A stretch of DNA of 64,000 bases from a virus. Both the position numbers and the translations under genes were made by a program. The DNA is taken from positions 23,182-87,181 of IMG/VR virus record IMGVR_UViG_3300032240_001244, one strand, 5' to 3'. Below the pieces are notes generated by a model. The model was not told the origin of the DNA and searched no databases. It worked only from the letters and a program-made list of their open reading frames with translations. The first letter of the stretch is position 1. The number at the start of each line of letters is the position of its first letter. Below are positions 1 through 64,000 of the stretch, one piece after another.

Positions 1-22
1 TAAAGATTTTAGTAGCGCTTAT

Positions 23-553
23 TTGAGGGCATTTCCACTTGCTGCGTACGATGCAAATAGAAAAATAGACTATAGAAGAGACAATATGAATAACCCAATA
101 GTATTAACTAAGGTTATATCTGAAATGTCTCTATATAAAGCCATGGGATCCGTCAATTCCGAAGTAGGTATGGCGTTTAATAATGAAGCCAATAAAGTTA
201 TAAGCGGAATACAAACCTATATAATAAATCCAGATCCTACTATATCTGTATCCAAAGCATCTACCTTAGATAAGCTTATATGGTATCCTGTGTTTACCAG
301 AGCTGGTGAGGCAGCTGCAACGACTGGGAATGTGATTGGATCTATTTGGGAGTGGGTAAAAGGAAATGGATTTAACTATGATAGTAACATATTAAATGAT
401 AGGAATTTTATATATAAGAGAAATGAAACAGTAAATACAACTATCTATAAAATAGATGTAGATCGTGCTATAGATGTAAATACTGGATTATTAAAAGGAC
501 CTATTACTAGTTTCTTTATTAGTGGGTATCAATATACAACACCTTCTTATTAA
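23..553 (+). CDS. hypothetical protein, probably the 3' part of a gene starting before the window
   Basis: Open frame ending just before the next gene; true start unclear. Confidence 0.5.
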   Translation: MRAFPLAAYDANRKIDYRRDNMNNPIVLTKVISEMSLYKAMGSVNSEVGMAFNNEANKVISGIQTYIINPDPTISVSKASTLDKLIWYPVFTRAGEAAATTGNVIGSIWEWVKGNGFNYDSNILNDRNFIYKRNETVNTTIYKIDVDRAIDVNTGLLKGPITSFFISGYQYTTPSY

Positions 554-561
554 AATTAATA

Positions 562-1077
562 ATGTATTACCCTAAATCAGAAATAGCATTAGTATCAAGT
601 ACCACAGGTACACAACTTCTTGTAAAAAAGACTAAGAAACCATATACAGGGGATTACTATATAACTAATGATGGTAGATTTTTTTCTGGTAAAGAGTATA
701 CAGTTACTACTCAAGAATTAGTACCAATAATAAAAAACTCTATTAAAAACAATGATGTTAAATCTTACGACTTTCACTACGCAATGCCATCTGATGATGA
801 TTATAATAAAGGATTCTTTATTCGATATACAATAAAAAGAGTAAATAGTGGATTTGAAACTATACTAGAAGTAGACCAAACAGAGTATGAAAGAGCTGTT
901 AAAGATCCCTTATATTCAGCAGTAAAGTTTTCCTGGAAATTAACAGGACCATTGTACACAACCCAACAAGGAATTCCAGGAATTGTAAACACCAATCAAA
1001 AAACATTAGAAGGATTGGAAAAATCCATACCGGGCATAACAAATTATTTTACAAATTTGGCACAGTACGCAAAATAA
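562..1077 (+). CDS. hypothetical phage protein
   Basis: 171 aa ORF, ATG after A-rich leader. Confidence 0.7.
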   Translation: MYYPKSEIALVSSTTGTQLLVKKTKKPYTGDYYITNDGRFFSGKEYTVTTQELVPIIKNSIKNNDVKSYDFHYAMPSDDDYNKGFFIRYTIKRVNSGFETILEVDQTEYERAVKDPLYSAVKFSWKLTGPLYTTQQGIPGIVNTNQKTLEGLEKSIPGITNYFTNLAQYAK

Positions 1078-1088
1078 CCTTATCTTTG
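1056..1088 (+). promoter_or_regulatory. Bacteroidota-type sigma70 promoter (-33 TTTG, -7 TATCTTTG)
   Basis: TTTG 1056-1059, 21-nt spacer, TATCTTTG 1081-1088. Confidence 0.7.
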
Positions 1089-1104
1089 TACAAAGGTTAT
1101 AAAA

Positions 1105-2442
1105 GTGTATTACATAATAGAGACTGAAGAACAACTTCAGAAGTTTTCTACATACGATTTTACTAATTGTTTCATTGATGTAATTCCATCAAACGACAAC
1201 TGCCACCCTAAACTGGCAGACATTTCCTTATTATACATAAAGCCTTTTAGATCCAGAATGGGATTTATTCTATCCCTAGATCACACAGAAGCGTTTTCAT
1301 TGTCTAAAGACTCTGTAGAGGCCTTTATAATCAATAAGCTTGGTAATATTTACGCTATTGATGGAAAGAGGATGAGATACTTCACCAAAAGAGATAACGC
1401 CTTATATTGTCTTAAAATGGCCAAGTATTTAGCTACTGGAGAAGTTATAGACGAGTCTAAATTCAATACAACAGCGCACAACTTCTTTTGTCAGAAGTAT
1501 GAATATCGTTCTGACATAAATAAGATTATCCCGATAGCTAAACATTTTGAAAAGTATGAAAAGCTAGTTGCTTCTATTAAGATAGATCAGGCTTGGTTAA
1601 AAACTAAGTACTATAAACTGTACGGAGATATAGCCCCTAGACTATTTAATTCCATCGAATCTAATGGAATTAGTATAAATAATGACGTATTTTTCATTCA
1701 CTATACTCCAAAAGAGGCCTTAATGTCGGTTAAATCAGACAAAACCTATACTCAATATAACCTATATACAGCTACAGGCAGACCATCAAATGCATTTAAT
1801 GGTATCAATTATGGAGCCATTAACAAGACTGATGGTAGCAGAAAGTCTTTTATAGCCGGCAAAGATAGATTGGTTGAGTTTGATTACAGTTCGTATCATA
1901 TTCGTATATTAGCGTATCATATCGGATATGCTTTTGACGACGAAGACATCCATACTCATTTAGCCAAATACTATTTTGACAGTAAAGATATTACTAGATC
2001 TCAGTATGAAGAGAGTAAAGGATTGACTTTCAAACTTTTGTACACGGATTCAATTACAGAAGAGGTAAAAGATATACCTTTCTTTGCAAAAGTAAAAGAG
2101 TTTAAAGATCATTTATGGAGTGTTTATAAAAAACAGGGATATATTGAAAGTTTTTTATCAAAAAGACCAATTAGGGGTATAACTTCTAAGACCCAGGTTC
2201 TTCCTTTTATTTTACAAAACTATGAAACTGAGAGAAATATTCTTGTTTTAAATGATATTTTTAAATATCTTTGCGATAAGAAGTCTAAATTGATCCTGTA
2301 TAACTACGACTCTTTTCTTTTTGATTATAGTAAAGAGGATGGAAAACAGGCACTTTGTGACATACAGATGATTCTGGAACAGGATGGGTACAAAACATCT
2401 TGTAAATATGGCCAGAACTATCAGGAAATGAAGAATTTATAA
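1105..2442 (+). CDS. divergent family A DNA polymerase-like protein (short, degenerate exonuclease region)
   Basis: TATGRPS, motif A-like EFDYSSYHIR, motif B-like KGLTFKLLY, motif C-like YNYDSFLFD. Confidence 0.75.
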   Translation: MYYIIETEEQLQKFSTYDFTNCFIDVIPSNDNCHPKLADISLLYIKPFRSRMGFILSLDHTEAFSLSKDSVEAFIINKLGNIYAIDGKRMRYFTKRDNALYCLKMAKYLATGEVIDESKFNTTAHNFFCQKYEYRSDINKIIPIAKHFEKYEKLVASIKIDQAWLKTKYYKLYGDIAPRLFNSIESNGISINNDVFFIHYTPKEALMSVKSDKTYTQYNLYTATGRPSNAFNGINYGAINKTDGSRKSFIAGKDRLVEFDYSSYHIRILAYHIGYAFDDEDIHTHLAKYYFDSKDITRSQYEESKGLTFKLLYTDSITEEVKDIPFFAKVKEFKDHLWSVYKKQGYIESFLSKRPIRGITSKTQVLPFILQNYETERNILVLNDIFKYLCDKKSKLILYNYDSFLFDYSKEDGKQALCDIQMILEQDGYKTSCKYGQNYQEMKNL

Positions 2443-2472
2443 AATTTTACCGTTTTTATTAGATATTTATAT

Positions 2473-2907
2473 ATGCACAATAATATTTTTGATTTAACTT
2501 ACGATTACTTGAACAAGCTTTTTTGCACGTTTACAAAAAAAGAAGACTTAAATGTCACCATATCTGATATAAAAACCAGATATGAAGTAATCTATTCTAA
2601 AATATTCATACTAGAAACGGACAATGACAATGAATATGTGTGCACATATAACATTGACAGCGACAATATCAATAAGAATAATGTCCTTCCTAACACAATC
2701 CTTATGCACCGCCGTAAAGAATGCAATGTTCTTTATACAATAAACTCTCTGAATAAGCTTATAGAATCTCTTAATGGCGGAGTTAGGGATAATAATTACA
2801 AGGTTAACTGGAAAGACTATGAAAATAGCATACTGCTTACCCAGAAAGACCAGTTCGTACAACTTAAGACTAAGATCCACGATATAGTTAATGTGGATAA
2901 AAAATAA
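2473..2907 (+). CDS. hypothetical phage protein
   Basis: 144 aa ORF preceded by GATATTTATA motif. Confidence 0.75.
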   Translation: MHNNIFDLTYDYLNKLFCTFTKKEDLNVTISDIKTRYEVIYSKIFILETDNDNEYVCTYNIDSDNINKNNVLPNTILMHRRKECNVLYTINSLNKLIESLNGGVRDNNYKVNWKDYENSILLTQKDQFVQLKTKIHDIVNVDKK

Positions 2908-2938
2908 TTTGGAATAGTAAATATATTCCTTACTTTTG
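2908..2938 (+). promoter_or_regulatory. Bacteroidota-type sigma70 promoter
   Basis: TTTG 2908-2911, 19-nt spacer, TACTTTTG 2931-2938. Confidence 0.7.
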
Positions 2939-2964
2939 TTCTTCACTTTTAAAAAAAACAAGTT

Positions 2965-3837
2965 ATGTCCAAGATTGATTTGATCAAAGAAAGACTGAAT
3001 AAGCTACAGTCTAAAAACTCAGGCTCTGCATTTGAAAAGATTGATTTCACAACAATTTTCTGGAAACCAAAGTTAGGTAAGCAAGTAGTTAGGATCTTAC
3101 CTAGAAAAACAAACAAAGACTTCCCATTTTCAGAAGTAAGCTTCCATCAGTACAACATTTTCAAAAAGAATGTTTACAGTCTTGAAAACTTCGGTGAGAA
3201 AGATCCGGTAGTTCAATTGATGCGTGAACTTTATGATGAGAACACAGAAGAAAGCAAAGACTTGGCTCGTAAGCTTAGGCCTCGTACTAAATTCTTTGCA
3301 CAAGTATTAGTTCGTGGTGAAGAAGGTTTGGGTGCTAGACTTTGGGAGTTTAACAAAACTACCTACGAGAAATTGCTTAGCATCATGGCTGATGATGATT
3401 TCGGTGATGTATCAGATGTAACAGAAGGTACTGATCTTACTGTAGAAGGTTACAATGATGTAATTAAGATTGGTAAGCGTGATGTAAACTATGTTGCCGT
3501 TAACGTAACTCCAAAGAGAAACATTTCTTCTATTTCTGAAGATGCTGCTCTGGTACAAAAAGTACTGGAAAATCAAAAAGAGATTACTGAAATTTACAAG
3601 AAGTACTCTTATGATGAAATTAAGAAGATGCTTCATGATTACATTAATCCACAAGAAGCACAATCTGAAGAAGTCTCAACTCCTACAGTAGAGGCAGCAG
3701 CCCCTGTTGCATCAAATGATGATGAGGATACTCCACCATTCGATGGTCCTTACAAATCAGTAACTCCTGAAGCAACAGCTCCAAAGCCTAGCTCAGTAGC
3801 GTCTAAGTTTGACGATTTATTTGGAGAAGAAAATTAA
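2965..3837 (+). CDS. single-stranded DNA-binding protein, T4 gp32-like
   Basis: FWKP...VRILP motif, acidic C-terminal tail (FDDLFGEEN), position before recombinase. Confidence 0.75.
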   Translation: MSKIDLIKERLNKLQSKNSGSAFEKIDFTTIFWKPKLGKQVVRILPRKTNKDFPFSEVSFHQYNIFKKNVYSLENFGEKDPVVQLMRELYDENTEESKDLARKLRPRTKFFAQVLVRGEEGLGARLWEFNKTTYEKLLSIMADDDFGDVSDVTEGTDLTVEGYNDVIKIGKRDVNYVAVNVTPKRNISSISEDAALVQKVLENQKEITEIYKKYSYDEIKKMLHDYINPQEAQSEEVSTPTVEAAAPVASNDDEDTPPFDGPYKSVTPEATAPKPSSVASKFDDLFGEEN

Positions 3838-3849
3838 AAAAAATAACAT

Positions 3850-4968
3850 ATGGCAGATTCAAAGAACATTAAAGGTGCTGTAGCAAGCGCTTTAGGTAAA
3901 GGTGTATCCTTTAATTTAGAGAATTTTAAGAAATCAAAGAATTTAACTGAAAATATCGCCTATAAGAAACAAGAATGGATTCCATTATCAGAAGCTTTTC
4001 AACAGGCAATAAGTTTGCCAGGACTTCCTCATGGGCACGTTATTAATCTTAGAGGTCATAGTGATACCGGAAAAACTACAGCACTTATCGAAGCAGCTGT
4101 TAGCGTGCAGAAGATGGGCAAACTCCCAGTCTTTATCATCACTGAGATGAAATGGGATTGGAGTCATGCCAAGATCATGGGATTTGAAGTAGATACTAAA
4201 GTGAATCAAGTAGTAAATGAGGATACAGGAGAAGTTACTCAAACAATATCTTATGAAGGCAACTTTATTTACATAGATAAGGATAGTATAACTACCGTAG
4301 AAGATGTAGCTGCCTTTATCATGGATTTACTTGATGAACAAGCAAAAGGAAAGCTTCCCTATGATCTTGTATTTCTTTGGGATTCAGTAGGATCCTTACC
4401 ATGTAAGATGTCTATAGAATCTAACAAAAATAATAATGAGTGGAACGCAGGAGCTATGTCTCAACAGTTTGGAAATTTTATAAATCAAAGAATTGTTGGT
4501 TCTAGAAAAGAAAGCTCTAAGTATACAAACACGCTTATTGCTGTAAACAAAGTATGGGTAGAAAAACCAACTACATATGGTGAGATGCCTAAGCTAAAGA
4601 ACAAAGGAGGAAACACAATGTTCTTTGACTCTACAATAGTAGTAACTTTTGGTAATTCTACTGGAGCAGGTACCAACAAGATCAAAGCCACTAAAAATGG
4701 TAAAGATGTTGAGTTTGCAAAAAGGACTAAGATTGCAGTGGACAAAAATCATATCAATGGTGTAACTACCACTGGTAAAATTATTGCAACTCCCCATGGA
4801 TTTATCATAGATGATAAAAAATATATTGACGCTTATAAGAAAGAACATTCAGCAGAGTGGTTGAAAATTCTTGGAAGCGAAGACTTTGATATAATAGAAG
4901 AAATAGATAATGGTGATATGATAGATAATCATGGAGATGCTACCATTAATAATTTAGGAAATGAATAA
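3850..4968 (+). CDS. RecA/UvsX-like recombinase
   Basis: Walker A GHSDTGKT, Walker B-like FLWDSVGS, GG...F and KNH/DKN C-terminal RecA features. Confidence 0.85.
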   Translation: MADSKNIKGAVASALGKGVSFNLENFKKSKNLTENIAYKKQEWIPLSEAFQQAISLPGLPHGHVINLRGHSDTGKTTALIEAAVSVQKMGKLPVFIITEMKWDWSHAKIMGFEVDTKVNQVVNEDTGEVTQTISYEGNFIYIDKDSITTVEDVAAFIMDLLDEQAKGKLPYDLVFLWDSVGSLPCKMSIESNKNNNEWNAGAMSQQFGNFINQRIVGSRKESSKYTNTLIAVNKVWVEKPTTYGEMPKLKNKGGNTMFFDSTIVVTFGNSTGAGTNKIKATKNGKDVEFAKRTKIAVDKNHINGVTTTGKIIATPHGFIIDDKKYIDAYKKEHSAEWLKILGSEDFDIIEEIDNGDMIDNHGDATINNLGNE

Positions 4969-5998
4969 GGATAGACTCCTTGACATATTTTCTAAACTCA
5001 AAAACGATGAGAAGCCTACTAATCTACACTACAATAGTAAAGTGTTGATTATAGATGGGATGAATACATTCCTTAGAAGCTTCGCAGTTGTTAATAGGAT
5101 AAACCTAGCAGGTAATGATGTAGGTGGGTTGATTGGATTTTTGAAATCACTTGGACATGCAATAAAACTGTTATCCCCGACTCGTGTAGTAATCGTCTTT
5201 GACGGTGAAGGCGGGTCGGGAAACAGAAAATATCTTTACAGCCAATACAAAGGAAATAGAGATACCGGGAGAATTATGAACTATAAATCCTTCCAGACAA
5301 AAGATGCAGAAGATGATTCCAAATACAACCAGATAACCAGACTGGTAGACTATCTACATTTTTTACCTGTGTCTTTACTATCTTTTGATAAGCTTGAGGC
5401 AGATGATGTAATGGGATATTTAGCAGGAAGAATCTATAAAGATTATAAGGATTCTCAAGTATACCTCATGTCTTCAGACAATGACTTTATGCAGTTAGTA
5501 AACGATAGAGTTAAAGTATATAGTCCAACAAAGAAAAAGATATATGGGGTTGAGAATGTGTTAGAAGATTTTGGTATACATCCAGACAACTTCTTATTGT
5601 ACAAAGCTCTAGTAGGAGACACATCAGACAATATACCTGGAGTAAATGGATTAGGTGAAAAGAATGTAGTGAAGCTTTTTGAATTTATATCAAAGCCAGA
5701 AAGAAAAACATTACAGGACGTTTATCAGGTATGCGAAAATCCCCCTAAGAAGTCAGCACTATATGAAAGAATATTGAATGTTAGTAAGCAAGTAGAAATT
5801 TTCTATAAGATTATGAACATCATGGAACCTAATATATCTGAAGATACGATTGTAGAAATTATGGAAAAATACCATACTAAGGCTCCGGCTTTGAATAAGT
5901 ATGATTTCATGAAACTATATAATCATGATAAAATGGGAGATGCTATACCGCATTTAGATCTATGGATAAATTTATATTCCACATTGAACAATTATTAA
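4961..5998 (+). CDS. 5'-3' exonuclease / flap endonuclease (PolI N-terminal / T4 RNase H family)
   Basis: LIIDGMN, VFDG, YKGNR, EADD, SSDND, GDTSDNIPGVNGLGEK motifs. Confidence 0.9.
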   Translation: MNKDRLLDIFSKLKNDEKPTNLHYNSKVLIIDGMNTFLRSFAVVNRINLAGNDVGGLIGFLKSLGHAIKLLSPTRVVIVFDGEGGSGNRKYLYSQYKGNRDTGRIMNYKSFQTKDAEDDSKYNQITRLVDYLHFLPVSLLSFDKLEADDVMGYLAGRIYKDYKDSQVYLMSSDNDFMQLVNDRVKVYSPTKKKIYGVENVLEDFGIHPDNFLLYKALVGDTSDNIPGVNGLGEKNVVKLFEFISKPERKTLQDVYQVCENPPKKSALYERILNVSKQVEIFYKIMNIMEPNISEDTIVEIMEKYHTKAPALNKYDFMKLYNHDKMGDAIPHLDLWINLYSTLNNY

Positions 5999-6005
5999 AT
6001 AAGTT

Positions 6006-7358
6006 ATGACGCAGCAAAGATTGACAAGTTATGGACATCAATTTCAAATAAAAGTTCTATACTCCTTACTAAACGACAAACAGTTTCTTCAAAACATAGC
6101 AGATGTGATCACAGCTGAGTATTTTGAATCTCCTGCTCACAAGTGGATTATTGGGACTATTCTTGAGTATTATAGCAAATATCATACGTACCCTACTATG
6201 GAAGTTCTCAAGATAGAACTTAAGAAGGAGAAGAATGAAGTATTACAAATATCAATAAAGGAAGAACTTAAGCAAGCTTACACAGCAACTCAAGATGATA
6301 TTGATTATGTAAAAGAAGAGTTCTTCAACTTTTGTAAAAACCAAAAGCTTAAGGATGCACTATTATCATCCGTAGACCTTCTTACAAGCGGAGAGTTTGA
6401 AGGAATCAGAAAGATCATTGACGAAGCACTGAGAGCAGGTGCTACAAAAGAAATAGGACACGAGTACGATAAGGATATCGAGTCCAGATTTAGAGAAGAA
6501 GAAGATAGGAAGATCCCATTCCCATGGAAAGTATTTAACGATATTACAGATGGAGGAATAGGTGGAAGTAATCTAATGCTTCTGTTTGCACCTCCTGGTA
6601 TTGGTAAATCTACTGTGGTTTGTAATATTGCATCTCACTGTCTTAAGATGGGATACAACGTAGTGTACTACACATTAGAGCTGGATGAAAGATATGTAGG
6701 CAAAAAAATTGACTCTATTCTTACTGGAGTAGAAGTTAAGATGCTAAAGTTTCACCGTAAAGAAGTAGAAACTGCCGTTAAAAACCTTAAGGGAAAGATT
6801 GTGATTAAGGAATATTCACCTGGCAGGGCCTCCCTAAGCACTATAGAATCCCATATAAAGCAATTAGAAGCCAATAATGACTTCATCCCTGATTTGATTA
6901 TAATAGACTACCCAGATCTTTTAAAGCCTCGTAAATCGAGGAAAGAAAGCAAAGAAGAACTAGATGACATCTACACTGATCTAAAAGGAATGGCTAAAGA
7001 TCTTAAGATCCCATTTGTATGCCCCTCTCAGATTAATCGTATGGGAGCCAAGGATGAGATCATTGAAGGAGATAAAGTAGCCGGAAGTTTCCAAAAGATG
7101 ATGATTGCCGATCTAAGCGTATCATTGTCTAGGCGTAGAAAAGATAAAATAAATGGCACTGGAAGGTTCCACATCATGAAATCCAGACTAGGTCCAGATG
7201 GACAAACTTATGCCGCCAAAATAGACTTGAACAAAGGGTTTATTGATATATCAGAAGATCTTTATGAGGAAGAGTCTGATGGTGAGGACGTTGGGTCCAA
7301 AGGAGACTTTAGTTCAGATGATATGTCTTTGCTAAAGAAAAAGTTCCTTAAAGCATAA
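6006..7358 (+). CDS. replicative DNA helicase, DnaB/gp41-like
   Basis: Walker A APPGIGKS, YTLEL, IIIDYPDL, SQINR, KSRLG. Confidence 0.9.
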   Translation: MTQQRLTSYGHQFQIKVLYSLLNDKQFLQNIADVITAEYFESPAHKWIIGTILEYYSKYHTYPTMEVLKIELKKEKNEVLQISIKEELKQAYTATQDDIDYVKEEFFNFCKNQKLKDALLSSVDLLTSGEFEGIRKIIDEALRAGATKEIGHEYDKDIESRFREEEDRKIPFPWKVFNDITDGGIGGSNLMLLFAPPGIGKSTVVCNIASHCLKMGYNVVYYTLELDERYVGKKIDSILTGVEVKMLKFHRKEVETAVKNLKGKIVIKEYSPGRASLSTIESHIKQLEANNDFIPDLIIIDYPDLLKPRKSRKESKEELDDIYTDLKGMAKDLKIPFVCPSQINRMGAKDEIIEGDKVAGSFQKMMIADLSVSLSRRRKDKINGTGRFHIMKSRLGPDGQTYAAKIDLNKGFIDISEDLYEEESDGEDVGSKGDFSSDDMSLLKKKFLKA

Positions 7359-7466
7359 TCTCATAAGCATCAAAAAAGTGGCAAAAAAAAAGCTGAGCAA
7401 GTCAACTTTTTTTCCATTTTCAGTGGGTATTTATTTTTACCTTTACAAAAATTTAAAACAAAAAAC

Positions 7467-9320
7467 ATGGAATTAGGATCGGAGATACTAAGTCAAATTA
7501 CTATTTTTTCAAAGTACGCCAAGTACATCCCTGAAGTAAAAAGAAGAGAAACATGGGAAGAAATAGTAACTAGATATGAGGTTATGTTAATGCAAAAGTT
7601 CCCAACTTTAAAGAAAGAAATAATGGGGAACGCTAGTTATATAGTGGATAAAAAAGTACTCCCATCAATGAGAGCCTTACAGTTTTCAGGAACAGCAGCT
7701 GAAGTAAACAACGCACGTATATACAACTGCTGCTACCTTCCAATGGATAGCGTGCATTGTTTTTCAGAATCTATGTTTCTATTGCTTGGAGGTACCGGAG
7801 TAGGATATTCCGTACAGTTTCAACACGTAGAAAAGCTACCAGAAATTATAAAGCCAGTAAAACAAAAAAGATATTTAGTACAGGATAGTATTATTGGATG
7901 GGCTGATGCTGTAAAAGTATTGATGAAATCCTATTTTGGTAAAGGAGCTAAACCCACATTTGACTACAGAGATGTACGTCCTAAAGGAGCTAGGCTTATT
8001 ACTGCAGGCGGTAAAGCACCTGGACCAGAACCTCTTAAGATCTGTCTTACGCATATAGAAGCTATCTTAGATCGTAAACAAAACGGTGAGAAGCTGACTA
8101 CCTTAGAAGTACACGATATCATGTGCCATATTGCTAATAGTGTATTATCAGGAGGCATTAGAAGGGCTGCTATGATTGCATTGTTTAGCCACGATGATGA
8201 AGAAATGCTTACTTGTAAATACGGTAATTGGTGGGAGCTGAATGAACAAAGAGGAAGGTCAAATAACTCTGCAGTATTGGAAAGAGGTCAGATTACAGAA
8301 GAACAGTTTAAAGCTTTGTGGAAGAAGATAGAGTTGAGTAATTCTGGAGAGCCAGGATTCTATTGGACAAAGAATGCTGAGTGGGGAACTAACCCATGCT
8401 GCGAAATAGCTTTGCGTCCATATCAATTCTGTAACCTGTGTGAGGTTAATGTATCTGATATCAAAGATGAACAGGATCTATTTGATAGAGTGCGTGTAGC
8501 TGCGTTCTTTGGAACTCTACAAGCGTCATTCACTGATTTCCACTACCTCCGTCCTATATGGCAGAAAACTACTGAAAAAGATGCATTGCTTGGAATAGGC
8601 ATGACAGGTATAGGAAGTGGTGAGATCCTTAAATACGATCTTGAAAAAGCTGCTGAGATTGCAAAAGAAGTAAATGCAGAGTACGCAGATCTTATAGGTA
8701 TTAACAGAGCGGCTCGTGTAACTTGCATAAAGCCATCAGGAACAACATCTTGTGTATTGGGTACTGCTTCTGGAATACATGCATGGCATAATGACTATTA
8801 TCTCAGAACAGTAAGATTTAATAAGAGTGAAGATATTGCTAAGTATCTTATTGCAAACCATCCTGAGATGTGTGAAGACGATGTGTTGAGATCTCATGAT
8901 ACATTGTGTGCAAGAATCCCTATCAAAGCACCAGAAGGATCAATAATGAGAAGTGAAACTCCAATAGAGTTGTTGGAAAGAGTAAAGCACTTCTCAGTTA
9001 ATTGGATTAAGAGTGGCCATAGGAATGGATATAATACTCACAACGTATCAGCTACCGTATCTCTTAAAGAAGATGAATGGCTGCCAGTAGGAGAATGGAT
9101 GTGGAAAAACAGGGAACATTATAACGGTTTGTCAGTACTACCTTATTGGGGAGGTACTTATCAACAGGCTCCTTTTGAAGATATTACTAAAGAGGAGTAT
9201 GAAGAAAGAGTAAGCCGTCTTACTTCTATGGACTTGACTAGTATTGTAGAAGAAGATGATACTGTAAACTTTGGGGCGATCGCAGCTTGCAGTGGTGCCA
9301 ACTGTAGCGTAGAACAGTAA
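7467..9320 (+). CDS. nrdJ: class II (adenosylcobalamin-dependent) ribonucleotide reductase
   Basis: PSMRALQF, YNCC, GGIRRAA, TNPCCEI, KPSGT, C-terminal CSGANC cysteine pair; no beta subunit adjacent. Confidence 0.88.
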   Translation: MELGSEILSQITIFSKYAKYIPEVKRRETWEEIVTRYEVMLMQKFPTLKKEIMGNASYIVDKKVLPSMRALQFSGTAAEVNNARIYNCCYLPMDSVHCFSESMFLLLGGTGVGYSVQFQHVEKLPEIIKPVKQKRYLVQDSIIGWADAVKVLMKSYFGKGAKPTFDYRDVRPKGARLITAGGKAPGPEPLKICLTHIEAILDRKQNGEKLTTLEVHDIMCHIANSVLSGGIRRAAMIALFSHDDEEMLTCKYGNWWELNEQRGRSNNSAVLERGQITEEQFKALWKKIELSNSGEPGFYWTKNAEWGTNPCCEIALRPYQFCNLCEVNVSDIKDEQDLFDRVRVAAFFGTLQASFTDFHYLRPIWQKTTEKDALLGIGMTGIGSGEILKYDLEKAAEIAKEVNAEYADLIGINRAARVTCIKPSGTTSCVLGTASGIHAWHNDYYLRTVRFNKSEDIAKYLIANHPEMCEDDVLRSHDTLCARIPIKAPEGSIMRSETPIELLERVKHFSVNWIKSGHRNGYNTHNVSATVSLKEDEWLPVGEWMWKNREHYNGLSVLPYWGGTYQQAPFEDITKEEYEERVSRLTSMDLTSIVEEDDTVNFGAIAACSGANCSVEQ

Positions 9321-9345
9321 ATTTTTTAAATAATGCATTTTCAAA

Positions 9346-9525
9346 GTGTCGAACAGTAAATTACAAAAAGGGATTGATTATTATATAGATGAGCAGACTG
9401 GGTACATCGTACTCACTGCTCTCTATCTTTCCCAAAGAGGAGTATGCTGTGGTAACGGTTGTAAAGAATGCTGTTATGATCCAAAATGGACAAAAGGAAA
9501 TAAAAATTTGATACAACAAGAATAA
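9346..9525 (+). CDS. small Cys-rich protein (RGxCCGNGCxxC, DUF5522-like)
   Basis: Read by hand, not in ORF track: GTG start, SNSKLQKGIDYYIDEQTGYIVLTALYLSQRGVCCGNGCKECCYDPKW..., TAA 9523-9525. Confidence 0.7.
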   Translation: MSNSKLQKGIDYYIDEQTGYIVLTALYLSQRGVCCGNGCKECCYDPKWTKGNKNLIQQE

Positions 9526-9537
9526 TATCTATATTTG
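9507..9537 (+). promoter_or_regulatory. Bacteroidota-type sigma70 promoter
   Basis: TTTG 9507-9510, 19-nt spacer, TATATTTG 9530-9537. Confidence 0.65.
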
Positions 9538-9551
9538 TTAAAATTAATGTT

Positions 9552-9749
9552 ATGACTATATACATTGTCTTTCTTGTTTTAAATCTTCTCGGAATGGGTT
9601 TTCTTTTTTTTGTATATGAAAAACAGAAACAAATAAACACAGAGTTTTTAAAAAATGCAATTATTCATAATGCTGTTTTAGAAATGCTAAAAGAAAAAAC
9701 AGATGAGTTAGAAAAGCTTATAGCTGATACAAATAAAGATAAAAAATAA
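9552..9749 (+). CDS. small membrane protein
   Basis: N-terminal hydrophobic helix then coiled-coil. Confidence 0.65.
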   Translation: MTIYIVFLVLNLLGMGFLFFVYEKQKQINTEFLKNAIIHNAVLEMLKEKTDELEKLIADTNKDKK

Positions 9750-9756
9750 AAAGGTT

Positions 9757-10182
9757 ATGCTAGTAAAAATAAAAAAATTACATCCAGAAGCTGTAATTCC
9801 TTCCTATGCAAAAGATGGAGATGCTGGAATGGATCTGGTAGCTGTAAGAAAAGAAGATCTATCTCCTACTCAAGTAAAGTATTACACAGGTCTTGCAATT
9901 GAAATCCCTTATGGATTTGTAGGATTGATATTCCCAAGATCTTCCATCTTTAAAGCAGGATTATCATTGAGCAATGCAGTTGGAGTTATTGATAGTGGGT
10001 ACAGAGGAGAGATTATGGCGGTGTTCAATAAAAAGTTTGGTATGAACTTAACTAACTATGAAGTCGGAGATAGAGTAGCACAGATAATGATACTGCCATA
10101 TCCAGTGGTAACTTTTGTTGAATCAGAAGAATTGACAGATACAGATAGAGGATCCGGTGGTTTTGGCAGTACAGGAAAATAA
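9757..10182 (+). CDS. dut: trimeric dUTPase
   Basis: AGMDL, PRSS, GVIDSGYRGE, RVAQ, RGSGGFGSTG. Confidence 0.95.
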   Translation: MLVKIKKLHPEAVIPSYAKDGDAGMDLVAVRKEDLSPTQVKYYTGLAIEIPYGFVGLIFPRSSIFKAGLSLSNAVGVIDSGYRGEIMAVFNKKFGMNLTNYEVGDRVAQIMILPYPVVTFVESEELTDTDRGSGGFGSTGK

Positions 10183-10197
10183 AATAAAATAAAGGTT

Positions 10198-12504
10198 ATG
10201 AATGAAAAGAAGTATGTCACGGTAGACACACCGCAGACACTAAGAGATATGGTTAAACATATCAAAGCATTTGATATAATAGCTTTTGATACAGAGACTA
10301 CAAGTTTAAATCCAAGAAAAGGAAAGATAATAGGATTGTCAGTATCAGGAGAAGTAGGAGTAGGATACTATATGCCAACAATGGTATTCAAAGATGGCGA
10401 ATTAAAGGATGATGCTATATACGGAGAGAGTTGTCATGAGTTAGCTAAAAAAGTGCTTACTATTTTATGCAGTAAGAAATTGATAGGGCACAATCTTTCT
10501 TTTGATTCTAGGTTTGTAAAGGAGTTTTATGGTATAGATATTGTTCCTTCTATATATGCAGATACAATGTTACTAGTCCATACAGTAGCAGAAGAAGGTG
10601 CAGGAGATGGATTTGGCAGTTCTTTTGGTCTTAAAGACATTGCTAAGGCTATACAAGAACATATTGGGTTAGACATGGAGAAAGAGGCCAACGAAGAACA
10701 AGTAGAGCTTAAAGAGTCTATAAAATCCAATGGAGGCACTACCACTAAAGAAAACTATGAGATCTGGAAGGCAGACCTGCCTATACTGTCCAAGTACGCT
10801 TGCGCAGACACAGACCTTACACTCAGAGTATATAACTACTATATAGAGAAACTAAAATCAGAAAATTTAGAGAAATTCTTTTTTGAAGATGAAGTAATGC
10901 CTTTGTATAAAGAAGTTACTATTCCAATGGAAAGTAACGGTATGATGCTTGATATGGATCTTATAGTACAGTCTAGAGAAGAAATTATAAAAGACTTAGA
11001 AGAATATAAAAGCCTTGTTATTAAAACTCTACTTAAAGATCCTAGAGTAAAAGAGTGGGTAATTGATAAAGCTTTAGAAAAGTTTCCTCCTACACATAAA
11101 GGTAGCTACGCACAGCAACTAATAACTGAATCAGGATATACTTTACCAAAGTCTGAAAAGACTGGTAAGTATACAATGAATGCTGCAACTCTTAAGACTT
11201 TACAAGAAGGTTCTATTAAAGAATTTTTAACAACTGGCAACATGGATGTTCTTGATGCTGATCTAGCTGTTAAAGTTAGCATGAAGCTATGGAAAGAAAG
11301 CCAGGATGGAGATTTTTTTAATATACAGTCTAAAGATCACTTAGGCAGTATTGCTTTTACAGCTTTGGGAATGGAACCTATATCTGCTACAGATAAAGGA
11401 AAAGATAAGTTTGATGATGACTTCATTCAGTCTATTGCGGAAAAACATGAGTGGGCTAAGAATCTTCGCATTTATAATAAATTGCTAAAGATAAAGTCTA
11501 CTTACATGGATAGGTTCCTGGATAAACAGGAAGACGGCATGTATTATTTCTACTACAAACAACACGCAACAGTATCAGGAAGGTACGGATCAGATGCACA
11601 ACAACTTCCCAGACCTAAAGAAGAAGGAGAAGAGGATCCTATAGTATTGAAATATAATAATATGATTCGTGCGTTCTTTGTTTGCAAACCGGGAACAGTG
11701 TTTATAGATTGCGATTATGAAAGCTTGGAACCAAAAGTATTCTCTCACGTGGCTGATGATGAAGGATTAAAAGACATCTTTAGAAATGGATGGGATTTTT
11801 ATTCTACAATCGCTATAAAAACAGAGAAACTGGATCAGTACTCTCCTGACAAGAAAGCCCCTAACTATTTAAAAAAGATGGCTAATAACATAAGACAGAA
11901 AGCTAAGGCTTACTCTCTTGGAATTCCTTACGGAATGGGCTCATATGCATTAGGTAAGAATATAGATGTATCAACTAAAGAAGCTCAAAAGCTTATTGAT
12001 GGATATCTTAATGGGTTTCCTAATTTAAAAAAATGGATGGAAGATTCTAAAGCTTTTGTAAAAGAGCATGGATATATAAAAACACAGGTAGGGAGAATTC
12101 GCCATTTACCAAAAGTTTCATATCTTTACAAAAAGTTTGGAGATTCTTTATTACAATGGGATTTTCAAAATAAATTGGAAGATCAGCTTGGAAAAGAGTT
12201 AGTATCCAATATGTCTAAAGATTATAAGAATGGACTTAACAATTCACTTAACGTACAGATACAGGGACTAGCTGCATCTATTGTAAACAGGGCTGCTATA
12301 TCCATAAACAGAGAATTTAAAAAAGCTGGTATAAAAGGACAAGTAGTAGCTCAAATTCATGACCAATTGGTTATGGAAGTAGAGGAGGAAAGGTCAGAGG
12401 AAGCAGCAGCTATTGTTAAAGATAGGATGGAGAATACTACAAGATTGTCTCTTGATCTAGTAGCACCACCATCTTTGGCACACAATTTGAGAGACGGACA
12501 CTAA
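10198..12504 (+). CDS. polA: DNA polymerase family A with 3'-5' exonuclease domain
   Basis: Exo I DTETT, HNLSFD, YACAD; motif A DYESLE, motif B RQKAKAYSLGIPYG, motif C QIHDQ. Confidence 0.92.
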   Translation: MNEKKYVTVDTPQTLRDMVKHIKAFDIIAFDTETTSLNPRKGKIIGLSVSGEVGVGYYMPTMVFKDGELKDDAIYGESCHELAKKVLTILCSKKLIGHNLSFDSRFVKEFYGIDIVPSIYADTMLLVHTVAEEGAGDGFGSSFGLKDIAKAIQEHIGLDMEKEANEEQVELKESIKSNGGTTTKENYEIWKADLPILSKYACADTDLTLRVYNYYIEKLKSENLEKFFFEDEVMPLYKEVTIPMESNGMMLDMDLIVQSREEIIKDLEEYKSLVIKTLLKDPRVKEWVIDKALEKFPPTHKGSYAQQLITESGYTLPKSEKTGKYTMNAATLKTLQEGSIKEFLTTGNMDVLDADLAVKVSMKLWKESQDGDFFNIQSKDHLGSIAFTALGMEPISATDKGKDKFDDDFIQSIAEKHEWAKNLRIYNKLLKIKSTYMDRFLDKQEDGMYYFYYKQHATVSGRYGSDAQQLPRPKEEGEEDPIVLKYNNMIRAFFVCKPGTVFIDCDYESLEPKVFSHVADDEGLKDIFRNGWDFYSTIAIKTEKLDQYSPDKKAPNYLKKMANNIRQKAKAYSLGIPYGMGSYALGKNIDVSTKEAQKLIDGYLNGFPNLKKWMEDSKAFVKEHGYIKTQVGRIRHLPKVSYLYKKFGDSLLQWDFQNKLEDQLGKELVSNMSKDYKNGLNNSLNVQIQGLAASIVNRAAISINREFKKAGIKGQVVAQIHDQLVMEVEEERSEEAAAIVKDRMENTTRLSLDLVAPPSLAHNLRDGH

Positions 12505-12519
12505 ATAAAATAAAAAAAA

Positions 12520-12816
12520 ATGAGTACATTAGTTGCATTACACGACAAAGTCATTCTTAAAAAGATTGACACAGAAGACAAAATGGTAGGTGGCATTATT
12601 GTGCCGGATATGGGGGCTGAAAAATCTAACTACTTTGAAGTAGTAAGCGCAGGTCCTGGCATGTATGATACGCAAAATGGTAAGTACTTTCCTATGCATG
12701 TAGAAGTGGGAGACACAGTAGTTGTCCCAAAAGCAGTAGTAACACAGATCTTAGTAGACAGGGACGAGTACTACGTATGCCGTGAAGTAGAAATCCTTTC
12801 AATTATTAAAGATTAA
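12520..12816 (+). CDS. groES: co-chaperonin GroES
   Basis: LHDKVILK, GGIIVPD, VVSAGPG, VEVGDTV, EILSII. Confidence 0.9.
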   Translation: MSTLVALHDKVILKKIDTEDKMVGGIIVPDMGAEKSNYFEVVSAGPGMYDTQNGKYFPMHVEVGDTVVVPKAVVTQILVDRDEYYVCREVEILSIIKD

Positions 12817-13067
12817 TGGATATAACATATTCTATAACAGAATTTGTATGGGTTAAAAAAGATAATTCTTTTTATGCCGATGCGGATAGATTACATCCCG
12901 AAGGAGATTACAAGTGTACTTTCCCAAATGGTAGGAAGAAGTTTTATATTAAAAATAATAATACAAAAGGATTTAGAAGATTTATATTAAATAAGGAATG
13001 CGGTACCGTTTTACAGTTTATAAGTGAAGATGGTATATTATGTAACATACAAACAAAAACAAAATGA
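12816..13067 (+). CDS. hypothetical protein between groES and groEL
   Basis: 83 aa ORF overlapping both neighbours (TAATG, ATGA junctions). Confidence 0.65.
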   Translation: MDITYSITEFVWVKKDNSFYADADRLHPEGDYKCTFPNGRKKFYIKNNNTKGFRRFILNKECGTVLQFISEDGILCNIQTKTK

Positions 13068-14716
13068 TAAAGACAGAATTTGGAACAGATCTTAAAAAAA
13101 GACTCTTAGACGGAGTAAACAAGATTAATGCCAGTGTTTCATCAACACTAGGTCCAGCAGGTAGGAATGTGATCATTAGAGGTTCTGATGGTGCTATTAA
13201 GATTACTAAGGATGGTGTTACTGTAGCACAATCTTTTACTAAACTTGAAGATCCTATTGAAGATATCGGAGCACAAATGATTAAAAGCGTATCAGTTCGT
13301 TCAGCAGATAAAGCTGGTGATGGTACAACTACATCAACACTTTTGGCATCTGTAATGGTTAATGAAGGTATTAAAGCTATCACGCAAGGATCAAATGCAG
13401 TAGAAGTTAAGAAAGGTATTGATAAAGCAGTATCAGTTGTAGTAACTGCGCTAAAAGGAATATCTAAAGATATATCCTCAGAAGATCAGATCAAACAAGT
13501 AGCTACAATTTCAGCCAATAATGATACTGAGATTGGAACATTAATCGCCACTGCTTTGGATAAAGTAGGTACTGATGGTGTAGTGGCTATTGAAGAATCA
13601 AAGTCTGGTGAGACTTCTTTGGAAGTTGTAGAAGGTATGATGTTTGATAGAGGATTTAAATCTCCATACTTTGTTACAGACAATTCAACAATGCAAGCTG
13701 TGTTTGATAAACCATTAATTTTCTTGTATGATGGTAGACTTACAAGTACTGCACAAGTGCTCCCTCTTCTTCAAGCAGCTCATGCTGAAAGTCTTCCTTT
13801 GCTTATCATTGCTGAAGACATTGAACACGAGGCTTTGGCTATCTTAGTAGTAAATAAAGCAAATGCTACAATCAAAGTATGTGCTGTAAAGGCTCCTGAC
13901 TTTGGTGATCGTAGAACAGCAATTCTAGAAGACATTGCAATCCTTACTGGCGGTACTGTTGTATCTCCTACCAAGGGTAATAAGATTGATAAGATGAAGC
14001 CTGATGAGTTTAAGCCATTGTTTGGTAAGGCTCGAATGGTGAATGTATCATCTAAAGATACTACTATCATTGATGGTAAAGGATCAGTAGAAGGAATTGA
14101 GCAAAGACTGAACGATATTAAAACTCAGATTGATATAGCCAAGTCTAACTTTGAAGTTGAAAAGCTTCAAGAAAGATTATCAAAGCTTACTGGCGGTGTT
14201 GCTATTATCAATGTTGGTGGTATGAGTGAGATTGAAATGAAAGAAAAGAAGGATCGTGTAGATGACGCACTACACGCTACTAAAGCTGCCTTAGATCAAG
14301 GTATTGTTCCTGGTGGTGGTATGGCTTTGATTAACTGTATAGAGTTGCTTAAAGAGGCTGTATTGGATTGTGACAACGATGATCAAGAGCTTGGTGTACG
14401 AATTGTCACTAAAGCTTTATACGCACCGTTTAAAACTATTCTTACCAACGCTGGTATTGAGAATGCTTATGAGATTTTAAGCAGTGTTAAGAGCTATTCT
14501 CAAGATGAAGATAACTCAGATTGGTACGGATATAATGCTAAGACGGGAGAGATCCAAGATTTTCTACAAGCAGGTATTCTAGATCCAACCAAAGTAACTA
14601 GAACAGCTATTGAGAATGCTGCTAGCGTAGCCGGTACTATTCTAACTACAGAGTCAGTAGTATACTTTACTGGAGATGATAAGAAAGAAGATATAGATTA
14701 TAGTCAATTCATGTAA
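13064..14716 (+). CDS. groEL: chaperonin GroEL
   Basis: [41 protein letters not shown]. Confidence 0.97.
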
Positions 14717-14729
14717 TAAAAAAATTAAT

Positions 14730-14996
14730 ATGCAACAACAAAATCCGTTAGCAAATGTAAGGTTTGATCAAACTACAGGAGTAGTTTGTGAAAAATGTGG
14801 CAATAATGTATTTACTGAAGGTTTGTACCTTCGTAAGGTTTCTAAATTTCTTGTAGCCGCTAGTAGCGATAAAGATCAAGTGATACCAGTACCAACATTT
14901 TACTGTGTTAAATGTCAACATGTAAATAAAGAGTTCTCTCCTATAGGTATGGAAGAGGAACAAGAGACTGATAAAGGAGTTGATCGTATCTATTAA
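14730..14996 (+). CDS. zinc-ribbon protein
   Basis: CEKC ... CVKC pairs. Confidence 0.7.
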   Translation: MQQQNPLANVRFDQTTGVVCEKCGNNVFTEGLYLRKVSKFLVAASSDKDQVIPVPTFYCVKCQHVNKEFSPIGMEEEQETDKGVDRIY

Positions 14997-15008
14997 AAAA
15001 TAAATGTT

Positions 15009-15203
15009 ATGACCCTTGATGAAATCAATGAAGGCATAGAAAACTGTAATAAGAAATTAGACGATTACAATATTCAAATAGAAGCTTTATCTAGTAAAGA
15101 AGATTTAATGTCTGAAGAAGTACAATCACAGTTTGATTACTTGATTAGAGAGATTGAAAAAACAGCAGAAGAGCTAGAAGATTTGATAAAAAAAATAGAA
15201 TGA
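15009..15203 (+). CDS. small coiled-coil hypothetical protein
   Basis: 64 aa ORF in operon. Confidence 0.6.
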   Translation: MTLDEINEGIENCNKKLDDYNIQIEALSSKEDLMSEEVQSQFDYLIREIEKTAEELEDLIKKIE

Positions 15204-16144
15204 AAGAAGCAATAGCTTTATCAGAAAGTATAGCTCCTAAGATTAGAACAGAGAAGAGAGAAGGACAAAAACAAATATCCTTCTCTCAATACTCTGTTTA
15301 TGAGTCATGTCCCCATCGTTGGTATCTTACCTACGCCAAGGGGCATTACTTGTTTACAGCAAGTATTAATACTGTTTTTGGAACCGCTATACATGAAGCA
15401 ATACAAAAGTATTTGGCTATATTATTTAATGAGTCTGTTAAAGCATCCGATGCTTTTGATATGATAGAACACTTTGAGAAGGTATTCAAAGAAGAGTACA
15501 TCAAAGAAGTTACTAACAATGGTGGAGCTCACTTCTCTACAAAACAAGAGATGGCAGAGTTTTACCAGGATGGAGTAGAGATATTGAATTATTTCAGAAA
15601 GAAGAGAGTAGCATACTTCTCAACTAGAGATATGGAGATGTTGGGCATGGAAATACCCATCCTTACAGAGATCAGAGATGTAGCTGATAATTTTTTATTT
15701 CACGGCTATATAGATTTAGTTCTTAGAGATAAGACTGATGGTACTATATACATTGAAGATTTTAAAACATCTACTAAAGGCTGGAAGGATTATGAAAAGA
15801 AAGATGAGACTAAACAAGCTCAAATTCTTTTATACAAGAAGTATTTTGCAAAGCAGTTTGGAGTAGAAGAAGCTAAGATAGTTCCTAGATTTAGAATACT
15901 TAAAAGAAAGCTGTATGAAAATGCAGACTTTCCACAATCAAGAGTGCAGGTACACGAACCAGCTAATGGAAAATCTAAGGTACATCAAGCTGGTCAGCGT
16001 CTTATAAACTTTATAAATGAGTGTTTTAATGAAGACGGGACTGCAAAAGATAAAGCGCATACTAAATTATTTTCTGGAAATAACTGTAGATTCTGCCCAT
16101 TTAAAGACAGGCCGGATCTTTGTGATAAAAAAAATATAAGATAA
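15200..16144 (+). CDS. PD-(D/E)xK nuclease (RecB/Cas4-like exonuclease)
   Basis: SFSQ..CP, GTAIH, GYIDL, EDFKTS, Q..LY, C-terminal CRFCP..C. Confidence 0.85.
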   Translation: MKEAIALSESIAPKIRTEKREGQKQISFSQYSVYESCPHRWYLTYAKGHYLFTASINTVFGTAIHEAIQKYLAILFNESVKASDAFDMIEHFEKVFKEEYIKEVTNNGGAHFSTKQEMAEFYQDGVEILNYFRKKRVAYFSTRDMEMLGMEIPILTEIRDVADNFLFHGYIDLVLRDKTDGTIYIEDFKTSTKGWKDYEKKDETKQAQILLYKKYFAKQFGVEEAKIVPRFRILKRKLYENADFPQSRVQVHEPANGKSKVHQAGQRLINFINECFNEDGTAKDKAHTKLFSGNNCRFCPFKDRPDLCDKKNIR

Positions 16145-16192
16145 TTTTAATTTTAATGTAATTTTTATATATTTATTATATATAACTATATT

Positions 16193-16387
16193 ATGAAAGA
16201 TAAATTAAAATTAACAAGTGTTAAAATACACAAAGATCTATCTGAAAATTTCAAGATAGAAAGTGCAAGGACAGGCTTATCTCTACAGAAATTTGTAAAC
16301 AGGACCATTCATTTGTACTTAACTGATCCCGAATTTCAAGTTAAAATGTTGACTTATAACAATTTAGCAACTAGTGGAAGTTTATAA
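16193..16387 (+). CDS. small putative DNA-binding protein (ribbon-helix-helix-like)
   Basis: LTSVKI strand followed by two helices. Confidence 0.55.
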   Translation: MKDKLKLTSVKIHKDLSENFKIESARTGLSLQKFVNRTIHLYLTDPEFQVKMLTYNNLATSGSL

Positions 16388-16397
16388 ATTACTCAAT

Positions 16398-16730
16398 ATG
16401 AAAAAAATAATAGAAAAATTTGCATTTTGGATATTAAGAAAAAAGTACATTTACAAAGGAACAAATTGTATTATATTGACAGATGCACCTTTATCTGAAC
16501 GTTGCCAAAAGATAGTATCTGTTAACATAAGCGATGACTTTAAAAAAGAAAAAATTAAATTTAACATAAATAAAACTATGTTAGATATGATAGAAAAGCA
16601 TAAAGGTACAGTAGAAGACGGTAAATGCTTTTTGGCTTCTGAGGATTTTGTTCTTGGTATAGATGAAGAAGGAAAAGTAAAAACATTAGTAGATTGCAAC
16701 GGAGATAAAACAAAAGTTTCGGTAGTATAA
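16398..16730 (+). CDS. hypothetical protein
   Basis: ORF; ATG at 16398 preferred over upstream GTG. Confidence 0.6.
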   Translation: MKKIIEKFAFWILRKKYIYKGTNCIILTDAPLSERCQKIVSVNISDDFKKEKIKFNINKTMLDMIEKHKGTVEDGKCFLASEDFVLGIDEEGKVKTLVDCNGDKTKVSVV

Positions 16731-16744
16731 AATAAAAATAAAGA

Positions 16745-18184
16745 ATGAAAGCAGGTTACATTAAAAAAGAAGACAGGAAAAAAATCCTATTCATAGGGGA
16801 TGATATTAGGTTTTTCTCAGGGATTGCAACCATATCTAGAGAATTGGTGTTAGGAACATCTCATGCATTTAACTACGCTTGTATAGGTGGTGCCATAGAT
16901 CATCCGGATAAAAACAAAAGAATGGATCTATCACAGTCTACAAGTGATATAGCAGGCATACCAGATGCTTCTGTTATACTATACCCTACTAATGGATATG
17001 GAACTCAAGATTTAATAAGGCAATTAATTAATATAGAAAAGCCTGACTTGTTAGTGTTCATTACGGATCCTAGGTACTATGAATGGTTGTTTAGATTAGA
17101 ACAAGAGATCAGAAAGACCATTCCTATGGTATATATAAACATTTGGGATTGTGAACCAGCTCCTCTGTATAATAAAAACTACTACAGATCTTGTGACACT
17201 CTACTGTCAATATCTAAACAAACAAAGATATTAAATGAGGTAGTATTGGGAGAGTATGCTAAGGATAAGACTATTAAATATTTTCCACACGGTATTAACG
17301 AAAACAACTTCTACCCAATAAGAAAAGGACATGATCTGTATCCAAAACTACAAGCATTTAAAAACAATCTTCTTAAAGATAAGGATTTTGATTTTGTAGT
17401 TTTATTCAATAGCAGAAACATTAGAAGAAAGTCTATACCAGATACTATACTAGCGTTTAGACACTTCTTAGAACAATTACCTTCAGAAAAAGCGGATAAG
17501 TGTTGTTTAGTATTACATACTCACAGAGTAGATGATAACGGCACAGATCTACCAGCAGTAATTGATTTATTTATGGGAGATAAAAAAGATCAAATAATAT
17601 TTTCAAATCCTGGGGAAGGAATTGAGTATATGAATTTGTTGTACAATTCTTCTGATGCTACTATACTTCTATCTTCTAATGAGGGATGGGGATTATCTCT
17701 TACGGAGTCTATGATGTGCGGTAAAATGATTATTGCAAATGTAACTGGTGGTATGCAAGATCAAATGAGATTTGAGGATGAAAATGGTAACTGGATTGAG
17801 TTTGATGAGTCGTTCTGCACTAATCATTTGGGAAAATATAAAAAATGTGGAGAGTGGGCTATTCCAGTATTCCCCTGTGGAATTAGCATACAAGGATCAC
17901 CACCCACTCCATACATCTCAGATGATAGAGTAGATTTTAGAGATGCATCTAAAGCTATAATGGATCTGTACAATATGGGTGTAGAGGAAAGAGATAGAAA
18001 AGGATTAGCAGCTAGAAATTGGGTAACCTCTTCAGAATCTATGATGAGTGCAAGAGCTATGTCAGAAAATTTTATTGCAGCTATAAATCACACTCTGGAT
18101 AATTGGAAGCCTAGAGAAAGGTTTCACATTAAAAAAATAGAAGAAAGACCATTGAAAACTATTAAACATTATATATCTTTGTAA
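16745..18184 (+). CDS. glycosyltransferase, GT-B (GT4-like)
   Basis: PHGIN, NSRNIRRK, SSNEGWGLSLTES, NVTGG. Confidence 0.85.
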   Translation: MKAGYIKKEDRKKILFIGDDIRFFSGIATISRELVLGTSHAFNYACIGGAIDHPDKNKRMDLSQSTSDIAGIPDASVILYPTNGYGTQDLIRQLINIEKPDLLVFITDPRYYEWLFRLEQEIRKTIPMVYINIWDCEPAPLYNKNYYRSCDTLLSISKQTKILNEVVLGEYAKDKTIKYFPHGINENNFYPIRKGHDLYPKLQAFKNNLLKDKDFDFVVLFNSRNIRRKSIPDTILAFRHFLEQLPSEKADKCCLVLHTHRVDDNGTDLPAVIDLFMGDKKDQIIFSNPGEGIEYMNLLYNSSDATILLSSNEGWGLSLTESMMCGKMIIANVTGGMQDQMRFEDENGNWIEFDESFCTNHLGKYKKCGEWAIPVFPCGISIQGSPPTPYISDDRVDFRDASKAIMDLYNMGVEERDRKGLAARNWVTSSESMMSARAMSENFIAAINHTLDNWKPRERFHIKKIEERPLKTIKHYISL

Positions 18185-18193
18185 TCAATTGTT

Positions 18194-19459
18194 ATGAATA
18201 AACTTACTTGCGTTGTTTCTTGTCCAATAGATATTATATCAGGTTATGGATCCCGTAGTCGTGATTTTGTAAAAGCTTTGATAAAAGCTAAAGGTGAAGA
18301 GTGGGATATTAAAATACTATCTCAAAGATGGGGAGAGTGTCCATATGGAGCTTTAAGTAGTGATATACCGGAAGAGTTAGACCTCATTAATAGAGTTATA
18401 CCTCAGATGCAAAGTCAACCTGATATTTGGTTTCAAATAACAGTAGCTAATGAATTTGAGCCTGTAGGAAAGGTTAGCATAGGAGTATCCGCTTTAGTAG
18501 AAACTACAATACTCCCAGCTGAACTATTGGAAGGTTTGAATAGAATGAATTTTAATATAGTGTCTTCTAACTTTGTAAAAGATGTAGCAGAGAAGACTAG
18601 CTTTGATAGGATAGATCAGAATACAAACCAAAAGCAAGGTACTGTAAGGTTGAGTAAACCTATTGAAGTTTTGTTTGAAGGCGTTGATACAAACAAGTAT
18701 AAAAGATTAGAAAAGTCTAATTTTGATTTATCCGAAATAAAAGAAGAGTTTTGTTTTTTATCTGTAGGACATTGGTTAACTGGTGAGATCGGGGAAGATA
18801 GAAAACAATTAACAACTTTAATCAAAGCGTTCCTCACTGCATTTAAAGATAAAAAGAAACGTCCTGCTCTTATACTTAAAACAAGTTTAGCAGGTTTTAG
18901 TATTATAGAAGAAGAAAAGATTTTAGATAATATAGATGCTATTAGAAAAACTGTTGGAGGAGATATGCCAAACATTTATCTTTTATACGGTGAATTAACT
19001 GAGGAAGAGATGAACAACCTTTACAACCATGAAAAAGTAAAAGCCTTTGCTTTGGTAGGTAATGAAGGGTTTGGAAGACCCTACTTAGAGTTCTCCGCAG
19101 CTTCTAGCAAACCTGTTATAACATCTCCTTTCAGTGGACATATTGATTTTTTAAACGAAGAGTTTAATATCTTTGTACAAGGAAAAGTAGAACAGCTGCA
19201 CCCATCAGCCGCTAATCAGTTCTTGATAAAAGAATCAAGTTGGTTTAAAGCAGATCCTAAGTCAGTTGAAGATAGTTTAAAAGCTGTGTATGAAAACTAT
19301 AACAAGTACGTAGACAATGCAAAGAGACAAGGACATCAATCAAGGACTCAATTTAGTTATGATAAAATGGTAGAGAGGTTATCTGAAATACTAGAAAAGA
19401 ATGTTCCTAAGTTGAGTGTACCTCAAATGATAAATTTGCCAAAGCTTAAAACTTTGTAA
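18194..19459 (+). CDS. glycosyltransferase, GT-B (GT4-like)
   Basis: SGYG, EGVD, RK, NEGFGRPYLE, SGHIDF. Confidence 0.85.
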   Translation: MNKLTCVVSCPIDIISGYGSRSRDFVKALIKAKGEEWDIKILSQRWGECPYGALSSDIPEELDLINRVIPQMQSQPDIWFQITVANEFEPVGKVSIGVSALVETTILPAELLEGLNRMNFNIVSSNFVKDVAEKTSFDRIDQNTNQKQGTVRLSKPIEVLFEGVDTNKYKRLEKSNFDLSEIKEEFCFLSVGHWLTGEIGEDRKQLTTLIKAFLTAFKDKKKRPALILKTSLAGFSIIEEEKILDNIDAIRKTVGGDMPNIYLLYGELTEEEMNNLYNHEKVKAFALVGNEGFGRPYLEFSAASSKPVITSPFSGHIDFLNEEFNIFVQGKVEQLHPSAANQFLIKESSWFKADPKSVEDSLKAVYENYNKYVDNAKRQGHQSRTQFSYDKMVERLSEILEKNVPKLSVPQMINLPKLKTL

Positions 19460-19460
19460 T

Positions 19461-19597
19461 ATGACAAGTAAAGAATTCCGCCTAATAAAGGCATACCTCA
19501 ATCGGAAGAGGTTAAACAAAAAATAAGTGATAGCAAGAAAGGAAAGCCGTGAACAGAGGCAAGAAGATTAGCTCAAAAAAATAAAAAACAAAAATAG
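19461..19597 (+). pseudogene. remnant of NUMOD3-motif homing endonuclease
   Basis: From 19481: PNKGIPQSEEVKQKISDSKKGKP*TEARRLAQKNKKQK*, with an in-frame TGA at 19550 and no in-frame start. Confidence 0.6.
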
Positions 19598-19598
19598 C

Positions 19599-19904
19599 AT
19601 GGATAGCAAAAGTTTTATAAGTTGGCTAAAGGGTTTTACAGAAGCCTGTCCAGAATTTCATCCAACTCCTAAACAGTGGGATAGATTAAAAGAAGTGCTG
19701 AACGAAGTAGAAGACCATGAAGAAGATAATGGATTAGTTTGGGAAATAGATGATTTTGAACCTGAGAACCCTGAGCCTTCTCCTCAATCTCAGTATCCTT
19801 TTGATCCACAACTATATCGTAATCCTAAAGGATTTGGATACTATACAAATAGCACACTGGATAAAACAACTCCAGAAGAAACAAAAAAACAATTATTAGA
19901 TTAA
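19599..19904 (+). CDS. hypothetical protein
   Basis: 101 aa ORF, FISWLKGF N-terminus. Confidence 0.7.
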   Translation: MDSKSFISWLKGFTEACPEFHPTPKQWDRLKEVLNEVEDHEEDNGLVWEIDDFEPENPEPSPQSQYPFDPQLYRNPKGFGYYTNSTLDKTTPEETKKQLLD

Positions 19905-19905
19905 T

Positions 19906-20349
19906 ATGCAAGATCAATTAACAACCTGCAGAAAATGTGGAAGTCCTCTTTGTTACGAAAGACATATAGACGGTACTATTAGCTGGGACTGTTTGCAATG
20001 TGGATTCACTACAAACACACTCCTCTTAGAAAACACAGAGGCTGTAATGTCTTACGAATCTATGATACCTAATTTATTTAGAGATATAAAATACATAGAC
20101 AAAGATGGTTTCGTATGGTACCCAACAACTATCACTAAAGATGGAGTAGGTATTGTATTTGCTGATGGTACTTCTAAAGATAATTGGAAGTGGGCGTTTG
20201 CTCCACACATACCAGTAGCTGAGGAAGAAAAAGAGAGATTTAAGAAGACGGACGGCACTTACCACCAATATAAAACAGATATGAAGCATGTCCTTCATTT
20301 CGATCAAGAATATTTTTCAAGGGCTTTAGAAGCCGCAGGACTAATTTAA
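19906..20349 (+). CDS. zinc-ribbon hypothetical protein
   Basis: CRKC ... CLQC. Confidence 0.7.
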   Translation: MQDQLTTCRKCGSPLCYERHIDGTISWDCLQCGFTTNTLLLENTEAVMSYESMIPNLFRDIKYIDKDGFVWYPTTITKDGVGIVFADGTSKDNWKWAFAPHIPVAEEEKERFKKTDGTYHQYKTDMKHVLHFDQEYFSRALEAAGLI

Positions 20350-20354
20350 ATGTT

Positions 20355-20978
20355 ATGGTACCTATATCATATTGTATAACAACTCATGACGAAGGAGCAG
20401 CTTATATAAAACCCCTTCTAGATAGATTGTTGAAGCATCTTCAACCAGAAGATGAAATAGTAGTAGTAGATGATTTTTCCACGGAAGAGTCTACAGTAAA
20501 CGTATTGAACGAGTATAGAGATAGAGTTAACCTATACTTTAATTCTTTGAATAATGATTTTGCTGCACACAAAAACTTTGCTAAATCAAAATGTACAAAA
20601 GACTACATCTTTTTTATAGACGCAGATGAAAATGTACATGAGAATCTTTTGCTGACAATTAAAGAAATACTGCTTAATAATTCATCAGTAGAGATGTTTT
20701 TAGTGCCAAGAATCAATGTTGTACCTGGACTGACTCAAGAGCATATTAATAAGTGGGGGTGGCAGGTTAATGACAAAGGGTATATAAATTATCCAGATCC
20801 ACAGACTAGGATTGTTGTAAATAATCCTAATATACTATGGGAGAATAAAGTACATGAAAGGTTAATAGGGCATAGCACACATGCTATTTTACCTTTTGAA
20901 ACAGAAGACTATTGCTTATTACATATCAAAGATATTAAAAGGCAAGAGGCCCAAAACAACTTCTACAATACATTATAA
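20355..20978 (+). CDS. glycosyltransferase family 2
   Basis: ISYCITT, VVDDFS, FIDADE, VHE. Confidence 0.88.
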   Translation: MVPISYCITTHDEGAAYIKPLLDRLLKHLQPEDEIVVVDDFSTEESTVNVLNEYRDRVNLYFNSLNNDFAAHKNFAKSKCTKDYIFFIDADENVHENLLLTIKEILLNNSSVEMFLVPRINVVPGLTQEHINKWGWQVNDKGYINYPDPQTRIVVNNPNILWENKVHERLIGHSTHAILPFETEDYCLLHIKDIKRQEAQNNFYNTL

Positions 20979-21892
20979 TGAACATACTATTTCACTCCAA
21001 TCAGTTAGGAGTAAGAGGGACTGAAGTGGCTCTATATGACTATGCTCACTATAATGAAACTATTTTAGGAAACGTATCTTATGTAGCAGCTCCTGCTAAT
21101 TCAGACATGACCGCTTTAGGAAAGTTTAAGACTAGATTTGGAGATAGGATTATACTATATAATTCTTTTGAGGAACTATACTCTTTACCTATAGAAGCAG
21201 CCTATTTTATAAAAGCTGGGTTTAATGATGGCCTTTTAATTCCAGGAGTAAGAAACATAGTACATGCAGTATTTAATGCATCAGATAAACATGGGGAAGT
21301 TTATGTAGCAGTTAGTGAGTGGTTAGGTAAAATACATAATGTAGATCATCTTCCTCATATAGTATCTCTTCCAGATATAGCAGCGGACTTTAGGGAGTTT
21401 ATTCGAGCTTCTAACAATGACATAGTATTTGGAAGGTATGGTGGGTTTGATCAATTTGATGTACCTTATTTAGGAGACGCTATAAAAGCTGCTGCTGATA
21501 AGGGAATAAAGTTCTTATTCATGAATACTAAACAACTGAACTTCCAACACCCTAATGTAATGTATTCTGAAGCTAATACAGATATTGCTACTAAAACAGC
21601 ATTTATTAATACTTGTGATGCTATGATCCACGGTAGAAATGAAGGAGAGTCTTTTGGTTTATCTATAGCAGAGTTCCTGCATCAGAATAAACCTGTGCTA
21701 ACTAATATTCAATGTAGGGATAGGAATCATATTCATGTATTAGGGGATAAAGGCTTTTATTATAGCAACGGTAATGAGTTGTATGCTATGTTGACTTCTT
21801 TTGAAAAGAAAGAATACAATGTTAAATCTTTAGTAGATAAATTTAGACCAGAGATAGTAATGGAAAATTTTAAAGGTTTAATATATGAGTAA
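20978..21892 (+). CDS. glycosyltransferase, GT-B
   Basis: RGTEVALYDYA, GESFGLSIAE. Confidence 0.78.
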   Translation: MNILFHSNQLGVRGTEVALYDYAHYNETILGNVSYVAAPANSDMTALGKFKTRFGDRIILYNSFEELYSLPIEAAYFIKAGFNDGLLIPGVRNIVHAVFNASDKHGEVYVAVSEWLGKIHNVDHLPHIVSLPDIAADFREFIRASNNDIVFGRYGGFDQFDVPYLGDAIKAAADKGIKFLFMNTKQLNFQHPNVMYSEANTDIATKTAFINTCDAMIHGRNEGESFGLSIAEFLHQNKPVLTNIQCRDRNHIHVLGDKGFYYSNGNELYAMLTSFEKKEYNVKSLVDKFRPEIVMENFKGLIYE

Positions 21893-22802
21893 TTTTAAGA
21901 TAGCTTTTATATTCGCACATCGATCCACAGACGTTTGGAATACACCATTAAGTGTAGTCAAAGAGTTTGAATCAAGGGGATGGGAAACTAGAATATATTC
22001 TTTGTTTGATATCTACGATAATTATGTAGATACAAATATACAAAAGCTTATAGATGATAGTAAGTCAAAAGAATTTAATCCTGATATTGTAATGTATATG
22101 GACTGGGGTAGATTTGATTCTCCTTTGTTAGATATGAAAAATATACCAGGAGCTTTTTGGGTAATGGAGTCTGGAGACGATCCACAAAACTTTGAAAGAA
22201 ACTCTAGCAAGGCCTCCAAGTTTAATCTCGTATTAACCCCGGCATATGATTCTTATTTAGAGTATAAAAAAAGATATATAAACGCAGAGTGGTGGACTCA
22301 CTTTGCAGATAGCAATATACATAAACCATATTCAGGGTTTACTCCTTTTGATGAGTTGCCAAAGGTAAGATCAACTAGAGGGCCTGGAGGATCTAATCTT
22401 ATGGACTACTTAAGTCAGATAATGCCTGATAAGTTTATAAATAGGAATGGGCTATCTGGTATGGAATACGGTGACTTTCTTAACAGTGGAGTTATAGTAT
22501 TTCAACAGAGTAGATGGAGAGAGATAACTAGAAGATTGTTTGAAGGAATGGCTTGTGGAAAGTTAATTATAACAGATAGGCTTCCTATTCAAAGTAATAT
22601 AGATGAATTGTTTATAGAAAATGAAGATATAATTTATTACGATAGTTTAGGAGATTGTATTTCCAAAATAAACTACTACCTTAGCGAAGAAGCAAAATCA
22701 GAAAGAGAAAGAATTGCTTTGAATGGTTACAATAAAGTTATCAAAGATCACACACAAGTAGAAAGAGTAAATACTATTATAAAAAAGTTTAAAGAGTATT
22801 GA
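21885..22802 (+). CDS. glycosyltransferase (CgeB / Glyco_trans_1_2-like)
   Basis: RLFEGMACG..ITD, ERIALNGY..V...HT...R. Confidence 0.78.
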   Translation: MSNFKIAFIFAHRSTDVWNTPLSVVKEFESRGWETRIYSLFDIYDNYVDTNIQKLIDDSKSKEFNPDIVMYMDWGRFDSPLLDMKNIPGAFWVMESGDDPQNFERNSSKASKFNLVLTPAYDSYLEYKKRYINAEWWTHFADSNIHKPYSGFTPFDELPKVRSTRGPGGSNLMDYLSQIMPDKFINRNGLSGMEYGDFLNSGVIVFQQSRWREITRRLFEGMACGKLIITDRLPIQSNIDELFIENEDIIYYDSLGDCISKINYYLSEEAKSERERIALNGYNKVIKDHTQVERVNTIIKKFKEY

Positions 22803-22804
22803 TA

Positions 22805-23464
22805 ATGTCTAGAAAATTTTCTATTATAATACCTACAATGTTCAAATGTCCGGACATTACAAATGAACTTTTGGCTAATTTGTATGAAGATCCTGCTGTA
22901 TCTGAAGTAATACTAATAAATAATACAGAAGAGCATAATAACGTTACTAAAATAAATGTTAACGGAAAACTTCAAATACATTCAAAAAATAAAAATTTAT
23001 ACGTAAATCCTTCTTGGAATTTAGGAGTGTCTGTTGCTAAAGAATCTTATCTGGGCATCCTTAATGATGATATTATTATTGCAGAGGGGTTATTTTCTGG
23101 GCTATCTAAGGTAGCTATTGAAAATTTAGGCGTAATAGGGGCGTCACATGGATCAATTATGGGATTAGATAAACCGGAAAGATTTTTGGCAACAGAGTTC
23201 CATATTGTAGGTATGCCAGAAAGAACGTGGGGATTTGGTGTTTTTATGGTTATTTATAAAAATCACTACTCGCAAATACCCGAAGACATGAAAATATGGT
23301 GCGGAGATGATTACATATACCACCAGAATAGAATAGCAGGTAGACAAAATTGCGTGCTAATGTGTCCAATAAAAACAAAAATGAGTATGACTTCTAATAA
23401 TTCCGTATTTGAAGAGATAAAAAATAATGATATAGAAGTGTACAATTCAAAATATAAAGTATGA
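22805..23464 (+). CDS. glycosyltransferase family 2
   Basis: FSIIIPT, INN, WNLG, LNDD, WCGDD. Confidence 0.8.
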   Translation: MSRKFSIIIPTMFKCPDITNELLANLYEDPAVSEVILINNTEEHNNVTKINVNGKLQIHSKNKNLYVNPSWNLGVSVAKESYLGILNDDIIIAEGLFSGLSKVAIENLGVIGASHGSIMGLDKPERFLATEFHIVGMPERTWGFGVFMVIYKNHYSQIPEDMKIWCGDDYIYHQNRIAGRQNCVLMCPIKTKMSMTSNNSVFEEIKNNDIEVYNSKYKV

Positions 23465-24102
23465 ATATAACAGAAAAGTATGGGTTTAAGATGTTTGTGA
23501 ACCAATTTGGAGCCGTTATACCAGAAAACTTCTACGATGAAAGTGAAATAATATTGATAGAAGCTTTTGAAAAATGTATTTTAGATTTAAAAAATAAAAA
23601 TAAAAATCTTTATACTATGATAGAATTGGGAAGCAATCAAGCTTACTATTCTATGTTATTTAAAGCCATTCTAAAAGGACAAGACACTCTTAATTTAATG
23701 ATAGAACCTACAGATGAATATATGGCAAGAGGTAAACATCATTTTAGTATAAATAACTATGATGGTATTTTCATAAATAAGTGCATAGGAAAAAGATGGA
23801 TAGCACATAGTTACGACTTTGAAAAAAAAGAAACATCCGTAGATAAATTAATAGAAGATTACAAAATAGAAAAACTAGACGTACTACACTCTGATATAGA
23901 CGGTGCTGAGTTTACAATGCTAGAAGGGGCTACAGAATCTTTAAAAAATAAAAAAATAGAGTATGCCTTTATACTCACTCATTATTTAGGAATGCATGAA
24001 GAGTGTTTAAAATTTATAACACAATTTGATTACGACATACTACTCGATCATAGAGAAGAGACCGTAGGAGGTGATAGACTTATAATAATTAAAAGTAAAT
24101 AA
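23461..24102 (+). CDS. FkbM-like SAM-dependent methyltransferase
   Basis: IELGS..AYYS, IEP, LHSDIDGAE..ML. Confidence 0.75.
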   Translation: MNITEKYGFKMFVNQFGAVIPENFYDESEIILIEAFEKCILDLKNKNKNLYTMIELGSNQAYYSMLFKAILKGQDTLNLMIEPTDEYMARGKHHFSINNYDGIFINKCIGKRWIAHSYDFEKKETSVDKLIEDYKIEKLDVLHSDIDGAEFTMLEGATESLKNKKIEYAFILTHYLGMHEECLKFITQFDYDILLDHREETVGGDRLIIIKSK

Positions 24103-24103
24103 T

Positions 24104-24733
24104 ATGCAAAGGTACGATATTATAAACAGATTTATAAAAGAAAGAGGGTATAAAGATTATTTAGAGATAGGAGTTTATACCGGACAATGTATGAGAGAGA
24201 TAGTAGCAGACAATAAGACTGGGGTAGATCCTGGATCTGAAGGTCACGTAGCTACCGAAGTCACTCATGTAATGACATCAGACGCTTTCTTTGATAGTAT
24301 TAAAGAATCTAATAAAGTATATGATATTATATTCATAGACGGGTTACATCATTCTTATCAGGTAGATGTGGACATAGAGAACGCTTTAAAATATCTTAAA
24401 GATGGAGGGGTTATAGTAATGCACGATTGCAATCCTGAACAAGAAGTTTACACACTTATTCCTAGGGTAAGTGGTATATGGCATGGGGATGTTTATAAAT
24501 CAGTACTAAGGTTTAGGTCTAAGAACTTACACAGTTTTTTCACAGTAGATACAGACTGTGGATGTGGAGTTATATTTAAGGATTACAAAGGAGACTCACA
24601 AAATAATATAGAAGATTATAAAAAAGCACTATCTTCGTGGAATTATTTCTTTGATAACAAACAAAGACTTTTAAATTTAATCACCGTAGATGAATTTTTA
24701 AATACAAGTTATAATGAGGTGGGACATAATTAA
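24104..24733 (+). CDS. class I SAM-dependent methyltransferase (Methyltransf_24-like)
   Basis: YLEIGV, GVDP, TSDAFF, DIIFIDGLH, VMHD. Confidence 0.85.
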   Translation: MQRYDIINRFIKERGYKDYLEIGVYTGQCMREIVADNKTGVDPGSEGHVATEVTHVMTSDAFFDSIKESNKVYDIIFIDGLHHSYQVDVDIENALKYLKDGGVIVMHDCNPEQEVYTLIPRVSGIWHGDVYKSVLRFRSKNLHSFFTVDTDCGCGVIFKDYKGDSQNNIEDYKKALSSWNYFFDNKQRLLNLITVDEFLNTSYNEVGHN

Positions 24734-25310
24734 TTACTTAGTAGATCAAAATAAATACAGTAGATATCTAGAGATAGGAGTTCAAGAGTATTATTCTAAT
24801 TGTGATAAAATAAAAGCAGAGTATAAAGTAGCAGTTGATCCAGCTCCCAAAAGCAAGTGCGACTTTATAGGAACTTCAGATGCTTATTTTAAATCTATAG
24901 ATAAAGATGTTTTGTTTGACATAGTCTTTATAGATGGACTACATCAAAGTGATCAAGTGTTAATAGATATAGAAAATTCTTTAAATCATTTATCTGAAGG
25001 CGGCACAATTGTAGTACATGATTGTTTACCAGAAGCCGAGTATCAGCAAGTTAGAGAAGATAATCACAGAGAGTGGACTGGAGATGTATGGAAAGCTATT
25101 GCATTCCTAAAAGGAACTAGAAGTGATTTAGATATAAAAGTTGTAGATCATGATTGGGGATGTGGGATTGTACAAAAAGGTAGACAAGAGCTAGGCAAAT
25201 ATAAGACAGTAGAAGAGCTTAACTGGACAATATTTGAGTCTAATAGGAACTCATTGATGGGAGTTATATCAGTAGATGAATTTTTAAATACATACAAAAA
25301 TGAAGCTTAA
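24714..25310 (+). CDS. class I SAM-dependent methyltransferase, paralog of upstream gene
   Basis: YLEIGV, AVDP, TSDAYF, DIVFIDGLH, VVHD, WTGDVWK. Confidence 0.85.
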   Translation: MRWDIINYLVDQNKYSRYLEIGVQEYYSNCDKIKAEYKVAVDPAPKSKCDFIGTSDAYFKSIDKDVLFDIVFIDGLHQSDQVLIDIENSLNHLSEGGTIVVHDCLPEAEYQQVREDNHREWTGDVWKAIAFLKGTRSDLDIKVVDHDWGCGIVQKGRQELGKYKTVEELNWTIFESNRNSLMGVISVDEFLNTYKNEA

Positions 25311-26019
25311 TCTGTCAGTAGGCATACTAACTTGGAATTCTTATAACACCTTACAAAATACTTTAGAAAGTTATAAACAATCTGGATTACTGGATATGGT
25401 AAATGACGTTTGTATTTTTGCACAAGAGGGTAAAGATATAGATTATAAAATAGCTGCCAAGTATAACACAGACGTAATACTAAGCCCAGATAATGTGGGT
25501 ATAGGTAAAGGTTTAAGTACATTAGCCCACGCAGCAGAGACTGATACTATACTACTACTAGAAAATGATTGGGTAATATTAACTGATTTTTTTTCTATAG
25601 TATATGAGGAACTTAAGAAAGGAATGGATATGTTAGAGTCAAATAAGGCAGACGTGATTAAATATAGAAGTAGAAGGGTTCCTGGAGATCCTTTATATAC
25701 TTTGCAATTTTCAAATCGTGAAATGGATAGCCCTAAACATTTATTTGAATGCGTACATTGGAGAGAAAACCCAGACGTAGATTTCCCAGAATATATAAGT
25801 AAGGACAAGGACACAGGATTGTATTATGCTAAATCAAAATATGCTAATCAAACTAACAATCCATGTTTATATAAAAAAGAATTTTACACTAAAAACATAT
25901 CTCCCTTTTCTGGAGAAGGTAACGAGTTAGAAGGAAAGATAGATGGTTGGTGGCAAGAACAAGACTTTACAGTTGCACATGGGGAAGGATTATTTACACA
26001 TTATAGATTAGACCGATGA
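25300..26019 (+). CDS. glycosyltransferase-like protein (GT-A fold)
   Basis: SVGILTWN, NVGIG, LLLENDW. Confidence 0.65.
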   Translation: MKLNLSVGILTWNSYNTLQNTLESYKQSGLLDMVNDVCIFAQEGKDIDYKIAAKYNTDVILSPDNVGIGKGLSTLAHAAETDTILLLENDWVILTDFFSIVYEELKKGMDMLESNKADVIKYRSRRVPGDPLYTLQFSNREMDSPKHLFECVHWRENPDVDFPEYISKDKDTGLYYAKSKYANQTNNPCLYKKEFYTKNISPFSGEGNELEGKIDGWWQEQDFTVAHGEGLFTHYRLDR

Positions 26020-26648
26020 AAAAATTATTATTTATTACATTAGGATTATTAGTAAGTTTTTATGTTTCTGCACAACATACGGTGGCACTAAAGCACAAAC
26101 AGTATCAAACGGTATTTGACACAGTACTTAAATATCCAATAGAAGTAAGTTGGGTATTGACAAAGGAATCTGTAGATTGTAAAAACAAATATACCAGAAC
26201 AAATAAATTTGTTGCAGACCCTCTATTACACAAACAAACAGATTTAGAAGATTCTTATGCTGGGTCTGGCTATGACAGAGGTCATAACTTTCCAGCTGCT
26301 GATGCTGCTTGTGATTCTACATCTATGATAGAATGTTTTTATTTTTCTAATATGACTCCACAAGATCCTACTGTTAATAGAGGTGATTGGAAACAACTAG
26401 AAGAATTAGAAAGAAATCTTTCTATAAAATACGACTCGGTAAAAGTATGGTGCGGATCTTGGGGATCAAAAAAGAAAATAGGACAAGTAACAGTCCCTAC
26501 AGATTGTTGGAAAGTTATTTATATAGTAAAGACAAAAGAGTGGACGGCATATCATTTTTATAATAAGAAATCAAATTCAGCAGGGACAAAGTCACATGAA
26601 GTACCTTTGTCTTTTATAGAAAAACAAACACACATAAAGTTTAAATAA
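26016..26648 (+). CDS. secreted DNA/RNA non-specific endonuclease (NucA/EndoG family)
   Basis: Signal peptide MKKLLFITLGLLVSFYVSA, YDRGH, SNMTPQ...NRG.W..LE, VPT..WK. Confidence 0.88.
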   Translation: MKKLLFITLGLLVSFYVSAQHTVALKHKQYQTVFDTVLKYPIEVSWVLTKESVDCKNKYTRTNKFVADPLLHKQTDLEDSYAGSGYDRGHNFPAADAACDSTSMIECFYFSNMTPQDPTVNRGDWKQLEELERNLSIKYDSVKVWCGSWGSKKKIGQVTVPTDCWKVIYIVKTKEWTAYHFYNKKSNSAGTKSHEVPLSFIEKQTHIKFK

Positions 26649-26655
26649 AAAAAAT

Positions 26656-27498
26656 ATGGTTTTTGATTGCTTTACATTCTTTAATGAATTAGATCTACTG
26701 GAATTCAGATTAAAACTGTTATCAGATGTAGTTGATAAGTTTGTCATTTGTGAGTCTAATTACACTCATAGCGGTAAGTTAAAGCCTTATTATTTTGAAG
26801 AAAACAAAGATAGGTATAGTAAATGGCTAGATAAAATAGTATACCTTCCAATAGAACAGTCTATAGAAGGTTTGAATTTTGATACAGTAAATAGCTACAC
26901 TCCAACAAATGGATCTTGGATATTAGAAAATGAACAGAGGATGGCTCTTCTATACGCAGGAGAGATCATGAGAGATGACGATCTTGTACTTGTAGGAGAC
27001 CTAGACGAGATACCAAATCCGGGAGCTCTGGTAGCTATATTGCAAAATGATATGCTACATAAAAACAACGTAGCAATATCTTTATCTCTTTTGTTTCATT
27101 ACTATTATTTTAACTGTCAAATGGAAGGGTTTGATAGAATATGGAATGGTACAGTGGTTTGTTTAGCCGATTACTTTAGGTCTAATAACCCTCAGTATCT
27201 TAGAGATAATAGAAATAACTTTACCAGATTGCCTAATGCTGGGTGGCATTTTTCATATCTTGGAGGAATAGATAAAATCAAAAAAAAGATAGAATCTTTT
27301 GCACATACAGAATTTAATAGACCGGATATAACATCTGATGAGAATATTAAAGATGCTATAGAAAATGGTAAGGACATATTTAAAAGACAGGGTGTATCAT
27401 ATAAAGTAGTGCCTGTAGCATACTACCCAGAACCTATAAGATCATTAATGCTTGAGTATCCACAATTTATTAAAAATGAAGTTACGTTCCATAGTTGA
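26656..27498 (+). CDS. glycosyltransferase family 17-like (beta-1,4-GlcNAc transferase-like)
   Basis: DCFTFFNELDLL, ESNYTHSG, ENEQR, DLDEIP, GWHFSY. Confidence 0.82.
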   Translation: MVFDCFTFFNELDLLEFRLKLLSDVVDKFVICESNYTHSGKLKPYYFEENKDRYSKWLDKIVYLPIEQSIEGLNFDTVNSYTPTNGSWILENEQRMALLYAGEIMRDDDLVLVGDLDEIPNPGALVAILQNDMLHKNNVAISLSLLFHYYYFNCQMEGFDRIWNGTVVCLADYFRSNNPQYLRDNRNNFTRLPNAGWHFSYLGGIDKIKKKIESFAHTEFNRPDITSDENIKDAIENGKDIFKRQGVSYKVVPVAYYPEPIRSLMLEYPQFIKNEVTFHS

Positions 27499-28306
27499 TA
27501 AGTCTTGTTACGCAACCATAGCCACCATTACTGAAGATAGCTTTGATAAGTTAAATTTTTTCTTACAGTATAACGGAGAGTTTATAAAACAGTTCCCACA
27601 CGTCATTATCTCCACAAATAGCTTAGAAGATACTCCTATACGTAAAATTAATCAATACCATAATACATGGCGTAGATTAGCCCCTAATTGCGTTATACTG
27701 CATTCTGATAAAAATAGAGGTCATATGTTTGGAACCATAGACTTGGAAGAGAGTATATTAAAGCACATTAAAAGTCATTTGCCTGAAATTAAATATTTAT
27801 GGAAGGCAATGGATGATATTATTAGTACAACAGATCTTCTAGATTTAGAAGTAGAGGAGGCAGAGTTTTACTATCTTCCAGGGTTTAGTTACGAATCTAT
27901 ACAGAAAGCAGGAGGAAAAGAAAAACTATATGAGATATACGAAAATTTTGAGAGCAATTTTTGGACTCCTCAAACTCCTTTTTTTATTCTCGATATCACT
28001 AATATTGATAATCTTTACGGGACTGATGTCGATACTAAGATTAGTATTTATGAGGAAGTTAAGGCACGGAATCCGTCTGTAAAGCCATGGGAAGTGCCAT
28101 TCAATCTTAAGTTTGATTGTGAAACTCATCTAGGAAGAACTACTAAGGATCTAAAAAAATACTGTCTACTTAAGGATCAATTCAAAGATCTCCTCGATAT
28201 GGTAGAGATAAATAAGATAGGGGATCCATCCCACAAGAATATATATTTTGAAAAATTGGGAGTCTGCCATTATCATTTCTATAAAGATTTGATATATAAC
28301 GTATAA
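27476..28306 (+). CDS. hypothetical protein, possibly glycosyltransferase-related
   Basis: ORF at end of GT cluster, NRGH...MDD motif. Confidence 0.55.
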   Translation: MKLRSIVDKSCYATIATITEDSFDKLNFFLQYNGEFIKQFPHVIISTNSLEDTPIRKINQYHNTWRRLAPNCVILHSDKNRGHMFGTIDLEESILKHIKSHLPEIKYLWKAMDDIISTTDLLDLEVEEAEFYYLPGFSYESIQKAGGKEKLYEIYENFESNFWTPQTPFFILDITNIDNLYGTDVDTKISIYEEVKARNPSVKPWEVPFNLKFDCETHLGRTTKDLKKYCLLKDQFKDLLDMVEINKIGDPSHKNIYFEKLGVCHYHFYKDLIYNV

Positions 28307-28336
28307 TGATTATCTTTGCTATAGATATTTATATGC

Positions 28337-29128
28337 GTGAGAAACTTACTTAATTTACTACTAGAAGCACCTATAGATGCAGCCACTATCCAGAAAATGA
28401 TTAATTCTGGTAAGCAGGTATCTATATACTATCAAGGAGACGATAATAGCAAGAAAGGTTGGAAAAAAGTAGAACCTGTTAAGGTTGAAACTGTTGATGG
28501 TAAGGAGACTCTTATTGCATATGAGATAGAAGGTTTAGGAAAAAAACCTATTAAAAAACAGTTCACTCAAGAAAAGATTACCAACTGGAACGTCCTAAGC
28601 ACTGTCACAGCTACCACTGCAGCTAAGGAAAAGGAGAAAGAAAAGAAATTACCAAAAAAACCTGGAGCTAAGCCTCCTACCCCAAAGCAAAGAAGTTTGG
28701 GGTCTCAAGGAGATGACTTCTGTGATGCTATAACTAATAAGAGAATAGTTAAAATGTACTATAAGGGAGACGAAGAAGAGGCTCCTGGATGGCGTACAGA
28801 TGTACAGGCGGTGTGCTACGGATCTCGTAAAGGAGTTAAGTATGTAAGAGCTTGGGTAGGGTCAGGCAAATCAGTTAGCGCAGATAAAAATCCACAAAAG
28901 AAAGCATTACCAGGTTGGAGATTCTTTCGTCAAGATAGAATACAAAAGTGGGAAGTAGACGCTACAAAAACTTTCAAAGCACCGCCTAAGGCAGACTTTA
29001 ATCCTAAAGGAGACAAGTTAATGGATACCATATTATGTATATCAGATTTTGCACCAGATGCACCGCCAGCAGCATTACAAGAAGGATCAATACTTTCAGC
29101 TATAAAGGAGGCAATCAAAATCTTTTAA
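28337..29128 (+). CDS. protein with two WYL-like domains
   Basis: Two repeats: I...K.V.[IM]YY.GD....GW...V.P/A....L/V.AY/W ... F..[ED][KR]I..W.V; second has GWRFFRQDRI. Confidence 0.65.
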   Translation: MRNLLNLLLEAPIDAATIQKMINSGKQVSIYYQGDDNSKKGWKKVEPVKVETVDGKETLIAYEIEGLGKKPIKKQFTQEKITNWNVLSTVTATTAAKEKEKEKKLPKKPGAKPPTPKQRSLGSQGDDFCDAITNKRIVKMYYKGDEEEAPGWRTDVQAVCYGSRKGVKYVRAWVGSGKSVSADKNPQKKALPGWRFFRQDRIQKWEVDATKTFKAPPKADFNPKGDKLMDTILCISDFAPDAPPAALQEGSILSAIKEAIKIF

Positions 29129-29138
29129 AACTAGGAAG

Positions 29139-29477
29139 ATGAATCAGAAAGGAAAGAAGCAGTCGGTTAAAAAAAGAGTTGTGCCTTTTCTGAACTACAC
29201 AGTGAGAAACTTCTCAGACTATAATGAAATATCGGATATGGCAGAGACTCAAAAAATTATATTCGATAATCTTGTAGAAGCTATAAACTTTAGTGTAAGT
29301 AAAAATAAAAACCAAGCAGACATTTTTAAATTAAATGAAGATGTTTGTGTAACTTTGGAAAAAGAAAAGTGGGCAACATCTCTTAAAAAAGCTATAGAGT
29401 TTTACTCTTCAACTGAGGTGGAAGACTACGAAAAATGTAAACAGTGTAGAGATATTATTGAAAAAATAACGTTATGA
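29139..29477 (+). CDS. hypothetical protein with C-terminal UVR-like helix (EDYEKC..CRD)
   Basis: 112 aa ORF. Confidence 0.6.
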   Translation: MNQKGKKQSVKKRVVPFLNYTVRNFSDYNEISDMAETQKIIFDNLVEAINFSVSKNKNQADIFKLNEDVCVTLEKEKWATSLKKAIEFYSSTEVEDYEKCKQCRDIIEKITL

Positions 29478-29887
29478 AAAAAGACTTCGACCCAGATAAT
29501 AGCCACGATCAAAATGTAAAGATTGCAATAGATAAGATCATTGGACAGGAAACTTCATTTAGGAAGCTAAAGAAAACACAAGAAGACCACAAAAGGATTC
29601 TATTTGTTAGAATAATAGAGTCCATAATAAATGCAGAAGAAAGAGCAATAGGGTTGGATGAAGGATTTCAAATGGATATGACCAAATATAATCAACTGTT
29701 CTTTGATATTATTACAGACTTCTTTTCATTTACTTTCAATAAACAACAGGTCAATCTTATTAACTTCTACTTGTACGACAGATACGCTGCGGATGGATCT
29801 GTACTTGATTTAATAAACGATGATGAGACTGTAGTACCATTACACACACCAAATGATCTTTGGTATCTATTGAACAAAAATGAATAG
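29474..29887 (+). CDS. hypothetical protein
   Basis: 137 aa ORF, ATGA-coupled. Confidence 0.7.
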   Translation: MKKDFDPDNSHDQNVKIAIDKIIGQETSFRKLKKTQEDHKRILFVRIIESIINAEERAIGLDEGFQMDMTKYNQLFFDIITDFFSFTFNKQQVNLINFYLYDRYAADGSVLDLINDDETVVPLHTPNDLWYLLNKNE

Positions 29888-29889
29888 TT

Positions 29890-30591
29890 ATGCAAATCAA
29901 ATCTTTCAAAAAAGAGAAATCTAATAGAGGGCAAGACCTTAATATAGAAAGGCAAGCTATTGAAAGAGCTATGAGAGATACTATGTCAAACAAAGCTGCG
30001 GCAAGGTTCTTAGGAGTATCTTTTAAAACATATAAGAAATACGCCCAGATGTACCGTAATGAAGATGGTATAACCTTATATGAGCTACATAAGAACCAAG
30101 CTGCTAAAGGTATTCCTAAGTTTGGCAAGAGGAGGCATGACAAGGCTTCCATCATGGATATCATGGAAGGGAGAGTCCCTAAAACATTTGTATCAATTAA
30201 AATATTAAAACATCAAATAATACAGCATGGAATCTTAAAAGAAGAATGTTGTAGGTGTGGATTCAAAGAGCAGCGTGTATTAGATTACAAGACCCCTCTT
30301 ATAATGAATTTTAGGGATGGAGATAAAAAAAATTGGGCTTTAGAAAACATAGAATTTCTATGCTATAATTGTTTTTTTCTTTGTGTAGGAGAAGTTTTTA
30401 CAAATAAACAACTGTCTGTAATGGAAGATTTTACAGATTTAAGATCTGTTAAAATAGATCTAGACTTGCCAGTAAAACATGAGGAAGCCATAAAAGAATC
30501 AATTAACCTGGAAAATAAACATATTTATAGTAGTGAAGAAAGGCCAGAGGATTACGGAGATGATTTAATATCAACATTCAGAAGACGATGA
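29890..30591 (+). CDS. HTH plus degenerate HNH-like zinc-binding protein
   Basis: NKAAARFLGVSFKTYKKY (HTH); CCRC ... NFRDGDKKNWALENIEFLCYNC (HNH-like, catalytic His replaced). Confidence 0.65.
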   Translation: MQIKSFKKEKSNRGQDLNIERQAIERAMRDTMSNKAAARFLGVSFKTYKKYAQMYRNEDGITLYELHKNQAAKGIPKFGKRRHDKASIMDIMEGRVPKTFVSIKILKHQIIQHGILKEECCRCGFKEQRVLDYKTPLIMNFRDGDKKNWALENIEFLCYNCFFLCVGEVFTNKQLSVMEDFTDLRSVKIDLDLPVKHEEAIKESINLENKHIYSSEERPEDYGDDLISTFRRR

Positions 30592-30953
30592 AAAGAAAAG
30601 ATTACGTTGATAAAACTGCTGATGATCTTATAAAAAAGAAAGATGCTTCAGATAAGTTATTAGCGTTTGCTGGAAGAGCATCTAGTCTAACAGCGTTTTT
30701 AGTAAACAAGTCTAAGGAAGAGGTATTGATGAAGGAGGCTCATAAGAAACTACCAGCACTTAAAGAAAAGCTTGTAGAACATAAGGTATTTTTTGAAAGG
30801 AAGACAATAAAAAGTGATAATATAAGGAACTTAAACAATGAGATCACCAAGTGTGAAAAGTTTATTGAAGGGTTGGGAGAAAAAACTACTATTGAGGATC
30901 TCAAAATTATTTTGGACTGGTACTATAAAACCTCGGAGAAATATGGATTTTGA
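30588..30953 (+). CDS. hypothetical protein
   Basis: 121 aa ORF. Confidence 0.6.
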   Translation: MKRKDYVDKTADDLIKKKDASDKLLAFAGRASSLTAFLVNKSKEEVLMKEAHKKLPALKEKLVEHKVFFERKTIKSDNIRNLNNEITKCEKFIEGLGEKTTIEDLKIILDWYYKTSEKYGF

Positions 30954-31281
30954 TGCTGAAGACTTGTATATAATAGAAGTCAGTGATAAGGATATGACAA
31001 TTAAGCAAGTTCTAGTGGAACACGAAAGAGCTTTGTCTTTAGCCATAGTAGAAAAAATTTGCTACGCTATGGACAATAACTTGAAAAAAATAAACATTGC
31101 TAGAATATACACAGACTCAATTGCAATAACACTTCATACTTCTTTACCAAGTTTCCAAGAGACTTTGGAGACAAACATTGAAAATCTCATAAAGCATGAG
31201 GAGTATGAGATGTGTGCTATAGGTAAAAAACACCTTGATATCCTAAAAGAAAAACCCGATAGAAAATATTTGAATATATAA
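30943..31281 (+). CDS. hypothetical protein with UVR-like EEYEMC helix
   Basis: Likely start ATG 30943; resembles the 29139 ORF C-terminus. Confidence 0.6.
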   Translation: MDFDAEDLYIIEVSDKDMTIKQVLVEHERALSLAIVEKICYAMDNNLKKINIARIYTDSIAITLHTSLPSFQETLETNIENLIKHEEYEMCAIGKKHLDILKEKPDRKYLNI

Positions 31282-31300
31282 ATATTTATATATATCTTTG
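31269..31300 (+). promoter_or_regulatory. Bacteroidota-type sigma70 promoter upstream of lipoprotein and tmRNA
   Basis: TTTG 31269-31272, 20-nt spacer, TATCTTTG 31293-31300. Confidence 0.7.
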
Positions 31301-31320
31301 TAAATATAATATAATATAAA

Positions 31321-31515
31321 ATGAAAAAAGCATTTATTATTTTTTTGTTATCTTTGTTTGTAGTATCCTGTGGAGGATCTAATGAAAGTAAACCTGTAGA
31401 AGCTACATATGCACCAGTAGGAGTTGATAGTTCAAATATACTACCTCCACTTACGGATAGTGCTAAGATTGAATTGAATGGAGAAAAACCAAAGCCACAG
31501 TTGAACGAGAATTAA
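31321..31515 (+). CDS. small lipoprotein
   Basis: Lipobox FVVSC after hydrophobic signal. Confidence 0.7.
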   Translation: MKKAFIIFLLSLFVVSCGGSNESKPVEATYAPVGVDSSNILPPLTDSAKIELNGEKPKPQLNEN

Positions 31516-31521
31516 AAATAA

Positions 31522-32207
31522 GGGCCTAACCGGTATCGATTCGTAATCGGAGGGTAGTACCACACGCAGAGATAAGTACTAGATCTCTTTAAACTCTGTA
31601 CAAAATATAAACGACGAAATGTCTACTATGACCTTCGATGACCTTATGGCCTTCGTTGGTGCCGATGAAGCAACATTTGCTTAGTCCGCCGAGGTGTCTA
31701 CAACCTCGCTTCAAACAAAGTGGAACACAGAGTTTCCCCGATCGACTCTTTAAATAAGGACTGGGGTGGTGGAAAGCTGTCTCCGGACAACCCCTTACTG
31801 ATCAGCTTGCAGATCAAAACTACGGTGCAGATGACGGGGGATCTCCCTCTTGATTGTCAGTACTAAGCGTGTGATATGCTGGTATTATTGTTCATTACGA
31901 AGACGTGGGTTTGTGGAATCGGACCCATCTAGTAGGAATACTAGATTAAAAACTGGATGAATTGCTGGAACTCCTATGACATAGGACAATCAGCAGCCAA
32001 GCCTAAAGTACACTTTAGGAAGGTTCAACGACTAGCGGAGAGATAAAGTTCTCTTAATAACCGCACTAGCGTCCAGCACCCAGATCGGGTGATGATATAG
32101 TCTGATCCTCTTGGTAACAAGAGTTGTAGTTCTTTACGAGGCTGTCTATGAAATCTAAAGTTTCTGGATCTAACAAAAGAATACCAGTGCGAATCCCACT
32201 AGGTCCA
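31522..32207 (+). ncRNA. ssrA: tmRNA interrupted by a group I intron (exon 1 31522-31911, exon 2 32190-32207)
   Basis: Acceptor GGGCCTA/TAGGTCC-A with G3.U wobble; helix 2 TCGTAAT/ATTACGA, GTAGTACCA/TGGTATTAT, CACGC/GCGTG; PK1 AGAGAT/ATCTCT; tag frame 31613-31684; T-arm GTGGG-TT|CGAAT-CCCAC restored on splicing. Confidence 0.92.
31912..32189 (+). mobile_element. group I intron (subgroup IA-like, no ORF) in tmRNA T-loop
   Basis: P1 GTGGGTT/GACCCAT with U.G at 5' splice site; P AATTGCTGGAA, Q AATCAGCAG, R GTTCAACGACTA, S ATGATATAGTCT; P3 CTGGATG/CGTCCAG; P8 CACCC/GGGTG; P9 with GTAA loop; terminal G 32189. Confidence 0.92.
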
Positions 32208-32240
32208 CTTAAAGGTTTAGGTTAGGATTATGGTTAAAAC

Positions 32241-32271
32241 GAAGGGGGGTTTCTACCCCCTTTCTCTTTTT
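32241..32271 (+). terminator. intrinsic terminator after tmRNA
   Basis: GAAGGGGGGT-TTCT-ACCCCCTTTC hairpin followed by T-rich tract. Confidence 0.8.
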
Positions 32272-32302
32272 GTATATATTTATATTAAACAAAATAATTT
32301 AT

Positions 32303-32824
32303 ATGAAAAGTTTAATGTTAGCAGTTATTGTTTTAATTGGGATGGTTTCATGTTCTAAAGTCCCAGACAATAAAGTACACGAATCCAAAGTAGAATTAGG
32401 CGGATTTCAGTACGATCCAATAGTAAAAAAACCGGTTCAAGTTCAAGAAGAGTATTATCAAATAGCACCTACATGGGGACAGGCTTTTGATTACGCTTCT
32501 AAGAGAAGTGATCACATTATTTATACTGTACTAGGGGTGATATTCTTAATAGCTTTCGTTGCTTTATTCTATGGAAAAGCCTCAGATGCTAGCTGGCTAC
32601 CTAAGTTCCTTGATAATGAAATTATATTTGTAGCTGCTTTATTTCTTCTAGTAGCATCTACAGTTACATTTTTTACTACCCATGCTTCTGAAGTTAGATG
32701 GCAAAATGACAAGTGGGTTAAAAAAGAAGTGTACGATAAGGCAATAAAAGAAGCAGGATCTACTCAGCCAATTTGGGATAGCCTTGAGGCCAATCATTTG
32801 ATCATAGGTGGACCATGGAAGTAG
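32303..32824 (+). CDS. membrane lipoprotein-like protein
   Basis: Lipobox GMVSC plus two further hydrophobic helices; ATG 32303. Confidence 0.65.
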   Translation: MKSLMLAVIVLIGMVSCSKVPDNKVHESKVELGGFQYDPIVKKPVQVQEEYYQIAPTWGQAFDYASKRSDHIIYTVLGVIFLIAFVALFYGKASDASWLPKFLDNEIIFVAALFLLVASTVTFFTTHASEVRWQNDKWVKKEVYDKAIKEAGSTQPIWDSLEANHLIIGGPWK

Positions 32825-33186
32825 TAGAAAGTCTTATACTGTCTTTATTATTCACAGGCATCAATATCGGGTTAGCCCGGTATGATGCTTGGAGAATAAA
32901 ACATAACATTAGAATAAGACATGCAATTAATGCTTTATTGTATTGTATTTTATTAATACCTTTCTATAGATGCCTATCAATTTATAATTTGATAGGTCTT
33001 TTATTAATTAGAATACCTGTGTTTAATACCTGTTTAAATGTGTTTAGGGGGCTATCTGCTACATACATAAGCCACACTACTACCAGTATAGTAGATAAAA
33101 TAATGAATGGTGTAGTAGAAAAGCTAGGGTATTGGGTATATCATATTATAATATACATCATAGCTATAGTATTAATATTTATGTAA
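32815..33186 (+). CDS. multi-pass membrane protein
   Basis: About four hydrophobic segments. Confidence 0.65.
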   Translation: MEVVESLILSLLFTGINIGLARYDAWRIKHNIRIRHAINALLYCILLIPFYRCLSIYNLIGLLLIRIPVFNTCLNVFRGLSATYISHTTTSIVDKIMNGVVEKLGYWVYHIIIYIIAIVLIFM

Positions 33187-33226
33187 AATAAAATAGAGAA
33201 TGTTCTTCTGAATAAATTTTAATAGT

Positions 33227-33472
33227 ATGAAGAAGTTTTTTCAAGATCTATTTAATGATAATAACAGTATTAATGAGAAAGCTGTTATAGGATTCATGTC
33301 ATTTGTAATGATGTGTGTATTTGCAATTACTGATATTGTTTTAGGTACTAAAAATAAAACACTAGTTATAAATGAATATATATTTGATGCGTTTAAATGG
33401 TTAACAGCTATTTGCTTTGGAATAGCCAGTGTGGATAAGTTTATAAACAAGAGATCTGAAAAGGGAGACTAG
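33227..33472 (+). CDS. small two-TM membrane protein (holin-like)
   Basis: Two hydrophobic helices, charged C-terminus. Confidence 0.55.
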   Translation: MKKFFQDLFNDNNSINEKAVIGFMSFVMMCVFAITDIVLGTKNKTLVINEYIFDAFKWLTAICFGIASVDKFINKRSEKGD

Positions 33473-33488
33473 TATTTTTTAAAATAAA

Positions 33489-33520
33489 TTTGTTTTATAT
33501 ATACATTATATTTATCTTTG
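33489..33520 (+). promoter_or_regulatory. Bacteroidota-type sigma70 promoter
   Basis: TTTG 33489-33492, 20-nt spacer, TATCTTTG 33513-33520. Confidence 0.7.
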
Positions 33521-33536
33521 ATAAAAATTAAAAGTT

Positions 33537-33707
33537 ATGAGTAACGCAAACATCACCCCAGAACAGCAATTGATTATAGAAAAAGTTGAATATCAACTAT
33601 CTGAAATCAAAGATCAGGATCTCCTCTACTCATCTATTAGAGAAATACTTTATAGTATCCCAAACAATTACGATTTAGGAGTAGTAATCAGACAATTATT
33701 TAGTTAA
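33537..33707 (+). CDS. small hypothetical protein
   Basis: Read by hand: MSNANITPEQQ...IPNNYDLGVVIRQLFS*, 56 aa, directly after promoter. Confidence 0.6.
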   Translation: MSNANITPEQQLIIEKVEYQLSEIKDQDLLYSSIREILYSIPNNYDLGVVIRQLFS

Positions 33708-33722
33708 AAAACGCATAATGAT

Positions 33723-34013
33723 ATGGCAGAGTTTTCAAAACAATGGTGTGAAATTTGGGACCCTTCTATGCCTCATGACTTTGATATTGAGGATATTATA
33801 AAAGATATGAATAGAGATAGGTATTATCCTATAGTATGCGAAGGCTTTGGTTTTAATTGTATACATAAAGATGCGCATGGGAATATATGGCTATCTTATG
33901 GGTATGATAAAGATGGCAACAGTACTAGTTGGAGAAGATATAAGACTGTCTTGCTAGAAGAAAAGAAAAAAACACCAAATAATGAAAATTGCAGTATTCA
34001 GCGACACTCATAA
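33723..34013 (+). CDS. hypothetical protein
   Basis: MAEFSKQWC ... CEGFG. Confidence 0.65.
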   Translation: MAEFSKQWCEIWDPSMPHDFDIEDIIKDMNRDRYYPIVCEGFGFNCIHKDAHGNIWLSYGYDKDGNSTSWRRYKTVLLEEKKKTPNNENCSIQRHS

Positions 34014-34719
34014 TAAACACAAACAAGTAACTCTTCCAGAGTGTGATATTGCTATATTTGCCGGAGATGCCACTTCGGTTGGACAAAAGCACGAAGTAGA
34101 GAGCTTCCTTAATTGGTACGGTAAGCAATATCAGTGTAAGCACAAAGTCTTTATTGCTGGTAATCATGATAAGTCTTTTGATAAAAAATTCTATAGAAAT
34201 TTTGAAGACCATGATTTATTTAAAGAGAACGAGCATCTAGGAAAGCCTGGGTGGTTAGTAGATATGTTAGAGAGAGCCAGAGTTGTATTAAATGTACAGT
34301 ATCTTGAAAATCAATCTAGTATTATAGAAGGTATAAAAATATGGGGTAGTCCTATTACTCCAAGTTTCTATAAACAATACTGGGCTTTCAATGCTGATAG
34401 AAATGAAGAGGTCCGATCTTATTGGGATAAAATTCCCCAAGATACCAACATAGTTGTTACTCACGGACCTGTTCATGGTAAACTAGATTATATACCAGAG
34501 AGTGGTGAATATGTAGGATGCGTGGATTTAAAATCCAAGATAGAAGAAATAAAACCTATGATGTTTATTTGTGGTCATATACATTCTGGAAGAGGGGTAT
34601 ATAACACAGATAAAACATTGTATGTCAATTCCTCTATAATGGATAATGCGTATAATAAACAAGGAGAGCCAATGGTATTTAAAATAAATGTGGATAAGAT
34701 GTATGTAGATTTTTATTAA
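33982..34719 (+). CDS. calcineurin-like metallophosphoesterase
   Basis: SDTH, AGD, AGNHD, THGP, GHIH. Confidence 0.9.
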   Translation: MKIAVFSDTHNKHKQVTLPECDIAIFAGDATSVGQKHEVESFLNWYGKQYQCKHKVFIAGNHDKSFDKKFYRNFEDHDLFKENEHLGKPGWLVDMLERARVVLNVQYLENQSSIIEGIKIWGSPITPSFYKQYWAFNADRNEEVRSYWDKIPQDTNIVVTHGPVHGKLDYIPESGEYVGCVDLKSKIEEIKPMMFICGHIHSGRGVYNTDKTLYVNSSIMDNAYNKQGEPMVFKINVDKMYVDFY

Positions 34720-34738
34720 CTTTTTGTATCTTTACATT

Positions 34739-34750
34739 AGTTCTTTGAAA
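34739..34750 (+). promoter_or_regulatory. boxA-like antitermination sequence
   Basis: AGTTCTTTGAAA just after a TATCTTTA promoter-like octamer, upstream of the ncRNA/tRNA island. Confidence 0.45.
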
Positions 34751-34798
34751 TAAAAAAGGTCGGCATGAACCGACCTATTAAAAGTAAAAGCAATAAAA

Positions 34799-34960
34799 TT
34801 AAGCTTTCTTAGATACTACAGACCATATTGAACCAACGATAGTCATAATGCCACCAATTACTTCAATAGAAACTCCTTCGCTAACAATACCTTTTGTTAC
34901 AAGGATACCACCAGCAAAAGTAAGAATGTGTCTTACAAGGCCTAAAATTTGATCTTTCAT
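34799..34960 (-). CDS. small two-TM membrane protein, putative holin
   Basis: Read by hand: MKDQILGLVRHILTFAGGILVTKGIVSEGVSIEVIGGIMTIVGSIWSVVSKKA*; own ATATTTAT motif upstream and hairpin 34758-34776 downstream. Confidence 0.7.
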   Translation of the reverse strand: MKDQILGLVRHILTFAGGILVTKGIVSEGVSIEVIGGIMTIVGSIWSVVSKKA

Positions 34961-35031
34961 GTTTGTTTGTTTTAATTAAAAATGCGTACCTTGTGGTACA
35001 CATATAAATATCTAAAAAATTAAAAATAATT

Positions 35032-35265
35032 AGCCCGAAGGCCACGGGATCGAAAATTCAGGAATGCCTCTCTAATTGCCTTGAGATAGTATCGACTAGG
35101 ATTACGAAGCACACTGCTCCTCTAGATCGTTAGCTAGCGGTGTAAAGCAATCCCACTGGAAAATAGGATTGCAAATAAGGTTGATTGGGATGAATGCAAG
35201 TGCATCATCGGTTAGAAATGCCAATCGTAAAAGCAGGTGTCCACGCACCCATCTCCTGCTTTCCT
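35032..35265 (+). ncRNA. candidate structured non-coding RNA(s), unassigned
   Basis: GC-richer ORF-free stretch with stems ACACTG/CGGTGT, GCAATCC/GGATTGC, GATTGG/CCAATC, GATG-ATGCA/TGCAT-CATC, AAAGCAGG/CCTGCTTT. Confidence 0.55.
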
Positions 35266-35369
35266 AAAATTATTGAGAGAAGAAGACGAAAGTGATTTTA
35301 TGGTCAGTGTACATATTCCATAGATAGCTCCTGACTACTAAACTATTTAATAATTAAAACAAAACAAAA

Positions 35370-35906
35370 ATGAAAAAATTTATTATTGATCCACTGCACT
35401 CAGAAATTGGGTTTAAAATTAAACACTTAATGATTTCGACTGTGACAGGTAATTTTGGAAAATTTAACGCAACTATGGAATCGGAATCGAGCGATTTTAC
35501 AGATGCAAAAATTAATTTTACAGCAGACGTTAATGCTCTGTCTACTAATATTTCCGATAGAGATCATCACTTAAAGTCACCTGATTTTTTTGATACAGAT
35601 AATTTTCCGAATATTACATTTGAGTCAACTAAAGTTGAAAAATTAGGAGAAGAATACGAAGTTTCTGGCAATCTAACTATTAAAAGCGTAACCCTACCAG
35701 TAAAGCTTAAAGGTACATACAATGGTAATGACGTTGATGCTTACGGACAAACAAAGTACGGTTTTGAGTTAGAGGGTAAAATTAACCGTAAGGATTGGGG
35801 ATTGACTTTTAATTTAGAAGGCGGCAAGGGCAGTTTACTTATTGGCGACGAAGTTAGACTTATAGTTAGTATTCAAATGACTGAACTCCAAAAAATAGAA
35901 GAGTAG
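35370..35906 (+). CDS. YceI family protein (polyisoprenoid-binding)
   Basis: IDPLHSEIGFKIKHLMISTVTG.F, RDHHLKSPDFFD, GNLTIK, INRKDWGL. Confidence 0.92.
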   Translation: MKKFIIDPLHSEIGFKIKHLMISTVTGNFGKFNATMESESSDFTDAKINFTADVNALSTNISDRDHHLKSPDFFDTDNFPNITFESTKVEKLGEEYEVSGNLTIKSVTLPVKLKGTYNGNDVDAYGQTKYGFELEGKINRKDWGLTFNLEGGKGSLLIGDEVRLIVSIQMTELQKIEE

Positions 35907-35908
35907 TA

Positions 35909-36793
35909 ATGGATAATAAAAATAAAATACTACTGGTAGTATCGGCATTAATCATGATTACATTCTTTGTAATAAAATCATTGTCTGTATTTGAATTAAT
36001 AGAATACACTAAACGCGTACAAGTATTCGAGTACCTTTGTTTTATTTTATTCTGCCCGCCGTCATTTATTTTTGTTAAGAATTTTTTAAGAAAAAAAGAC
36101 GGAGAACATCAACGGACGGTTGACCAATTAAGTTATAAAAATACATACTTAGAACACGCTGCTAAGATACTCAGGCACGATATGCACTCAGGAATCAATG
36201 TTTATATGCCAAAGGGTATCTCAGCGATAGAAAGAAAGTTACCCGGGGAAATAATAGAACGCTATAAATTAGAAAATTCTTTAAAATTATTAAAAGAGGG
36301 TTTATTGCATACTCAAAAAGTTTATAGAGGAGTTTATGAGTTTACTAATTTGGTTAAAGAAGGTAGTGGTATTGAATTAAAACCACATAAACTTTCTAAT
36401 ATTTTAATTTCGTATTTGGATTCAACATCATACAAAGAACAAGTTATATTCGATAGTTTTAGTTTACCGACTATTAATGTAAATGAACCTTTGTTTTGTA
36501 CCGCTATAGATAACTTGATTAGAAATGGTTTAAAGTATAATGATAGTGAAACTAAAGTTGTTGCTGTATATATGTTAGATGATAATACTTTAGTTGTTCA
36601 AGATAATGGCCGAGGAATGACAAATGAAGAATTTACCTATATGTCAAAGACAAATACTCGTAAAGAAAATCAAAAAGAAACTGGTTCCGGTTTAGGATTG
36701 GGTATTTGTGTTGCAATTTTGAATGAACATGGATTTAGTGCTAGTTGTGATAAAATTGAAGAAGGAACTCAAATTAAAATTAAAATTAAATAA
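35909..36793 (+). CDS. membrane sensor histidine kinase
   Basis: Two N-terminal TM helices, H-box-like LRHDMHS, N-box DNLIRNGLKY, G1 VQDNGRGM, G2 GSGLGLGI. Confidence 0.88.
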   Translation: MDNKNKILLVVSALIMITFFVIKSLSVFELIEYTKRVQVFEYLCFILFCPPSFIFVKNFLRKKDGEHQRTVDQLSYKNTYLEHAAKILRHDMHSGINVYMPKGISAIERKLPGEIIERYKLENSLKLLKEGLLHTQKVYRGVYEFTNLVKEGSGIELKPHKLSNILISYLDSTSYKEQVIFDSFSLPTINVNEPLFCTAIDNLIRNGLKYNDSETKVVAVYMLDDNTLVVQDNGRGMTNEEFTYMSKTNTRKENQKETGSGLGLGICVAILNEHGFSASCDKIEEGTQIKIKIK

Positions 36794-36799
36794 AAAAAA

Positions 36800-37231
36800 A
36801 TGATAAAATCAATTTTATTAGTAGACGATGAAAGTTTATTTCATCTTGTTTTTGAAGATGCGTGTAGCCTATTAGACATTGCATTACATCTCCATAGTAT
36901 AGACAGCTCGGATAAAGCTGAAAAATTATTTAAAGACTGGAATAAAAATCCAAATACTCGACCAGAGTGTGTTTTTGTTGATTTAAACATAGTCGGCAGC
37001 TCTTATGATGGTATTGAGCTTATTCGTAAGATTAATTTTGAATACGGTAATGGCGTTGTTATAGGAATAATTTCATCAAGTTCGGATAAAATGGAACAGG
37101 CTAAAGCAATACAAGCAGGAGCACAATTTTGGATTGTTAAATCAGATGAAATTGAACCTAGGCTCGAGGAATTTAAAAAAGACTATAGTGCATATCTAAA
37201 TAAAACCGCTTCTTTTAAAGTTTATCAGTAA
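36800..37231 (+). CDS. single-domain response regulator (receiver only)
   Basis: ILLVDD, FVDLN..DGIELI, ISSS, GA..WIVK; no output domain. Confidence 0.88.
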   Translation: MIKSILLVDDESLFHLVFEDACSLLDIALHLHSIDSSDKAEKLFKDWNKNPNTRPECVFVDLNIVGSSYDGIELIRKINFEYGNGVVIGIISSSSDKMEQAKAIQAGAQFWIVKSDEIEPRLEEFKKDYSAYLNKTASFKVYQ

Positions 37232-37244
37232 TAACTTCTAGCTT

Positions 37245-37805
37245 ATGATCAAATTTAATGCCGAATTAAAAAAACAAATAATCGACATTTACAATAAAAA
37301 TGGTATTTTTTTAGAGGGTAATATTCTTAAACTCATAGATGCTGAAAACGATAATCAATTTAAAGATTATCTTGAGAGGGCGATTAATAACGACAAAGAA
37401 ACCAGAAAAAAAAGATTAGATGTTACAAAACAAATTCAATCTCAAAATAAAGAATTGGTTGCAGCGCAGGAAAATAATTCTAAATTAATGGCAGAGCTCA
37501 CTGAAGCTCTACAAAAGGCTGAACGTGCAAAAAAAGACGCAGAAGATGATTTAGACTTATTACAAAAGAAGACCCAAACTGAGTTAATTGGAACAATCGT
37601 TAAAGTTGCTCTTGCTATTGTTATAGGCATAGGCGTTATGACCACTCTGTTATTTGCTACTGCATTTTTTTTAAATAAAGACACTACCTTATTAGGTAAT
37701 GCCTGGTCAAACATGTTTGGAATACTATTAACAAATTCTTTTAGTATTATTGGTACTATTATGGGAGTTAAGTATGCGACTGAAAATGGAAAAACTAAGA
37801 CTTAA
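37245..37805 (+). CDS. coiled-coil protein with two C-terminal TM helices
   Basis: Long heptad region, then two hydrophobic segments. Confidence 0.7.
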   Translation: MIKFNAELKKQIIDIYNKNGIFLEGNILKLIDAENDNQFKDYLERAINNDKETRKKRLDVTKQIQSQNKELVAAQENNSKLMAELTEALQKAERAKKDAEDDLDLLQKKTQTELIGTIVKVALAIVIGIGVMTTLLFATAFFLNKDTTLLGNAWSNMFGILLTNSFSIIGTIMGVKYATENGKTKT

Positions 37806-37813
37806 TAAATTTT

Positions 37814-37934
37814 GACACGCACGGCAACCGAAAGCATACTAGACACTGCTTAGGCAATGCGAGCAATCACGAAGAATACCTCACAGTGCGTAGGTAAGCT
37901 CTAAGTTCTTCTGACCGTGGGGAAAGGCCCATCA
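37814..37934 (+). ncRNA. candidate structured RNA A
   Basis: Stems AAGCA/TGCTT, GAAGAA/TTCTTC, TACCT/AGGTA, possible pseudoknot GAGC/GCTC; ends TGAC-..-TGGG GAAAGG CCCA. Confidence 0.5.
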
Positions 37935-37937
37935 TAT

Positions 37938-38028
37938 AGTCAGGTGGCGGAATGGTATTCGTTACAATGTGGGAAGACCCCTGCAACGTTCTAAAACCAC
38001 ACTACAGGTTCGAATCCTGTCCTGGCTA
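37938..38028 (+). ncRNA. tRNA-like RNA 1 without a canonical anticodon arm
   Basis: Acceptor AGTCAGG/CCTGGCT-A, D-arm GCGGAATGGTATTCGT, T-arm ACAGG-TTCGAAT-CCTGT; 41-nt middle has no 5-bp/7-nt anticodon arm. Confidence 0.72.
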
Positions 38029-38030
38029 CG

Positions 38031-38149
38031 AGGGGAAAGTAACTTAAAGGGAGCCCCAAATGGAGAATCTGTAAAATCTTTCTAGGTTATATACAGTGCG
38101 ACCGCCGGTAAAGATCTCAGCAAGTGACACACGGGGAGAGACCCGACCA
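38031..38149 (+). ncRNA. candidate structured RNA B
   Basis: Stems GGGG/CCCC, TGGAGA/TTTCTA, GGTT/GACC; ends TGAC-..-CGGG GAGAGA CCCG-ACCA. Confidence 0.5.
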
Positions 38150-38228
38150 AGTCAGGTGGGCGTAATGCGGGATGGTTCCCAAGTCCAATAGAATGGTTGC
38201 TTATCCGGTTCGAGTCCGGCCCTGACTA
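38150..38228 (+). ncRNA. tRNA-like RNA 2 without canonical D or anticodon arm
   Basis: Acceptor AGTCAGG/CCTGACT-A, T-arm CCGG-TTCGAGT-CCGG; middle forms small hairpins GGGA/TCCC and CCA/TGG. Confidence 0.7.
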
Positions 38229-38564
38229 CGCTGTTGTTCTTTGACATATAAGGAGAATCAAATTATGGATACATTATCATTCGCTTTAGGGATTGCGACT
38301 GTGGTGGTTATTGCTATTGCAATAGTTGCTGTTTATGCTTTCTTTAAGGTAAGAGAAGTAAAACAAGACAATAGTCTTTTTATTATGGATTTAGATAAAA
38401 GATTTGAAGATTTATATAACCTTCTAGGTAGAAATGAAGAAGCAATAAATCGGAAAATATATGAAGTAGAGCGAGATGTATACTCTGCATTAGACTCAAG
38501 ATTAGATAAACTAGAAAGTAAATTAACAATTAAAAAATAAAAAATAAGTTAAAGAACAACAGCG
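38229..38564. repeat. 17-bp inverted repeat (38229-38245 / 38548-38564) enclosing an ORF; left arm contains boxA-like TGTTCTTTGAC
   Basis: CGCTGTTGTTCTTTGAC pairs with GTTAAAGAACAACAGCG (16 Watson-Crick + 1 G.U). Confidence 0.85.
38265..38540 (+). CDS. membrane-anchored coiled-coil protein
   Basis: AGGAG at 38251-38255, ATG 38265, N-terminal TM helix, coiled-coil tail. Confidence 0.72.
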   Translation: MDTLSFALGIATVVVIAIAIVAVYAFFKVREVKQDNSLFIMDLDKRFEDLYNLLGRNEEAINRKIYEVERDVYSALDSRLDKLESKLTIKK

Positions 38565-38567
38565 CCC

Positions 38568-38641
38568 GGACTTATAGCTCAGTCGGTTAGAGCATCTGAC
38601 TCATAATCAGAGGGTCCCTGGTTCAAGCCCAGGTGAGTCCA
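38568..38641 (+). tRNA. tRNA with CAT anticodon, probably tRNA-Ile2 (lysidine), otherwise elongator Met
   Basis: GGACTTA/TGAGTCC-A acceptor, GCTC/GAGC D-stem, TCTGA-CTCATAA-TCAGA anticodon arm, CCTGG-TTCAAGC-CCAGG T-arm; CCA not encoded. Confidence 0.92.
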
Positions 38642-38671
38642 CTAAAATTTATTAAACATAAAATAAAAACT

Positions 38672-38878
38672 ATGAAAAAACCAATCACCATTCTATTTTT
38701 TTTATTATTGACATTAATTTCCAGTTGTTCAGTATATGTAAAGCCTGCTGTATGGAAACTAAGGCATGGAAATAGGACTACTTATGGATACTGGAGATGC
38801 CCATCTGTAAACCCTTATAGACATCAGTTTAAAATGGTGAGAAAGAAAGCTTTTAAAATAAGACTAATTAAACATTAA
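38672..38878 (+). CDS. small basic lipoprotein-like protein
   Basis: ATG 38672, lipobox LISSC. Confidence 0.55.
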   Translation: MKKPITILFFLLLTLISSCSVYVKPAVWKLRHGNRTTYGYWRCPSVNPYRHQFKMVRKKAFKIRLIKH

Positions 38879-38882
38879 TAGC

Positions 38883-39107
38883 ATGAAAGCAACACTAGAA
38901 TTCGATCTGCCAGATGATCAAATAGATTTTGATTTTGCAACTAAAGGGCAAAAGTATTACAGCACTCTTTGGGAAATGGATCAATGGTTGAGAAGTCAGA
39001 TAAAATATAACGAGAAGCTAACTGATGAACAACATGATACATACGAAGCGTGTAGAGATCAGCTTAGAGAAATAATGAATGATAATAGTGTATCCTTTGA
39101 TGATTAA
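38883..39107 (+). CDS. hypothetical phage protein
   Basis: MKATLEFDLPDD... Confidence 0.7.
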   Translation: MKATLEFDLPDDQIDFDFATKGQKYYSTLWEMDQWLRSQIKYNEKLTDEQHDTYEACRDQLREIMNDNSVSFDD

Positions 39108-39117
39108 TAAATAGTTT

Positions 39118-39744
39118 ATGGAAAACAGTAAGTTTTATGTAAAGACTCCTTTCAAAGAAAGGTTTATAGATTTTATGAAAGGTCTATTGTTTTGGAAAGG
39201 AAGGAAGAAAGGTATGATTCATACTAGAGATATTAAGTGGGATGACATCCGTGCTGTGTTCTTTCCTAAAAACTTCTACGAGAAATACAAATACTTAGGA
39301 TCTGTGCCATGGAAGGAAGAAGGGGATATCTTTAAAGCTATGGAGCCATTAGTTATATTCATGGACTACAAGGCAAAACCATGGTGGTGTCCGAGATGGT
39401 TCTTAAGATTCTTACATTTGTTTGGTTCTGATAATTCTATTGTAAGAGTTCGGAACAGGACTCTATCTACTCTGGGACATAGGATCACAGGAGGTTACCT
39501 GATATTTGATTTTAAAACAAAATGGCAGAGTTACGATCTTAGAATCAGTGTATACGGTACTAGTCAAATGCAGGACCTATCTGACGCAATAGAGCGTAAG
39601 TTCTACGATGATGGAGTTAGGGTAGATTTGTATGAACAAATACTAGAACTAGACCCGAATACAAAATTCAGTCCAGGACATCTACCATCAGATCTAAGAA
39701 TTGAACTTGATAGATTAGAAAATTTAATTGAAAAAAATAAATAA
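39118..39744 (+). CDS. hypothetical protein
   Basis: 208 aa ORF. Confidence 0.7.
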   Translation: MENSKFYVKTPFKERFIDFMKGLLFWKGRKKGMIHTRDIKWDDIRAVFFPKNFYEKYKYLGSVPWKEEGDIFKAMEPLVIFMDYKAKPWWCPRWFLRFLHLFGSDNSIVRVRNRTLSTLGHRITGGYLIFDFKTKWQSYDLRISVYGTSQMQDLSDAIERKFYDDGVRVDLYEQILELDPNTKFSPGHLPSDLRIELDRLENLIEKNK

Positions 39745-39747
39745 GTT

Positions 39748-39909
39748 ATGAAAACATTTGGATTATTTATGCTAATATGGTTAGCATCTGTTTTGGCATC
39801 ATTTAATATATGGAAGGGTACATCCGAAAACGAAATGCTTGAAATGATATTCGCAACGCAATTTGCTTATATTATGTATAGATTAGTTAAGGAAGAAAAT
39901 AAAGACTAA
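39748..39909 (+). CDS. small membrane protein
   Basis: Read by hand, 53 aa, two hydrophobic segments, fills the gap between ORFs. Confidence 0.55.
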   Translation: MKTFGLFMLIWLASVLASFNIWKGTSENEMLEMIFATQFAYIMYRLVKEENKD

Positions 39910-39912
39910 ATT

Positions 39913-40182
39913 ATGGAGAATAATCGTAGATCATTTTTTAAAGGACTGGCAGCATTCGCAGCAGGAGTAGTATCAGCTAAGGTAGCATCTTACACTCCAA
40001 AGAAAGAAGAACCGAAAGAGTTAATGATGGTATCTAGTACAATTACTATTAAACATGGAAATGAAGAATATCATCCACTTGTAGTAAAGAAAACAGACGC
40101 AGATGGATTGGTATATGAAGAACCGAAAAGTCCATTTAGCATAAATTCAGGAACACCTAAAATTAGAGAAGCAAACGTATGA
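39913..40182 (+). CDS. small protein with twin-arginine (Tat)-like N-terminus
   Basis: NRRSFFKGLAAFAAGVVSA. Confidence 0.6.
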   Translation: MENNRRSFFKGLAAFAAGVVSAKVASYTPKKEEPKELMMVSSTITIKHGNEEYHPLVVKKTDADGLVYEEPKSPFSINSGTPKIREANV

Positions 40183-40607
40183 GCCTAAAACCTATCCATA
40201 AGTTTAACGGAGGTATAGGGGCAACCTTATGCAATTCCTGTAGAGTTATCATATCAGAAGGTCATACAGATTTTCTATACTGCAAAGAGTGCGATCCTAT
40301 ATACTACAAAGCAAAGCAGGAAGAAGAGATAGAGATTGATTATAAAGATGAATCAAAGTATAGATTGTATAGATCGGATGGACTACAGAAGAGAGGAGAA
40401 AGTGCTATGTGGGTAGAATGGAATGAAAATGGTACATTTAAAGTCAGTCATAAAGAACCGGCTGTAGGCAGGAGTCTTATTATAGATGGGAATAAATTTA
40501 CTTATACATGGTTGACAACTCCTGTAAAAGAAATTTTGGAGCAGAAAGAAAATTTCATTAGCTTTACAACTAATAACAGCCAGTATAAACTATATACGTA
40601 TGAATAA
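40179..40607 (+). CDS. hypothetical protein with N-terminal zinc finger
   Basis: HKFNGG.GATLCNSC ... CKEC. Confidence 0.65.
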   Translation: MSLKPIHKFNGGIGATLCNSCRVIISEGHTDFLYCKECDPIYYKAKQEEEIEIDYKDESKYRLYRSDGLQKRGESAMWVEWNENGTFKVSHKEPAVGRSLIIDGNKFTYTWLTTPVKEILEQKENFISFTTNNSQYKLYTYE

Positions 40608-41715
40608 CTTGGACCGCCAATACAAAGAGCTACTACTTCAGATTATACATTTTGGAGTAGATAAAAAAGATAGAACAGGTACAGGAACCAAATCAATTTT
40701 CGGTTGGCAGATCAGACACAACATGAAAGAAGGGTTTCCATTATTAACTACAAAGAAGATGGCTTGGAAAACTATAGTGACCGAACTGCTGTGGTTTTTA
40801 AGAGGTGATACAAACATCAAATACCTTGTTGATAATGGTTGCCATATTTGGGATGGTGATGCTTATAAAAATTATTGTAAAAAGGTAATTCGTGATAAGG
40901 ATATTCTAAATTATTTAAAATCATATTCGCAGGACACAGACGGTGTTCCCACTATTGAACTTTATTCTAAAGAAGAGTTTATCAATAAGATAAAAACAGA
41001 CGAGAGATGGGCAAATAGTTGGGGTGATTTAGGACCAATCTATGGTAAGCAATGGAGAGAATGGGAAATATACAATAATGATGACGGGCCACCATGGCGA
41101 GATGTAGACCAAATTGCAAACTTAATATCGGAACTCAAAACAAATCCCGATAGCAGACGTTTAATGGTTAATGCTTGGAATGTGGCAAAGTTGGACCATA
41201 TGGTTTTACCACCTTGTCATTATGGATTTCAAGTTTATACGAGAGAGTTGAGTATAAAAGAACGAATTGAATTATGGGAGAAAATACCTACTAGAAATGT
41301 TATGGATTTTCCAATTGGAGAACTCACAGAAGAACAATATCATGAGGTATTAGATAAAATTGGAGTACAAAGAAGAGCAATCTCACTAATGTGGAATCAA
41401 CGTTCAGTAGATACATTCCTTGGTTTACCATTCAACATAGCATCTTATGGATTGCTACTTGAAATCATAGCCAAAGAAGTAAACATGATCCCAGAAGAAT
41501 TGATTGGTAATTTAGGTGATGTTCATTTATACAATAATCATTTAGAACAAGCAGCAGAACAATGTTCAAGACATCCTTATGAATTACCTAAATTAAAAAT
41601 TAATTTTGATGTTGTTCATAAAGATTGGGAATGTTTACCTCCTTATAATGTTTCTGATTTCACAATAGAAAACTATCAATCACACACAGCGATCAAAGCA
41701 CCGCTGTCAAATTAA
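40600..41715 (+). CDS. thyA: thymidylate synthase
   Basis: DRTGTGT, FPLLTTK, ELLWFL, LGPIYG.QWR, SRR, LPPCH, QRSVD..LGLPFN. Confidence 0.96.
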   Translation: MNNLDRQYKELLLQIIHFGVDKKDRTGTGTKSIFGWQIRHNMKEGFPLLTTKKMAWKTIVTELLWFLRGDTNIKYLVDNGCHIWDGDAYKNYCKKVIRDKDILNYLKSYSQDTDGVPTIELYSKEEFINKIKTDERWANSWGDLGPIYGKQWREWEIYNNDDGPPWRDVDQIANLISELKTNPDSRRLMVNAWNVAKLDHMVLPPCHYGFQVYTRELSIKERIELWEKIPTRNVMDFPIGELTEEQYHEVLDKIGVQRRAISLMWNQRSVDTFLGLPFNIASYGLLLEIIAKEVNMIPEELIGNLGDVHLYNNHLEQAAEQCSRHPYELPKLKINFDVVHKDWECLPPYNVSDFTIENYQSHTAIKAPLSN

Positions 41716-41720
41716 AATAA

Positions 41721-42872
41721 ATGAGGTATAAAATAAGACCGTCGGGAGTAGGGACAAGGGTTATAGAAGAGGGAACAAGATATTATGATACTGAATATCC
41801 ACATGAGTTTCCTATAGGTAATTATTTTGTAGATAAGTTTAAGTGTCTCCCATCTTTCTTTGATAGCGGAAAGAATAAATATAAGATGGATGTGCATAAG
41901 TGTTTCCTCCTAAACAAAGACTTTGATCTAATATGGACATATACCAAACCAACAAAAGACGGTATAGATACCATAGTGCAAGTATTTGAAGGGGAAAACA
42001 TGTTAGTAGTAATTAAGTACAAAGGAACTCCTAAAAACTTATTAGGGAGCTTAAATCATTTTGAGAGCCCAGAAGAAGAGGAGTCATCACCAGACTATGC
42101 AATGGTATCAATATATCATAGCAATACAGATTTACTGAACAGTATAAATAAAAAGATAAGTAAATATGTACAAGACTCAAAAGTAAAATCTAAGATATCT
42201 TTATTGACAAGCACTCGTGCTGGATTAAGTACAGTGGAACAAAACATAAAGCAAACCGATATAGACATACCTCTAAACTACGGTGAAGGTTTTGTAAAGG
42301 TACACGAGAAGATTATAGAAAAACTGAATGAAGACAGAGGTAAGGGGTTAGTACTTCTTCATGGAGTACCTGGAACGGGGAAGACCAATTACATTAGACA
42401 CCTATGCGGAAAACTTAAAAAAGAAGTTATATTTTTGCCTCCATTCATGGCAGACAATATAGCTAGCCCGGACTTCATAACATTTCTTCTGGATCATACT
42501 AACTCTATATTGGTAATAGAAGATGCAGAGAAAGTAGTATTAGATAGGGAAGGAGATGGTAGTAGTAGACAAGGGGTATCTAACCTATTGAATATTACAG
42601 ATGGATTACTTAGCGACTGCCTATCTATACAGATACTAGCCACGTTTAATACCAGCAGAGATAGAATAGATAAAGCATTATTGAGAAAAGGAAGATTGAT
42701 TGCAGAATGGAAGTTTGATGCACTTAATGTAGAAGACACTAACAAACTATTGAAGAGCATAGGAAGGGGGGATGTATCAAACAAGCCTATGACACTGACA
42801 GAGATCTATAACATTGATGAAGAGGTTAACGTAGTGCAGGAAGAGAGAAGGGCTATAGGTTTTGGAAGATAG
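41721..42872 (+). CDS. AAA+ ATPase
   Basis: HGVPGTGKT, LVIEDAE, LLNITDG, DKALLRKGR. Confidence 0.88.
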   Translation: MRYKIRPSGVGTRVIEEGTRYYDTEYPHEFPIGNYFVDKFKCLPSFFDSGKNKYKMDVHKCFLLNKDFDLIWTYTKPTKDGIDTIVQVFEGENMLVVIKYKGTPKNLLGSLNHFESPEEEESSPDYAMVSIYHSNTDLLNSINKKISKYVQDSKVKSKISLLTSTRAGLSTVEQNIKQTDIDIPLNYGEGFVKVHEKIIEKLNEDRGKGLVLLHGVPGTGKTNYIRHLCGKLKKEVIFLPPFMADNIASPDFITFLLDHTNSILVIEDAEKVVLDREGDGSSRQGVSNLLNITDGLLSDCLSIQILATFNTSRDRIDKALLRKGRLIAEWKFDALNVEDTNKLLKSIGRGDVSNKPMTLTEIYNIDEEVNVVQEERRAIGFGR

Positions 42873-42900
42873 TATTTAATAACAATCAAAATAGACAGTT

Positions 42901-43110
42901 ATGGCAAACACAAAGAGTCAACAACAGAAGCTGTTCAATTACCTTCGCAGGACAGGTAAAATTACAGCTAAACAAGCAGAGAAGATGTTCGGTACAAAAA
43001 ACCTTCGTGCTAGGATCACTAACTTGCGTGAGCAAGGATGGGAAATTGAATCAGTCCGCAATCCTAAGAATCCTCGTACTGTTACCTATATGGTAAGGGC
43101 TACTGCTTAA
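42901..43110 (+). CDS. small winged helix-turn-helix protein
   Basis: ITAKQAEKMFG..NLRARITNLREQGWEI. Confidence 0.7.
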   Translation: MANTKSQQQKLFNYLRRTGKITAKQAEKMFGTKNLRARITNLREQGWEIESVRNPKNPRTVTYMVRATA

Positions 43111-43114
43111 TTTA

Positions 43115-43146
43115 AAAAGCCGGAGGGAGAAATCTCTCCGGTTTTA
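43115..43146 (+). terminator. intrinsic terminator
   Basis: GCCGGAGGGA-GAAA-TCTCTCCGGT followed by TTT. Confidence 0.65.
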
Positions 43147-43161
43147 ATTAAAAAAATCAAC

Positions 43162-43884
43162 ATGGCAATAATTGGAATTTTTGGTTATGCAGGATCCGGA
43201 AAAGATACTGTAGGTAAAATAATACAACATAAATTATCTCATACAGAAGTAAATATTAAGGATATACTTGAAGAACCTCTTATGCATGGATGGTGGTTAG
43301 AGGAAAAATCTGGTTGGGAAATAAAGAAGTGGGCTGGTAAGTTAAAGACTGTTGCATCTCTGATAACTGGTATAGACGTAGAAAAGTTTGAAGATCAAGA
43401 GTTTAAGAAGACTGAACTGGGTCCGGAGTGGAACACCATTAAGAAGTATGAAAGCGACGCACCTTGGATAAGCGAAGGTGGTGAAGCATATGAAGAGCGT
43501 ATGACTGTTCGTGACCTATTACAGAAATTAGGGACTGAAGCTATGAGGGAAGGGCTTCATACAAACGTATGGGTGAATGCTTTGATGGCTGATTATAAAC
43601 CAGGACCATTTTATCCTGAAGTATCTACAGAAGATCATGCTAAACTACCTAATTGGATCATTACAGACACACGTTTCCCCAATGAAGCCCAGGCTATCAA
43701 AGATAAGGGAGGGGTAGTCATAAAGGTAGACCGACCAGGAGTTAGTGCAATAAATACACACACTTCAGAGACTGCTCTTGATGATTGGAACTTTGACTAT
43801 ATTATACATAACAATGGGGATATTAACCAGTTAGAGGAGATAGTTAAGGAGTTTATCAACAGTCCTATTTTTGCTAAACTTTAA
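43162..43884 (+). CDS. deoxynucleoside monophosphate kinase
   Basis: GYAGSGKDT, RDLLQKLGTE, TDTRFPNE, HTSE. Confidence 0.88.
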   Translation: MAIIGIFGYAGSGKDTVGKIIQHKLSHTEVNIKDILEEPLMHGWWLEEKSGWEIKKWAGKLKTVASLITGIDVEKFEDQEFKKTELGPEWNTIKKYESDAPWISEGGEAYEERMTVRDLLQKLGTEAMREGLHTNVWVNALMADYKPGPFYPEVSTEDHAKLPNWIITDTRFPNEAQAIKDKGGVVIKVDRPGVSAINTHTSETALDDWNFDYIIHNNGDINQLEEIVKEFINSPIFAKL

Positions 43885-43898
43885 TATATTTATTACAT

Positions 43899-44099
43899 AT
43901 GGCATTACCAAAGAACATAACATTATTTGGCTTTGAGATATTCAAAGAAATGGAAATAGAGCTTGAAAATGTGAAGAATATATTTCCTTACTCTAACAAT
44001 AACGACTCCTATAATGCTGTAGTAAATCTTTGTATAGAGAAAATAAAAGAGTTATCAGAAAAAAAAAGAAAAGAAATAGAAGATAAGAATTGGGATTAA
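43899..44099 (+). CDS. hypothetical protein
   Basis: 66 aa ORF preceded by ATATTTAT motif. Confidence 0.55.
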   Translation: MALPKNITLFGFEIFKEMEIELENVKNIFPYSNNNDSYNAVVNLCIEKIKELSEKKRKEIEDKNWD

Positions 44100-44120
44100 C
44101 CCGCTTACTAAAATCCATTT

Positions 44121-45308
44121 ATGTCAAATAAACCAGTTACAAAAAAAGCAAAGGCTAAAAAGCCTGTTCCGTCAAAGACAGTTAAGAGCCTAGCAGAGAA
44201 AAAAAGAATACAGAAAGAAGCTGGGAGAAAGGCCGCTGAAACCAAAAGAAGAAACAAAGAACTCCTAGAAGGAGCAAAGTTCAGCACAGAAGAGCCATTT
44301 AAGATCACTGATCAGATCGTACTAAGGAGAGAGAATGCGGAAATAAAATCCTTAAAGAAACAATTAGAAGAAGCCGTAAAGGATTATGAACAACTGTCAG
44401 ATCTTTACGACATTGCCCTAGCTCTAAAAACTCAGGATATATCTAAGATAAAGTCTCCTGAGGTAAAGCCAAACAATTCTATAAAGAATGAGGCTACTGC
44501 CATAGTACAATTATCTGACACACACTTTGGTAAAATTATTCTACCTGCAACAGTAAACGGGTTAAACGAGCATAACCCAGATATCGCTAAGAAGCGTATG
44601 GATAAGTTGGCTGAGAATTTACTATCCCTAGTAAACAAGGAGAGGGCTGAAGTAAAGATCGAAAACCTGGTACTTGGATTGGGTGGAGATTTCATGGAGA
44701 ACTCCATGTTGCATGACCATAGCCAGATGGCTACAGCGTTCTCACAGATGGAAGAACTGCTATTCAGCAGGGAACTTTTGCATAAGTTCATAAAGACTAT
44801 TGCTGAGAATGGTAAGTTTAAAAAGATTATACTTCCTTGTGTTAGGGGTAATCACAGTAGGACTACTAAGAAGATGAACTCTACTATAGATTACAGAACT
44901 AACTTTGAAGCACTGTTGTACAATCTATTGAAGCAGGACTTTAATGACAGTATGTTTGAATGGTATGCACCAGACAGTGACATCTGTGAGTTTCAAGTGT
45001 TTAACAAAAGGATACGCAGCTTACATGGATGGCAAGTAAAGAGTGGAGGAGGTATAGGAGGATTGACGATTCCATTGAACAAGTACATTCTAAGGATGGA
45101 CCAAATCAGCAAGTGTGATTATAATCTAATGCACCATTACCATAGTCTATCATATCCTACAGCTAACTGTACATTAAATGGAAGCTTATGTGGCTATGAT
45201 ACATTTGCAATGCAAATAGGAGCAAGCTTCCAGAAACCAATGCAATCATTTCAATTATTAGATAAGAATAGAGGGTTTACAATTAAGGCACCAATTTTCT
45301 GCGATTAA
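44121..45308 (+). CDS. calcineurin-like phosphoesterase with basic and coiled-coil N-terminus
   Basis: SDTHFG, GGD, GNH, LHG, HHYH. Confidence 0.8.
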   Translation: MSNKPVTKKAKAKKPVPSKTVKSLAEKKRIQKEAGRKAAETKRRNKELLEGAKFSTEEPFKITDQIVLRRENAEIKSLKKQLEEAVKDYEQLSDLYDIALALKTQDISKIKSPEVKPNNSIKNEATAIVQLSDTHFGKIILPATVNGLNEHNPDIAKKRMDKLAENLLSLVNKERAEVKIENLVLGLGGDFMENSMLHDHSQMATAFSQMEELLFSRELLHKFIKTIAENGKFKKIILPCVRGNHSRTTKKMNSTIDYRTNFEALLYNLLKQDFNDSMFEWYAPDSDICEFQVFNKRIRSLHGWQVKSGGGIGGLTIPLNKYILRMDQISKCDYNLMHHYHSLSYPTANCTLNGSLCGYDTFAMQIGASFQKPMQSFQLLDKNRGFTIKAPIFCD

Positions 45309-45318
45309 AATAAAGTAT

Positions 45319-45585
45319 ATGACAATGTTAGAAGCTTTGATAGAAGCACACCCAGACACAGAATTTCTTATAGCAGACGGATTTGATGAAGCTATCATAG
45401 GGTACCACCCAGGATCTGAAAGGCTTATTTACTCCACAGCAAAGGCTATACAAATATTAATCAGTGAAGGTATGGATGAAGAGGATGCCTTAGAACATTT
45501 CTACTATAATGTAGAAGGATCTTATGTAGGAGATAAAACTCCTATATGGTCTGATGACTTAAACTTATCAGTATGGTTGGAATAA
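45319..45585 (+). CDS. hypothetical phage protein
   Basis: ADGFDEAIIG ... YNVEGSYVGDKTP. Confidence 0.72.
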   Translation: MTMLEALIEAHPDTEFLIADGFDEAIIGYHPGSERLIYSTAKAIQILISEGMDEEDALEHFYYNVEGSYVGDKTPIWSDDLNLSVWLE

Positions 45586-45707
45586 TAATACTTGCAATAT
45601 CTATGCTATGTAGCCTAGTGTGGCTATGGGCTGGGGGTATAGATTATATGAAAGAGAATCATCCGGATTACAAAGGAGAAGATTTATTTGGGGAGGGGGA
45701 TGAATAG
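45573..45707 (+). CDS. small membrane protein
   Basis: Read by hand: MVGIIILAISMLCSLVWLWAGGIDYMKENHPDYKGEDLFGEGDE*. Confidence 0.6.
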   Translation: MVGIIILAISMLCSLVWLWAGGIDYMKENHPDYKGEDLFGEGDE

Positions 45708-45838
45708 TCCCTCTTTTCCTTTTGTACTTTTTGACAAACAAATCAAAAAATCGTCATTACAAATGCGGATATGTTTTTACAGCAACTTTGATTTTTTGGG
45801 AAACACAGAGGACTTTTACAACTAATAAATTAAAATAC

Positions 45839-46204
45839 ATGTTTAAGAAATTTAACGATTACATTGCAGATAGACTATCTTATATACTATCTATGATGAT
45901 TACTTTCTATGTCATAGTATTATTAGTATCTATACCCTTATTTTATTCACAGCCATCATCAATAGTAGCATGGGCTTCTTATCTATGTTCTGTGGTATTT
46001 CAGGGCATAGCCTTACCGGTATTAGGATACACTGCCAGAAAAACTAGCGATAAAAGTGAAGATCTCATGGCTCAGATGTATTTAATGACAAAGAAGATAG
46101 AACGTATGGTTAGTATTATAGAGTCTCAACAAGAACATTTAAGTCAAGACATAGATGCTATACTAGACATAGAAGAGAGGGAAAACAATGCCAATAAACA
46201 ATAA
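45839..46204 (+). CDS. membrane protein
   Basis: Two TM helices plus coiled-coil; ATG 45839. Confidence 0.65.
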   Translation: MFKKFNDYIADRLSYILSMMITFYVIVLLVSIPLFYSQPSSIVAWASYLCSVVFQGIALPVLGYTARKTSDKSEDLMAQMYLMTKKIERMVSIIESQQEHLSQDIDAILDIEERENNANKQ

Positions 46205-46595
46205 GAGATATCAAATAGGAAACTATATACAGGATTGGCAAAAGAAGATCGCCATGGTCAAAGAAATAGACCAGAGAGGTATCCTTGCCCAATATGCAGA
46301 AGAGGCTACCTATAAACTAGAGTGGCATGATATCACTCCGTTAAATATTAAGGTAGACCTCCTCCACGAAATGGGATTTGAAACAATAAAACAAAAAGAA
46401 AATCCCTATCATAGGGATCTCTCTTTAGCTACTAGAGTAAACGGAAAATTCTACAACATCAGAGGCATAGTGTACGATGATAAAGCTATCTGGGTTTTTC
46501 AAGGAATAACTGTGTTGTATGTGCATCAAGTGCAGAATATATTATCTATTATAGAACCTACCATAGATCTTGATATTCATCTAATGAACCTATGA
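46188..46595 (+). CDS. hypothetical protein
   Basis: IGNY ... YVHQVQN. Confidence 0.65.
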   Translation: MPINNKRYQIGNYIQDWQKKIAMVKEIDQRGILAQYAEEATYKLEWHDITPLNIKVDLLHEMGFETIKQKENPYHRDLSLATRVNGKFYNIRGIVYDDKAIWVFQGITVLYVHQVQNILSIIEPTIDLDIHLMNL

Positions 46596-46725
46596 TATTA
46601 TTCCTCCACCATTTTCTGAACTTGGAAGATGGTTTAGTCTTAGGTATAATGTACTCTTCTATTAAAGCCAATAACGTAAATAAACTAAATACTGTAGCAA
46701 TAAAGATAAATAAAATAAAAAGCAT
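46558..46725 (-). CDS. small membrane protein at the strand switch
   Basis: Read by hand: MLFILFIFIATVFSLFTLLALIEEYIIPKTKPSSKFRKWWRNNIIG..., 55 aa. Confidence 0.55.
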   Translation of the reverse strand: MLFILFIFIATVFSLFTLLALIEEYIIPKTKPSSKFRKWWRNNIIGSLDEYQDLW

Positions 46726-46735
46726 ATTGTTTTTT

Positions 46736-47377
46736 TTAAATGTTATGCCAATAATCTATATCAAATAAATTTGACGTGTATTCTGTAGGATCGTCTTCTC
46801 CTATTATCTTAAACTTATTGTTTGATATTATACCTATCCTTGATAAAAAAGGTATGATCTTTTCGTAGTAAATTCTATGTGCAAAGTTTCCATGATTCTT
46901 ACTTATGATCCAAGCCCATTCATTTATAGGATGGTTTCCATCTTTTATAATAGCCATGCAAGTAATACATTTTATCTCATATAAAGAACTAGGAACATGT
47001 AGTTTAGTTCTAGGAGTGAACATAGTAGCTAGTACACTAAAGCAGTATGTAAACATAGACTTGTTTGAAAACACTCCCCTGGGAACTTTTCTGTTATGCC
47101 CAAACCTTTTAGTATCAAGATCAAAAAAAGTATTATATGGCCAAACATAATTAACTCCACTATCCACAAGGTAGACATGAATCCTAATTAGTATATCTGT
47201 ACCAAACTTTCTATCCTTAACAACTTCAATCCTGTATCTACCAAAGTAACCATTGTCATCTAACAGTTTACTTACAGATACTACATTAGGTTTGTAAGGT
47301 CTTCCAAACAATAACTCATTTAACGATACTGAATACTTGTCACTTTTAAACTCATCATCTATCAGTATATTACTCAT
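46736..47377 (-). CDS. hypothetical protein
   Basis: 213 aa ORF. Confidence 0.65.
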   Translation of the reverse strand: MSNILIDDEFKSDKYSVSLNELLFGRPYKPNVVSVSKLLDDNGYFGRYRIEVVKDRKFGTDILIRIHVYLVDSGVNYVWPYNTFFDLDTKRFGHNRKVPRGVFSNKSMFTYCFSVLATMFTPRTKLHVPSSLYEIKCITCMAIIKDGNHPINEWAWIISKNHGNFAHRIYYEKIIPFLSRIGIISNNKFKIIGEDDPTEYTSNLFDIDYWHNI

Positions 47378-47379
47378 AG

Positions 47380-47712
47380 TTAGTTAAGGTTTATACATAT
47401 CTCATCAATGATAGCGCTGTCAACTACTTTGTTAGCCTTAGCTTCTAGTTCAATAACTAGTGATACAATCTTAGCTATTTTACGGTAGTCCTCTACCGCT
47501 ATGTAATATGTGTAACACAATCTAATGTTGAATATAGCTACATCTAAAAGCTCAGGCTTGTCTTTGATATTTCTACCTAAGAATAGAAGAGACTGTAGGG
47601 ATAGAGCCATGTACTCTTCTATAGTCTGCTGTGACTCCTCTTGCTCCAGATTCTTCTTGCCTATCTCTATAGCTTCTTCAAACTCTGCTCTGTCAAATTC
47701 TAAAATCCTCAT
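47380..47712 (-). CDS. hypothetical protein
   Basis: 110 aa ORF. Confidence 0.6.
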   Translation of the reverse strand: MRILEFDRAEFEEAIEIGKKNLEQEESQQTIEEYMALSLQSLLFLGRNIKDKPELLDVAIFNIRLCYTYYIAVEDYRKIAKIVSLVIELEAKANKVVDSAIIDEICINLN

Positions 47713-47727
47713 ATGGTTGGTTTTTGT

Positions 47728-48105
47728 TTACGTAAAGATAATTAAAGGTTTGTTGTCATTGTCAATTATTTCTCCAATTGTTTTAAGGATTTTACTATAC
47801 CATTGGAACTTGTCTAACTGTTTCTGTGACATTATCCAGTTGTTATCCACTACCTCTTTAAGAATCTCAGTCAGTTTAAATAAAAGAAAGTCTTTGAACT
47901 CCTCAATAGATTTAGCACCCTTTAAACTATTACATTTCCTACAGGCGAAGACTTTGTTGTTAACCAGAGTATTCCCTTCCGATACCGGAAGGAAATGATC
48001 TCTAGTTATTTCTTCGTAAGGAGTGTTGTTCTTACAATAGTAACAACACCCTCCCTGCTTCATGTACTGATCATTAAGTTGTTTACTAAATTTTCTTTGG
48101 TTCAT
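47728..48105 (-). CDS. HNH endonuclease
   Basis: CYYC ... TRDHFLPVSEG ... N.VFACRKCN..KG. Confidence 0.85.
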   Translation of the reverse strand: MNQRKFSKQLNDQYMKQGGCCYYCKNNTPYEEITRDHFLPVSEGNTLVNNKVFACRKCNSLKGAKSIEEFKDFLLFKLTEILKEVVDNNWIMSQKQLDKFQWYSKILKTIGEIIDNDNKPLIIFT

Positions 48106-48107
48106 AT

Positions 48108-49232
48108 TTAAAATGGTAAAAATACAGTATTATCTACTGTCTTATTTGTTGACAAAGATACATCCATTCGGTATAAATCATCGTTAATCCTCTCTAATAA
48201 TTCAATAACTTCAACACGTAGTTCTTTAGATACTAAAGAGTTTCTTTTACCAAAGAGCTGACTAAACTGTAATTTACTCTTTGGTTTATTATCATCTATA
48301 TACAAACCTAGAGTTGCTTCTTGACCCTTCCAACTAATGTGGTATGCCAAGTAGCTACCATTATTTATACTACTCCAGTAGTTAGTATACACACAATGTT
48401 GCATTTGACTTCCTTCAGTGAACACCCTCTTCTGAGTAGTCAAAGGTTCAAATAACTCTGGGGTATAAGGTGCCAGTCTTTCATATAGATTAATATCTAC
48501 TTCCTTATCCGGTATGCTTGTAACCTCTACTGCCATGATCTCTTTAGTCCAGTTAGTATGCTCTTCATCCATTCTTTTAGATGACCACTTAAAATCAATC
48601 TTCCTATCTAATATCTTAGACTGGTTTATTAAGTCATCTAAATGATTAGAAATTATAGCACCGTCCAATAGAAACTCCAGGTAATGATTAACATCCTTAG
48701 CAGAATAAGCACCACGAAGAAATGTAACTTTAGTTAGTCTTTGTTTTTTACACACAGAGTAGAGTAGTTTAGGTGAAGCATTTATACGAGATAGTTTAAG
48801 ATACCCACTCAAGTAATCTATAGGATTAGTTATTTTACCTGTAATAACTTTTTCAAATAGAGTCTTGGTCATAAAAGGCCACAGCCTCTCCTCCTCATTT
48901 GTAAACCAATCTATATTCAATGCTCTCAAAGCAGTAGAGAAATGTGGATTAGATGCTATATCTGATCCGTACCATACTCTAAGTTTGCCTTTCTCATCTA
49001 CAGTAAAACCCTTTTTACTCTTGAGTTTTACATAATATTTCTTACCCTTCTTAATCTTGTAGCAACTGAGGCCATAATGTATCTTACCATCATCAGTCTT
49101 TATAAGATCAGATTCTACAAACTCTCTGTTGTTAATATTTCTGTTGTATATAATATTTTTATATACACCATCTTCCATTGCCAGGAAGTCATCTATATCA
49201 GTAGGCTTAGTGTTTATTATTATCCTCTCCAT
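48108..49232 (-). CDS. PcfJ-like domain protein
   Basis: C-terminal EG..MQHCV..Y ... ATL ... Q.FG.RN. Confidence 0.7.
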   Translation of the reverse strand: MERIIINTKPTDIDDFLAMEDGVYKNIIYNRNINNREFVESDLIKTDDGKIHYGLSCYKIKKGKKYYVKLKSKKGFTVDEKGKLRVWYGSDIASNPHFSTALRALNIDWFTNEEERLWPFMTKTLFEKVITGKITNPIDYLSGYLKLSRINASPKLLYSVCKKQRLTKVTFLRGAYSAKDVNHYLEFLLDGAIISNHLDDLINQSKILDRKIDFKWSSKRMDEEHTNWTKEIMAVEVTSIPDKEVDINLYERLAPYTPELFEPLTTQKRVFTEGSQMQHCVYTNYWSSINNGSYLAYHISWKGQEATLGLYIDDNKPKSKLQFSQLFGKRNSLVSKELRVEVIELLERINDDLYRMDVSLSTNKTVDNTVFLPF

Positions 49233-49380
49233 TATATTTTTCTTGATGAATGAATATTTTCATAGTCCTTCCCTCATCTTGTATTGAGATGTTGACTATG
49301 TTATCTTTATTCCAATTAACATATGATCTTCCATTCTCATCTATAACTTCTACTCTTACTACTCCTTCTTGGTATTCCAT
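49207..49380 (-). CDS. small hypothetical protein
   Basis: MEYQEGVVRVEVIDENGRSYV...QDEGRTMKIF; true start 49380. Confidence 0.6.
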   Translation of the reverse strand: MEYQEGVVRVEVIDENGRSYVNWNKDNIVNISIQDEGRTMKIFIHQEKYNGEDNNKH

Positions 49381-49390
49381 TGTTATTGTT

Positions 49391-49618
49391 TTATAATACA
49401 ATACCTTTAAAGTCTTCTGGTGTGCCATCAATGATCTCCGCATGAGGTCCGTAGTACCACTCATCATTCCTATCTTTTTGAAACTTGAGTACGTAGTTAC
49501 TAAACGCAACTTCCCGGTAACCTCCTTCGTATCCAGGAACAAGTACAACTAAGTCTGGATCTACTGTCTGTAATTTTTCTATTAGTTCTTTTACTGTTAT
49601 CATGTTATTAATTTTCAA
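49391..49618 (-). CDS. hypothetical protein
   Basis: TVKELIEKLQ..DPDL.V...GYEGG. Confidence 0.65.
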   Translation of the reverse strand: MKINNMITVKELIEKLQTVDPDLVVLVPGYEGGYREVAFSNYVLKFQKDRNDEWYYGPHAEIIDGTPEDFKGIVL

Positions 49619-49895
49619 ATTGTTTTAAATCGTTCAAACAATAGAGTAAAGTTTCTAGCTCCTCTATGTGCAGATCAATCCGCTTACTGATCTTACCTGT
49701 CTCAAAGCTAATGTCAAACCCTTCGCCATTAGACCATGCAGTTACTTTACAGAACACATCACACAATCCTTTAAATTCGTACTCAACTGATTTGGATTCA
49801 CCAAACTTTTTAGGTAGATAGTCTGAACCATTATCTATAACATCTGCTTCTGTGATCTTTAGCCATTTAGCAATCTTCTTTTTAATGTTCATCAT
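49608..49895 (-). CDS. hypothetical protein
   Basis: 95 aa ORF. Confidence 0.6.
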   Translation of the reverse strand: MMNIKKKIAKWLKITEADVIDNGSDYLPKKFGESKSVEYEFKGLCDVFCKVTAWSNGEGFDISFETGKISKRIDLHIEELETLLYCLNDLKQFEN

Positions 49896-49954
49896 GTTGT
49901 TCTTTATTATACTTTTCTCCGTCCTAATCTATCCGATGTGGCATAGTTATTATT

Positions 49955-50932
49955 TTAAAGCATTACCACAGCCTGATCGAATGCCTTAGCAATCTTATCA
50001 TTAGCATATCCATAGTTCATATCCTTCATCTTCTGATCAGCGTTCTTATAATCCTTAAGGAAGTTATAGTAACCGGAGACACCATTGTACGCTCCCCACA
50101 ATGTTCTGTAAGCAGCTTCAGTAGTCTGAGTAGGATGAGTGATAGCAAAAGAGTATACCTGATCTACTAAGTTCTTCATCCTAGTAGAAGCATCTTTATC
50201 TGATTTATCTTCTTTCATTGTAGTCTTCATTACAGTCTCAATGAAATACTTCATCTCCAAGTCAGACAGCTTTCTGGTAGTCATACTCTCGAATGTCATG
50301 TTCACTTCATCCATGTACTTAGAAGCTATTCCCATGACCCTAGAAGCCTCTTTTAATCTACTCTCTGCTGATGCAGTGTGTGAGATGCTGACCTTATTGT
50401 CAAGGTTCTTAAGAGCTGCTGTGAGAGTATTATTACACACTACTCTGATAGGAGTAAAGCCTGCAATGATAGTGCTGGTACCATCATGAGAGTTAGTAAG
50501 CATGATATACTTCTCTACCTTCTCACCCCTAACCAACATATCTTCTGGAAGCTTAGCTGTTACAAAGATCCTCTCACCTTTACCCAAAGCTCCTGCTGTC
50601 TCAAAGATAGCCTCACCCTTGTCAATGATAGTGTCAAAGAATCCAAAGGCATCCTTGTTCTGTACAATACGATACCTACCTTTTACAATACCCAAGATCT
50701 CATTTGTGTCTGTCCTTACATTACCGTAATGGCCTTCTGCTTCTACCATTGTACCAGCCCAACCCGGTGCATAGAGAGGACGCTTCTCTACTGTGTAGTT
50801 CAATCCACCAAGTTCAATAGCTTGTTCTGAAGTCATTGCTTCCGATACATACTGTCCAAGACCATGCCATGCTTTCTCTCCACGAGCTGCAAAAGATACC
50901 TTACCGTTTGTTTCGTTTAAATTGTGTGCCAT
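49955..50932 (-). CDS. DUF932/DUF945-type phage/plasmid protein (TIGR03299-like)
   Basis: MAHN, AWHGLG, VQN..AF.FFD, ETAGAL..G, NSHDG, TPIRVVCNNTL, TLWGAYN. Confidence 0.85.
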   Translation of the reverse strand: MAHNLNETNGKVSFAARGEKAWHGLGQYVSEAMTSEQAIELGGLNYTVEKRPLYAPGWAGTMVEAEGHYGNVRTDTNEILGIVKGRYRIVQNKDAFGFFDTIIDKGEAIFETAGALGKGERIFVTAKLPEDMLVRGEKVEKYIMLTNSHDGTSTIIAGFTPIRVVCNNTLTAALKNLDNKVSISHTASAESRLKEASRVMGIASKYMDEVNMTFESMTTRKLSDLEMKYFIETVMKTTMKEDKSDKDASTRMKNLVDQVYSFAITHPTQTTEAAYRTLWGAYNGVSGYYNFLKDYKNADQKMKDMNYGYANDKIAKAFDQAVVML

Positions 50933-50944
50933 AACTGTTTGTGT

Positions 50945-51181
50945 TTATTGTTTGTTTTGTTTTAAATTGTTGATATAATCATTAGCAAATTTAATTTTCC
51001 AATCCCCCGTATGACCGTCTTCATCTAGTGCATACATGATAGCATCTTTGATTTGTTGTTCTTCCATTGCTTTGGCTTGTTCAATAACTTCTTTTGGAAT
51101 ATCAATTCTAATGTTTTCATTATATGGTAATGGATAAGAATATCCATTAATTTGTTGAATCAACCATTGTACTGCTGTCAT
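50945..51181 (-). CDS. hypothetical protein
   Basis: TAVQWL ... EQAKAMEEQQIKDA. Confidence 0.65.
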   Translation of the reverse strand: MTAVQWLIQQINGYSYPLPYNENIRIDIPKEVIEQAKAMEEQQIKDAIMYALDEDGHTGDWKIKFANDYINNLKQNKQ

Positions 51182-51192
51182 AGTAATTGTTT

Positions 51193-51570
51193 TTATTTAA
51201 TCATACAATATAATCCATAGTCAATACTGATAATAGTATTGAAGGCTTCTCCATCAGCTACATCACCTTTGTACACCCAGTTAGGAGTCTCTCTAGGATT
51301 ATACTTAACTCTCTCATACCCTTCATCCTTAAGGAAGTCATTCTGTTTTACAAACAAATTCTCACACAATACCCAAGCACACACAGACTTATTAGCACCC
51401 TTATAGATCTTCTCAGCCACACTACGATAGTTCTTTAGTTTGCAATTACTCATTATTAACTGCACTTCTGTAATGTCGTAATACGCCACAGTTTTATCAG
51501 GGTACTCTACCTTCCACTTCATGTAGTTCTTACCTCTAGCTAGATTGAATCTTACTCTTATGCTTTTCAT
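51193..51570 (-). CDS. hypothetical protein
   Basis: 125 aa ORF. Confidence 0.65.
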   Translation of the reverse strand: MKSIRVRFNLARGKNYMKWKVEYPDKTVAYYDITEVQLIMSNCKLKNYRSVAEKIYKGANKSVCAWVLCENLFVKQNDFLKDEGYERVKYNPRETPNWVYKGDVADGEAFNTIISIDYGLYCMIK

Positions 51571-52046
51571 TCTGCAAATTTTATTTCAGTATACTTGTCA
51601 GTATCTACCTCATCATTCTCATCTAGGTATACCTCCTTCTGGAAATCAGATACTACTGAGGCTGGGAGATATCCTACTGCATCTAATAAGGCTTTTGCTG
51701 TTATAGAAAATTTACCCTCAGTTGCTAATTCCCCTGCAACATCATAGTCATAAACAAAAGTCTCTTTCATGTCCTGATCAAAGAACCAGTCTATAAAAGA
51801 TCCACGATCAATTAACAATACCTTGCCTTCTTCTTTAGCAGGCTTGATTATGATATCTTTGTATGAATTTATAAAGTCTACCATACATTCATATTCCCCC
51901 TTGTCTGGATCATTATACAAAGAATCTTCAAAATCTGAATGCAACTTTTGTAAGTCTCCAAACAACATATCGTAAGGAGTTGGGTCGTTAGGATTAGCAA
52001 CAGTGTAAAGCTGACTGAATAGAAAAAAAGAATAATTCTCTGTCAT
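51567..52046 (-). CDS. hypothetical protein
   Basis: 159 aa acidic ORF. Confidence 0.65.
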   Translation of the reverse strand: MTENYSFFLFSQLYTVANPNDPTPYDMLFGDLQKLHSDFEDSLYNDPDKGEYECMVDFINSYKDIIIKPAKEEGKVLLIDRGSFIDWFFDQDMKETFVYDYDVAGELATEGKFSITAKALLDAVGYLPASVVSDFQKEVYLDENDEVDTDKYTEIKFAE

Positions 52047-52252
52047 GTTGTTTGTATTTGTTTGATTAATAATTCTTTATGGTGTTCTGGAAGGTCTGTA
52101 CATTTAACTGCTTCTTCTCCTTCATATTTACAATCCTCTAGTGCCGCATCTAGATCCCCGTAAATTACTATGTCTCCTGATTCGCTATACTTTGCCACCC
52201 AGTCTGTTGACTTGTTGTAAATAACATAATCTGTTTCAAATAAATTTTTCAT
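52043..52252 (-). CDS. hypothetical protein
   Basis: Start ATG 52252 just downstream of TATATTTG (52266-52273). Confidence 0.6.
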   Translation of the reverse strand: MKNLFETDYVIYNKSTDWVAKYSESGDIVIYGDLDAALEDCKYEGEEAVKCTDLPEHHKELLIKQIQTT

Positions 52253-52290
52253 ACTTTTTATTTTACAAATATAATAAACTCTTTTTAAAT

Positions 52291-52321
52291 AAAAAAACCC
52301 AGAGCATAGAAATACTCCGGG
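52291..52321 (-). terminator. intrinsic terminator
   Basis: Minus strand CCCGGAGTAT-TTCT-ATGCTCTGGG then T7. Confidence 0.7.
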
Positions 52322-52347
52322 ATCATTAACCACAATTAAACAGAATC

Positions 52348-52578
52348 TTACATGCCAGCTCTCTGGAAGTACAGCTTCTCCAATACTCTTTGATAGAAAG
52401 CATTGGGAATGAATACGTCATCATCCTCTAGCATGACTAGCTTATCTGGGATAACGAAGTCTAACTTCTCTGTTTTGATCCTGTAAATGCCTGGCATCAT
52501 ATCATTCTTAAATACGTTCTTTCTCTTGAACTTAATACGAGCTGTGCTGTCGTATTTAAAATAAAGATCTTGTACCAT
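52348..52578 (-). CDS. hypothetical protein
   Basis: 76 aa ORF. Confidence 0.6.
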   Translation of the reverse strand: MVQDLYFKYDSTARIKFKRKNVFKNDMMPGIYRIKTEKLDFVIPDKLVMLEDDDVFIPNAFYQRVLEKLYFQRAGM

Positions 52579-52580
52579 AG

Positions 52581-52793
52581 TTATTTGTTTTGTTCTTCAT
52601 TATAAATTTTTAAACAATCAGGACATCCTATCTCCTGAACCTCTTCTATCTTAGCCCAGTTCCTACTTAACATAGGAGTATCACATAGTGTTGTACCGTG
52701 GAATCCTGACTTAAATATGTGAGCTGTATTGTTCCATACATTACCTTTGTTTCCAAACATATAGTAATTTTCTTTTAATTCTGATACTTTCAT
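52581..52793 (-). CDS. small His/Cys hypothetical protein
   Basis: AHI...TLC ... CPDC. Confidence 0.6.
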   Translation of the reverse strand: MKVSELKENYYMFGNKGNVWNNTAHIFKSGFHGTTLCDTPMLSRNWAKIEEVQEIGCPDCLKIYNEEQNK

Positions 52794-52805
52794 GATATTT
52801 GTTTT

Positions 52806-53528
52806 TTATTTTGAATAACCTTTGATACCTTTCTTTCTTAGATTGCCTAGAGCTACAGATGCTTTTGATCCTTTCTTCTGAGATCCATGGATCAGTAGAC
52901 CAAAGCTTTTCTTCCCATTGTATGCATGACTGTCATCGTGATCTAACTCCAGTTTAAGTTCCATAGCCTGCTCCTCTGTGAATAAGACCTCTGCATACTT
53001 AAGATTGTTAAGCTCAATCAACTCATCTGATCTACCTCCCTTAGAACTCGTAAGGTTAAAGTTCTCAGGAATAGAATCTTTCCTAGCTAACCAATAAGGA
53101 ATACTCTTGGTGTAAGCATAGAACTTCTTAGTGTCAAACAACCTAGCCACAGCCATCCAAGCATCAAAGTAGATCTGTGAAAAGAAGTCTCCTGATACGT
53201 GAACTCTAACCGTAGTAGCTTTGGGGGGAAGACTGTCTACAATAAGATCAGTCATCTTGCCGACTGTCTTAAGGCTCTTGAGTAGATCATAGTTGTGCCA
53301 CCTAGCAGATCTAGTGTTAGTGTACAATGCTTCTTGTGAAGCAGCAAAGCATCGGAACACTTGGTCTTTACCGTCCTTGATCTTTCCTGTAGATCGATCC
53401 GCGGAAGCCTTACATTCAAATGCAAATGGACAACTGTGCCCTGCTGGAAGTGAGAACGTGTAAATGTCTTTTGAAAGCTTGGCATTTCCCCTGCCAAACT
53501 TTAGCTTGTCATTCTTTTGTTTGTTCAT
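52806..53528 (-). CDS. phage Gp88-like protein (radical-SAM-related fold)
   Basis: GNAKL, FSLPAGHSCP...C, CFA, RVHVSGDF, YAYTK. Confidence 0.75.
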   Translation of the reverse strand: MNKQKNDKLKFGRGNAKLSKDIYTFSLPAGHSCPFAFECKASADRSTGKIKDGKDQVFRCFAASQEALYTNTRSARWHNYDLLKSLKTVGKMTDLIVDSLPPKATTVRVHVSGDFFSQIYFDAWMAVARLFDTKKFYAYTKSIPYWLARKDSIPENFNLTSSKGGRSDELIELNNLKYAEVLFTEEQAMELKLELDHDDSHAYNGKKSFGLLIHGSQKKGSKASVALGNLRKKGIKGYSK

Positions 53529-53820
53529 ATATGTAGTGGTTTATTCTATCTTCTGCTTTCTTAGCACGGTACCTAAAGTTATCATCGGTATCATATAAGT
53601 TTCTATACACCTTGAGTCCATTCATAACTGTGGTATGATCCTTACCAAGAGCTCTACCTGTTGCTACTTTGTTTAATCCTAATCTATTTAAAGTCTTATA
53701 AAGAGTATGCCTAGCTCTTACGATATCTTCCGTCCTCTTTATCGACAATAACATTTCAGTAGTTATGTCAAACTCTTCTGATATTATCTCAATGATCCTT
53801 TCGAACTGTTCTTGTTTCAT
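53509..53820 (-). CDS. DnaA C-terminal (domain IV)-like DNA-binding protein
   Basis: I...SEEF.I....L.S.KR...IV.AR ... GRALGKDHTTVM. Confidence 0.75.
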   Translation of the reverse strand: MKQEQFERIIEIISEEFDITTEMLLSIKRTEDIVRARHTLYKTLNRLGLNKVATGRALGKDHTTVMNGLKVYRNLYDTDDNFRYRAKKAEDRINHYIYEQTKE

Positions 53821-53830
53821 GTTGTTTATT

Positions 53831-54379
53831 TTAATCTATCACAAAGAATGCTGTGAATTTCTCCATGTCTACAGGAGATTCAAACTCACAAGAGATAACA
53901 TCACCAGCCCAAGATCCTACATTAATATCATCATCATCTCTATAATCTCCACCACCTCTGCCATTGCCTGATGACGTTAGGATAGACAAGGGATGGATCT
54001 TCCACCCCTCCTTCCAATCCTGTTCATGTTTATCCCCACAATCAGGAACTTCTAATAAATCTAAGTACATGTTTTTAGTATGGTTTACTATGTACCTAGT
54101 CTGAGGTCCGTCTACAGTAGGATGATCTGAAATATTTTCAAACTCATCCGAAGCCAAGTCGTACAAATTACGGCTATCATCATCAGTAAATAAACCTTGG
54201 TCTGAATAGTCTCCTGTCCATACAATCCTTGTTTTGTGCCAAGAATTTCCAGGAGATAGTAACTGTTGTACTTGTAGCATCTGACCATTGTTGACCCAGG
54301 AATGTTCCATTAGTTTTGCACCGAAAGGATGTACACACTGTTTCTTATCTATTGATGCTGCTATATAATATTGTCCCAT
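53831..54379 (-). CDS. hypothetical phage protein
   Basis: MGQYY, KLMEHSW, IHPL..LT..GNGRGGGDY, GSWAGD. Confidence 0.72.
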   Translation of the reverse strand: MGQYYIAASIDKKQCVHPFGAKLMEHSWVNNGQMLQVQQLLSPGNSWHKTRIVWTGDYSDQGLFTDDDSRNLYDLASDEFENISDHPTVDGPQTRYIVNHTKNMYLDLLEVPDCGDKHEQDWKEGWKIHPLSILTSSGNGRGGGDYRDDDDINVGSWAGDVISCEFESPVDMEKFTAFFVID

Positions 54380-54381
54380 AG

Positions 54382-54732
54382 TTATTGATTATTTGATTCT
54401 TCTGTATTCTTATTGATAAATTTAGTTACAGCATTGTCAACTATAGTTTCTATTTCATAGCTGTCAAAAGATACATCTGATATAGAAATCTCTACGTTAT
54501 TTCCGCTGACATCAGCGTCTATTTCAAAATCACTAATAACGTCTCTTCCGTTTCGATCAAGTTCTGATACTATCTCATGTACAATATCACTAATCACATT
54601 GTCTGATATAGTAGATGATTCTACTTCATCTATCTCTTCGATCATAGTAATCACCTCAGATACATTGATGAATACATTACTTGCTACTGTTCCTGCTGAT
54701 TTAAGTTTCTCAATTAATTCTTGCTTTTTCAT
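54382..54732 (-). CDS. acidic hypothetical protein
   Basis: 116 aa ORF. Confidence 0.62.
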   Translation of the reverse strand: MKKQELIEKLKSAGTVASNVFINVSEVITMIEEIDEVESSTISDNVISDIVHEIVSELDRNGRDVISDFEIDADVSGNNVEISISDVSFDSYEIETIVDNAVTKFINKNTEESNNQ

Positions 54733-54913
54733 TTTCTATTTGTTTTATTGTTTGATAATTGTTTCTTACAAAGTCTACTAACTCTTTTAAAGTATTGGCA
54801 TTGGATAGTTTATACACTCCTTCCCTCCATGGGAACTCCTGTTCAAATATCCAATTCAGTAAGTCGTAGTCATCTAAATGACTTATGCTTGATCTCTTTG
54901 ACATGTTACCCAA
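54710..54913 (-). CDS. hypothetical protein
   Basis: 67 aa ORF. Confidence 0.5.
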   Translation of the reverse strand: MGNMSKRSSISHLDDYDLLNWIFEQEFPWREGVYKLSNANTLKELVDFVRNNYQTIKQIENEKARIN

Positions 54914-55301
54914 ATATTATTTCGTTATAAAATACTTGCTGAATAATTACGTCTGCTGTGTCTGCATCATCATTCTCATTTATCATATCCATAAGATGTT
55001 TGACTGGAGCCTTGCACACTTTCTCATGTACATCTTTGATACTTATTGTGGAGTTCATATCTCCCTCACCTTCCTCATCTACTAGAGTAAGAGTCTTACC
55101 CATTCTTAACATCTCCATTAAAACATCCTCAAAGCATATAAACATTCCTGGGCTTTCTTTACCTAGTTTTGTCTTAGCATCACTGTAATCGTCATCTGAG
55201 AAGTCCAGACTAAGACCATAGCTTGACATATAATCTAGCCCATTACATAGTGCATTGTGAAAATACTCTTCTGATTCTTGTGGTGTTAAATTGATTTCCA
55301 T
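54906..55301 (-). CDS. hypothetical phage protein
   Basis: C-terminal DADTADVIIQ...EIIFG. Confidence 0.68.
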   Translation of the reverse strand: MEINLTPQESEEYFHNALCNGLDYMSSYGLSLDFSDDDYSDAKTKLGKESPGMFICFEDVLMEMLRMGKTLTLVDEEGEGDMNSTISIKDVHEKVCKAPVKHLMDMINENDDADTADVIIQQVFYNEIIFG

Positions 55302-55312
55302 AAATGTTTGTT

Positions 55313-55519
55313 TTATATTTTATTATTTCCAAATGTATCCCAATCCTGAGCCTCTTCATCAGCAGACATTTTATTATCAGCACCATCTGAATTGTTGATC
55401 TCAGTAAATATAGAATCTATTCTTTTTAAATCATCCTCGGAAGCATATCCAGAATCTTCATAAATAGTAAGCAGTTCACAGGCTTCATTTAATAATCTTT
55501 CAAGTTGATCTTTTTTCAT
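55313..55519 (-). CDS. hypothetical protein
   Basis: 68 aa ORF. Confidence 0.55.
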   Translation of the reverse strand: MKKDQLERLLNEACELLTIYEDSGYASEDDLKRIDSIFTEINNSDGADNKMSADEEAQDWDTFGNNKI

Positions 55520-55536
55520 AACATTTTTTTTGTTTA

Positions 55537-55737
55537 TTAATAGTCATCTTCTAAACGTTCTCCTGCGTAGGATTCATCAAAGTATCTATCCTTTCTATAT
55601 GGATAGTTGTTCTCGTAACAATCATCGCAGTAATATCCTGTTGGATATCCGTATGCATCTTTTCTTAATTCTACATACGCTTCTTCCTTGGTTGTCTCAC
55701 AACCTCTACATGGGATTTCATTCTTCTGGTGGTTCAT
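55537..55737 (-). CDS. small Cys-containing hypothetical protein
   Basis: CRGC ... CDDC. Confidence 0.6.
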   Translation of the reverse strand: MNHQKNEIPCRGCETTKEEAYVELRKDAYGYPTGYYCDDCYENNYPYRKDRYFDESYAGERLEDDY

Positions 55738-55990
55738 TGTAGTTTTGTTTTAATAACATATTTTTTCTACCTTGCCTAAGGTGGTATGTTACTGCTTTTA
55801 AATCTTTAGGCATCATCTCTGAATTTATATGGTCGGGACATTCTATCACCATATTATTCCTACAGAAGGATGCAAGGTCATCTTCTGTTACAACAATTAG
55901 ATCGGACTCTCTTAGCGAGGTTACTTCACTCTCTACCTGTTTTGTAATGATGAAGTATCTATTGTTCAGTACTTTTCTTAGAGTTATCAT
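55718..55990 (-). CDS. hypothetical protein
   Basis: 90 aa ORF. Confidence 0.55.
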   Translation of the reverse strand: MITLRKVLNNRYFIITKQVESEVTSLRESDLIVVTEDDLASFCRNNMVIECPDHINSEMMPKDLKAVTYHLRQGRKNMLLKQNYNEPPEE

Positions 55991-56253
55991 TCGTAATCGT
56001 TTATGTCATAATAGTGAATGGAGTGGTACGCTACTAAAGAAACAACTGTTTCATCTAATATCCATCTGCTTATTGATTTTAAAAACTCCTCTTTAGAATG
56101 ACAAGGGTAGTCTACTGATGATCCGTCTTTATGTTTAATGCAAATTCTAGCCATATTGTAATCCGGAATGTACCCAGTAAGTCTAGCGGTTCTATACTCA
56201 TCTTCCGTATCAAAGTCAAATATTGGATCAGGAATTAATAGTTTGTTTAGCAT
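55987..56253 (-). CDS. hypothetical protein
   Basis: 88 aa ORF. Confidence 0.55.
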   Translation of the reverse strand: MLNKLLIPDPIFDFDTEDEYRTARLTGYIPDYNMARICIKHKDGSSVDYPCHSKEEFLKSISRWILDETVVSLVAYHSIHYYDINDYE

Positions 56254-56830
56254 CTTTATTTATTTTATAGTTAACAATAGACTCTGCTTCTTTCATACAA
56301 TCTCCTCCATAATAGCCCCAACAAGAATCTATCTCTTCTCTATGTTCATGACCATGATCACAAGTACATACTTCATATATCCTGTATCCATACACATCTC
56401 CTGTAAGATATTGATCATAAGTTTCCACTTCTCCTTTCAAATAACCTTCAACGCGTTCCTTTAATTTCTGTGTAACAATTTTACCACCGTACTCTTTTAA
56501 CATTTTATCTTTTGAAATAAAGATAAAACCAATTTGTCCACTATCCCAACTACAAGCAAAAGGTGCAGTACTCATTGTTATTCCACCGTGGTCGTAAAGA
56601 TACAGAGGTAGGATAACACCTGCGTTTTCATTCTTAATGATTGCTTTTTCCATTTCTTCCCACCCATCGTAATCGCTGTGTCTGTAATCATGCTTGTCTC
56701 CTAGATTATATCTACGATGAAAGCAAACCATTGTACCAAGATTATCCCATTCTCTTGGAGATTCTGGATCGCTGTCTGGGACGATTTCTATTTCGTACTT
56801 TCCTATACGTTTTGTTTCTATGGCTTCCAT
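56228..56830 (-). CDS. hypothetical phage protein
   Basis: SPREWDNLG, LPLYLYDHGG, WDSGQIG, YLTGDVYGY, DSCWGYYG. Confidence 0.75.
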   Translation of the reverse strand: MEAIETKRIGKYEIEIVPDSDPESPREWDNLGTMVCFHRRYNLGDKHDYRHSDYDGWEEMEKAIIKNENAGVILPLYLYDHGGITMSTAPFACSWDSGQIGFIFISKDKMLKEYGGKIVTQKLKERVEGYLKGEVETYDQYLTGDVYGYRIYEVCTCDHGHEHREEIDSCWGYYGGDCMKEAESIVNYKINKDAKQTINS

Positions 56831-56853
56831 AACTAATTTTTAAATGTGATAAT

Positions 56854-56885
56854 AAAAAAGGGGACAAGATTACTCCTGCCCCCTT
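56854..56885 (-). terminator. intrinsic terminator
   Basis: Minus strand AAGGGGGCAGG...CTTGTCCCC then T6. Confidence 0.65.
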
Positions 56886-56906
56886 ACAAACAACCAACCA
56901 ACTAAA

Positions 56907-57200
56907 CTAGTCAAACACTCTTGAGATAGTTTGGTCCAAAGGATTGTACTCTACCTGATTGTAGGAATGATAGGTTCCTTTCTCAAACACCATCCTATCA
57001 TGTTCGTCGTGGGTAAGAACACCCATCTCGCTCAACATGAAGGTGATACTGTCTGCTGTTGCTTCATACTCGATCTCTTTCTTTGAGTCAAGGATGTGCT
57101 TGATCATCTGTCCTGTTACTGCTGAAACGTGTTCACCTTCACCAAGGCATAAACGTTTTGCTGTCTTAGCTGTCTTCTTGCTTGCATTTTTCTTTGCCAT
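56907..57200 (-). CDS. small His-motif protein (GE...H...THDEH...Q.EY)
   Basis: 97 aa ORF with own promoter. Confidence 0.7.
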   Translation of the reverse strand: MAKKNASKKTAKTAKRLCLGEGEHVSAVTGQMIKHILDSKKEIEYEATADSITFMLSEMGVLTHDEHDRMVFEKGTYHSYNQVEYNPLDQTISRVFD

Positions 57201-57226
57201 TTTTGTTTGATTTTGATTGTTAAAAA

Positions 57227-57258
57227 CAAAGTTAATAAATAAATTTTAATCTTTCAAA
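57227..57258 (-). promoter_or_regulatory. Bacteroidota-type sigma70 promoter
   Basis: Minus strand TTTG (57258-57255), 20-nt spacer, TAACTTTG (57234-57227). Confidence 0.7.
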
Positions 57259-57689
57259 TTATTAAATTCTAATTCTGAATCTAAGTCCCACTCTTTCATT
57301 GGTCTCAAAAGGGATAGATCAAATTCAGCCTCAGCTATATCCCAGTTATCATTCTCGTCACACATCTTAAAAAATAAATATTCACCACATATATAAATAC
57401 CTTCTGAATAAGGATTGAATGTACAGTCCTCATCAAACATGGATTCTTCTGAATCAGTATACACGACTAACTCTGCTTCTACAGGATACTTTACCTTGAT
57501 ACCGATACCTTCCGAGTTCCTACTGTCTTCACTTGTGGTGAATTCTATGTACTTTTTAATCTGAGATACGTCATAGTCACTTAGAACTATCACTACGCCT
57601 TTAGGTCTGTAACTCCATGAGTCTTCCTTAGATAGATACGGAGTTTCAAGTATAGCGTAGAAATACTTAGGTTCCTTTCTTCTTCCCAT
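57246..57689 (-). CDS. hypothetical protein
   Basis: True start MGRRKEPKY at 57689. Confidence 0.62.
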   Translation of the reverse strand: MGRRKEPKYFYAILETPYLSKEDSWSYRPKGVVIVLSDYDVSQIKKYIEFTTSEDSRNSEGIGIKVKYPVEAELVVYTDSEESMFDEDCTFNPYSEGIYICGEYLFFKMCDENDNWDIAEAEFDLSLLRPMKEWDLDSELEFNNLKD

Positions 57690-57693
57690 ATTA

Positions 57694-58440
57694 CTAGGTT
57701 TCAGAATACATAAGAGATAGATACTGTTCCTTACTGAGATGATACGGAGTAGTCTTAGTAGAGTCAGGACCTTCCTTAGCAATGATGATATCACCTTGGC
57801 GATAGATCTTCTCTGGATTCTTTATGTCAATCCGGATAGTCCAAGCTATACCTTTGACAGCATCATACTCTTTATTATCATCCCACTGCCTGAACCCTGA
57901 TTTAAGAGCCTGCTCCTCAGGTACATAGATCCAATACTCACGCTGAGTAGAAGTACACCAACATCTTACTGCAATGTAATTAGTCCGAGCCCTCCACCTA
58001 GATACGTTCTGATCATCTGTATCTTTGTACAACTCATTAGGATCAATAGAGTACAACTCATACACATCCTCGAACTCATACTCATAAGGATCATTCTTCT
58101 CATCCCATCTCATCCTCTTCTTCTTGATAACCTGCTTGTCAAGTAGCTTAGGATTAGCAGCCTTGAACAATTCAATAACTCCTATACAATCGAAGTACAA
58201 CCTACGCATCTCTGCGTTCTTCTGTTCGAAGGCTTCCTTTGTGGTGATGGGAGTAATCTCATCCCACATCTCTTGCATGAACTCACCAAAGTCTTTCAAT
58301 GCTTCTGACTTGATGACTGCCCTACGAAAATGTTCATAGGATGGGAACTTTGTTTTCCATAGACGCATTGCGTGATCCAGCGTCATGTTAGGCATACCTG
58401 ATACGGTATAGCTTGCTGTCTTAAAATCGAACTGTTTCAT
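57694..58440 (-). CDS. DUF6745-like protein
   Basis: NAEMRR, V.C.CTST.REY.I.VP, A...IAWT, RQGD. Confidence 0.62.
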   Translation of the reverse strand: MKQFDFKTASYTVSGMPNMTLDHAMRLWKTKFPSYEHFRRAVIKSEALKDFGEFMQEMWDEITPITTKEAFEQKNAEMRRLYFDCIGVIELFKAANPKLLDKQVIKKKRMRWDEKNDPYEYEFEDVYELYSIDPNELYKDTDDQNVSRWRARTNYIAVRCWCTSTQREYWIYVPEEQALKSGFRQWDDNKEYDAVKGIAWTIRIDIKNPEKIYRQGDIIIAKEGPDSTKTTPYHLSKEQYLSLMYSET

Positions 58441-58458
58441 TTGCTTTTGTTTTGTGGT

Positions 58459-59124
58459 TTATAATTGAATGTTAATTTCTTTATCGTCTTCTACGTACTT
58501 GCTGTATATAAGCTCTGTTATTACATGATATGGATTACCGTCTTCATCAACACTGAGGTCTTCTCTTCTGACAGGAGCTTCATTTATCCACAAGTCCCTT
58601 ACCTCATCTAGATCATCAAACAGTTGATTAGCAATCTCTCTCAAAGCTTTAGCAGACTTACTTTCAAAATTTATATGTTCTTTCACAACAGGTCCGTTTG
58701 TTATAGACAGTCTTACTGATGCATCGATATCGTCATCATATCCTGACATATCTACCTCTATTGTATCAAACCATAGATCCTTTGGTATTGTAAGTATTAA
58801 AGGTTTCCTGAACTTGTAAGTGAATTCCTGCTGGTCTTCATATGAGTCATTACCTATGAATGCTTTTTTCTCTACATCATATACAACTTCACCGTTAGTA
58901 TTGAAGTCTCCTGCAAAAGATCCATACCCTATCTGGTCTCCTATATAATCTATAAGGTCGTAAGTCCCATCTTTTTTATTCCAATCTATATCAGTATCTT
59001 TCTCATCAACATATAGAGAGAAAGATCCCTCATCATTACCTCCTTCCCATGTGATCCTGATTTCCTTTGCTCCTTCGGATAACAGCTTAGTTAAATACTT
59101 TTTTGCTTTTTGTTTCTGTGTCAT
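58459..59124 (-). CDS. acidic protein, WEGGNDxG family (DUF6878-like), paralog 2
   Basis: I.ITWEGGNDEG, YGSFAGDF, NGPV..EH. Confidence 0.65.
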   Translation of the reverse strand: MTQKQKAKKYLTKLLSEGAKEIRITWEGGNDEGSFSLYVDEKDTDIDWNKKDGTYDLIDYIGDQIGYGSFAGDFNTNGEVVYDVEKKAFIGNDSYEDQQEFTYKFRKPLILTIPKDLWFDTIEVDMSGYDDDIDASVRLSITNGPVVKEHINFESKSAKALREIANQLFDDLDEVRDLWINEAPVRREDLSVDEDGNPYHVITELIYSKYVEDDKEINIQL

Positions 59125-59801
59125 TGTTCTTCATTTATTGTTATGTGATATGGTTGATATTCTGTATTGTTGTAAGTAAAATCTATGCTGTCAATAATAA
59201 ACACTAGACTATCTCCATCTTCTTCAAAATCATCTCTAGCTATCATCCAATCATTATACACCCATCCTATCTCTTCATTTTTACAAGCCTCGTCTGTTTC
59301 TAGAAGGTGGGATACTGACTCTCTGATATAATTCTCCATATCCTCTTCAACCTTACTATGCTCTGGAAATACTGGTCCATTGTCTATTACGAATCTGGCG
59401 CTAGCCGTGAACTCTCCCCAACAAAAAGTTCCTTCAGTAGTTATATTAAAAAAGTCAAAATTTAAAAGCTTGGGAACTTTTACCTCAATAGATATGTCCA
59501 CCAAACATCCGCCATCTGACGTGGTGTCTTTGCCCTCACCAATGAATGCTCCCTCATCTTTATTATAATATACAGCTCCATCGGCAAAGTAATCACCAGC
59601 CCAAGATCCATAGTCAATAGTATTAGCTATAATATCTATAACGTTATCAGCCAATAGATCTCCATGGTTACCCTGTTCACCATCTACATAAAGATCATAA
59701 CCTCCTGAATCATTACCTCCTTCCCAAGTTACTTTAATCTCTCTACCTTCTGCTGCTATGGCATCAAGCCTCTGTCGCAGACTTAATTGTTTGTCCTTCA
59801 T
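59121..59801 (-). CDS. acidic protein, WEGGNDxG family (DUF6878-like), paralog 1
   Basis: IKVTWEGGNDSG, YGSWAGDY, NGPV..EH. Confidence 0.65.
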   Translation of the reverse strand: MKDKQLSLRQRLDAIAAEGREIKVTWEGGNDSGGYDLYVDGEQGNHGDLLADNVIDIIANTIDYGSWAGDYFADGAVYYNKDEGAFIGEGKDTTSDGGCLVDISIEVKVPKLLNFDFFNITTEGTFCWGEFTASARFVIDNGPVFPEHSKVEEDMENYIRESVSHLLETDEACKNEEIGWVYNDWMIARDDFEEDGDSLVFIIDSIDFTYNNTEYQPYHITINEEQ

Positions 59802-60177
59802 TTTCTTTTTGTTTTAATTCTTCTAAATCTAATTCCTTTCTTACCTTCCTAGATTCATCTGCCTTCATCATCCATGGTTGGACTTGAAGATGTTTGAGCC
59901 AGTCTTCTATGGTAGGGACAAAGCCACAGTCCTCATAGATATGATCGTAGGCAATCTGTCTTACCTCTACCATCTTACCTTCTGAGTTAGTAACATAATC
60001 TCCGAAGACTTGCTCAGCTAAGAGCATCCCGAAAGAGTTATGCAAGATAGCACGATGCTTGAACATAGGCATGTTACCTTTAGTTGAATCGAACCATCTA
60101 TGAATAGCAATGTAATCTTTAATCTCGCCGCCATACTTCCTCACTGAGGATCGGGCATGCAGTAGTGGTGTACCCAT
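59764..60177 (-). CDS. His-rich DUF6915-like protein
   Basis: P..HA.SS..KYGG...DY..IH.WFDSTK......HRAILHNSFG ... H..ED.G..PT..DWL. Confidence 0.68.
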   Translation of the reverse strand: MGTPLLHARSSVRKYGGEIKDYIAIHRWFDSTKGNMPMFKHRAILHNSFGMLLAEQVFGDYVTNSEGKMVEVRQIAYDHIYEDCGFVPTIEDWLKHLQVQPWMMKADESRKVRKELDLEELKQKENEGQTIKSATEA

Positions 60178-60189
60178 TGTGATTTGTTT

Positions 60190-60474
60190 TTAATCTACAA
60201 GTTCTTTTACTTTTTCAAACCAGGCAGTTATATCTTCAACAAACTTCTTTGCCCTATCTAAAGTCTTAGAGTAAGCAAAGAACTGACAGTACTCAGAGTC
60301 AAAGTCCATACCCTCACAGTCTACATGTTTCCGAATATACTCTTCGATGTCATAGGCACTGTCAAAATCTCTGAATCTATACTGCTCAGATATAGTTCCT
60401 GTAACAGTATACTGTTCTATGTCTTCATCTAATTTAAAGATAGTAAGCCCGATTGGATAGTTAATGTCTTTCAT
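60190..60474 (-). CDS. hypothetical protein
   Basis: 94 aa ORF. Confidence 0.62.
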   Translation of the reverse strand: MKDINYPIGLTIFKLDEDIEQYTVTGTISEQYRFRDFDSAYDIEEYIRKHVDCEGMDFDSEYCQFFAYSKTLDRAKKFVEDITAWFEKVKELVD

Positions 60475-60486
60475 AATTTTTGTTTT

Positions 60487-60723
60487 TTATTTATTGTGTT
60501 CGTAAAATTCGAATAAGAATTTATATACATCAGTTATTTTGTAAGTGTCTATAATCCTCTTTGCTACATAGACAGGTACTTTTCTTCTACGATTTTCATA
60601 GCCTTGATATTGAGTTCTCTTTATTTCTATAGAGTCTGCAAACTGATGTTGAGTTAACCCAAGTTGGTTTCTTAGATTTATAAGATTTATAGCTAATCTA
60701 TTATTTACATTATTTTTTTCCAT
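60487..60723 (-). CDS. XRE-family helix-turn-helix protein
   Basis: LRNQLGLTQHQFADSIEIKRTQYQGYEN. Confidence 0.85.
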   Translation of the reverse strand: MEKNNVNNRLAINLINLRNQLGLTQHQFADSIEIKRTQYQGYENRRRKVPVYVAKRIIDTYKITDVYKFLFEFYEHNK

Positions 60724-60946
60724 CTTCTAAATTTGATAAGTTATCATAGCACATGTCAATAATATCTTCTTCATCAAACTCATCAGGACATTCCGATACC
60801 CATGTAATTATATTAGTCAAATCCCCAGTATCATTATTATAGATTTCTTCTAATGTAAACTCAAATTCTTTACCATTAGAATCTTCTATTGTACATGCAT
60901 AGTAAGTAGTTACTGCGTACTCTTCAGTTCTTGTTACTTTAAACAT
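60710..60946 (-). CDS. acidic hypothetical protein
   Basis: 78 aa ORF. Confidence 0.58.
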   Translation of the reverse strand: MFKVTRTEEYAVTTYYACTIEDSNGKEFEFTLEEIYNNDTGDLTNIITWVSECPDEFDEEDIIDMCYDNLSNLEDGKK

Positions 60947-60964
60947 AGCTTTTGTTTTTAATTG

Positions 60965-62257
60965 TTATAGAAAATATCCGAACCTCTCTTCCTTCTCTGT
61001 AAGGAATAGATTGAACAGATGGTTTTGAAATGCTCTTGAACAATCTTTAAATCCTGTCTTAAGATGTTCATTTTCTTCTATCAATGTTCTTACTATCTCT
61101 TTCCTACCTTCTTCAAACAGTCTACTTGCTAGAAGTATCTTACCTTGGAAAGCTCTACCGAGAGTAGCCATCTCTTCAAACTCTACTATCTCAATAGGAT
61201 AGTCAACATTATACTGTGTATCCTCACAGAATTTAAGACACTCCTTCAATAAGAACTCTTGCTTAGAAGTGGCATCTACCTTCTCGAATCCAACCGCATC
61301 ACCAGAGTCATCCATACCATATATCTTAATATCTGAAAAGGACCTCTTGATCTGTTGTGCCATCTCTATTGAGACAATGTAGCAAGGTCTACTATGTTGT
61401 ATATCCATAAAGTATCCTGCTACATTATCTACAATAATAACATGGTTATCAATAGCTTCTCTCCATGCAGCACTAAGCCCTGAACATCCCCATCTCCATG
61501 GAAGTCTGGCTTCCCAATGGTTATGCACCCAAGCTTCTTTCAGTATCTTTCTAGCTACGGATACATTGTTTATGTTACCAAGATACCTAGCAGTTCTATA
61601 CTCGGCAGTATGAATGCTGTCTATCAGTCTACTTTCATTGATATCATATATGCTAAGGTCATACTGATAAAGAGATGTAACACCTTTATCAAAGTACACT
61701 CTGATACCTTTACGATACAGGACAAGAGAGTTATTCTGATCTATCTGAGGAAATATCTTACCATCTGTAGCAGAGGTAACTGTGTCTTCTCTATCAAAGG
61801 TAAAATAGCTATTCCAATTATCTAACATCTCTTTTATTGATAGATCATGCTCCACATAGAATCTTGTGTATCCATTACGACCCGAAACATTATCTGTATC
61901 TGTGATAACATTATAAGCTCCTTCATCTATACTATTAGAGACCCATTCTCTGATAGCCATCCATGGTTCCCATAGTGGTCCCATGTCTGTGGTGAGTGAA
62001 GTAGGCTGACCATCTATATGAATCCTCTTGAAAGTCATATCTCTGAACCCAACATCTTCAGTTGATATGTCTATCTTCTTATCTCCTGAAAAGATATAGA
62101 ACTTGATCCCATGACGAATCAAAGTAGCTATTGCATACTTGTTACCAGAACCAAAGAATCCAATCTTACCGGAGTCATTTCTTTTAGTAGAAGCCCCCAG
62201 CAATACGAGAGATGAAATATCTAATTCACCTTTGTTCTCAATTAATAAATGTTTCAT
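60965..62257 (-). CDS. GHKL/HATPase-like protein
   Basis: LGASTK....IGFFGSGNKYA near N-terminus, later REWVSNSIDE. Confidence 0.68.
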   Translation of the reverse strand: MKHLLIENKGELDISSLVLLGASTKRNDSGKIGFFGSGNKYAIATLIRHGIKFYIFSGDKKIDISTEDVGFRDMTFKRIHIDGQPTSLTTDMGPLWEPWMAIREWVSNSIDEGAYNVITDTDNVSGRNGYTRFYVEHDLSIKEMLDNWNSYFTFDREDTVTSATDGKIFPQIDQNNSLVLYRKGIRVYFDKGVTSLYQYDLSIYDINESRLIDSIHTAEYRTARYLGNINNVSVARKILKEAWVHNHWEARLPWRWGCSGLSAAWREAIDNHVIIVDNVAGYFMDIQHSRPCYIVSIEMAQQIKRSFSDIKIYGMDDSGDAVGFEKVDATSKQEFLLKECLKFCEDTQYNVDYPIEIVEFEEMATLGRAFQGKILLASRLFEEGRKEIVRTLIEENEHLKTGFKDCSRAFQNHLFNLFLTEKEERFGYFL

Positions 62258-62314
62258 ATTTTGTTTTTGAAGTAATTTTTATGAGGCGATTGATTTTTTA
62301 GGAAACACACAGGA

Positions 62315-62659
62315 TTATCCTTTGAAGTAGATAATGATGTGGTTCTCTTTTAATACGCATCTACTAGCTTCAAACTCTAATGCAATGTTCTTAGGAAGAA
62401 CTACACTACGCAAGTCTTCTACCTTAGACATCTTAGAAGTACGTGATGTACTACGAAGCAATCCCATTTCCTTTTTAAATTTAATAACTCTTTGAGACAT
62501 AGAAGACAAAGGACGTTTGAGTTTCTTTGCAAGCCACTCAGCATTTTCTTTGTTTGTCTTCCCATTTGTTATTACTGACCTAACTAAGTCATCCTCTGCT
62601 TTTGTGTAAAAGGATACTGATGCTCCAGGTTTACGTCCTGGTTTCTTTTTGTTTGCCAT
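62315..62659 (-). CDS. basic putative DNA-binding protein
   Basis: KKKPGRKPG, YTKAED, LAKKLKRPLSS. Confidence 0.6.
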   Translation of the reverse strand: MANKKKPGRKPGASVSFYTKAEDDLVRSVITNGKTNKENAEWLAKKLKRPLSSMSQRVIKFKKEMGLLRSTSRTSKMSKVEDLRSVVLPKNIALEFEASRCVLKENHIIIYFKG

Positions 62660-62675
62660 AACATTTGTTTTGTGG

Positions 62676-63221
62676 TTAAGAAATACGTGCTATAGTTAGC
62701 ATAGGGGTGGTGTCAAAATAAGGCACGACAATATATTTACCTTGATTTGTTTTGATGCTGATATGTCTAATAGGCTTATCTTTATTAATACGAGTCTGTA
62801 TTGTCTCCTTTCTCTTACTAAAAAAACTAGAGATAGTCTTCTCAGCACCTACACCTCTTAAGGCAAAGGTCATAACTATATTCTGTTTAAACTTAATAAC
62901 AGAGTCATACAAAGTCTCTACACACCCACAGTAATCTAAATCATACACAGCATCTTTTCTATCAGGCATCGTGTTGTTGATATCACCAAAACGATACTTA
63001 GATATACTTACATCTTTAATATCTGTAAGTTGCTTCATCATAACTCTAGGATCTTTCTCCCATATCTCATCTACTTGAAACCCATTGTCCTTACACCATG
63101 ATACATATTCATTGATGTCTGGTCCGGCTAGCCCAACTATCTTAGGCTGATTGTAATGAGAGAACACAAAGTCTCTTGCGGCTTTTTTATTCTTAGCCTC
63201 TTTGTAAGATGGTTTTGTCAT
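62676..63221 (-). CDS. hypothetical protein, possibly SAM-methyltransferase-like
   Basis: VGLAGP, WEKD, GDI, YDLDYCG. Confidence 0.5.
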   Translation of the reverse strand: MTKPSYKEAKNKKAARDFVFSHYNQPKIVGLAGPDINEYVSWCKDNGFQVDEIWEKDPRVMMKQLTDIKDVSISKYRFGDINNTMPDRKDAVYDLDYCGCVETLYDSVIKFKQNIVMTFALRGVGAEKTISSFFSKRKETIQTRINKDKPIRHISIKTNQGKYIVVPYFDTTPMLTIARIS

Positions 63222-63394
63222 AACGCTATTTGTTTAATTATTAAATCGCATAGGTACCATAAGCCCAGTATTATTAAAAACAATACTATCAGTACTCTGA
63301 TACTTTTTAAAACTAGGATCAGTAATGATATTAAAATAAAGATTCCTAGTATTGTAACCGTTATTACTAGCACAGCAATTATAAAGTGTACCAT
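63218..63394 (-). CDS. small hydrophobic membrane protein
   Basis: MVHFIIAVLV... from 63394. Confidence 0.45.
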   Translation of the reverse strand: MVHFIIAVLVITVTILGIFILISLLILVLKSIRVLIVLFLIILGLWYLCDLIIKQIAL

Positions 63395-63396
63395 GA

Positions 63397-63747
63397 TTAA
63401 TCTATTATAGGAGGCGTGTTTTGATATACTGCTACAGCAGGAGGCATATCTATAATCTCTACCCATTTACCATCCCACGGTACACCGTTGATAGATTGAC
63501 TCCTACCACCTCTAACTCTAATACTAAATCCTCCTACCTCTCTTAGTCTACTGTATGTAGTTTGAGTAGACCATCCACAGGTAGTTATGAATGTCCTACC
63601 ATCTGTAGTTCTAAATGCAATCCTGTTACCAAACAAAAACATTGATGCATTACCGTTAGCATCTATTGTAACTTTAGTGTTACCTATAGAACACTTCTTT
63701 AACTGCCTGAAATTCTCTGCGGCAGACACAGCTGTTTTTCTTGCCAT
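63397..63747 (-). CDS. hypothetical phage protein
   Basis: NTKV, LFGNRIA, GWSTQTT.SRL. Confidence 0.68.
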   Translation of the reverse strand: MARKTAVSAAENFRQLKKCSIGNTKVTIDANGNASMFLFGNRIAFRTTDGRTFITTCGWSTQTTYSRLREVGGFSIRVRGGRSQSINGVPWDGKWVEIIDMPPAVAVYQNTPPIID

Positions 63748-63759
63748 TGTTTATTTGAT

Positions 63760-63855
63760 TTAAAATTTAAGAATCCTTAAGTAACTCTCATAGGCTTCCT
63801 CATATGTAAAAGCCCATATACGATATCCATCTATAACAAATAATTGTTTTTCCAT
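63760..63855 (-). CDS. very small hypothetical protein
   Basis: Read by hand: MEKQLFVIDGYRIWAFTYEEAYESYLRILKF*. Confidence 0.5.
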   Translation of the reverse strand: MEKQLFVIDGYRIWAFTYEEAYESYLRILKF

Positions 63856-64000
63856 TACTGTTTGTTTTAGCTTCTGAAATAAAGTTCACCGTTATTTTTG
63901 TAGACATACTCCTGACCATTCTCTACGATAGTCACTAGCTGTCCGTTCCTAATACCATCAGAGTAGAACTTAGCATACGGATCATCAGATGCATCTAATA

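Follow-up and report, generated by a model that had tools for sequence, protein, structure and literature searches.

A phage tmRNA gene interrupted in its T-loop by a group I intron

The split tmRNA gene and its intron

The window analyzed here, a stretch of 64,000 nt (positions 23,182 to 87,181 of the IMG/VR virus record IMGVR_UViG_3300032240_001244), harbors on its plus strand a tmRNA gene whose two exons are separated by a group I intron of 278 nt. The 5′ exon (31522–31911), delimited by ARAGORN after removal of 31912–32189 and sharing 94.5% identity with the unbroken tmRNA gene in a sister phage (L007), begins with the 5′ strand of the acceptor stem, GGGCCTA (31522–31528), which supplies G3 of the G3-U pair. 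It continues through the pseudoknot and the mRNA-like body, and ends with the 5′ strand of the T-stem, GTGGG (31905–31909), and TT (31910–31911), nucleotides 1 and 2 of the T-loop. The 3′ exon (32190–32208, plus strand) provides T-loop nucleotides 3–7 (CGAAT), the CCCAC strand of the T-stem, the TAGGTCC strand of the acceptor stem and the discriminator A32207; this 19-nt string is identical in the window, in L007 and in a second sister phage, L006. Inspected by eye, GGGCCTA and TAGGTCC form an acceptor stem of 7 bp with the G3-T pair in the gene, and the T-arm and the discriminator A are present. The CCA end is not encoded, the gene reading A-CTT after the acceptor stem. The original prediction had described a tmRNA with a G3-U acceptor and a tag frame, split in the T-arm by 278 nt; the sequence is as described, and ARAGORN recognizes a tmRNA once the insert is taken out.

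The tag reading frame (31613–31684, plus strand) encodes DEMSTMTFDDLMAFVGADEATFA and is closed by a TAG stop. ARAGORN places the resume codon at GAC in position 31613, while the exact resume codon is ambiguous because the program chooses later Ala codons in some relatives. Among 28 unique relatives with the same tag length, variable codon columns are found in 16/24 cases at position 3, 5/24 at position 1 and 3/24 at position 2; the same count made by hand outside the columns of the search pattern gives 13/14, 5/14 and 3/14 for positions 3, 1 and 2. This third-position bias clearly points to coding constraint on the long tag. The tag belongs to a family of 23–24 aa, DEMSTMTF(D/E)DLM(A/S)FVGA..., which is found in freshwater phage tmRNAs (the window and 111 related loci). 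It ends with DEATFA in the window, L006 and L007, and 19 of the 20 other tmRNA tag peptides compared have a C-terminal AA (YAVAA, YALAA, YAYAA, YAMAA), the remaining one ending with YE; a chance protein-coding match, L129, is left out of this count.

Downstream, a terminator-like hairpin with a T run lies at 32241–32264 (plus strand), 33 nt past the 3′ end of the tmRNA, with a stem of 10 pairs including 6 GC pairs. Terminator-like sites in the region number 7, against 0.8 expected from shuffles, and this hairpin is kept in L007. A scan specific to the sigma-70 type found no promoter-like sequence on the plus strand upstream of the tmRNA. Two membrane-protein ORFs (32270–33186, plus strand), directly downstream of the tmRNA, are without counterpart in L006 or L007; homologues of the first one, 47–50% identical, follow the tmRNA gene of more distantly related phages (L010). 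This pattern of ORFs suggests mosaic exchange on the 3′ side of the tmRNA.

The intron itself (31912–32189, plus strand) is identified by its match to the Rfam model Intron_gpI (RF00028), and its boundaries are set by the empty-site allele of L007. The match spans 31901–32124 and the whole model (1–253), with 96.3 bits (gathering score 50; E 1.4e-23), and a scan of the entire window at Rfam gathering thresholds gave two matches, this intron and an unrelated tRNA-Met. In the Rfam alignment, P1 is formed by 31905–31913 and 31920–31928 with a wobble pair U31911-G31922. A second wobble, U31912-G31921, is present in P1, and the 7-nt T-loop is restored solely by a cut after 31911. Reading of the alignment by eye places P2 at about 31929–31934/31939–31944 with a GGAA loop, P3 at about 31953–31959/32070–32076 and P4–P6 at 31963–32028. 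P7, read from the alignment together with the sequence, pairs GACUA (32030–32034) with UAGUC (32098–32102); as a pseudoknot it lies outside the RNAalifold model. An insertion of 33 nt between P7 and the 3′ strand of P3 forms a P7.1-like hairpin (32035–32064), and the consensus positions of the alignment give P8 at 32078–32081/32087–32090 and P9 at 32108–32113/32118–32123 with a GUAA loop. The tail after P9 is 66 nt long and ends in the omega G, G32189, directly 5′ of CGAATCCCAC. Of the hallmarks originally listed, P1 with U31911-G31922, P3, P7, P8 and P9 are borne out by the Rfam score and alignment, and the terminal G32189 by the sequence and the boundary in L007. The P10 proposed with them, GGAAUCG/CGAAUCC, is present, though by eye only 6 of its 7 pairs form, with one A-A mismatch. 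Furthermore, RNAalifold with six tmRNA T-loop introns found compensatory changes on both sides in 31 of 53 predicted pairs.

No ORF of at least 60 aa is found in the intron, in line with the original remark that it has none, and the longest small frames have 36 aa; it harbors no endonuclease gene. One of the small frames, 36 codons in antisense orientation (32066–32176, minus strand), ends with 32 residues equal to the C-terminus of the HNH endonuclease encoded in the L006 intron save one N/S change; this likeness arises because the end of the L006 ORF runs through the shared intron sequence.

Run on the whole contig, ARAGORN reports no tmRNA, and in the intact window it detects the tRNA-Met alone. 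Rfam at E≤10 on 31300–32400 returns 14 matches, none of them a tmRNA, which is expected for an interrupted gene. After removal of 31912–32189 in the script, ARAGORN calls a single tmRNA at window positions 31522–32208 with the tag frame at 31613–31684, and the unspliced control gives none. The score of the Rfam tmRNA model (RF00023) was taken on the natural intron-less gene of L007 as a proxy for the joined sequence of the window, and is 67.4 bits against a cut-off of 47. ARAGORN is blind to every intron-form copy tested, in the window, L006, L001 and L202. Thus, standard finders miss the intact gene, ARAGORN and the Rfam tmRNA model being silent on it, ARAGORN calls the sequence without the intron a tmRNA, and the core of the original prediction, a phage tmRNA interrupted in its T-loop by a group I intron, is supported.

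Sister alleles and mobility of the intron

Sister phage contigs were found by searching IMG/VR with two flanking ORFs, and related phage ssrA genes with and without the intron, the comparison proposed with the original prediction, do exist. In L007, with 86% identity in the upstream ORF, the tmRNA is uninterrupted, and its match of 67.4 bits extends over the entire Rfam model. Its T-arm reads GTGGGTT|CGAATCCCAC, and in the alignment with the window, GACGTGGGTT|CGAATCCCACTAGGTCCAC, exactly window positions 31912–32189 are missing. L007 is thus a natural empty site, which fixes both splice junctions without any structural assumption and places the insertion at TT|CGAAT, between nucleotides 2 and 3 of the T-loop. 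In L006, where identity in the upstream ORF is 90%, the intron of the window recurs (97.3 bits) in a form 798 nt long, with about 520 nt inserted after P9, and removal of this intron again yields a tmRNA call. The L006 intron harbors a 198-aa antisense ORF (5259–5855, minus strand) that matches an endonuclease family (phrog_3322, 6.6e-23) and an HNH family (phrog_3118, 8.7e-13), and no Pfam family at 0.01. A more distant relative, L010, has a standard tmRNA of 78.5 bits.

Between the window and L006, 3 of 253 intron positions differ, compared with 26 of 390 MAFFT columns in exon 1 (Fisher p 0.0007), 8 of these 26 differences being one 1-nt indel shift. The exons are 94–96% identical to those of the sisters and the flanks 78–80%, and the exons of the intron-bearing L006 are nearer to those of the intron-less L007 than to those of the window. 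Because the sisters have either no intron or the intron with an HNH gene, and because the intron is more alike than exons and flanks, the intron is, as judged from these sequence comparisons, a mobile element and not part of the tmRNA design. A free-standing HNH-like ORF was considered as a trans-acting nuclease of the intron, and was ruled out as it is 86–90% identical in both L006 and the intron-less L007. This ORF (29890–30591, plus strand; 233 aa) precedes the tmRNA by 930 nt and has a weak HNH-endonuclease match (phrog_14736, 1.2e-7).

A search with a tag-region pattern collected 113 loci, 46 from IMG/VR and 67 from metagenomes; they are not de-duplicated, and the overlapping collections hold 93 unique 395-nt regions. 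ARAGORN calls a standard tmRNA in 59 of them and is silent on 30 with a T-arm intact by regex, 22 are too short for judgement (including L002, a truncated locus from the L006 contig), L093 harbors the intron plus an endonuclease, and L129 is the chance match. Few members of this phage tmRNA family thus carry the intron, and its distribution is patchy. The 30 silent loci stand among 89 related loci with a T-arm intact by the regex, which is open to false positives; even uninterrupted phage tmRNAs of this tag family may often be missed by ARAGORN.

The idea that the intron of another gene was misjoined into the tmRNA during assembly deserves practically no credence. The sequence was indeed assembled from a metagenome, and group I cores recur in phage genes: by blastn, the core of this intron matches 52 phage records. 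However, the same junctions are found in two independent contigs, L006 from IMG/VR and L093 from ENA, and P1 and P10 are complementary to this T-arm specifically. In addition, 100% of the sampled words of 31300–32400 are present in one public run, though this run may be the source sample.

Relatives in bacteria and in other phages

The first case of an intron-form tmRNA is said to be that of Williams in 2002 (NAR 30:179). The intron form is now one of three main forms of tmRNA genes and is represented by 883 unique sequences from 21 bacterial phyla, according to the available part of the 2025 tmRNA database survey (PMC11915505), so that the original statement of a few cases in Clostridia is outdated. 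In the same part of the survey, all known sites are in the T-loop, at internucleotide subsites 2, 3, 7 and 8, and subsite 3 is known from the class Bacteroidia only; the introns average 293 nt, and endonuclease genes, of the LAGLIDADG type, are found in 4.1% (PMC11915505). By the legend of its Figure 2, subsite 3 is the position after loop nucleotide 2, which is where the window intron lies. The window gene shares with the bacterial class a one-piece tmRNA, a group I intron in the TΨC loop, the U-G pair at position −1 in P1 and the omega G, as well as its invisibility to ARAGORN and RF00023, and its short intron without an ORF is like most of the class as far as the available text describes it (PMC11915505). 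Unlike the bacterial subsite-3 forms, it is carried by a phage, outside the Bacteroidia range reported there, and the endonuclease of L006 is HNH-like and antisense in contrast to the LAGLIDADG type given for the class (PMC11915505). The CCA end is absent after the discriminator in all four subsite-3 intron-form genes examined, the window (ACTT), L001 (ACTT), L202 (ACAA) and L037 (ACAC); the standard uninterrupted relative L010 encodes it.

A BLAST search of the intron region against 401 Bacteroidia genomes gave two matches. One genome of the 401 (G056, locus L037) has a tmRNA of 76.1 bits adjoining an intron of 83.6 bits at subsite 3, the core of which is 76% identical to that of the window over 98 nt; the tag of this tmRNA is GNNQFALAA. 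The second match, in G138, was rejected as a tmRNA intron since it sits in 23S rRNA. A pattern scan of genome contigs returned 20 loci, 19 of which were rejected because no T-arm was seen upstream by eye, leaving L032 as the sole tmRNA intron. It belongs to a Lewinella MAG (L034/L032, G003), where a Saprospiraceae tmRNA of 53.4 bits adjoins a group I intron of 88.1 bits, in agreement with the published Saprospiraceae subsite; this MAG has two more group I intron matches on other contigs.

The restriction of subsite 3 to Bacteroidia in the available part of the survey (PMC11915505) and the similar intron core of G056 would fit a locus of bacterial DNA, from a host or misbinned, with an ordinary Bacteroidia intron-form tmRNA. 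This is highly improbable in view of the contig, which has 87,181 bp with 34.7% G+C and is filed in IMG/VR as a linear virus sequence with an estimated completeness of 51%. Among its products are a tail sheath (phrog_23, 6.1e-70, PHROGs) and a tail fibre (phrog_5073, 4.3e-54, PHROGs) together with DnaB, DNA polymerase, ribonucleotide reductase, GroEL and thymidylate synthase, and its genes are densely packed on a single strand. Moreover, the same tmRNA family is found in complete related records of 181–183 kb, one of which, 182,846 bp with direct terminal repeats, is 100% complete, and the 23-aa tag DEMSTMTF... is unlike the GNNQFALAA of L037. The two tail genes and the IMG/VR record identify the contig as phage. 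The phage-encoded GroEL-type chaperonin lies at 13064–14716 of the window (plus strand; phrog_5725, 6.1e-148). DNA runs with part of the stretch, taken from the run listing without mapping of reads, are mainly freshwater and wetland metagenomes. As a whole, we have good confidence in the explanation that a large freshwater myovirus carries a one-piece tmRNA gene, split after the second T-loop nucleotide by a mobile, self-splicing group I intron that has P7.1 and is of a type common in phages.

There are further phage cases in public data: LR756501, L006/L093 and L202. The first (L001, LR756501/LR756503) is a 735-kb uncultured phage whose genome comes from Al-Shayeb et al. (2020; PMC7162821). 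Its tmRNA intron (229 nt, 1506–1734; 96.1 bits) occupies the same subsite as that of the window and shares its P1 guide (AAUCGGACC), and its core is 77% identical to that of the window over about 200 nt; as in the window, ARAGORN gives a tmRNA only after intron removal, the tag is long, and CCA is not encoded. L001 differs in that its tag is unrelated and its record unannotated, and the base before its 3′ exon is A, not G (…TTTCA|CGAATCC), with no nearby G giving a canonical loop. The last base of group I introns is near-universally G; the L001 intron is either defective in splicing or a naturally occurring exception. L202 has a tmRNA intron of 688 nt (1847–2534 in reverse-complement coordinates) and an antisense ORF in which a LAGLIDADG-like motif, GFFDADGS, is seen by eye. 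In both L006 and L202, the intron endonuclease gene follows P9 and runs antisense to the tmRNA. A pattern scan had returned 4 loci with L002 alone being real, L003–L005 having no Rfam match; L002 is also silent in Rfam, its stored locus ending 99 nt after the match. A further pattern scan found intron motifs in 2 of 63 loci (L002 and L202).

Among protein-gene introns of phages, that of cyanophage S-PM2 psbA is 75.6% identical to the window core over 163 nt by blastn. The td and nrdB introns of T4 belong to the same group I class. The tmRNA introns resemble those of phage protein genes (S-PM2 psbA, crAss-like) in presence/absence polymorphism and in HNH-type endonucleases. Unlike in these cases, the host gene in the window is a structural RNA, and splicing restores an RNA fold and not a reading frame. 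The window gene also shares with standard freshwater phage tmRNAs (L010, L040, L063) the tag family, partly the same neighborhood, and the absence of a phage smpB; unlike it, those genes are uninterrupted, and tags in the family mostly end with AA.

In the literature searched, no report of a phage intron-form tmRNA was found. RefSeq viruses were included in the survey of bacterial forms, yet its available text names no phage intron form (PMC11915505). In this respect the original remark that no phage case was known stands, although the window is not unique, given the public cases above, and the novelty claimed for it was overstated. The gene form itself is well known in bacteria; only its presence in phages seems undescribed in print.

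Proposed splicing and what the intron means for phage tmRNA

Six RNA runs were found with 7–9% of the sampled words, and contigs of four of them (X15, X16, X17, X20) were mapped at 90% likeness. They cover parts of 31532–31892, mostly from relatives with 3–9 differences, and neither splice site is reached in the four runs; accordingly there is no 31911>32190 joint among these contigs, which stop short of both junctions. One RNA-library contig of 151 nt is identical to 31992–32140, with DNA carry-over possible. The sole joint seen in an RNA contig, 31665>31741 with 70 other letters between, was rejected as a splice because it is a divergent stretch of a relative. Even a spliced-looking read would be ambiguous, since intron-less alleles exist as DNA.

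If the intron were real but spliced poorly or not at all, the tmRNA copy would be a pseudogene in decay, left behind by a selfish element after loss of its endonuclease. The missing endonuclease gene, the lack of a junction-spanning RNA contig in the four runs, the C-terminus of the tag, diverged from the (Y)A(L/V/Y)AA of the family, and the A before the 3′ exon in the related L001 intron would all agree with such decay. Against this, the core scores as high as that of the endonuclease-bearing copy (96.3 vs 97.3 bits), and the −1 U-G pair, omega G, P7 and P10 are all present. The three differences from L006 fall, by eye, at 31978 in the P5 loop, at 32049 in the P7.1-like hairpin and at 32142 in the tail after P9. 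The exons are also far better conserved among the sisters than the flanks (94–96% vs 78–80%), and the tag frame is intact, so that decay appears improbable.

For an intact intron, self-splicing is inferred by analogy; the tmRNA intron of C. botulinum is cited as self-splicing in the available part of PMC2729099. Transcription of the precursor, together with the upstream genes or following them, would stop at the hairpin 32241–32264, and an RNase P cut at G31522 would make the 5′ end of the RNA. Free guanosine would attack after U31911, and the exons would be ligated after G32189, restoring GTGGG-TTCGAAT-CCCAC; the ligated product would read GTGGGTTCGAATCCCAC. Removal of the 3′ trailer and addition of CCA would next fall to host enzymes, and host AlaRS would charge the RNA with alanine via G3-U. 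Delivery to stalled ribosomes would be by host SmpB, which is presumed because no match to SmpB (PF01668) was found in the 87-kb contig, the available half (51%) of the genome, or in five related phage records, three of them 93–100% complete; this partner belongs to the rescue system as a whole and not to the RNA gene. Trans-translation would finally add the 23-residue tag. Ribosome rescue by the phage would depend on splicing, as the original prediction inferred.

A broader proposal, which we consider doubtful though conceivable, is that one intron lineage and its antisense endonucleases pass between Bacteroidia and their large phages via the T-arm as a homing site. The Bacteroidia-only occurrence of subsite 3 would then be a footprint of spread by phages, and splicing would offer a point of control ahead of the takeover of host rescue by a phage tmRNA whose tag ends in TFA, as opposed to AA.

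The finding is mechanistically ordinary and leaves the understanding of how tmRNA and group I introns work unchanged. It means, however, that phage tmRNA genes are under-counted, because ARAGORN, by which tmRNAs were called in the huge-phage survey, where the word "intron" is absent from the main text (PMC7162821), and which is used in annotation pipelines, misses the intron forms. Subsite 3, together with a related intron in Bacteroidia, gives a clue to the host and points to a route, open to testing, by which introns could pass between the phage and its host. Furthermore, the sister alleles, with no intron, with intron and endonuclease, and with intron alone, constitute a natural gain-and-decay series for a homing intron in an RNA gene.

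Follow-up and report, generated by a model that had tools for sequence, protein, structure and literature searches.

Genes for a predicted histidine kinase, a stand-alone receiver, and a putative membrane hairpin protein form a fixed, virus-restricted trio that, judging by sequence comparison, recurs on hundreds of uncultured phage contigs. The block of DNA described here, which carries this trio together with a yceI gene, probably helps the phage to time its action on the host membrane. Its best reading, to which we would give an even chance of being correct, is a phage phosphorelay that would act by protein contact on a lysis-linked membrane effector.

The block comes from an 87,181-bp uncultured freshwater phage entry in IMG/VR (IMGVR_UViG_3300032240_001244; CheckV completeness, 51%), which encodes, among others, DnaB, RNR, DNA polymerase, GroEL, tail sheath, tail tube, and baseplate hub. 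Coordinates refer to the window, i.e., the whole 64,000-nucleotide stretch that was analyzed (positions 23,182 to 87,181 of the record). The relevant features are as follows.

33227 to 33472, plus strand: small membrane protein c4, 81 aa, holin-like by features only
34799 to 34960, minus strand: holin-family gene, 53 aa, PF23987 Phage_holin_10 (Pam3 gp28 family), E = 1e-16
35277 to 35369, plus strand: leader and left boundary of the cassette, placed by blastn and alignment with sibling records and by motif position
35370 to 35906, plus strand: YceI protein, 178 aa
35909 to 36793, plus strand: histidine kinase, 294 aa
36800 to 37231, plus strand: receiver, 143 aa
37245 to 37805, plus strand: fourth (hairpin) protein, 186 aa

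The last four genes are packed exactly as the sequence-only reading had it, with gaps of 2, 6, and 13 nt and all on the plus strand. As for their placement in an island of noncoding RNAs, at the gathering score Rfam supports a group I intron (31901 to 32124) and tRNA-Met (38568 to 38641) and nothing else, and a search of 34900 to 35400 at E ≤ 1 gave no match. The structured stretch at 34900 to 35400 had been considered as a cassette-specific leader or riboswitch; this candidate was dropped because siblings without the cassette have it conserved too. A TATTTAA box lies at 35344 to 35350, 26 nt 5' of the yceI start, and is followed by an A-rich leader. This promoter-like box is an imperfect copy of the ATATTTAT box that precedes the tail sheath, tail tube, and baseplate hub genes of the source genome. 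The same ATATTTAT box is found 50 nt before the start of the holin-family gene, which is divergent from yceI and lies 409 nt upstream of it.

Relatives of the kinase were detected in at least 585 stretches of IMG/VR, and 80 loci were kept for the trio counts. By tblastn, the receiver is found in 76 of the 80 and the fourth protein in 71; most of the missing genes fall in loci that end soon after the kinase gene (L012, L015, L017, L019, L045, L046, L049, L072, and L076), and one locus (L040) has the fourth gene with the receiver unmatched. The order kinase-receiver-hairpin is maintained in the kept loci and is not due to chance. The comparison of synteny between phages and bacteria bears out its viral character: the order recurs in viral contigs, whereas the hairpin family is found in only 4 of 185,579 species genomes, all four of them metagenome-assembled genomes (MAGs) from four different phyla. 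The trio is present in all four, though fragmented in L085, and phage-type neighbors were seen in two of the three tested. A search of 1.84 billion representatives with the fourth protein returned 254 clusters at E ≤ 0.001, and its neighbor clusters in the ESM Atlas are 100% viral. The statement that complete two-component systems are uncommon in phages stands for GenBank phages, as neither blastn of the block nor tblastn of the kinase and receiver gave a match among the 50,697 records of INPHARED, but not for uncultured viral contigs, where the kinase alone accounts for the stretches counted above. In the portion of the literature covered, we found no description of a phage module consisting of a kinase, a receiver, and a membrane protein; PMC7824862 describes a different, kinase-independent receiver-like domain.

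The kinase looks intact. Its HATPase_c domain occupies residues 196 to 293 (Pfam E = 2.7e-12), the core begins at about residue 70, and hydropathy places two segments at residues 7 to 25 and about 37 to 60 with an 11-residue loop between them, which agrees with the earlier description of two transmembrane (TM) helices and almost no periplasmic loop. With these segments, this loop, and no other input domain, the protein has the features that define intramembrane-sensing kinases. Among 34 short-form kinases, the invariant elements are the motif YLEHAAKI.RHDMHSG.N, the N box DNLIRNGLKYND, the G1 box (DNGRG), and the G2 box (G.GLGL), and the closest solved relative is HK853 (2c2a; E = 4.9e-13). 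The dimerization and His region appears to be divergent: the kinase has no match to the HisKA-type families of Pfam, its His segment alone gave 0 matches to solved chains, the core aligns with solved chains only from the second helix onward, and hhalign against HisKA-bearing kinase fusions (see below) aligned the ATP-binding domain alone. The second helix of this region aligns to HK853, and the three His residues of the invariant motif (H83, H90, and H93) lie at the expected distance before it; the phosphoacceptor among them is a candidate only. The kinase matches listed range from 100% down to about 53% identity and are metagenome proteins of equal lengths, a few of which bear an extra GAF domain. 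In other relatives, the same core is found behind PAS, GAF-PAS, or periplasmic sensor parts, and some trio loci encode soluble kinases without TM helices (359 and 333 aa) as one of two kinase genes.

The receiver consists of a Response_reg domain (residues 5 to 115; Pfam E = 3.6e-09) followed by nothing but a 28-aa tail, so that the regulator does lack an output domain, as had been proposed; hydropathy finds zero hydrophobic segments in it. Its closest relative among solved structures, going by name, is the 146-aa response regulator 3ilh (E = 8.7e-07). Judged by alignment, this is the most conserved gene of the module: in 54 sequences, the mean column identity is 75%, and D9, D10, E11, D61, S92-94, W111, and K114 are invariant, which includes the acidic pocket, the acceptor Asp, the Ser/Thr, and the Lys expected of a receiver.

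The fourth protein combines an N-domain (approximately residues 1 to 70), a coiled coil of variable length, and a hairpin of two TM helices. Its hydrophobic segments, by hydropathy, are residues 114 to 132 and 157 to 175; they follow a charged N-terminal part of 113 residues, and the C-terminal tail has a charge of +2. In an alignment of 52 sequences, the coiled coil varies in length by up to ~40 residues, the second hairpin helix varies hardly at all, and W154, I160-N164, F166-I168, G170-G174, and K176 are invariant. Searches of Pfam, PHROG, and PDB gave no family above the cut-off and no solved relative, and none of the holin families in Pfam and PHROGs was matched. The PAS and GAF domains found in fused forms of the protein suggest that its N-terminal part would be cytoplasmic. 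When all four proteins were compared with PADLOC, the sole match was a weak one to LeoBC (E = 1.2e-4, 19.4 bits), on the coiled-coil part of the fourth protein.

Natural domain swaps separate the two ends of this protein. The hairpin is found in GAF-coil-hairpin (P0154) and in PAS-PAS-coil-hairpin and PAS-coil-hairpin (P0173 and P0177) architectures, and the N-domain in N-domain-coil-HisKA/HATPase kinases (P0250, P0258, P0267, P0270, and P0271). These swaps suggest that the hairpin is an output that can be driven directly by cytoplasmic sensors and that the N-domain is an input module. In 62 of 62 loci, the N-domain is preceded by a receiver gene that ends at a distance of no more than 120 nt, compared with 0 of 80 fused-form (PAS/GAF-hairpin) loci that have a receiver; a kinase is likewise found in 0 of 80 fused-form loci, and it lies within 2.5 kb of the N-domain form in only 24 of 27 loci. 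This contrast lends comparative support to the proposal that the module signals to the fourth protein through protein contact, and the co-occurrence of the genes points to the receiver and the N-domain as the likely contact partners. In viral contigs, a single-sequence scan for N-domain-kinase fusions found none and a degenerate motif scan found 0. A metagenome scan with an alignment of these fusions returned classical trios only, its "long" matches being the kinase core plus the N-domain of neighboring genes. A protein search yielded about 22 full-length clusters, one of them labeled as a Bacteroidota MAG, and an ESM Atlas search with P0258 gave generic kinases only. Two of the fusions, P0398 and P0401, lie on contigs of 30.9 and 16.6 kb, respectively.

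Proteins of the YceI family (PF04264) bind polyisoprenoids. The phage member shares the full-length domain (residues 6 to 169; E = 4.5e-46; 157.4 bits versus a Pfam cut-off of 23.7), and its start at residue 6 leaves no space for a signal peptide ahead of it. Such a peptide is missing from the window protein and from all 19 locus copies; hydropathy finds zero hydrophobic segments, and the score against NCBIfam NF002994, the equivalog of the secreted E. coli YceI, is 121.9 bits, below the 232-bit cut-off. These points, along with its fixed position beside a phage kinase gene, set the phage protein apart from the family at large. Its best 120 database matches are 153 to 207 aa long, 62 to 90% identical, and all metagenomic. 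YceI is encoded in 19 to 21 of the 80 trio loci and adjoins the kinase gene wherever it is present (19 loci), and a 62-aa membrane protein, c7, is encoded beside the kinase in 20 loci; the two occur together in 0 loci. YceI and c7 are thus two mutually exclusive accessories placed beside the kinase, a pattern that fits kinases without a sensor domain relying on a partner. The block had been described as a four-gene cassette; with YceI being optional, a four-gene core was rejected and the core is reduced to three genes. Among other genes of these loci, a patatin gene is found between the kinase and the receiver in 6 loci, c10 is, like c7, a small membrane protein near the module, and separate holin-like genes (c6 and c4) are often also present in relatives.

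The suggested link to lysis gains support from the gene neighborhoods. Endolysin-type genes (c3, phrog_181 endolysin, E = 9e-68; c8, phrog_33083 endolysin, E = 2.3e-11; and c11, Peptidase_M15_3) are present in 46 of 80 trio loci and 68 of 80 fused-form loci versus 0 of 80 GroEL-seeded control loci, counts that come from related phages rather than independent samples and from a control set that may represent lineages using other endolysins. In 67 of the 80 fused loci, such a gene is no farther than 1.5 kb from the hairpin part; the association is looser for the trio form, with distances of ≤1.5 kb in 9 of 71 and ≤3 kb in 27 of 71. The placement of the endolysin gene relative to the hairpin varies, on either side and in both orientations. 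The commonest neighbor of the hairpin gene in relatives is c4: 56 of 80 fused-form loci have a homologue no more than 1.2 kb from the part that encodes the hairpin. The c4 homologue of the source phage is 1.9 kb upstream of the cassette. The c4 protein has no family match and one segment above the hydropathy threshold, a second, weaker one having been read by eye from the sequence. In the 87-kb source record, which is 51% complete, tblastn with the three endolysin types of the relatives found no homologue, and the whole set of endolysin, holin, and other neighbor clusters gave the c4 homologue, one weak c39 match, and no more; Pfam and PHROG scans of the neighbors at 29474 to 33472 and 38883 to 39744 found no lysis enzyme. 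Because the hairpin gene of relatives stands beside endolysins and small holin-like proteins, the likeliest output would be lysis timing.

In the mechanism that we propose, the two TM helices of the kinase, which has no sensor domain of its own, would read a membrane-borne or YceI-delivered lipid cue (an isoprenoid, a quinone, or a carrier lipid), and the kinase would autophosphorylate on a His of the invariant RHDMHSG motif. The phosphate would pass to Asp61 of the receiver, and the receiver, once phosphorylated, would dock on the N-domain of the fourth protein in the cytoplasm. From there, the coiled coil would relay the docking to the hairpin, altering its packing or oligomerization in the inner membrane. 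The output would be control of holin-type membrane permeabilization, i.e., of lysis timing, and the hairpin would serve as a holin or antiholin under regulation. The broader proposal is that large uncultured phages time lysis through a phosphorelay of their own, in which the kinase senses the lipid or quinone pool (here via a YceI carrier) and the phosphorylated receiver switches a regulated holin or antiholin, and that their siblings fuse PAS or GAF domains onto the hairpin instead; this we advance tentatively, with the chances leaning somewhat against it.

Since the nearest endolysin gene is more than 1.5 kb off in many trio loci and the hairpin has no holin-family match, the relay and the hairpin could also target the host envelope for reasons unrelated to lysis timing, such as a controlled ion leak or energy drain that arrests the host, superinfection exclusion, or control of cell wall precursor traffic, and the lysis genes would be mere neighbors in a region of membrane genes. 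Other membrane and lipid genes do join the module (patatin in 6 loci; c7 and c10), and the relatives with separate c6 and c4 genes would have holin-like proteins in addition to the hairpin. We nevertheless regard this reading as rather unlikely, given the strong endolysin enrichment across variable arrangements (either side, both orientations) and the lack of a fitting defense family in PADLOC, where LeoBC was the only match (E = 1.2e-4, about 19 bits).

Short-loop, two-TM (intramembrane-sensing) kinases usually need an accessory partner, and the near-invariant second helix of the hairpin is what would be expected of a fixed protein contact. The fourth protein could accordingly be a membrane co-sensor of the kinase instead of an output, with the receiver acting on a host target (a motor, a protease adaptor, or a transcription factor). 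This is improbable, as the hairpin occurs without a kinase in 80 of 80 fused-form loci and, in 3 of 27 loci, has a receiver beside it but no kinase close by, some trio loci have the soluble kinases of 359 and 333 aa, and the partner that tracks the N-domain is the receiver (62 of 62).

Comparison with sibling phages marks the block as a mobile, phage-specific cassette with a predicted signaling role. Positions 33481 to 35276 and 37807 to 38651 of the window are collinear with locus L248, where 35277 to 37806 is missing (blastn and alignment); the cassette is a clean indel with its right boundary at 37806, and the flanks are collinear to the base with siblings. In a sibling with a 94% identical GroEL, the fused form is found directly beside the c4 homologue, 1.8 kb from the cassette site, and there is no cassette. 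The module is missing from two sibling records, G002 (46% complete) and G004 (80% complete), and is thus dispensable. The GC3 of the four genes is 0.21 to 0.25, compared with a genome mean of 0.28 (standard deviation, 0.07). In codon usage, the distances of the four genes, at the 82nd to 95th percentile of 79 genes, deviate mildly but are confounded by gene length, the measure being inflated for short genes. It is very improbable that the four genes are recently captured or chimeric host DNA with no phage role: slightly AT-richer genes, these percentiles, and an indel relative to siblings could be read that way, but the nearest relatives of all four genes are on long viral contigs, the hairpin family is virus-only, every invariant residue is retained, the flanks match sibling phages base for base, and the codon measure overstates the distance of short genes. 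Recent capture from a Bacteroidota host, raised as an option by the sequence-only reading, was rejected, with the fourth protein restricted to viruses, the listed kinase and YceI matches metagenomic and of the same lengths, and the composition close to that of the flanks; an assembly chimera was rejected on the collinearity of those flanks with two sibling phage records.

Two-component control tied to holin- and antiholin-like membrane proteins is known from the LytSR systems of staphylococci and Bacillus, which act with LrgAB/CidAB and are thought to sense the state of the membrane. The phage trio resembles them in this respect but is phage borne rather than bacterial. Whereas LytR is a DNA-binding transcription regulator and LytS a multi-TM sensor, the phage receiver has no output domain, the phage kinase has two TM helices, and the membrane protein matches neither the Lrg/Cid families nor any holin family. 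Among the four proteins, Pfam and NCBIfam gave no match to a LytS-type sensor or a LytTR regulator. Single-domain receivers act by protein contact in pathways of the CheA-CheY-FliM type, and the phage receiver is CheY-like in having no output domain and in retaining the aromatic switch (W111) and the Lys (K114). However, its kinase is a membrane protein whose ATP-binding domain is like that of the HisKA-class HK853, not CheA, and its predicted target is the membrane protein encoded next door.

Intramembrane-sensing kinases with two TM helices and a very short loop work with accessory partners, as in BceS-BceAB and LiaS-LiaF. The phage kinase shares the two helices, the short loop, the lack of any other input domain, and an accessory encoded next door (YceI or c7), but here YceI is predicted to bind lipids in the cytoplasm and c7 is a membrane protein of 62 aa, the regulator of the system is no transcription factor, and some members of the kinase family bear PAS/GAF domains. 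Class II holins and pinholins have two TM helices with both ends in the cytoplasm. The hairpin protein resembles them in its two TM helices, short basic tail, and small residues in the second helix (S167, G170, and G174), and its gene resembles theirs in its placement beside endolysins in relatives; it differs in the 113-residue extension, predicted to be cytoplasmic, in having no sequence family match, and in that its function is a prediction. In T4 lysis inhibition, which involves the holin T and the antiholins RI and RIII, holin triggering is reported to be adjusted to a sensed signal by holin-binding proteins on either side of the membrane (PMC11413866 and PMC8385771). The T4 system is not known to involve a phosphorelay, and in the phage described here none of the four proteins matches a PHROG lysis family.

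Lysis timing sets phage fitness. To our knowledge, very little has been learned about how phages adjust lysis to the state of the host beyond T-even lysis inhibition and a few other cases. Among environmental phages the trio is widespread, with at least 585 viral contigs, yet it is missing from the 50,697 GenBank phage records searched. A few proteins would suffice for a direct test of the hypothesis, given the natural variants: the sensor-hairpin fusion, the N-domain-kinase fusion, and trios in which YceI or the 62-aa membrane protein is present or absent. The module could also serve as a compact signal-to-membrane switch in synthetic biology. If the proposal is true, it would be the first case of post-translational two-component control of phage lysis and would add a new output class for receiver domains, and a phage-owned phosphorelay to a membrane effector would represent a novel means by which a virus senses its host.

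The four ORFs located by the sequence-only reading are correctly placed, all on the plus strand and separated by gaps of 2, 6 and 13 nt (matches and E values are from Pfam):

35370-35906, plus strand: YceI protein (residues 6-169 of 178, E 4.5e-46)
35909-36793, plus strand: histidine kinase (HATPase_c, E 2.7e-12)
36800-37231, plus strand: receiver (Response_reg, residues 5-115 of 143, E 3.6e-09)
37245-37805, plus strand: fourth protein, a coiled coil with a two-TM hairpin (no family over the cut-off)

Hydropathy analysis confirmed the two TM helices of the kinase and the tiny loop between them (hydrophobic segments 7-25 and about 37-60, with 11 residues between), placed two such segments in the fourth protein (114-132 and 157-175) after a charged N-terminal part of 113 residues, and detected none in the receiver or in YceI, which therefore has no signal peptide. 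The window spans bases 23182-87181 of an 87,181-bp IMG/VR virus record of 51% completeness. Its genes include those for DnaB, ribonucleotide reductase, DNA polymerase, GroEL and thymidylate synthase, and the record upstream encodes tail fibre, tail sheath, tail tube and baseplate hub proteins; taken together, these genes make it a large tailed phage. The four ORFs form a genuine signalling cassette that looks intact and is specific to phages.

The conserved core, however, consists of three genes rather than the four originally proposed as a unit. A kinase-seeded scan of IMG/VR returned at least 598 stretches, at least 585 of them encoding a relative. Eighty loci were retained and searched by tblastn with the window proteins: every one matched the kinase, 76 matched the receiver, 71 the fourth protein and only 21 YceI. 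The misses are mostly in loci that end shortly past the kinase; in one locus (L040) the fourth gene is present and the receiver unmatched. All 80 share the order kinase, receiver, fourth gene. Conservation is highest in the receiver, with 65-77% identity to the window copy, a mean column identity of 75% and invariant D9, D10, E11, D61, S92-94, W111 and K114 (54 sequences). In 34 short-form kinases, a motif containing His is invariant, as are boxes N, G1 and G2.

These genes are found chiefly in uncultivated viruses. The DNA block, the kinase and the receiver had no match in 50,697 GenBank phage records. An exhaustive profile search with the fourth protein yielded 254 clusters at E<=0.001 in 1.84 billion representatives, and its neighbour clusters in the ESM Atlas are 100% viruses. 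Only 4 of 185,579 species genomes matched this family. They are all MAGs, no two assigned to the same phylum, and the entire trio is present in every one (in pieces in L085). Phage-type neighbours were seen in two of the three MAGs tested (PHROG families in one, T4-type topoisomerase II subunits in the other), and those in the third had no PHROG match. Among the matches listed, kinases range from 100% to about 53% identity, a few with an extra GAF domain, and YceI proteins go down to 62%; both sets are metagenome proteins whose lengths agree with those of the window proteins, several on contigs of 150-350 kb. Given such relatives and the virus-restricted fourth protein, a recent capture from a Bacteroidota host, as entertained in the sequence-only reading, is unsupported; the codon-usage comparison proposed with it showed a mild deviation in the four cassette genes.

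In L085, a MAG labelled Alphaproteobacteria, each trio gene is split into two tblastn pieces, perhaps through frameshifts caused by long-read assembly errors, or because the copy is decaying. In L084, labelled Gemmatimonadota, the contig that holds the trio is dense with long, overlapping ORFs on either strand, a pattern suggestive of high GC, so that the trio may not be confined to low-GC phages. PADLOC returned nothing useful for the four cassette proteins, and no published phage kinase-receiver-membrane protein module was found in the abstracts or the PMC7824862 passages searched.

Three sibling phages, G002 to G004, were compared with the window; their GroEL is 94-95% identical to that of the window, but 83% in G004. 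G003 is collinear with the window on either side and lacks exactly 35277-37806, the base preceding the leader being joined straight to the base following the stop of the fourth gene, which makes it unlikely that the cassette is chimeric host DNA produced by assembly. Both cassette boundaries carry short AAAT/T.TTGA microhomology. About 1.8 kb upstream, directly after a homologue of the small holin-like gene c4, G003 encodes a fused PAS-PAS-hairpin protein, and it has no receiver. Neither the trio nor the fused form is present at either site in G002 (46% complete) or in the record of G004 (80% complete). The module is thus accessory and exchangeable.

The GC-richer, apparently structured non-coding stretch at 35030-35276 was considered as a cassette-specific leader and rejected, since it is conserved in siblings without the cassette (75-80% over the flank); it is an independent element, with no Rfam match at E<=1. 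Just after the cassette, a spacer with tRNA-like elements (37807-38240) is conserved at 72-80% in the G002 and G003 loci (L247 and L248), and short pieces of it (38003-38030) are repeated twice in G002. The thymidylate synthase gene (40600-41715) is missing at the syntenic G002 site and only 60% identical in G003, whereas its neighbours are 84-85% identical; it is another exchangeable cassette.

In an alignment of 52 sequences, the fourth protein divides into four sections: a conserved N-domain (LEGN followed by a region rich in R/K), a coiled coil whose length differs by as much as about 40 residues, another conserved segment in front of the first TM helix, and an almost invariant second TM helix with polar and small residues (T163, N164, S167, G170 and G174). 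Searches of solved structures found no relative (best E 0.07, coiled-coil noise), and the hairpin matched no holin family in Pfam or PHROG. The profile matches included longer proteins, with domain make-up confirmed by Pfam. In some, sensor domains are joined to the coil and hairpin (GAF in P0154, PAS-PAS in P0173, PAS in P0177); in others (P0250, P0258, P0267, P0270 and P0271), the N-domain and coil precede a HisKA/HATPase kinase that replaces the hairpin. A later search brought the latter fusions to about 22 full-length clusters, one labelled Bacteroidota MAG. The GAF and PAS fusions suggest that the hairpin is an output module, which could be driven directly by cytoplasmic sensor domains, and would place the N-terminus of the hairpin in the cytoplasm; the kinase fusions argue that the N-domain is an input module able to drive another output. 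In P0183 (348 aa), the N-domain and coil are joined to a FecCD-type permease (PF01032, E 7e-49), probably through a chimeric gene call or assembly artefact.

The PAS-PAS-hairpin form is likewise common, with relatives encoded in 253 IMG/VR stretches. The 80 fused-form loci kept (query covered from residues 1-3 to 363-371, 75-99% identity) encode no kinase (0/80) and no receiver (0/80). Another 80 metagenome loci were retrieved with the N-domain motif and counted where enough sequence was available. In 62 of 62, no more than 120 nt separate the N-domain from the end of a receiver gene upstream; in 70 of 70 the hairpin comes after the N-domain; and 24 of 27 have a kinase no farther than 2.5 kb upstream (the exceptions are L316, L325 and L328). 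The receiver thus goes with the N-domain; it does not go with the hairpin, nor in every case with the kinase. This co-occurrence is the strongest evidence available that the receiver, once phosphorylated, would act on the N-domain, and it lends comparative support to the suggestion that the cassette signals by protein contact to the fourth protein. In one family branch (L064, L069, L073, L074, L079 and L081; also L324), a patatin-like phospholipase gene (c23; PF01734, E 3.6e-21) lies between kinase and receiver.

The kinase family has a single core preceded by many input types: two TM helices only (about 294 aa, the window form), two TM helices with PAS (about 410 aa) or with GAF and one or two PAS domains (590-743 aa), a soluble PAS (359 aa), or a periplasmic part with coil and TM helix (about 485 aa). 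Some modules (L012, L013, L015, L038, L044, L072, L075 and others) contain two family kinases, the second with a periplasmic part, separated by a coiled-coil protein of ~200 aa with a signal-like N-terminus (c9). YceI adjoins the kinase gene, before or after it, in all 19 loci that have it, and all copies begin straight with the domain. Directly upstream of the kinase, 20 loci encode a 62-aa membrane protein (c7); the kinase is a short one in 18 of these. YceI and c7 never occur together in a locus. YceI would be the obvious candidate for bringing a signal to the sensor-less window kinase, and the known ligands of the family suggest that the signal may be an isoprenoid, quinone or carrier lipid. 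The window kinase has no HisKA match in Pfam, and its His region aligned to no solved or HisKA-bearing kinase. Judging from the spacing to the helix aligned with HK853 and from the residue numbering of that protein, the putative acceptor should be H90 or H93.

A ATATTTAT box lies 22-50 nt before the genes for tail sheath, tail tube, baseplate hub and a holin-family protein, the c4 homologue and several others (window examples: 33227, 33537, 32303 and, on the minus strand, 34960). This promoter-like box, which also precedes several small genes, probably serves the phage group as its structural or late promoter. Of 58 distinct relatives, 21 have TATTTAT within 90 nt of the start of the module operon, versus 3.9% of random 90-nt windows; all that the window cassette shows is an imperfect TATTTAA, at -26. 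Late expression of the cassette is plausible from these motifs.

Neighbouring gene clusters include c3 (PG_binding_1 and GH19; phrog_181 endolysin, E 9e-68), c8 (phrog_33083 endolysin, E 2.3e-11), c11 (Peptidase_M15_3, E 1.5e-22), c6 (weak holin matches, E 1.4e-4) and c4 (81-98 aa, holin-like by features only, without a family). At a query cover of at least 50%, endolysin-type genes (c3, c8 or c11) were found in 46 of 80 trio loci and 68 of 80 fused-form loci, compared with none of 80 controls seeded with the window GroEL, although these loci come from related phages and do not count as independent samples, and other endolysins may be used in the control phages. Among the fused loci, 67 of 80 have such a gene no more than 1.5 kb from the hairpin-coding part, and 56 of 80 have a c4 homologue no more than 1.2 kb away. 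For the endolysin-type gene in trio loci, the figure is only 9 of 71 at the 1.5-kb limit and 27 of 71 at 3 kb. A search of the half-complete record of the window found no endolysin of its relatives' types; the record does have a c4 homologue (33227-33472) and, 409 nt upstream of yceI on the opposite strand, a Pam3-gp28-family holin gene (E 1e-16). The trio in the window and the fused form in G003 are alternative wirings within one lysis-type neighbourhood, and lysis control is the best-supported candidate function of the module.

What the first reader, a model, noticed from the sequence alone, without database searches (positions are those of the whole stretch)
37814..38228. Repeated two-part RNA unit: structured RNA ending in UGAC-hairpin, followed by a tRNA-like RNA
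Seen: each tRNA-like element is preceded by ~120 nt of GC-richer structured sequence. Both contain ACAGTGCG (37883-37890, 38093-38100) followed by GGTAA, and both end in TGAC plus a hairpin with a purine hexaloop (TGGG-GAAAGG-CCCA; CGGG-GAGAGA-CCCG) showing compensatory stem changes. The second ends in ACCA, directly abutting the tRNA-like element. Inference: an array of small ncRNAs cut out by tRNA-processing enzymes, possibly an undescribed phage RNA family. This is my best candidate for a new system in the window.
Basis: partly seen in the sequence, partly recalled or inferred. Interest (0 to 1): 0.75.

Follow-up and report, generated by a model that had tools for sequence, protein, structure and literature searches.

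The report
Phage small RNAs between tRNA look-alikes
Two different conserved, folded small RNAs each sit just in front of a tRNA-shaped gene in this uncultured phage, a layout long known but unexplained in phages T4 and T5, and one of them carries a self-complementary loop that suggests it works as a pair.

Summary
The gap 37806-38240 reads A (37813-37937), tRNA-like 1 (37938-38028), B (38029-38149), tRNA-like 2 (38150-38228).

A and B are not two copies of one unit. They are two separate RNA families that share only a portable 3' cassette: UGAC, about 1 nt, a 5-bp stem with a GAAAGA-type loop, then a 3-6 nt tail before the next tRNA(-like) 5' end.
- Family A: 132 instances, 94 unique.
- Family B: 23 instances.
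- Both come from uncultured, mostly freshwater, phage DNA, and compensatory changes support their helices.
- Neither matches Rfam, GenBank phages, or the T4/T5 stable RNAs.

The shared ACAGTGCG is partly coincidence. In B, ACAG lies in a covarying stem.

New here: the apical loop of family A holds a perfect central palindrome in 40 of 54 variants, against 5.6 expected. Twelve different hexamers occur at that spot. This points to a symmetric kissing dimer, though the window's own copy has only CUAG.

Best reading: these are discrete stable RNAs cut out of a precursor punctuated by tRNA-like genes, by RNase P/Z-type processing. Their cellular function is unknown.

This scan had already found the same families on other DNA.

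The parts
37813..37937 (+). Family A RNA (about 125 nt), a pseudoknotted small RNA. It starts 8 nt after the stop codon of ORF 37245-37805.
   Evidence: Model R2 scores 137.1 bits, E 2e-37. 132 relatives, 94 unique. Helices are supported.
37817..37891 (+). Candidate pseudoknot P1: ACGCAC 37817-37822 with GUGCGU 37886-37891. The 3' strand lies in the loop of hairpin P3a (UACCU 37877-37881 with AGGUA 37892-37896).
   Evidence: Complementary in 89-90 of 90 distinct sequences but never varies. The 3' strand was part of the search anchor, so the pairing is untested.
37824..37860 (+). P2 arm: P2' GCA 37824-37826 with UGC 37858-37860; P2a CCGA 37828-37831 with UUAGG 37850-37854; P2b GCA 37834-37836 with UGC 37847-37849; 10-nt apical loop 37837-37846 holding CUAG at 37839-37842.
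   Evidence: P2' 3 of 3 pairs and P2a 4 of 4 pairs show changes on both sides. The loop palindrome is analysed.
37871..37911 (+). P3: GAAGAA 37871-37876 with UUCUUC 37906-37911.
   Evidence: 6 of 6 pairs show changes on both sides in 16 and in 90 distinct sequences.
37912..37937 (+). 3' cassette of A: UGAC 37912-37915, stem 37917-37921 with 37928-37932, loop GAAAGG 37922-37927, tail CAUAU 37933-37937.
   Evidence: P4 has 4 of 5 pairs with changes on both sides.
37938..38028 (+). tRNA-like element 1: acceptor AGUCAGG 37938-37944 with CCUGGCU 38021-38027, leucine-type D arm, T arm 38004-38020, discriminator A 38028. There is no anticodon arm.
   Evidence: Rfam tRNA 32.1 bits with a 32-nt insert. 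Not called by ARAGORN. A homologue with a different acceptor stem lies in L376/L384.
38029..38149 (+). Family B RNA (121 nt): Pa 38032-38035 with 38054-38057; Pb 38069-38078 with 38085-38096; candidate pseudoknots ACUU 38042-38045 with AAGU 38122-38125, and GGGA 38049-38052 with UCUC 38115-38118.
   Evidence: Model R1 scores 151.5 bits. Pairs with changes on both sides: Pa 3 of 4, Pb 8 of 10, each pseudoknot helix 1 of 4.
38125..38149 (+). 3' cassette of B: UGAC 38125-38128, stem CGGG 38132-38135 with CCCG 38142-38145, loop GAGAGA 38136-38141, tail ACCA 38146-38149.
   Evidence: Conserved in all 20 distinct B sequences. The closing pair changes C-G to U-A in 4 of them. ACCA is present in 16 of the 20 distinct sequences; the others end GCCA, AACA (2) or UACA.
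38150..38228 (+). tRNA-like element 2: acceptor AGUCAGG 38150-38156 with CCUGACU 38221-38227, T arm 38204-38220, discriminator A 38228. The interior is a recurrent insert type.
   Evidence: No call by ARAGORN or Rfam. By eye, about 12 of the 17 frames listed carry the same insert type.
38229..38564 (+). Long-range stem (arms about 38229-38245 and 38548-38564) enclosing the small membrane-protein ORF 38266-38540. It joins the 3' end of tl2 to the 5' side of tRNA-Met (38568-38642).
   Evidence: Inverted repeat of 21 nt, 90% complementary (I2). A 17-bp stem appears in both the MFE and the centroid fold; whole-region z -3.17. tRNA-Met is.

Best explanation
The gap is a small RNA island, probably made as one precursor: A, tl1, B, tl2, then a stem-enclosed small ORF and tRNA-Met.

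Inferred processing:
- The two tRNA-shaped genes serve as cutting handles.
- An RNase P-type cut at each acceptor +1, and an RNase Z-type cut after each discriminator base, would release four discrete RNAs.
- A and B are two unrelated, independently conserved, pseudoknotted RNAs of about 120 nt.

The shared cassette. Each of A and B ends in the same portable element: UGAC, about 1 nt, a 5-bp stem, a GAAAGA-type loop and a 3-6 nt tail. I read it as a module that forms and protects the 3' end. It lies just before the RNase P site, and in other phages the same hairpin is followed by a U run, like an intrinsic terminator. Its conserved loop and conserved UGAC suggest that some factor also recognises it.

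Family A probably acts as a symmetric dimer joined by its self-complementary P2 loop.

Shown: conservation, folds, spacing, modularity and palindrome switching. Inferred: transcription, the cutting enzymes, dimer formation and stability. Unknown: the cellular target. My guess is that these RNAs bind and hold a host or phage factor.
For: Families and folds:
- Family A: the anchor motif was found in 33 viral stretches with a stricter pattern, 102 metagenome stretches and 5 MAG contigs.
- That gave 132 usable instances and 94 unique cores, after 9 at contig edges were dropped. All 132 carry ACGCAC upstream.
- On 90 distinct sequences, 94.6% of cells pair against 83.3% in shuffles. P2' (3 of 3), P2a (4 of 4) and P3 (6 of 6) show changes on both sides. 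P4 shows them in 4 of 5 pairs on 16 sequences.
- Family B: 23 matches at 78-160 bits. 95.9% of cells pair against 81.5%. Pa 3 of 4 and Pb 8 of 10.

Ends:
- B is flanked on both sides by a T arm plus acceptor and a tRNA(-like) 5' end, with no spacer, in 23 of 23 instances.
- Family A is followed by a tRNA (30) or a tRNA-like gene (25) in 55 of 99 contexts. The start sits at offset 38-40 after the anchor in most of these 55 (25-59 in a minority, mostly copies without the UGAC hairpin). A U run follows in 28.

Cassette:
- 119 hits against 2-6 in shuffles. It is also attached to 28 other, unrelated upstream sequences.
- 56 of 105 evaluable unique cassettes (113 in all, 8 too near a contig end) are followed at a gap of 4-7 nt by an element framed by an acceptor and T arm, under a strict detector that misses some.
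- Of the 94 cassettes with a clear context, the loop is GAAAGA in 52, the spacer is 1 nt in 70 and the stem is 5 bp in 70.

Palindrome:
- 40 of 54 distinct P2 variants hold a central perfect palindrome of 6 nt or more, against 5.6 +/- 2.2 (maximum 14) in 1000 shuffles.
- Twelve different hexamers occur at the same place.
- The same argument supports symmetric kissing loops in OLE and GOLLD (passages of PMC12286853).

Precedent: T4 and T5 annotate stable RNAs in the same layout.
Against: - No expression or end-mapping data exist.
- Each RNA folded alone is no better than shuffles.
- P1 and P3a never vary. Part of that invariance comes from how the sequences were collected, so the family A pseudoknot is unproven.
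- The pseudoknot of B rests on one clade of three sequences.
- The window's own family A copy has only a 4-nt palindrome (CUAG, in ACUAGA), as do 23 of the 94 unique cores. Four G+C-rich members have none.
- Family A has no tRNA upstream in 83 of 93 evaluable contexts, and none downstream in 44 of 99. It does not depend on tRNA handles.
- The conserved UGAC and loop sequence are not explained by a mere protective hairpin.
- No relative was found in any cultured phage, so nothing here is tied to an experiment.
Confidence: 0.62

Rival explanations
1. A and B are not RNAs with a role of their own. They are cis-acting leaders or spacers of the tRNA(-like) operon. They might be processive antitermination elements (put-like or nut/boxB-like) or folding and processing aids for the gene that follows.
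For: - Family A is usually first in its operon: no tRNA lies upstream in 83 of 93 evaluable contexts.
- The cassette is a short G+C stem with a purine-rich loop close to a conserved single-stranded word. From recall, that shape resembles boxB with boxA.
- The cassette sits at a fixed 3-6 nt from the next gene.
Against: - In 28 of 99 contexts the same family A hairpin is followed by a U run and no tRNA. That is the layout of a stand-alone RNA gene.
- B is an internal spacer in 23 of 23 cases, yet its whole 121 nt are conserved at 93% mean column identity in the 11-sequence seed alignment.
- A palindromic loop that switches among 12 hexamers has no role in a cis leader.
- No N-like or put-like partner was sought or found.
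Confidence: 0.15
2. Family A is a ligand- or factor-sensing regulatory element, a riboswitch-like aptamer. Its P4 hairpin would be the expression platform for the gene or RNA that follows.
For: - Junction nucleotides are very highly conserved: an invariant 22-mer, GCAAUGCGAAC and UCAAG.
- The core has a candidate pseudoknot (P1), complementary but untested.
- P4 plus a U run lies directly upstream of an ORF start in one lineage (listing).
Against: - P4 does not compete with any aptamer helix in the supported fold.
- P4 is kept unchanged when no U run follows, and it also occurs behind unrelated RNAs.
- The downstream partner is a tRNA, a tRNA-like gene, an ORF or nothing, so there is no common regulated gene.
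- No Rfam riboswitch matches at E up to 10.
Confidence: 0.07
3. A or B is a self-cleaving ribozyme that trims the neighbouring tRNA-like RNA. From recall, HDV-like theta ribozymes do this behind phage tRNAs.
For: - Both lie directly against tRNA(-like) ends.
- Both have pseudoknot potential and highly conserved unpaired nucleotides.
Against: - No match to any ribozyme family of Rfam at E up to 10.
- The strand order of A (P1, P2, P3, P3a) is not that of the HDV double pseudoknot.
- Family A mostly has no upstream tRNA to release.
- The neighbours keep full acceptor stems that RNase P/Z could cut without help.
Confidence: 0.05
4. The conserved words are DNA signals, not RNA. TTGACA(17)CATACT at 37812-37840 and CTGACC(18)TATAGT at 37911-37940 would be sigma-70-type promoters, and the hairpins would be terminators.
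For: The promoter scan lists both sites at 10 of 12 and 9 of 12 matches.
Against: - Promoter-like sites are no more frequent than in shuffles: 5 found against 4.8 expected.
- Transcription from them would start inside P2, or inside the acceptor stem of tl1.
- Compensatory changes in P2', P2a, P3 and P4 show selection on RNA pairing across these stretches.
- The -10-like word is not kept when a different tRNA follows (listing).
Confidence: 0.03

Closest known systems
Phage T4 rnaD (species 2, 119 nt) followed by rnaC (species 1, 139 nt) behind tRNA-Arg
   Same: - A structured RNA of about 120 nt abuts a tRNA and is followed by an RNA whose 3' part is a T arm plus acceptor strand (annotation; sequence read).
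- rnaD also ends in CCA.
- Both are made in infection and their roles are unknown (passages of PMC3014915 and PMC9697503).
   Different: - No sequence or model similarity. R1 and R2 give only chance-level matches in the T4 stretch (E 0.36 and above), none on rnaC or rnaD.
- There is no UGAC-hairpin cassette and no AGUCAGG frame.
Phage T5 RNA1 / RNAI / RNAIII / tRNA-His, and RNA2 / RNAIV
   Same: - The record annotates 'tRNA-like stable RNA with unknown functions' directly followed by stable RNAs of about 105 nt and then a tRNA.
- RNA1 carries a leucine-type D arm, like the frames here (read).
   Different: - The order is tRNA-like first.
- No match of R1 or R2 on these RNAs.
- No shared 3' cassette was seen.
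ROOL, GOLLD and OLE RNAs
   Same: - ROOL and GOLLD are phage or prophage RNAs 'often near tRNA islands' with unknown function.
- They form RNA-only homo-oligomers held by kissing loops.
- Symmetric loops are supported by switching between palindromes (passages of PMC12286853). Family A shows the same signature.
   Different: - Those RNAs are several-fold larger (GOLLD often above 800 nt per the paper) and form cages or long dimers.
- Family A is about 125 nt with one palindromic loop.
- No Rfam match to them.
Class II tRNA-Leu (Rfam RF00005), for the two tRNA-like elements
   Same: Both have a 7-bp acceptor stem, a discriminator A and a canonical T arm. tl1 also has a leucine-type D arm.
   Different: - There is no anticodon arm.
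- ARAGORN calls neither element.
- It calls only 50 of 177 unique frames of this type in the fetched loci.
tRNA-punctuated small-RNA precursors: murine gammaherpesvirus 68 tRNA-miRNA RNAs and engineered tRNA-guide-RNA arrays (recalled, not checked here)
   Same: The principle is the same: tRNA-shaped units recruit RNase P/Z to cut neighbouring small RNAs out of one transcript.
   Different: Those are eukaryotic or synthetic systems. Processing is not shown for this phage.
HIV-1 dimerisation initiation site (recalled, not checked here)
   Same: A hairpin loop with a 6-nt palindrome whose identity differs between lineages but stays self-complementary. It drives a kissing dimer.
   Different: It is part of a viral genome, not a small RNA. 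There is no relation in sequence or context.

Membership tests
tRNA (Rfam RF00005 / ARAGORN) | Full cloverleaf with an anticodon arm, found by standard tRNA finders. | tested here: not met
   ARAGORN finds only tRNA-Met at 38568-38642. At gathering filters Rfam finds only that tRNA. With lax filters tl1 scores 32.1 bits, with 32 nt in place of the anticodon arm, and tl2 gives nothing.
tRNA (Rfam RF00005 / ARAGORN) | A 7-bp acceptor stem stacked on a 5-bp T stem with a UUCGANU loop, and a discriminator base. | tested here: met
   Read directly. tl1: 37938-37944 with 38021-27, T arm 38004-38020. tl2: 38150-56 with 38221-27, T arm 38204-38220 (with one U-C mismatch).
T4 rnaC/rnaD and T5 stable RNAs of tRNA clusters | Non-tRNA RNA genes lying end to end with tRNA genes in a phage tRNA cluster. 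| tested here: met
   A, tl1, B and tl2 abut without spacers. The same layout is annotated in T4 and T5.
T4 rnaC/rnaD and T5 stable RNAs of tRNA clusters | Sequence or structure homology to those RNAs. | tested here: not met
   Models R1 and R2, with filters off, over the T4 and T5 tRNA regions give a best E of 0.36 to 2.6. None falls on an annotated stable RNA.
T4 rnaC/rnaD and T5 stable RNAs of tRNA clusters | Accumulation as stable processed RNAs in infected cells. | not testable with these tools
   No run on record as RNA holds this DNA.
ROOL / GOLLD / OLE (homo-oligomeric ornate RNAs) | Match to the Rfam models. | tested here: not met
   No hit at gathering score over the window, nor at E up to 10 over 37600-38700.
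ROOL / GOLLD / OLE (homo-oligomeric ornate RNAs) | A symmetric intermolecular kissing loop, shown by switching between palindromes. | tested here: met
   Met for family A as a whole: 40 of 54 P2 variants, 12 hexamers, shuffles 5.6 +/- 2.2. The window's own copy has only CUAG.
Self-cleaving ribozymes (HDV-like, hammerhead, twister, pistol, hatchet) | Match to a family model or its conserved core. | tested here: not met
   No such family appears among the 7 matches at E up to 10.
Intrinsic terminator | A G+C-rich hairpin directly followed by a U run. | tested here: not met
   In the window the two cassette hairpins are followed by CAUAU and ACCA. The scan lists no terminator there. In other phages 17 of 126 cassettes do have a U run.

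The most novel reading that the evidence does not exclude
Phage tRNA islands may encode a modular kit.
- tRNA-Leu-shaped frames act as cutting handles, and possibly as chargeable handles.
- A portable UGAC-hairpin cassette sets 3' ends and may recruit a factor.
- A library of interchangeable cargo RNAs rides on these parts.

Family A would be a miniature relative in behaviour of ROOL and GOLLD: a 125-nt pseudoknotted RNA that self-assembles through a palindromic kissing loop into a symmetric RNA-only dimer. That would make RNA quaternary structure a common theme of phage tRNA islands, and a tractable small model for it.
Probability: 0.3. Interest if true: 0.75.

Novelty: new variant of a known kind. 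Interest (0 to 1): 0.55.

Why it matters
Stable RNAs of unknown role have sat in the tRNA clusters of T4 and T5 for fifty years. This window shows that the same kind of island is widespread in uncultured freshwater-type phages and is built from reusable parts.

It also gives three concrete handles for experiments:
- two well-defined 120-nt folds;
- a 26-nt cassette with a conserved loop that should have a binding partner;
- a loop whose palindrome switches, which predicts a dimer that simple gel assays and compensatory mutants can test.

If the dimer is real, family A would be a very small natural RNA-only assembly from the same genomic niche as ROOL and GOLLD.

Tried and rejected
- **Synteny.** I fetched 80 relatives of the upstream ORF 37245-37805. 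None holds the island next to that gene: blastn found no hit, the T-arm word occurs in 1 of 80, and ARAGORN made 1 odd call in the 37 of the 80 loci I gave it. The island is therefore an insertion in this lineage, and synteny could not supply homologues.
- **First pattern scan.** Of 20 regex matches, 2 were real.
- **Single-sequence folds.** Not better than shuffles.
- **GenBank phages.** No match for the whole gap or for B. For A there were only chance matches (E 0.1 or worse, at most 38% of the query, mostly inside annotated protein genes such as terminase and tape-measure; some records carry no annotation).
- **T4 and T5.** No homology by models R1 and R2.
- **A-B hetero-kissing.** CUAGA in the A loop could pair with UCUAG in the B loop. 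I rejected this because, in phages that hold both, the A palindrome changes (GUGCAC, ACCGGU) while the B loop does not follow.
- **UGAC pairing with GUCA of the AGUCAGG acceptor.** Rejected as the general reason for UGAC. It is kept before tRNAs with other acceptors, before U runs and before family A.
- **A palindrome in tl1 (AACGUU).** Not kept in the homologue in L376/L384.
- **ACCA as a functional CCA end of B.** It is replaced by AACA or UACA in the three divergent members and by GCCA in one other, so it is probably not essential.
- **RNA runs.** No RNA holder is listed.
- **Enzyme genes.** PolyA_pol, RtcB, TROVE and T4 RNA ligase 1 families are not found in the 87-kb record. The record is about half a genome, and the ligase search rang in no control genome either. 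This is uninformative.
- **Papers.**
  - Searches found no description of these two families.
  - I read passages only of PMC3014915, PMC9697503, PMC12286853 and PMC10690425.
Families A or B may be among them, so I cannot claim they are absent from print.
Full report
**What is there**

The window is part of an 87-kb IMG/VR virus record of about 30% G+C, estimated half complete. Between the stop codon of ORF 37245-37805 and the small ORF 38266-38540 lies a 435-nt gap of 45-56% G+C. ARAGORN finds one tRNA in the whole window, tRNA-Met at 38568-38642. Rfam at gathering score finds that tRNA and a group I intron elsewhere.

With lax filters the tRNA model reaches 37938-38028 at 32.1 bits, aligning the acceptor, D and T arms and skipping 32 nt where the anticodon arm should be. 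No other family reaches E 10 in a meaningful way. The gap reads A (37813-37937), tl1 (37938-38028), B (38029-38149), tl2 (38150-38228).

**The island is an insertion**

I fetched 80 relatives of the upstream protein from viral contigs. None has the RNAs next to that gene. Homologues therefore had to be found by DNA patterns.

**The tRNA-like frames**

They are 73-191 nt long, with up to 8 per locus. ARAGORN accepts only 50 of the 177 as tRNAs.

The interior of tl2 is a recurrent insert type: by eye, about 12 of the 17 frames listed carry it. The interior of tl1 recurs in L376/L384 inside a different acceptor stem. This agrees with earlier notes of this scan that such frames carry exchangeable inserts.

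**Family A**

L091, L155, L201 and L236 showed that the 125 nt in front of tl1 are conserved.
- A strict pattern found 33 viral stretches.
- The invariant 22-mer anchor found 102 metagenome stretches, mostly from lake samples by their record names, and 5 small MAG contigs.
- After 9 copies at contig edges were dropped, 132 instances gave 94 unique cores. All have ACGCAC upstream.

On a 16-sequence alignment, P3 (6 of 6 pairs) and P4 (4 of 5) show changes on both sides. On 90 distinct sequences:
- P2' (3 of 3), P2a (4 of 4) and P3 (6 of 6) covary;
- 94.6% of cells pair against 83.3% in shuffles;
- at most 41.6% pair when the partners are slid.

P1 (ACGCAC with GUGCGU, which would make a pseudoknot with P3) and P3a never vary. 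Part of that invariance comes from selecting on the anchor, so these two helices are plausible but untested.

**The palindromic loop**

The apical loop of P2 holds a perfect palindrome of 6 nt or more in 41 of 54 distinct P2 variants (shuffles 17.2 +/- 3.3). If the palindrome must lie within 3 nt of the middle, the count is 40 of 54, against 5.6 +/- 2.2 (maximum 14 in 1000 shuffles). Twelve different hexamers occur at that one spot.

Adjacent bases of one loop cannot pair with each other, so switching between palindromes points to pairing between two molecules. The cryo-EM study of OLE, ROOL and GOLLD used the same argument for symmetric kissing loops (passages of PMC12286853). The window's copy belongs to the 23 of 94 cores that read ACUAGA, with only CUAG self-complementary. 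Four G+C-rich members have no palindrome. The inference is strong for the family and weaker for this copy.

**Family B**

A pattern found 10 viral stretches. A covariance model built from 11 sequences found 23 members at 78-160 bits among the loci searched. It found none in a first set of 100 loci and 11 in a second set.

Pa (3 of 4 pairs) and Pb (8 of 10) covary. The two helices that would tie the Pa loop to the 3' segment each have one compensatory pair, in one clade of three sequences.

The 8-mer identity between A and B is therefore partly chance.

B is flanked by a T arm plus acceptor on its 5' side, and by a tRNA or tRNA-like 5' end on its 3' side, in 23 of 23 instances. By eye these are sixteen tRNA-Leu-type genes, two tRNA-Trp-type genes and five tRNA-like frames.

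The ACCA end is present in 16 of the 20 distinct sequences, but it reads AACA or UACA in the three divergent members and GCCA in one other. I do not treat it as essential.

**The shared cassette**

- UGAC, a 1-3 nt spacer, a 4-bp core stem and a GAAAGA-like loop occur 119 times in 3.5 Mb of loci, against 2-6 in shuffles. In 28 unique cases the cassette is attached to upstream sequences that are neither A nor B.
- A strict detector of acceptor-plus-T-arm frames finds such a frame 4-7 nt after the core stem for 56 of 105 evaluable unique cassettes (113 in all, 8 too near a contig end). It visibly misses others.
- With a looser pattern and a hand-made list of acceptor starts, 75 of 126 unique cassettes are followed after 3-6 nt by a tRNA(-like) 5' end, 17 by a U run, 2 by the 5' end of family A, and 32 by something else, including chance matches.
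- Among the 94 cassettes with a clear context, the loop is GAAAGA in 52, the spacer is 1 nt in 70 and the stem is 5 bp in 70.
- Family A contexts agree. Of 99 evaluable, 30 are followed by a tRNA (four of them AGUCAGG frames that ARAGORN accepts), 25 by a tRNA-like frame, 28 by a U run and 16 by something else. Only 10 of 93 have a tRNA(-like) gene upstream.

**How it most likely works**

The geometry fits a precursor in which tRNA-shaped units are cut by RNase P at +1 and by an RNase Z-type activity after the discriminator base. No CCA is encoded. This would release A and B as discrete RNAs that end in a hairpin with a short tail.

The same hairpin with a U run would end transcription in phages where no tRNA follows. 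This explains the position and the covarying stem of the cassette. It does not explain the conserved UGAC or the conserved loop, which suggest recognition by a protein or an RNA.

I rejected a promoter reading of TTGACA and CTGACC. Such sites are no more common than in shuffles, and the stretches between them show RNA covariation.

What A and B do after release is unknown. I favour factor-binding RNAs, with A acting as a dimer.

**Comparison with known systems**

T4 annotates tRNA-Arg, rnaD and rnaC end to end, and rnaC ends in a T arm and acceptor strand. T5 annotates RNA1 and RNA2 as tRNA-like stable RNAs next to RNAI, RNAIII and RNAIV. A T4 review and a T4 omics paper both say the roles of RNAC and RNAD are unknown (passages).

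The window is therefore a new sequence variant of a known but unexplained kind. Models R1 and R2 find nothing in the T4 or T5 regions, and blastn finds nothing credible in 50,697 phage records.

A 2023 survey predicted 8,495 unnamed structured RNAs from IMG/VR. Its lists are in supplements I could not open, so these families may already be listed there without a description (passages of PMC10690425).

**Relation to earlier notes of this scan**

Look-ups by sequence showed that other agents had met the same frames, the same 3' hairpin and related spacer RNAs in other genomes. They also named T4 and T5 as the closest known systems. I re-tested those points here.

What I add:
- the separation of A and B into two families with their folds;
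- the finding that the shared 8-mer is partly chance;
- the quantified modular cassette;
- the palindrome switching in family A.

**Limits**

- There are no expression data.
- P1 and P3a are untested.
- The detectors for downstream genes are home-made.
- Many sequences are related by descent, so shuffle controls overstate independence.
- The window's own family A loop is the weak palindrome variant.

Noticed in passing
window 38229-38245 with 38548-38564, around ORF 38266-38540: A 17-bp long-range stem starts right after tl2 and ends 3 nt before tRNA-Met. It encloses a 91-aa single-pass membrane-protein ORF. It appears in both the MFE and the centroid fold (whole-region z -3.17). It looks like an RNase III-type stalk that would cut an mRNA out of the RNA operon.
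   Followed up: partly
window 31901-32124: A group I intron is called by Rfam at 96.3 bits. Its host gene was not examined.
   Followed up: no
window 35909-37231: The phage encodes a histidine-kinase-like ATPase protein (HATPase_c, E 2.7e-12) and a stand-alone response-regulator receiver domain (E 3.6e-09) just upstream of the RNA island. This is unusual cargo for a phage.
   Followed up: partly
L321, L324, L333, L362, L390 (family A copies without P4): In one subfamily the P4 hairpin is missing. Instead, the 3' UGAC and the bases after it pair with the 5' flank (GACCGUCA with UGACGGUC), with compensatory changes between loci. A long closing stem therefore joins the two ends of the RNA.
   Followed up: partly
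L323, L344, L355, L356, L363, L367, L398, L431, L445, L447, L448: In one lineage family A ends in P4 plus a U run. About 20 nt later comes the start of a conserved ORF (ATGGCAAAC...). The ORF was not identified.
   Followed up: no
L091 (minus strand 1447-1377) and L146 (after family B): The same short insert (GGUUGCGAUAGUUUCCGUU) occurs in 71-nt tRNA-like frames with two different acceptor stems. This is another case of an insert moving between frames.
   Followed up: no
L354, L373, L428 (divergent family B): The Pb apical loop reads UCUAGA, a 6-nt palindrome, where most B copies read UCUAGG. One subgroup (L375, L403, L453) has no palindrome. Variants are too few to test dimerisation of B.
   Followed up: partly
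window 63047-63116 (minus strand): Model R2 gives a weak partial match (8.4 bits, E 0.9). It includes a GGGAGAAAGAUCC hairpin like the cassette. It is probably chance.
   Followed up: no
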